Source of the DNA: Atractiella rhizophila
Taxonomy: Eukaryota
Assembly (NCBI GenBank): GCA_021432655.1
Contig: MU271443.1
Coordinates: 45,143-65,142, forward strand
Direction: 5' to 3'
Length of the DNA stretch: 20,000 nucleotides
The notes beneath the pieces are model-generated. The model saw nothing but the letters and a program-made list of their open reading frames with translations, was not told the DNA's origin and searched no databases. A program made the position numbers and the translations under genes. Shown here one piece after another: positions 1-20,000 of this stretch. The stretch's first letter is position 1. Every line of letters begins with the position of its first letter.

Positions 1-1
1 C

Positions 2-585
2 GCTCACACTACCGAGTTTTGCGGATTTTCCCTTCTCGTTTGCCCACGCTCGCAAGATGACCCTCTACGCTGCGGCTACATCAAGCGAAAGGACATGCCT
101 GCTCACGAGAGAGTATGCCTAAGATACGCGTATGTCTCTCATATCACTCCTATTTAAAAAAACATAATTTTTCCACAGGTGTAACAATCGCGCACACGGC
201 TGCTTGTGGGAAGGACCGGAAGAAGATGTTATGGCATGGATTCTTCCTTGCGGCTTGTCCGCGGCTAACTTAGTCACAGGTTCATGAAGACTGGTGCAAT
301 CAACTACACTTTACGCACCAACGAGCCCGTGCAGAAAACGAACAACTCCGTCAGAGAAATGAGCACCTCAAAGTGCAAATTTTGGAGGAACAGAGGAGAG
401 CGGCCTCTGCTGAAGCACAAACGCACCGTTTGGAGGAAGAAACGCACCGTTTGGAGGAAGAAACGCACCGTTTGGAGGAAGAAACGCACCGTTTGGAGGA
501 AGAAACGCACCGTTTGGAGGAAGAAACGCACCGTTTGGCAGAGGAACGCAAGAAAGGAGAAGAAGGTTTGGTACAAGCACCTTGA
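2..585 (+). CDS. 3' part of a TRAF/SINA-type zinc-finger protein with C-terminal coiled coil; join(<2..129,179..233,280..585)
   Basis: Manual splicing (GT-AG intron 130-178; GC-AG intron 234-279 with GCTAAC branch site) gives AHTTEFCGFSLLVCPRSQDDPLRCGYIKRKDMPAHERVCLRYACNNRAHGCLWEGPEEDVMVHEDWC. This has consecutive TRAF-like C/H fingers (CxNxxxGCxWxGx7Hx3C), then an E/Q/R-rich helix with THRLEEE heptads and TGA at 583-585. The start lies upstream of the window. Confidence 0.75.
419..538 (+). repeat. Perfect 21-bp coding minisatellite (AAACGCACCGTTTGGAGGAAG x5.7) encoding THRLEEE heptads
   Basis: Five identical units start at 419, 440, 461, 482 and 503, plus a 15-bp partial unit at 524-538. 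Confidence 0.97.
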
Positions 586-1232
586 GTTGAAATGGCAACA
601 GGAGAAAGAACTTGCATGAATGATGCGAACCCTTCTACATTTTCTACCGAATTTAGATCGTCCAAAGATAAATTGGAAACGTTAACGTTATAAGTACTCT
701 TTTCCGTAGGTAGAGTATGATTAAATGGTTCAGACCGCGCCGTTAAGGAGAGACCGGAGGAAGACCTCGAGTTTCTCATCTCCCTTGGTGTCGAGAGTGT
801 ACCGAACCTCAGACTTCTTAAAACCATTGAACTGTCCCATTCATTAGTATAGTGTGTGAGAGCAGGACAAAAGAACCGACCTGACTCGCGGCACAAATAG
901 TGTATGCTCCCATATTCTCCCACTTCAACCAATCTCCCACTTCCAGGTCCGTTGGCAACGGTGCGTCTTTGGCGACGAGATCGATAGAGTCGCAAGTCGG
1001 ACCCCAAACTGAGCACTTCTCTGTATCAGTGTACAAAGCAGCTTGATCAACTTGAGCTTGGAAGATGCCGTTAAGAGTGAGAATTTTGGGGAAGACGATC
1101 TGGTGGTCGAACATCGTGCAGTTGAACGCTCCATAAACGCCGTCGTTGATATAATCTGTCTCATTCTGATTAGCAGATGAACCTTGGACAACAAGAAAAC
1201 GTACACATGGAAGAAGGAGACTCTTCGTCGCT
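537..1232. repeat. Direct segmental duplication, copy A (partner 2001-2692)
   Basis: Aligns from GGCAGAGGAACGCAAG to CTCTTCGTCGCT with 2001-2692 at an offset of 1464, then 1460. Differences are scattered substitutions and two small indels in the non-coding part. Confidence 0.97.
730..1232 (-). pseudogene. 5'-truncated duplicate of ornithine decarboxylase (end of exon 2, intron 2, exon 3 1155-881, intron 3, exon 4 831-730); reading frame intact
   Basis: Encodes YINDGVYGAFNC...WGPTCDSID...GAYTICAASQ/FNGFKKSEVRY...LLNGAV* with conserved GT-AG sites, but lacks the PLP-binding barrel. An in-frame TAA lies a few codons upstream of the duplication junction in the exon-2 frame. Confidence 0.85.
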
Positions 1233-1580
1233 ACAACAGGTTTACCTCGCACCCAAAATCTCTTCTCCACCGTTCGCCCTCCACTTCCATCCCGTCCGAA
1301 GAAGGCGAAAGCAAAAGCATCAAAAATACGGATTGGCCGCAAGGGTGACTCAACAGAACGCAAGACACGAACAATGGATCCTTCTTCTGCTGGATCGAAG
1401 TCGTCATCACGAAGTTGTCGCTCTCGCTCTCTGCTGATTCCTTCAACAGCTTCGACCCCAGTCAAAATTCCAGGTGTTCGACTTTCCCAAACTCGTCCTA
1501 TCACCCTTACTCCTATAACCTCTCCATTTCCTTTTTCGAATGCAACCCCAGTCAAATCCCCGTTTGATTTGTGGTTTTGA
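1233..1580 (+). other. Possible orphan terminal exon of an unrelated gene (K/S/P/T-rich, ends ...PVKSPFDLWF*) between the duplicated segments
   Basis: Frame is open from the junction to TGA 1578-1580 (TTGLPRTQNLFSTVRPPLPSRPKKAKAKASKIRIGRK...), followed by AT-richer UTR-like sequence. No upstream exons are identifiable. Confidence 0.35.
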
Positions 1581-2000
1581 GGAAGGCACATTATGCTGTC
1601 ATGTTATGGTTCATCTAGTTTATCATTCGTCTTTCGATCTTCTTGCTCAGTGAATCAAATCAACTTATCGTCGCAACTATTAGTCTTAGCGGTCTTGATT
1701 GTATTGTATGTACTTTACCATCTATGGTGCTTATGGTTCAGACAATTTATTGGGATATGTTGAACAAAGTCATTGCAGTGCCTGCTACTCGTCGTTGAGA
1801 CCTCGCTCTATTCGCCGTGTTATGTGTATGGGAGCCCATGCTTCACCTTACGCTATCGTGGTCACTCTTGGTCACTCTTACATTAAGGATAGGTAGCGAA
1901 GTCAATTGCACGGGGACACTAAACGAGATGCTCCTTAATTGAGAATCGTTAACCAGACTTCGGACGGAACGCAACAGGCATCGAAACCGAGATACCAGAA

Positions 2001-2692
2001 GGCAGAGGAACGCAAGAAAGGAGAAGAAGGTTTGGTACAAGCACCTTGAGTTGAAATGGCAACAGGAGAGAGAACTTGCATGAATGATGCGAACCCTTCT
2101 ACATTTTCTACCGAATTTAGATCGTCCAAAGATAAATTGAAAACGTTATAAGTACTCTTTTCCATAAGTCGAGAGTATCGTTAGATGGTTCAGACCGCGC
2201 CGTTAAGGAGAGACCGGAGGAAGACCTCTAGTTTCTCATCTCCCTTGGTATCGAGAGTGTACCGAACTTCAGACTTCTTAAAACCATTGAACTGTTCCGT
2301 TCATCAGTATAGTAAAGGAAAACAGAACAAAAGAACCAACCTGACTCGCGGCACAAATAGTGTATGCTCCCATATTCTCCCACTTCAACCAATCTCCCAC
2401 TTGCAGGTCCGTTGGCAACGGTGCGTCTTTGGCGACGAGGTCGATAGAGTCGCAAGTCGGACCCCAAACTGAGCACTTTTCTGTATCCGTGTACAAAGCG
2501 GCTTGATCACCTTGAGGTTGAAAGATGCCGTTAAGAGTGAGAATTTTGGGGAAGACGATCTGGTGGTCGAACATCGTGCAGTTGAACGCTCCATAAACGC
2601 CGTCGTTGATATAATCTGTCTCATTCTGATCAGCAGATGAACCTTGGACAACAAGAAAACGTACACATGGAAGAAGGAGACTCTTCGTCGCT
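2001..2692. repeat. Direct segmental duplication, copy B (contains the 3' end of the complete ODC gene)
   Basis: Aligns with 537-1232. Confidence 0.97.
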
Positions 2693-3803
2693 CTCCGGAG
2701 GACTAAATCCACTAGATTCTTCAACTCCATCCTTCCCTCTCTTCGCAATTACATTGGTAGCGAGCTCGAAAGCATCTGCAACGAAGTATCTTCCAGGCTC
2801 TGCAATGACGCGAACCTTGTCTCCAGGGAAAAACTTGTCCAAGCTATTCCTGATACATCTCGCGGCATCCTCGAAAATATCGTTCTCGAAACCGCCACCA
2901 ATATCGAGGAAGTCAAAGTCGAAGCCTTCTTCCTTTCCAATGTCGAAAGCAACTTTGGCACGGTGCAGAGCATCCTCGTAAGCGAGAGGGTCCTTGTTTC
3001 CGGATCCGACATGGAAAGCAATACCGATGACGTTCATTCCGGTCTCTTTTGCCTTCTTGAGCAATCGACGAACATCCGTCAATTTCGCGCCAAACTTCAA
3101 GCCGAGCTTGCAAAGACTGGCGCTGTCGTCCGTCAAGATTCTGAGGACGAGTTTCGCATTGGGATTGAACTTTTGAACCTTGACAATTTCTTCTTCATTG
3201 TCGAAGGTCATCATTTGAACACCTTGTTTGGCCGACTTCCTGATAAAGGATGACGCCTTGCACGGGTTGGCATAGATAATGCGGGAAGGAGGGACACCGA
3301 GCGATAAAACAGAGGAGATTTCACTCTGTGATGCGCAGTCGAACCCTAGACCAAGGGTTGCGAGCAGGTGCAGAACGCAGGGATCGGGATTGGCTTTGAC
3401 AGCTATTGAATGGAATGAGCCACGTTCCACCTCCTTGTGAAAGAGACCTACCAAAAAAAGGGTCAACGCGTCCACCCAACTCCTTCTGCCACCTTTGCCA
3501 TTGGTTCCAAACCCTGACGAGGTCGCAGACGAAGAAAGCGTTCTCTCCCTCTCCTTCGCACTCGTCGATATCGATCCCCCGAAGTTCGTTCTCGAAGACC
3601 GAATCAATGCTTCCGGAGTAAATATGAGGCAGAGGCTCGCTGTATTTTGGAGGCGGAAGCGGGAGGAGGGAGGGAGTGGTCGGTTCGGAGGCACCGTGAA
3701 GTGTGACTACCGTTTGGAGAGAAGGGGAGGAGGGCATACTGAAGGAATCGTATTTTTGAGGGAATCGGGGAGCATCTTGAGATACAGTCACAGTTGTGTT
3801 CAT
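2190..3803 (-). CDS. SPE1: Ornithine decarboxylase, 488 aa; complement(join(2190..2291,2341..2615,2665..3402,3452..3803))
   Basis: Hallmark motifs are present after removing three 49-nt GT-AG introns: PFFAVKANP (PLP lysine), GFDCAS, IIYANPCK, FHVGSG, LDIGGGF, AEPGRYF, YYINDGVYGAFN, WGPTCDSID and MGAYT. The spliced length of 1467 nt is a multiple of 3. Confidence 0.97.
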
Positions 3804-4033
3804 TTTTGCTCTAGTGTCGACGGGGGCCGATTAGATTTGGCTATGTTCCTTTTCTTCCGCTGGCGATGGGTATTGAATTGTGTGAGTTTAAATATCCGCG
3901 ATAGATTGATTGAAGCGGGGAGGTGACTGTTCGAGGTCGAGGGGATGGAGAAATAAGTGAAATATCTAGGTGAATAAAAATCCTGTATAAACAGTCCTCG
4001 ACTCGTAGGATGCCTCTGAGAGGTGAAGAGCAA
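3800..4033 (-). promoter_or_regulatory. Candidate non-AUG upstream ORF (uCC-like) in the ODC 5' leader; stop overlaps the ODC start (AUGA)
   Basis: Frame is open from 4057 to TGA 3802-3800. Near-cognate starts are TTG 4033 (GCC TTG), ACG, CTG, ATA and ATC. The C-terminus reads FNTHRQRKKRNIAKSNRPPSTLEQK*. There is no ATG on the - strand between 3804 and 4263. Confidence 0.6.
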
Positions 4034-4991
4034 GGCCCAGGCTAGGCCTGCCCCGATTTAATGACGGCTGATGCGGCAACTCCTCCTCGCTCTAGCCAGA
4101 GCGAGGCGACTAGATCGATAGGAGGATGAAAGGATAGGATGAACCGGGGAACTCGATAGCACGACAAAACCGGTTCAGTCGCTCAAACGGGGTGTAGTTC
4201 GAGTGAAGGATGTTAGGGTGGTTCCAAGCAAACCCTCCAGGTGTAACCCTTCGCCACAACGCTCATCAACCCCGATTCCGCGCCAACAAAAAAAGCACCC
4301 ACCTGGATGAGTCGAAGATCAGTGATCCGCCTCTTTGTTAGGGATAATATCTTGGAAAAAGGGAGATTAAGATCCCTTTTGGTAGTAAAAGGATCTCCCT
4401 CGAGGCCTTTTACTGTCGGGAATGTGCGCTGGCAAGATGCGAGGATTTCGCTGGCGTCGTCGTTGAGTCAAGTGATGGCTCGCGGATTTTCTGGGGTGGC
4501 AAACAAACTTTGATCCGGCCTTCTTTCACAAATAGCAAGTCGCGTGAATGTACGCGTAGTCCTCACAAGGCAATCGCCGACTTCAAAATCAATTCTTGTT
4601 TTCATTTTTTTTTGGTGAGAATTATAAGCTCATTCAGCATTCAAGCTTCCAATAAGTGTCCGTGTCTCTCAATACTACAATCTTTCTCACATCCTTACTT
4701 TTATTTCGAGCTGAAGATTCAGACTTTTATTTATCAAACACGACGCTTTGCCATAAATTTAATGACAGCAACGTTGCTAGTAGTTGAATAAATGATATTA
4801 GGCTAGTGCCATTGCAAAATCTCCTCATGCTCGAACCTTGCTGAGTATCGAAAGATCCTATGGCTTGTTGCCTTTGTGCGAGTTTTCGTCGCTTTGCACA
4901 AAGGAATGCCACACCTATAAAGCCATAAAGCTTCAATGATCCCACTAACCTTCACAACACAAGACCATCCGATATTCCACGCTGGAGAAGT

Positions 4992-5681
4992 ATGGTTCAC
5001 GCACAATTTCGACTCATTTCACTCGCCCTTACCCCAGAAGAGGCATCCTCCATCGCGGGCCACAGAGGGTATCCCCTGCTGTACGAGAAGGACTCTCATT
5101 ATCAGATCCATCTTCTCCCCAAGATGGGTGGCAACCAAGAGCACACCGCCAAATTCTGTCTTCACCTGCAATCCGATTGGATGAAGGACACAGTGCCGTT
5201 CACACCGGAAGAAGAAACGGATTTCGGCTTCACAGTCCAGGACGGCAAGATCGTCTATGGGAAGATGAAGGTATTGGAAGAAGTTGTTGAGGACAAGGAA
5301 GAAACAAATGGACAGCTGATCGTCAGCGAGAAGAAACACCGATGCAACCTGAGATGTGAAGAAGAAATGCGATACTTCGACGAGACGATGATTCAACATC
5401 TTCGGAAGAAGGAAGCACTTTGGCTGCTCGACGACGAGTTATTTGTGTTCACGCGCACCTTGGAGATTAGGATAGAAGAAATGACGAAGAGGGGAGAGAT
5501 GGACGCAGTGGAGAGCGAAATGTGGGACCGTTACATCTTGTTTCTCAACATGGAGCTGTTAATAGGCAGAGTTCCACAGTTTGTGAGGACGCTAGTGGCA
5601 GATGGGACTGAAACGTCCATTAATCTGTTTGGAGTGTTTCAATACCTCGCGGGGGGTCATGGTCGCTTCATTCGCTCTTGA
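4992..5681 (+). CDS. Hypothetical protein (~229 aa ORF, acidic, helical-looking); true 5' end uncertain
   Basis: Long ORF with protein-like composition. A possible donor GTATGG at 4990 and acceptor CAG at 5035-5037 suggest further upstream exons. No recognisable domain. Confidence 0.55.
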   Translation: MVHAQFRLISLALTPEEASSIAGHRGYPLLYEKDSHYQIHLLPKMGGNQEHTAKFCLHLQSDWMKDTVPFTPEEETDFGFTVQDGKIVYGKMKVLEEVVEDKEETNGQLIVSEKKHRCNLRCEEEMRYFDETMIQHLRKKEALWLLDDELFVFTRTLEIRIEEMTKRGEMDAVESEMWDRYILFLNMELLIGRVPQFVRTLVADGTETSINLFGVFQYLAGGHGRFIRS

Positions 5682-6340
5682 GTCGGCCTCATCCCCGTCC
5701 ATGCCATGCTTTGTAGGATATTATCCGTCATGCAAATCTGTTTCGCTCTACCGATGTCTATGTAAGGTGTTCGGGATGTTACTTCAGCCTTAGCAAATAG
5801 CAATCCCCCACTTTTTCGACACGACGTCGGTACGATATATTCTGAGCTCAGATGTGAGAGCAGATAATCTTCTCGCTGTAGAACGCTACAACACAGTAAC
5901 ATCAGACTTGCAAAGGATTCCCGTAGAAGAGGATTGCGCCTTTAGTGACAACATGGCGCAAAATGGAGCAGAATATGGCGCTGGCGCAGACACGGGAACT
6001 TGTATTATACTGACACAACTCCCTCTTCTCCTGGAACAAGGAATACGCTAAACCCTCTGACCCTACATCTAATTCATCCTCGTTCTCTCTCGTTCCCCTC
6101 GGCAATATCGCGGCGAAGGCCGACCGAGGACCGTCTCTGCCCTCACCACTCCCACGGCCGTTTTGATAGAGTGCCGATGGGGAGGATAACGGAGAACGAA
6201 GACCGACGCCAGAAGGGCAGAAGCGGCAAAGAAAGGCACAACAAAGGGCAAACTATTTCTTGTCGAAATGCCCTAACGGCCATCATCCCGTCCTCGCTTG
6301 AGTTGCCCAATTTTTTCACCCTTCCTTCGATCGGAAGGGC

Positions 6341-6350
6341 TATATATAAG
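6341..6350 (+). promoter_or_regulatory. TATA box of the cyclin-like gene
   Basis: TATATATAAG lies ~90 nt upstream of ATG 6434. Confidence 0.55.
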
Positions 6351-6433
6351 GGTAAATTGAACGCACCTATAAAGGAGGAAGCTCTCTGTCCTATCAGTCC
6401 GCAGAGTACCACGTTCACTGTCTATTTCACACA

Positions 6434-7269
6434 ATGGTATCAAAAGTCAAAGCTGGGAAACAAGTGCAAGACCCTTACTACGGGTGCAGAGGTAAGTTAG
6501 CGTGGAAACCGAAAGAGTCTGAATCTGACTATAGTGCCTAGATATCTCTATCCTATGTGCAGAGACAGCATACAACCTCTTTCCCTTCACTTCATCAATG
6601 CAAGAAACTCCATCGTCATCCTTATCAACATGGGTTGTAAGCTTGTTCTTCCCATCGCAAGGCTTACAAAAGCTGATGTAATAACAGGCATACATGCTGT
6701 ATAGAACAGCTCTCCCAAATCAAGTCGTTTTTCATGCCCTACACCTTCTCCATCGCATATCCCAATCCTTCCACGCCGCACCAGCAATCTCCTCAATAAG
6801 GCACTTCCACGAGCGCCTCCTCCTTTCTTCTTTCATCCTCGCAACCGCATACAACGACGACTGCGCCTTCGCGAACTCGTCGTGGAAGATTGCAGCGCAA
6901 GACTTATTCACGGTAGCAGAGATCGACGAAATGGAGATGGAGTTTCTCCTCTGCCTTGGATGTCGATTACGACAAGAAGGAGAGGATCTGAAGAGCATTA
7001 CACAAGAGGATGAAGCGAAGTGGCTAGCTGGCATTAAGTTGCAGGAGCAGAAGCTGGAACAGGTCCGAACAGGAAGATGGCCATTCTCACGACGGCTATC
7101 ATATGTCGGAGAACAACATCGGGGACGGTCTCTCTTGTATAGTTGTAGATGTGACTTTCCCGCTACGACCCAATCTAAGGCGTTTATAGTATACGTTCGC
7201 ATACGCGTTCGAGGCCTTATGATGCTGCGGCGTTGGGTGCGGAAAGTTACGCAGGGAGGAGAGGTGTGA
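6434..7269 (+). CDS. Pho85-type (Pcl/Clg1-like) cyclin-box protein, divergent; join(6434..6491,6542..6636,6688..7269), 3' end uncertain
   Basis: The spliced protein MVSKVKAGKQVQDPYYGCRDISILCAETAYNLF...WVAYMLYRTALPNQVVFHALHLLHRI...ERLLLSSFILATAYNDDCAFANSSW...FTVAEIDEMEMEFLLCL matches the fungal Pcl cyclin box pattern. Introns are 6492-6541 (GTAAGT..TAG) and 6637-6687 (GTAAGC..CAG). Confidence 0.8.
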
Positions 7270-8811
7270 GAGAGCGCAGCGGGTTGCTTAATAGCTTCCT
7301 TTTCAATGGACGTTCGGTGGAAGCGATTGACCGTGCTGCGAGCGGAGTATTATTAAGCGTGGTTTGGTTCCAACGAGTTTGGAGGGTAGGACTTTCAAAG
7401 GTTATCCCTAGCTGTTTGAAAGATCTAGGAAAAACAGGAGGAGGAGGAGAGGAAGGAAAAAAGAGCAAGCCGCTTAGGCACTACTTTTGATGTGCGACCA
7501 ACCTCTCTACGTGCTGGGGTATACGCAAGACGGGACGAGGTCGCCCTCTTCCATGCCTCCATCACCTTGTACCTGCCTCTCACTCTAGCTACGGCCGCTA
7601 CCTCTATTTCTTGAAGAGCAGATTATCTACCGTACAGTTGAGTGGTTAGTTTAAGCTCTACAACCCCGTCCCCTTTGCGTGAACCATCACCTTGTCCGAC
7701 GGACAAGTGTCCGCTTTAGTATCAGGTCAAATGGCTGTACAAGCGATTCTACAGAAACCTCCGCGTTCTGTTTCATGTTTCCTTTACCGGCTCTACACTA
7801 CTTTCTCTACAACTAACAGCTAACAGCTTTAGTTAAACGGACGCGCTGATTCGGGCAGCACAGTGCACTTCGATGTGTTCTACGAAGGTGTTGTGTTGGT
7901 GCGGGCGTTTACAGAAAACCCACTTTCTAACAATATCTGCTTCTAGCCCTGTACATCCTTCTGGTCCTTCTCGACTTTTTCTGTACTGTAAGAGTCGTAC
8001 TACTCTAACTTACCTTTGAACTTTCAACCCAAATTATCGGGACATCGCTGTCGTGATAGTAACAGAACAACGTACCAGAGCGAAGATGCCCTAAGACTGC
8101 GCTAGACCGTTAATGTCTAGAGTCGGACCCCACAGCCTGGCTCACAAAGGGAAGATGTGGCATCGGCGCGAGTGTAAAGTTGGAGTCCGTCCGTACGAAT
8201 GAGGAAGCGAGGAAGCCGTCCGCTGTAACGAGCGACCTAGGAGTACGCATGATAGCCGGGTAAACCAACGTTTAATTGTCATAGTGCTAACGGGCAGAAC
8301 ACCTCAAGAGTTTATAGCTTAGCTGAAGTTCAAGGTCTTGGGTCTTAGTGGTGTGGCGAACGTTCGGGTAGAGGGAAGTCGAGGAGGAAGGACTAGGAAG
8401 AAGGACCTAGAATGAGTTTGATTCTCCGCTGCATGAGCCTTAGTCAAGTCACTATATCACTATCAGTCTTTAACTTCAGCCAACGAACGACAAGAGTGGG
8501 GAACTTTCTCAAGCTGGAACACTCAGAGCGAACGTCACAACCGAAGCAAACGTTAACCGTAGAGTCGGTCGGGGGTTTTGAGAATCAACCCCATACCAAC
8601 GGGCAAACATAGTGATGTCTCTTTCTTTTGTAGTTAGTTTAACTGTTAAGCACTACCGTATGTAAAACGTCAAAGCTTCAACTACATGTAGTACAACTTA
8701 AAACTGTTCTCGCCTTGTTGTCGGGTTTTTCCTCCATTTATACTTTAGATCCCAGATTTCGACCAAATAACGAAAATTTTATACTGGCATCTTTTTCTAA
8801 GTAAGTCACTC
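7100..8811. other. TpA-rich degenerate region, possible transposon or pseudogene relic (boundaries approximate)
   Basis: No intact gene, and protein-like frames are broken by TAA/TAG (e.g. - strand 7470-7110). CTA/TAG/TAC are visibly in excess and the region abuts an assembly gap. No diagnostic transposase or RT motif was seen. Confidence 0.3.
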
Positions 8812-9015
8812 NNNNNNNNNNNNNNNNNNNNNNNNNNNNNNNNNNNNNNNNNNNNNNNNNNNNNNNNNNNNNNNNNNNNNNNNNNNNNNNNNNNNNNNNN
8901 NNNNNNNNNNNNNNNNNNNNNNNNNNNNNNNNNNNNNNNNNNNNNNNNNNNNNNNNNNNNNNNNNNNNNNNNNNNNNNNNNNNNNNNNNNNNNNNNNNNN
9001 NNNNNNNNNNNNNNN
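8812..9015. other. Assembly gap (N run)
   Basis: Ns in the sequence. Confidence 1.
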
Positions 9016-9016
9016 G

Positions 9017-9301
9017 CTCGATGCGGCACCACTGCCAGTTGCCAGCGGCAGTGGAAGTATCGTTTCGAGAGGGCCAATACCCGAGAGGCGGAACTCGATC
9101 ATTACGGATGAGGATTTAGACGTTGCAAGAATCGCACGAGAGGAGGAAGAGCGGGAGAACGAGCTCAACGTAGGACCGTCCCCTCCTTGCTAACTCTGAG
9201 CTGACTTCCACCTCGCTCAGATGCGACATTCTATCCAGCTAGAGCGTGTGAGACAAGGTGAACATGGTGGAGACGATAGCATGCCACCGGCGTACAGTTG
9301 A
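9017..9301 (+). CDS. 3' end of an unidentified protein with a C-terminal PPxY motif; join(<9017..9169,9221..9301)
   Basis: Reads LDAAPLPVASG...EEEERENELN / MRHSIQLERVRQGEHGGDDSMPPAYS*. Intron 9170-9220 has a GTAGGA donor, GCTAAC branch site and CAG acceptor. The 5' part is lost in the gap. Confidence 0.65.
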
Positions 9302-9490
9302 AGAATGTAGAAAGCGCAAAGAGGATGCTAAAAGAAGGAACCGAATGGGTCCCGTGTGAAATCTTGAAATAAGTTGTTGTGTGTTCGCTTTACGTGTAGT
9401 GTCTGCAGTTTGCAAATTTGAATTTCATCAAATACATGCTCGGAAGCTCGAAAGGTACACTTCAAAATAAGCACAACACGACAATATAGT

Positions 9491-11492
9491 CTAGAACGCA
9501 ACCTTGCGTTTTCTGCCTGTATATCTAGATAGGTAGCATTGATCAGTTGACATTGCAACACCAGAGCCAGGGAAAACCTACTTCGAATCTCTTGGTACCC
9601 CTTCCTTCCCTTTCTTCCGATACAAATCCTTTCTTACGCAGGATCCAATCCCGATCCTTATTTTCGGATTTTGCAGCCTTTCCCTTCCCCAACACCTTCA
9701 AACGTCTCTCACGATCTCGTTGACGACCTGCGTTCTTGACTCGCTCGCCCTCGTTCCTTGAATCTGCAACATCGGACAAAGCTTGTGGAAGAGCATGTGT
9801 TGTTTCGGATACACTGATTGAAAACGAGTGATCAGCACGTCGCCATTAGTTGAGAATACAAAGGAACACCCTGCCCAAAGCACCAAATAATATTTCCTCC
9901 TCTTCGAGCTCTCCGGATAATCAACGACGAGTCCGCCACCAAAACCAGCCTTCTCAGCAAAACCCATTATGAACTGGCACTGCTCATCGTTCTCAGGATA
10001 GAATTGCAACACTGCACGGGCGCCGCGTTTGAGCGAAGAATAGAGGGTGGTGAAGAAAAGGGACAGGCGTTGAGGCGGCGAGGACGTGGAAGTGTCGCTC
10101 GTGCACAACCATTGGACACAGGAGACTGAAATCGCACCGTCGAACACGCCGGGTCGGAATCCAAACCCTTGACCGATGTCTTGGAGGAAGAGGTCGCCTG
10201 TCACCTCGTTTTCGAGGGCTACTTCTAGAAAATCCAGGGAAGGATTGTGTCAGATTAAAATCCTGCAGTTATGTTGGTACTCTGTATGGTTTCTGTGAAA
10301 AGTTCTTTATGCTGAGGCTCATTTGCTCATGGAGTCGGACGAAGTCGAACTTCAGCCTTGCCCCAAACGGATCTTTGTAGTCGATATATGAACATCAACT
10401 GCTACGAGGATCCCCGTTGGAGCAGTCAGATGAGTCAGCATGGTCAATATGACTTTGAGAAGCAGTTCGAATACAGAAGTGCAAGAGTTTTTTCAGCGAG
10501 CTCGTTTTGTGGAGCTTTCTGTTGCTCGCTGATGAAGATCACGTTGAGGGTATGGATACTACTGAGCATAATACCTGCCAAGCGTTACTAAAATAGCACA
10601 TAGCAGACTTGTGATTCAGTTTGATATCGACAAATTGAACAACCGCGACTCTAACTCTGTGCAGTCTTTGATGCGACGTCCTTCGTGGTCATCATGACTA
10701 CTGCACTCAGGCACTGGCTCGGCAAAACAAATTGAACGACACGGTAACAATGTAGGTTTAATTCTGAGGGAAAGAGGCTGTTTGAAAATTCGAAAGAAAA
10801 TATCGGCACTGCTCTTGCAGCCCATGAGCTTGTCACGACATTTTCATGAATTGATCAATGTAGCTACTTTAATCCAGAGTGTATATAGTGGATATTCAGC
10901 AAGTGGTTTGCTGTGTAATCTAAAGTGGGTAGTAGAGATGGTACGAGAGGCACAATATCAATGGGTCAAAGGACGGGTGCAGTCAGCTTGAGAAGGTGTG
11001 AAAACGAATCCATTCTCGATAGCAGAAAACATAAATTTTTCTGAAACAAAGCATTCTACCCATCACTTGGAAGGAAGAGAACATACCTAACATCCCACCA
11101 CTAATGTCCACTCCAACCCACTCATGTCCTCCGTCTGTCAAAATATCACCACTAAGTCCACTCCCACATCCAATATCCAACAACAAGCTCGGTTTGTACC
11201 TCACTTCCTCATCCTCTTCCTCATCGCCTTCCTCCACATCCATCTCTTCATCCTCGTCTATCTCCTCTGCACCTCCTTCTCCATCCTCCTGCATCTCTGC
11301 ATCTTTTGAGATAGGAGGAGAAGACTTTAGTTCTTTCGGTTTAGGAGGCAATCGTGGTAAATTGAGCAGCTCTAGACACCTCTCTGCGAGCTCGGCTTGG
11401 ATGTAGCGTATTCGGCTGGATTGTGAGTATTTGAGTGCCTCTGTTGCAGAGTAGAAAACGGAAGCTGGCGCGAGGTGTTCAGGCCGCGACAT
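9491..11492 (-). CDS. BUD23: 18S rRNA m7G methyltransferase Bud23/WBSCR22; complement(join(9491..9524,9582..9813,9870..10224,11087..11492)) with an apparent 1-nt insertion at 9630-9632
   Basis: Motifs MSRPEHLAP, LLDIGCGSGLSG (SAM motif I), WVGVDISGGML/EVALENEVTGDLFLQDIGQGFGFRPGVFDGAISVS, AGFGGGLVVDYP, and C-terminal DWILRKK..DLYRKKGKEGVPRDSKYTGRKRKVAF*. The last motif is reached only after removing one base. Confidence 0.95.
10270..11065 (-). ncRNA. Candidate intron-encoded structured ncRNA(s) inside the 862-nt BUD23 intron 1 (family unassigned)
   Basis: Intron 10225-11086 is ~15x longer than all other introns here and contains many stems (see findings). An ACA triplet lies just after the last stem and upstream of the branch site. 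No family match can be confirmed by eye. Confidence 0.4.
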
Positions 11493-11707
11493 GGTGTGAC
11501 GGATGTAAGAGAAGCGCTACGATTATCCAAGCAAGCTGCTCTTGTGTTCTACACGGAGGGAAGATTTTGTTTTGATCGGGATGTGCGAAATGCGACACAT
11601 CATCTTGTCCCTTCATCAACCTCCCGAAAATTTTCTGAGCGAGTATAAAGTGAAGGAAAGGACTGTGAGGAAGCCAGAGGAAGCATTACCCCGTCCTTGC
11701 TGTCTAG
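11493..11707. promoter_or_regulatory. Short bidirectional promoter of BUD23/NOC2 with palindromic RRPE-like element GAAAATTTTC (11626-11635)
   Basis: The divergent ATGs at 11492 and 11708 are separated by 215 bp. The motif resembles the fungal RRPE (AAAAWTTTT) of ribosome-biogenesis genes. Confidence 0.65.
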
Positions 11708-14125
11708 ATGGCCGTCACTAAACCCAAGCCCAACTCACGTCCCCGTGGGCAGGGCAGCTCTTCTGGTGGGAAGATGAAGAAGTCAACGAAACGGTTCCAA
11801 GCCAAGCAGTTAGGAGGGGTCATCAAGGCCAGGAAGAAGGCACAAGAGTTCAAGAGGAAGGTGGACAGGAGACAACTGCTGAGGAATAAGGGGAAGGGAA
11901 AGGAAAAGCAGGAGGTAGAAGACGGCGGAGAGGACGCGTGAGTTTTATTTTCGTTGGTTCGGGAGAGGAAGAGGGTTGAGCATTTATTCTGCAGGGAGGT
12001 GGATGATGAAGACGAAGACTTGATGGATGTCGATAAGTTGCTGGAAGGCAATTTTTCGGACGACGAAATCTCGAACCGTAAAAAACCTGGAAAAGGCAAA
12101 GCAAAGGCTGAGCCTGTGGCTCCAGCTTCCGAGGACGATGATGAGGAGGAAGAAGACGACGATCTAGCGGATCTCCCGGATGCAGAAGCAGCCCATATCA
12201 ACACTCTTCAAGGACTGGCTACCAAGGATCCAGAGTTCTATAAGTATCTACAGGAGCACGATGCCGATTTGCTAAACTTTGGCCTCGAGTCGGATGGAGG
12301 TGCGAGGTTCAGTTTACTGTCTAGGAAGATGTATAGGCTAATTATGACACAGATAACGAAGAGGATGAGGATGAGCAGGAAGAGGAGCAGCCAAAAAGCA
12401 AGAAGCGTAAACGCTCGGATGAGGAGGACGAGGAGCAAGTCCTCACGCTGTCTACCGTCCGTAACTGGCAGCGATCCATTCTCAAGGCAAACTTCTCTCC
12501 CTTATTCTTCGTCCGCTACTCATGAAGAGAGATTAGACGCGTTCCCTCAAATCACTCCGCTCCCTCCTTCAAGCTTTTCGGTCCGCTTCCCTTCCCACAA
12601 ACACTACCACCACCCAGCCTTCTCTCTACACCATCCAATCTCCAGTCGTATACAGCAAAGTCCTCCGCACCTCTCTCGCCTACACCCCCGTCGTCCTCTC
12701 CACCCACTACCCACCCAAAACGCACGCATCCGGAAAAGTGACCGTGAAACAAAATGCGCACACGAGCAAGATCGCAAAGTCCTACTTCTCCTCTCTCCTC
12801 TCTTTATGGCCTACCCTGTCGGATGCTGACTTGAAGAGATTCGCGGTTGTGAAGGGTGGCGAAATGGCTCCGTGGCTTGGAGGTGGGAGGAATAAGAGGG
12901 AGTGGATCAGATTGCTTGTCCCCAACGCGACACGGAATAGCCTCCGGTCCCTCTACTGTTATCTGGTCTTCAGATACGACACCCGCTAAACGGTACACAT
13001 TTGTAGGATAGCGTAAGTAGAGTTACATGGAAGTAGCGACATCCTTTCTTCAAACTTGAGTGGAACACAAAGGGAACTTATCGAACAGCCTCGTGGTTGC
13101 GCTAAACAGCTTATATGGGTATGCGATCGACTATTCACAGGGGGAGGTAGGGAGGGAGGCAGTAGCACTTATCAAGCCGCCGTCTTAAGAAGTACTCTAA
13201 CTATACGCCTTCTCATACCTGCAACCAAAAGAACGTAAACGAGTGTTTTCGGCATATTTACCGGACGCGGTTAAGTATAGTTAGCAGTTCGTGTCAACTC
13301 TACTTTCTCTAACGCTGCTTGTCTGTTCTAAAGGAGAGAGCGAAAGGGAAGACTGCTCGAGTCGTAGAAGGAATATCGCTGCTCTCGCCTGGTGAAAGTG
13401 AAGTAGGAGGGGGAGAACTGAGGTTCGTAGTNNNNNNNNNNNNNNNNNNNNNNNNNCGTTATTTTTCTAATTTCTATCCCAAGCCGATTTACGATTCCGC
13501 AAACAGACTCGTGCCCACTTCCCGCTACCATCCCTTTCGTCTCCATGTCCTCCACTCCTTCCTCCGCCTCGTCCAACGCACGGGGACCTTCATACCCCTT
13601 GCTCCATTCATCATTTCCGTCCTTTCATCCCCCGAAATCTCGAGCGGGAAAAACAGCACTCTCAAGCCACTCCCGTTCAATTTTATCGTCAAGGCTCCAC
13701 AACAGTATTCAAAGACGCGAGTATACGGTGACGGATTACTTGAAGAGGGAACATACTTCCTCGCCGAATACCTCGCCGCTCTCTCCCCGAATGTCGCCTT
13801 CCCCGAACTCGTAATTCCCATCCTGATTACGCTCAGGAAAGCATTGAAGAAGACTCGGAATCCGAAATACACTGCGAGTATCAAACCGTTGGTGGAGAAG
13901 ATTGAGGCGAACGTGAAAGTGGTGGAAGAGAAGAGGAGAGAGGTGGAATTTTCGCCCAGCGATAGGGCCGAACTGGTCAGGTGGAAGCGGGAAGAAGAGG
14001 CGGAGAAGACACCACTAGGCGTGTGGGTGAAGACACTGAGGAAGCAGAGGAGAAGACGAGAGGAAATTCTGGAGAAAGCGGCGAGGGAAGGAGGGGCGGA
14101 TGTGGATGCAATGGAGGAAGAGTAG
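11708..14125 (+). CDS. NOC2: Nucleolar complex protein Noc2; exons 11708-11937, 11995-12299, 12353-12486, 12537-~12916, [interrupted/gap], 13507-14125
   Basis: Motifs KKSTKRFQAKQL, LATKDPEFYKYLQEHDADLLNF, SLKSLRSLLQAFRSA, LVPTSRYHPFRLH, TGTFIPLAP, LKPLPFNFIVKAP, VAFPELVIP and VEFSPSD. The central conserved part (IRQLA/VYNWQ region) is absent, replaced by foreign sequence plus a gap. Confidence 0.93.
12917..13431. mobile_element. Foreign insertion in a NOC2 exon, possibly the end of an LTR/transposon (starts TGT, runs into a gap)
   Basis: Noc2-like sequence stops at ...KREWIRLL. The following TGTCCCCAAC.. is not a consensus splice donor, and the segment is non-coding, TpA-rich and ends at an N gap. 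Confidence 0.4.
13432..13456. other. Assembly gap (N run; true size probably larger)
   Basis: Ns; a substantial central part of Noc2 is unaccounted for. Confidence 1.
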
Positions 14126-14373
14126 ATTCTATCTGATTGGTTTTATATTGTGTTTCAACTATAGCAAGCTTTGAAGCGAGCCGATGATACGGTATACTTG
14201 TCGCACTGCTTTTGGTACCAAAAGAGAGTGACGTTAATAGTCACAGTGAGGGAACATGGAAGAGAACAAATGTGACTGCTTCTTATGCTTATTTTGCATT
14301 GGGATCAATATTGACAAATTCGGTTACATCAACATTTTACAGACTGACCACAGTTACAACGTTTGAGTACCCC

Positions 14374-15351
14374 TTACTTCATGTCGTCTGTAGGGAACTT
14401 CATAAACATATCCTGTGACCATTAAAAATAATGAATTCGGCGTCAACAAAGTAGAGTTAAGATAAACGCACCTTCAATTTATCGATGGGAAGAGCCATAA
14501 ACCCAGCCAGCGTTTCCAAGGGAGGTTTGTTGGGAGCGCTAGGGTGCGCACTTTAACCATTCATCAGCTTCCTGTCCTTGGGGAAAGAATGCAATGACGA
14601 ACTGAGTCGGCGCAAATTTCTTCGTTCGCCTGAAACTGGCTGCCGCAGATTGACTAGCCTCTTGTCCCAGCTTCTCCTCCAAAGATGGGAGATCGTTGAG
14701 CTCCTCAGAGTTGTTGTGCTCCTGCAAATGTTCCATGATCTCTAGAAGGAGATTGTCGTATTCTGCGGTCCCAACTTTCATGCGTTCGAGCTTGTAAATT
14801 CTTTCCTTGACTTTCTAGAGTTGCATCACACCAAGCTTCAGATTGGGGAAGCAAATAGGTGGTGGAGAGTATGCACGAACCTGATGGTCTGCGCGATCTT
14901 CAGCCGCAAACTTTTTCCCTTCTGCTCCTAAATGCTTCTCCATCAAAGGATAGACCACAATTTCTTCACCGACGGCATGACGGGCGACTTCCCAGCACAA
15001 CTGATTGGCCCATCTATTTCAGAAATATCAGTACGGAATTCCCAAACAGAAGTGGGAGAACGAACCTCGTTTTGTGATCCGTGCTATCAGCCGTCACGTA
15101 ATTGTCATAATACTCGTACATCTATAGCCATATTAGTCGTGCAAATTTCATTGGTCTGGAAACAAATGGACCTCAGCATGATCTTCTTTGATCCCACTCG
15201 TGAGATGACCTCCTTTGGTCGAATCCGTCGTTTTGAATTTCCTAGTACTGGTTGCCATAGTTCGATAAATTGGGAATGCAACAACACCTTTCGAGTTGCT
15301 AGAAACAAAAGTCTGGCGAAGGACTGGGCGGAGAGCAGCACGAAGAGACAT
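14374..15351 (-). CDS. Hemerythrin-like HHE cation-binding domain protein, 232 aa, probable mitochondrial presequence; complement(join(14374..14412,14472..14550,14603..14814,14881..15013,15066..15121,15172..15351))
   Basis: Five GT-AG introns give an in-frame 699-nt CDS. It contains IKEDHAE, WEVARHAVGEEIVVYPLME, DRADHQKVKE, LQEHNNSEELNDLP and the typical tail TKKFAPTHAHPSAPNKPPLETLAGFMALPIDKLKD. Confidence 0.92.
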
Positions 15352-15488
15352 GTCGTAGACGAGCTTTCTGGGCCTTTTAAGCAGCAGTTCGGGAGACCCG
15401 CATAAAAGAAGACAGCTCATTGGCTGGTTGACGACAAGTGAGCACAAGTGATTCAGATTCAGAAACCCGGATCGCCTCAGGGATCGCT

Positions 15489-15587
15489 TGACAGCTTGAC
15501 ATCGTTTGACGTCATACTCCAGAGAGACAACAGCATCTCTGACATTTCAACAACTCCTCGCACTGTGACGCGTGACGCGTGACATCA
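15489..15587. promoter_or_regulatory. Cluster of ATF/CRE-like sites upstream of the HHE gene
   Basis: A perfect TGACGTCA at 15507-15514, GTGACGC-GTGACGC-GTGACATCA at 15565-15587, and additional TGACA half sites. Confidence 0.45.
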
Positions 15588-16204
15588 CCAGCATCACCAC
15601 TGGTTAGCGTTTTAACACTGCGTTGAAGACAGGTATCAACCGGGAACCAAAGAGTAAATTAGCATCGTAAGAACGAGTCACACTTGTACGTTTGATGGAT
15701 AGATAGGAGAGTCTGATATCCTGAGGTCTGACACCATGCATTCAGGCTGCGGAGAGGCTCGGACGGCGGCGCAGAAGAGGCAATCACGTTTGCATTTATC
15801 GATTATTGTAATATCAGTGATACTATCGATTGTGGATCACTCAATCACCAACTGAGAAAGTAATGGGGTAACATATTCTGTCACCAATGTTGAATGTGCG
15901 CAGAGAAGGGGGTTCAAAGAGAATAGACCATCATTTCTTTAGGGAAGAAACGGGCTTACATGAAGATGAAGTGAATCAATTTGACAGCACTGACGCTGCA
16001 TTCCTGCCTTTTCTGGCGAAGTCTGCAAGGATACCATGGAACTTGGAGAAAGAGGGAGAGTCTACGACTTTGTCACTTTTATACAATTGTTTCTGATTTT
16101 GGCAATCTAAGCGGTTTGAACACACAGTCCCTGCGAAGGTCACAACAAACAAGCATCCATGAAAAGAAGACAGGATGAGCACACACCGGTGGAGCCCTAA
16201 AGCC

Positions 16205-18279
16205 CTACAGTTCCGCATCATCCATCTCCTGATCTTCCAGACCAAGCCGATTGACCCTCTCCACCAAATCCTCATCAAGGAGCTCATCGGTATTGATCTT
16301 TGGGATGTCCTCATCGTCCCCATCACCGCTCACACTTTCCATCTCGACGTCCCCTCCCTTCTTGTCCTTCTTATCGACTTCCATCCCATCCTCTTTCTTC
16401 TTCTTGAACAATTGAATGTTCGCTCTCAGATCTTCATCCTCCTCCAAATCCTGCAAGAATCGCTCATAATCGTCATCCTGTCGTTTCTCTTCCCCTCTAT
16501 CCCTTCCTCGTCCAGCTGCNNNNNNNNNNNNNNNNNNNNNNNNNNNNNNNNNNNNNNNNNNNNNNNNNNNNNNNNNNNNNNNNNNNNNNNNNNNNNNNNN
16601 NNNNNNNNNNNNNNNNNNNNNNNNNNNNNNNNNNNNNNNNNNNNNNNNNNNNNNNNNNNNNNNNNNNNNNNNNNNNNNNNNNNNNNNNNNNNNNNNNNNN
16701 NNNNNNNNNNNNNNNNNNNNNNNNNNNNNNNNNNNNNNNNNNNNNNNNNNNNNNNNNNNNNNNNNNNNNNNNNNNNNNNNNNNNNNNNNNNNNNNNNNNN
16801 NNNNNNNNNNNNNNNNNNNNNNNNNNNNNNNNNNNNNNNNNNNNNNNNNNNNNNNNNNNNNNNNNNNNNNNNNNNNNNNNNNNNNNNNNNNNNNNNNNNN
16901 NNNNNNNNNNNNNNNNNNNNNNNNNNNNNNNNNNNNNNNNNNNNNNNNNNNNNNNNNNNNNNNNNNNNNNNNNNNNNNNNNNNNNNNNNNNNNNNNNNNN
17001 NNNNNNNNNNNNNNNNNNNNNNNNNNNNNNNNNNNNNNNNNNNNNNNNNNNNNNNNNNNNNNNNNNNNNNNNNNNNNNNNNNNNNNNNNNNNNNNNNNNN
17101 NNNNNNNNNNNNNNNNNNNNNNNNNNNNNNNNNNNNNNNNNNNNNNNNNNNNNNNNNNNNNNNNNNNNNNNNNNNNNNNNNNNNNNNNNNNNNNNNNNNN
17201 NNNNNNNNNNNNNNNNNNNNNNNNNNNNNNNNNNNNNNNNNNNNNNNNNNNNNNNNNNNNNNNNNNNNNNNNNNNNNNNNNNNNNNNNNNNNNNNNNNNN
17301 NNNNNNNNNNNNNNNNNNNNNNNNNNNNNNNNNNNNNNNNNNNNNNNNNNNNNNNNNNNNNNNNNNNNNNNNNNNNNNNNNNNNNNNNNNNNNNNNNNNN
17401 NNNNNNNNNNNNNNNNNNNNNNNNNNNNNNNNNNNNNNNNNNNNNNNNNNNNNNNNNNNNNNNNNNCCATCAGCAAAAAATCTAGAACAATAGGTAGAAA
17501 AAACGAACTTTCCGGGAATGGTGCTCATGAGAAACTCCACCATCTTGTTCGCATGTTGTTTCGAAGCATAGTGAAAATCCAACCCATTCTTCACCTCTTT
17601 CACACTCAACGTATTCTGATCGGCGTTTTGCTTCAAGATCAATTGCTCGAGGTACAGAAACGTCCGTTTGTGATCGACTTTTTGGGGACTTGTACGATTG
17701 ATTTCCAAGTCTGTTTTGAAGCGAGGCGGGCACAGTCGCCACATTGCGTATGGGCCACGACAAACTCGACTTCGAAAAATTTGTTGCAAAACACAGTGGA
17801 AGTCAAAACCTTTGTTTTTGCAAAATAGCCGTTGAACACCGTTTTGCTTAGTGAGATGAGCAAATACGCACTTCCTTTTGAACAGTTAATTTCACTCGCA
17901 ATCGCTTGCTATGCGGTTCAGTCCAAATGAACCCTGCATCAATCAGCCTGATCTTATTCAATCCTTTCAGCCGTCTGAGACAAATTGCCAACAACTCTCT
18001 TGACTCGAGTTCAGCGGGTAGCCAAGATTGAGGAGGTGAGAGATAGCGGTTGCAGTTCTTGCAGTAGGAGATAGAAGACTGTTTGGGTATCTCAGATGTG
18101 ATATCGACGCTAGTTCTACAGTCAACCAGATATTTGGGTGGCAAGAGAAGAAAAACATGCCTGCTCCGTAAGCAGTTCACACAGAGGCCAGCACTATTGG
18201 GCTCGATAAGGGTTCCACAGTCAGCGCAAAGGATGTAGGACTGCTGGGGTTGGGCGGGAGGGACGTATGCAGTGGTCAT
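16205..18279 (-). CDS. NMD3: 60S export adaptor Nmd3 (middle in assembly gap; apparent indel errors at ~17790-17770 and ~17685)
   Basis: Motifs ILCADCGTLIEPNSAGLCVNCLR, YCKNCNRYL, WLPAELESRELLAICLRRLKGLNKIRLIDAGFIWTEPHSKRLRVK, QCGDC, QKVDHKRTFLYLEQLILK and C-terminal DYERFLQDLEEDEDLRANIQLFK. Introns are 18160-18110 (GC-AG), 17871-17810 and one starting at 17508. Confidence 0.96.
16520..17466. other. Assembly gap (N run)
   Basis: Ns in the sequence. Confidence 1.
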
Positions 18280-18521
18280 CTTTGTTATCGAGCTAAATCG
18301 AGAGCAAAAATGAGCAATAGATGGTTGTTTAGAAATTTTGGTAGGCGATCAAGTCGCATTCTGGCTGGTGATTCTAAACTTCAGCCTAGTAGTGAGGTCG
18401 CATTTTCTTTTCACTTGTTGAGAGTTGCTCTGAATATTGTGGATCTCGAGGGACTTATCGAAGTGTATGCTACCTAAGTGAGGTAGATTTTCTTATTGGA
18501 TATTTGCTAAAATTGGGGCAG

Positions 18522-20000
18522 ATGTCGTTTCTTTACACACTCCCAACCACAGGTCAGGTCAACTTCGGGACACTACTCACTGCAACGGCCACATCCTCCA
18601 TATCAAGCGTGAACATCCAGTTGACGACCGCTACTGCTTCTCGTTCACGCCTCCGTGGAGTCTTAAAAGCATTGAAGAGGGAGAAAGAGAAGGGGAAAGA
18701 TGGAGATCTGCACAAGGGTTGGTTAGGCGTTATCCAGGTTCGTTCACCTTCACAAATGAATGATGTTGCTGATCAACTCTTTACTTTCCAAGGCCGCTGA
18801 AGACTATCTACCTTTCCTGGTAGGCATCCTGAAAGGAGTTGAGGATGGAAGTCTAGAGCTGAAAGGCGAGCCAGGTAGCTGTTCCTTCCTCTTGTGTCAT
18901 AAATTTTCCTGACCTTGACTGCACAAGTGTTCAGCTGGAGATCTACGCTCTCAAAGAATCAAAACCCGATGAAACCATCTCCACGCATCGAAGTATACGG
19001 CTTGTACGCGCTCCCTCATACATTTTCTCTTATTGAGCGCCATGTAGACGTTCCGACCTGCTCTTCGTGCTCACGACGCTCCTAATGGCACTTAGCAACC
19101 ACAGCATCTCCATTTTATCCGGCATCGGGTCGTACGAACTCGACACGACCCTAACCGACGCTCAGCGGAAAGCCAAAGACGCACAACTGAACTCTGCCGT
19201 CGACTGTCTCTGTCGGGCAGCGGGCATCGCCGCATGGATGGGCTCTGCTGAGGGGATTGGACGATGGGAAGGAATGGGCAAGGAAGGGACCGCGGGAAAA
19301 GGAAAGGGGAAGGGTAAAGAGGCACCAATCGAATTGACGAGTGAGATGATGCAGGACTCTCCATGCGTGCGTTCATCCTCCTTTGTTTCCTGCAATGCGC
19401 GCGTCTGACAAGGTCATCGAAGAATATCCCTCGCCGATGCAGAGTCCCTAGCAATCCGTCGACTCCTCTCACTTTCCAAGACACACTCCTACCTAACAAT
19501 CACCCCAGGCCCTCCTCTACCTAAAGGCCATCCATCTCCCTCTATCCTCTCCAGGTTGCATCTCCAGGTTCGCTCCTCTTATCAACGGGTCTTTCACTGC
19601 TCTCCTCCTCCTCCCTCTCAGAGGATTTCAAGCGCTATCTAGTAGAAGGAGAGCAAATGTCTTCTCTCCTCGCCTACAAATGGCTTGGTGTCGATGCTGG
19701 CGAGAATGGGACAAAAATCGGAGAGGCTATTGGATGGTTGGGGATGGCGAAGGAGGGGATGAAGGAAATGGTCGGGAGGGGATTGGGAAAAGAGAAGGAA
19801 AGGAAGAGGAAGAGGGTGAAAGAGGAACTGGAGGCTGTAGAGACCTATTTGAAGGCTTACAAGAAAGTCAACGATGCTGTATGTCTTCCTTTCAAGCCAT
19901 ATCCTTTGAAGTGGAGTCCAATGCTGATGTCGTGATAGGTGTCATTCCAAACTGTTCCTGAGAAGGGAGAGCTCCTAGCTAAAGTGCCTTCTGGTATCTC
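18522..20000 (+). CDS. palC: Bro1-domain pH-response protein PalC; exons 18522-18737, 18793-18874, 18928-19003, 19048-~19365, ~19423-19878, 19939->20000; runs off the window; two apparent 1-nt deletions (~19350, ~19590)
   Basis: Motifs MSFLYTLPTTG, AAEDYLPFL, VFSWRSTLS, AVDCLCRAAGI, SLADAESLAIRRLL, TPGPPLPKGHPSPSILSRLHL, AYKWLGVDAGE..KIGEAIGWL and YKKVNDAVSFQTVP..VPSG. These match the basidiomycete PalC pattern. Confidence 0.85.

Follow-up and report, generated by a model that had tools for sequence, protein, structure and literature searches.

Does the 5′ leader of a fungal ornithine decarboxylase (ODC) gene contain an upstream frame that senses polyamines, and could such a frame act without an AUG? 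The window analysed here, a stretch of 20,000 nucleotides, carries the ODC gene of the root fungus Atractiella rhizophila (Pucciniomycotina). In the leader of this gene the original prediction placed an 85-codon minus-strand frame (4057-3803), whose TGA (3802-3800) overlaps the ODC AUG, and we find the frame at precisely these positions. Together the data described here support a model in which a spliced, AUG-free leader, conserved between strains, most likely controls ODC translation. New here are the splicing of this leader, the location of the frame within the ODC mRNA, as seen in RNA contigs from four runs, and the extent of the leader to at least 4451.

The ODC mRNA carries a spliced leader

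The spliced translation of the ODC gene is the 488-aa protein P0001, to which exon 2 is 100% identical and which is recorded as a protein of Atractiella rhizophila. RNA contigs that lack the three ODC introns extend through the leader to at least 4451, and the GT..AG ends of the leader intron fix the strand of the leader transcript. The longest contig reaches 4451 and the last covered bin is 4368-4474. RNA contigs are unable to fix a transcript start, and the zero coverage of 4475-4795 in all four RNA runs is a weak hint only of where it lies. The position of this start relative to the near-cognate codons had been raised as a check on the original prediction. Given that the contigs run from the ODC exons to at least 4451, the transcript must start upstream of every in-frame near-cognate codon of the candidate frame. 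The features of the locus are collected in Table 1.

Table 1. Coordinates within the window of the ODC gene, its leader and the two AUG-less frames.
Feature	Position	Strand	Remarks
ODC coding region	2190..3803	-	Exon joints from RNA contigs; translation matches P0001
ODC exons	3803-3452, 3402-2665, 2615-2341, 2291-2190	-	
ODC introns	3451-3403, 2664-2616, 2340-2292	-	
ODC ATG, annotated as start codon of the 488-aa product	3801..3803	-	
Second exon part of the 5′ leader	3804..4248	-	RNA contigs X1 records 6/7, X2 records 18/19, X19 record 13
54-nt 5′ leader intron, GT..AG	4249..4302	-	Contig joint 4247/4302 in X19, X1, X2
First leader exon	4303..4474	-	5′ end approximate
Candidate AUG-less upstream frame, 85 sense codons and TGA	3800..4057	-	In RNA contigs of X19, X1, X2, X6
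TTG, first plausible near-cognate start from the 5′ end, 77 codons ahead of the stop	4031..4033	-	G at -3, C at +4
Arg-Pro-Pro-Ser codons (CGG CCC CCG TCG), proposed pause site	3818..3829	-	Pausing inferred only
Basic patch HRQRKKRN of the candidate frame	3845..3868	-	
Perfect 9-bp hairpin with 4-nt loop, between the two AUG-less frames	4085..4106	-	
Upstream Pro-Pro-stop frame, first part, 55 codons after TGA 4470-4468	4303..4467	-	
Upstream Pro-Pro-stop frame, last 11 codons (GYTWRVCLEPP) and TAA 4215-4213	4213..4248	-	

On the minus strand, no ATG is met upstream of 3803 before that at 4266 (4266-4264), which lies inside the leader intron, and the next is at 4605. Since the 54-nt intron removes the sole nearby ATG, the mature leader of about 600 nt is AUG-free. 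To gauge chance expectations, the mature leader (617 nt) was shuffled 5000 times with its dinucleotides preserved, and mononucleotide shuffles were made as well. An AUG-free leader arose in 0.8% of the dinucleotide shuffles, with a mean ATG count of 3.97. The original prediction had set the absence of any ATG from the 460 nt upstream of ODC against an expectation of about 7. The absence stands, there being none between 3803 and 4266, whereas the expectation was too high: the expected count for this stretch is 3.4, with a probability of 1.5% for none. No second copy of the leader was found within the window. Whatever the mechanism, these observations have annotation value, as the gene has an AUG-free leader of about 600 nt and an unannotated AUG-removing intron, and the leader is less variable than the coding sequence.

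An AUG-less frame terminates on the ODC start codon

The candidate frame follows an in-frame TAA (4060-4058) and comprises 85 sense codons (4057..3803) ahead of TGA 3802-3800, which overlaps ODC ATG 3803-3801 in the context AAA ATG A. The C-terminus of the encoded peptide reads ...FNTHRQRKKRNIAKSNRPPSTLEQK* and thus ends RPPSTLEQK, the two Pro codons (3826-3821) occupying positions 8 and 7 before the stop. As had been predicted, the frame offers only near-cognate starts and contains no in-frame ATG. Its near-cognates are ATC 4057, TTG 4033, AGG 4015, ACG 4006 and CTG 3994, followed further in by ATA 3988, ATC 3946, ATC 3910, ATA 3895 and ATA 3844, so that a uORF would measure between 14 and 85 codons according to where it starts, and 77 from TTG 4033. 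AUU is absent from the frame, and none of its CUG, UUG or ACG codons combines A/G at -3 with G at +4; in ACG 4006 the -3 base is C. ATA 3844 is the only near-cognate with A at -3 and G at +4.

The open 85-codon frame is in itself ordinary for this leader. A stop-free frame of at least 85 codons occurs somewhere in the leader in 64.1% of dinucleotide shuffles and in 44% of mononucleotide shuffles. The frame abutting the ATG is open for at least 85 codons in 4.2-4.6% of shuffles and has Pro-Pro within its last 10 codons in 6.7%. The two occur jointly in 0.36%, a figure that refers to a post-hoc combination. When scored by ODC-trained codon usage, 88% of null open frames do at least as well as the candidate frame. 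The test is a weak one, since even the N-terminal region of ODC itself has a negative score.

Variation between strains in the leader and coding sequence

Comparison of the assembly with the RNA runs lists 24 differences in the CDS, 20 of which are synonymous, indicating that they represent natural variation. Two listed differences (3854 and 4007) fall inside the candidate frame, both at third positions. They are synonymous in this frame (Lys and Pro, the former kept by a change of AAG to AAA) and non-synonymous in both other frames. The chance probability of two synonymous differences out of two listed is 0.11, and as both separate the assembly from all four runs they may represent a single lineage event. 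The stretch 1800-5000 contains 61 further differences beyond those listed, and, judging from the counts per piece, the candidate frame could contain as many as 3 (X1) and 4 (X2) more. An X6 contig carries a 1-nt insertion at 3849/3850, which would shift the candidate frame before Pro-Pro, and a minor X2 contig lacks one base at 3955; their depths, 3.9 and 2.5 (of 20.9) respectively, are error-prone. CDS pieces of the contigs are the more divergent, with 58 differences in 1974 nt compared with 8 in 620 nt for leader-only pieces (Fisher p = 0.027).

Possible constraint on the leader at the level of RNA

These data also bear on an alternative that dispenses with an acting peptide. The leader may be AUG-free simply to let scanning ribosomes through to the ODC start, with no peptide-dependent frame at work. 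The constraint on it would then lie in RNA-level features such as structure, protein binding, splicing or transcription signals, while the open frames and Pro-Pro would follow incidentally from a composition rich in C and poor in stops. We regard this account as possible, if rather doubtful. In keeping with it, the shuffles lead us to expect open frames of such length, and Pro codons are frequent because the leader is 30% C. CDS pieces (2.9%) diverge more than twice as much as leader-only pieces (1.3%), even though the CDS differences are mainly at synonymous third positions, and this fits constraint at the nucleotide level. The leader also contains a perfect 9-bp hairpin at 4106-4085. The predicted fold of 3790-4248 is, however, no better than that of shuffled sequences (z = -1.5; 7 of 100 shuffles fold as well), and the leader matches no Rfam family at E ≤1. 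Further points against this account are the synonymy of both listed differences within the 85-codon frame and the publication of upstream conserved coding regions (uCCs) as the rule for Basidiomycota ODC leaders (PMC2811004).

A second AUG-less frame ending in Pro-Pro-stop

A different assignment of function within the same leader, which we consider unlikely, is that another AUG-less frame serves as the upstream coding region and the 85-codon frame is incidental. This second frame lies in the mature mRNA, where 4467-4303 is joined to 4248-4216 to give 66 codons ending Glu-Pro-Pro-UAA. Near-cognate starts close to the 5′ end would lead ribosomes to stall at the Pro-Pro-stop during termination, and scanning would be blocked. 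The 54 nt of the leader intron are a multiple of 3 and free of stops in this frame. Its C-terminal Pro-Pro-stop accords with the emphasis placed in a review on proline in the last or penultimate codon, and the uCC description is fitted equally well by this frame and by the 85-codon candidate (PMC2811004). X1 record 7 shows no differences in 150 nt at 4302-4451, compared with 6 in 178 nt at 4070-4247. The ODC-trained codon score of the frame is +0.02 per codon, a value reached by 1.6% of null open frames, although this support comes from the weak test described above. With no substitution inside it, moreover, the frame yields no frame-specific signal. Its near-cognates, ATC 4446 and ATA 4350, are of weak types and lack G at +4, 66-codon open frames are common in leader shuffles, and the peptide has no relatives in the protein library. 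The 85-codon frame is also compatible with this upstream frame, and both could act.

A further possibility, that translation from a non-AUG codon in the leader extends ODC at its N-terminus, is ruled out by a TAA eight codons upstream in the ODC frame.

Searches for relatives of the locus and peptide

In metagenome contigs, a scan using exon 2 of ODC produced 162 pattern matches and a single confirmed locus. This is an intronless, AT-rich ODC with 54% identity, the leader of which contains ATGs and has no comparable frame. Genome contigs scanned with an alignment of 17 ODC proteins yielded 82 relatives, with no fungal locus among the 80 kept; all 80 lie in prokaryote-labelled records and have at most 39% identity. 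The 85-residue peptide returned zero candidates from a word-index protein library and 7 hits (E 5e-6 to 9e-4) from a library of 1.84 billion representatives. We rejected these 7 as uCC relatives: they are repetitive proteins of 490-1228 aa in which 4-5 stretches each match query residues 7-50. Protein prediction does not normally include frames that lack an AUG, so that the lack of relatives in protein libraries is weak evidence against the candidate frame.

A model for polyamine feedback through the leader

As the best explanation of the locus as a whole, we tentatively favour, with somewhat less than even confidence, a leader that controls ODC translation and in which the candidate 85-codon frame gives negative polyamine feedback. 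Under this model, a minority of scanning ribosomes would initiate at TTG 4033, CTG 3994, ACG 4006 or ATA 3844. These ribosomes would cross the ODC AUG in a different frame from that of ODC and would terminate at the UGA within AUGA, and, given the poor reinitiation proposed after a uORF of 14-77 codons, each such start would cost one ODC start. When polyamines are abundant, the formation of peptide bonds at Arg-Pro-Pro-Ser would slow, which we propose to result from eIF5A activity becoming limiting. With the second Pro codon (3823-3821) in the P site, a paused ribosome would reach forward to about 4 nt before the ODC AUG. From this position, just before the start codon, it is proposed to block all scanning ribosomes behind it, and the resulting queue may boost initiation at weak upstream starts. 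Overall, polyamines would thus feed back negatively on ODC synthesis.

An elaboration of the model that strikes us as highly improbable is that the leader forms a two-tier sensor coupled to splicing, with the upstream Pro-Pro-stop frame as one tier and the downstream 85-codon frame as the other. Since the intron is in frame and stop-free and contains the one AUG found in this region, its retention would feed a true AUG into the same Pro-Pro-stop ending, and a uORF that is weak for want of an AUG would become a strong one. The 85-codon frame would, for its part, park a ribosome at Arg-Pro-Pro-Ser before the ODC AUG and terminate on AUGA. The distance from TTG 4033 down to the P site of this paused ribosome is exactly 210 nt, equal to seven ribosome lengths of 30 nt; such a spacing fits a queuing model but may be numerology. 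No retention of the leader intron was seen in X19, X1 and X2, where bin depths fit complete splicing.

If negative feedback through the 85-codon frame is true, the non-AUG uCC mechanism of ODC control would extend to the Atractiellomycetes, an early-branching class of basidiomycetes. The layout, with a paused ribosome directly before the main start codon and an upstream stop that overlaps that start, would offer a compact setting in which to test the queuing model of how start codons are chosen. Elements of this kind have been published for Basidiomycota since 2008, and a further one would open no new field.

Comparison with known polyamine-responsive elements

The original prediction cited the AZIN1 (PPW) and HOL1 (PS-stop) elements as precedents for the candidate. 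The C-terminus of the candidate has neither PPWxxPS-stop nor Pro-Ser-stop. The uORFs of HOL1 (MLLLPS-stop) and AdoMetDC (MAGDIS) are polyamine-responsive, stall ribosomes and block scanning (PMC10855120, PMC4505036). Both are short, AUG-initiated and stall at termination, whereas the candidate is long and AUG-less, with Pro-Pro 6 codons before the stop. The candidate lacks the HOL1-type features, having no AUG, an 85-codon frame and Pro-Ser 5 codons before its stop, and these uORFs resemble the upstream Pro-Pro-stop frame more than they do the 85-codon candidate.

The AZIN1 uCC pauses at the PPW of PPWxxPS-stop in a polyamine-dependent way, with the involvement of eIF5A and ribosome queuing (PMC10855120, PMC9788402). 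It is like the candidate in being a non-AUG frame upstream of an ODC homologue, and the proposed logic is the same. Its Pro-Pro lies at -7/-6 from the stop, compared with -8/-7 in the candidate. The AZIN1 uCC starts with AUU, whereas the candidate has no in-frame AUU, and the overlap of the candidate stop with the main AUG is a further difference. The PPWxxPS-stop motif (PMC10855120) is absent from the candidate, in which Ser follows Pro-Pro and the peptide ends Gln-Lys-stop. Among the Pezizomycotina, Neurospora crassa spe-1 has a long ODC leader that contains a uCC. The leader exerts a repression of ODC that is in part translational, and polyamine depletion relieves this repression in part (PMC2811004). 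The Pezizomycotina uCC has about 100 codons and is reportedly of independent origin.

The uCCs of Basidiomycota ODC leaders (Ivanov, Loughran and Atkins 2008, as summarised in PMC2811004) have non-AUG starts, two adjacent prolines near the C-terminus and 22-100 codons. The start of a uCC is a conserved near-cognate in good context, mostly AUU but also UUG or ACG, and amino-acid conservation among orthologues is strongest near the C-terminus (PMC2811004). uCCs repress the main ORF in a polyamine-dependent manner (PMC2811004). Membership of the basidiomycete group requires similarity to the consensus peptide and a conserved near-cognate start, and our candidate is likened to the group by description only. 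The likeness of the candidate to a uCC is tempered by its starts, which include no AUU and no strong near-cognate in an ideal context, by the ordinary nature of the open frame and by the rival frame upstream. The likeness holds for presence in the ODC mRNA, and by the description in the review the two are alike in their location in an ODC leader, in the lack of an AUG and in Pro-Pro near the C-terminus. The length of the candidate also falls within the basidiomycete range of 22-100 codons, and this AUG-less upstream frame of ODC may be a further example of the known polyamine-sensing switch.

The ODC transcript and its leader

Spliced translation of the ODC gene from the start ATG at 3803 equals in full a 488-aa protein publicly named hypothetical protein of Atractiella rhizophila, to which the exon 2 translation is 100% identical. 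Among the matches listed, the relatives after this protein itself are at most 66% identical and come from Microbotryomycetes and Pucciniomycetes. A 698-nt copy of the gene's 3' part (537-1232 vs 2001-2692, 94.6% identical), from the last portion of exon 2 through exons 3 and 4 into the 3' UTR, follows downstream in the gene's own orientation; it represents either a tandem duplicate of part of the gene or a second haplotype that was mis-joined. The duplicated 3' end region also contains a 21-nt-unit tandem repeat (284-619; KRTVWRK repeats in one frame), and the ORF list holds no comparable expansion at the matching place behind the intact gene. Runs of N at 8812-9015, 13432-13456 and 16520-17466, 1176 bases in total, are assembly gaps.

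Transcripts were followed in Logan contigs from four sequencing runs (X1, X2, X6 and X19). Two of these are labelled as metatranscriptomic RNA, the type of a third is guessed as RNA, and the fourth has no label. The three ODC introns are missing from these contigs (joints 2291/2341, 2615/2665 and 3402/3452), which therefore derive from RNA. Overlapping contigs, such as X1 records 6 and 7, X2 records 18 and 19 and X19 record 13, reach from ODC exon 1 across the whole candidate frame, an AUG-less open frame upstream of the ODC ATG, to 4451. This places the frame inside the ODC mRNA and argues against a transcript start downstream of all its near-cognate codons. A further joint marks a leader intron whose borders on the minus strand fix the transcript strand; its bin depths are consistent with complete splicing. 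As this intron carries the region's sole ATG (4266), the mature leader, about 600 nt measured from 4451-4474, is entirely AUG-free. None of the four runs covers 4475-4795. There is a weak hint of a transcription start near 4451-4474, weak because contigs cannot reveal RNA ends. Separated from the leader by the ~320 nt uncovered in all four runs, a neighbouring transcript appears in X19 contigs at 4796-5000, with a joint at 4893/4950 that is a non-canonical TT..AC on the plus strand.

Features of the ODC gene and its leader (window positions)
Feature	Position	Strand	Evidence or remark
ODC gene, four exons	3803-3452, 3402-2665, 2615-2341, 2291-2190	minus	spliced translation
Candidate AUG-less frame, 85 sense codons	4057-3803, TGA 3802-3800	minus	behind TAA 4060-4058
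Leader intron, 54 nt	4302-4249	minus	GT..AG, joint 4247/4302 in three runs
Rival AUG-less frame, 66 codons	4467-4303 + 4248-4216, TAA 4215-4213	minus	ends GYTWRVCLEPP, i.e. Pro-Pro-stop
Perfect 9-bp hairpin	4106-4085		leader fold analysis

An AUG-less frame abutting the ODC start codon

The original prediction described the candidate frame exactly: its stop codon overlaps the ODC start (AAA ATG A), and it holds no in-frame ATG, only near-cognate codons in a series from ATC 4057 and TTG 4033 to ATA 3844. Its C-terminus reads ...HRQRKKRNIAKSNRPPSTLEQK. The ATG-free stretch upstream of ODC is equally real, the nearest minus-strand ATG upstream lying at 4266 and the next at 4605; the expectation of about 7 ATGs in 460 nt was too high, as shuffles give 3.4 (P(none) = 1.5%). 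When the mature leader (617 nt) was shuffled 5000 times with dinucleotides preserved, ATGs averaged 3.97, with P(none) = 0.8%.

The leader is C-rich and stop-poor, and a stop-free frame of at least 85 codons arises somewhere in it in 64.1% of dinucleotide and 44% of mononucleotide shuffles. The frame abutting the ATG is open for at least 85 codons in 4.2-4.6% of shuffles and has Pro-Pro within its last ten codons in 6.7%; both together, a post-hoc combination, occur in 0.36%. The candidate frame is only partly beyond chance expectation, and the absence of ATG is a stronger signal than the open frame or Pro-Pro. That neither this peptide nor the one encoded farther upstream in the leader matters appears rather unlikely.

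All three leader frames contain near-cognate codons whose -3 position is a purine. Two of those in the candidate frame, TTG 4033 and CTG 3994, combine G at -3 with a base other than G at +4, ACG 4006 has C at -3, and A at -3 with G at +4 occurs only at ATA 3844, a weak codon type; an in-frame AUU was sought and is absent. Folding of 3790-4248 gave z = -1.5, with 7/100 shuffles folding equally well, and an Rfam search returned no match at E <=1.

The leader intron, whose length is divisible by three, has no stop in the rival frame, and the intron's ATG lies in that frame. An ODC-trained codon score lies below 88% of null open frames for the candidate frame and above 98.4% for the rival frame. 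The score is a weak test and was given little weight because the genuine ODC N-terminal coding region is also negative in 90-nt windows. We regard it as improbable that the rival frame is the real element.

Strain variation in the leader

Divergence of the four runs from the assembly is 1-5%; the differences described are the best supported, beside 61 less well supported ones on the compared stretch. Synonymous changes account for 20 of the 24 CDS differences listed (4 are not synonymous), which marks this as natural variation under selection. No part of the mRNA varies more between strains than the ODC 3' UTR (1959-2190), which has 9 substitutions listed in ~230 nt and indels at 2141 (6 nt inserted), 2170 (2 deleted) and 2178 (3 deleted). 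X19 shows two letters at 2735, 3083, 3104 and 4171, each at about one-third to one-half of depth, which suggests two alleles, in a dikaryon or a mixed sample.

The leader accounts for three of the listed differences, at 3854, 4007 and 4171. Pieces of contig confined to the leader differ at 8/620 nt vs 58/1974 for CDS pieces (X2, X6; Fisher p = 0.027), and the leader is of low divergence at strain level. This divergence is uneven in X1 (0/150 at 4302-4451 vs 6/178 at 4070-4247). Within the candidate frame, X19 and X6 carry exactly two substitutions, AAG to AAA (Lys) and CCT to CCC (Pro), both third-position and synonymous there and non-synonymous in either other frame; two of two transitions would be synonymous by chance with a probability of 0.11. 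They may reflect one lineage, because both set the assembly apart from all four runs (3854 and 4007). Piece counts allow up to three (X1) and up to four (X2) additional differences inside the frame. An X6 contig (depth 3.9) has one additional base in the A-run at 3849/3850, shifting the frame ahead of Pro-Pro, and one base is missing at 3955 from a minor contig of X2 (depth 2.5 of 20.9); both, as single contigs at depth <5, are possible errors.

Relatives, proposed mechanism and known elements

Cross-species peptide conservation is the defining property of upstream conserved coding regions (uCCs) within ODC-homologue mRNA leaders. A metagenome scan for leaders of ODC relatives gave 162 pattern matches, of which one was confirmed, a distant ODC without introns, and a genome-contig scan gave 80 loci, all prokaryote-labelled and at most 39% identical. 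Protein libraries yielded no relatives of either upstream peptide, which says little because AUG-less frames are rarely predicted as proteins. Two short contigs filed under bacterial MAGs (Betaproteobacteria and Chitinophagaceae records) code for ODCs that share 38-39% identity with the fungal enzyme (L002 952-2076 and L003 3-608), and these may be eukaryote-type ODCs or contaminating contigs; most other prokaryote matches are 21-29% identical, and one partial match 36%. A literature search found no published work on Atractiella ODC.

We propose, tentatively, a mechanism for the candidate frame that we consider possible, if short of probable. Weak initiation in the frame would carry ribosomes beyond the ODC AUG, to terminate on AUGA after 14-77 codons, a length for which reinitiation would be poor. 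When polyamines are abundant, peptide bonds would form slowly at Arg-Pro-Pro-Ser, keeping an 80S ribosome there with 3823-3821 in its P site. Given general ribosome footprint dimensions, its front edge would stand ~4 nt short of the ODC AUG and block scanning, possibly building a queue that favours weak upstream starts.

PMC10855120 and PMC9788402 describe an AZIN1 pause at PPW in PPWxxPS-stop, with eIF5A and queuing of scanning ribosomes, and a HOL1 uORF of MLLLPS-stop. The candidate frame matches neither motif definition. A polyamine-sensing AUG-less element, as originally predicted, is plausible and partly supported, if unproven. Elements of this kind are already published for Basidiomycota, and the new facts here are the AUG-free leader, the unannotated intron that removes its sole AUG and the low strain divergence. 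According to PMC2811004, uCCs are known from animals, Pezizomycotina, Basidiomycota and Zygomycota, where they lie in ODC-homologue leaders, are 22 to 100 codons long, start nearly always at non-AUG codons (chiefly AUU in good context, also UUG and ACG) and nearly always have two adjacent prolines close to the C-terminus. The candidate frame, in the leader of this one species, has TTG and ACG but no AUU, the commonest start described there, among its in-frame near-cognate codons, and resembles the uCCs in position, in Pro-Pro near its C-terminus and in length.
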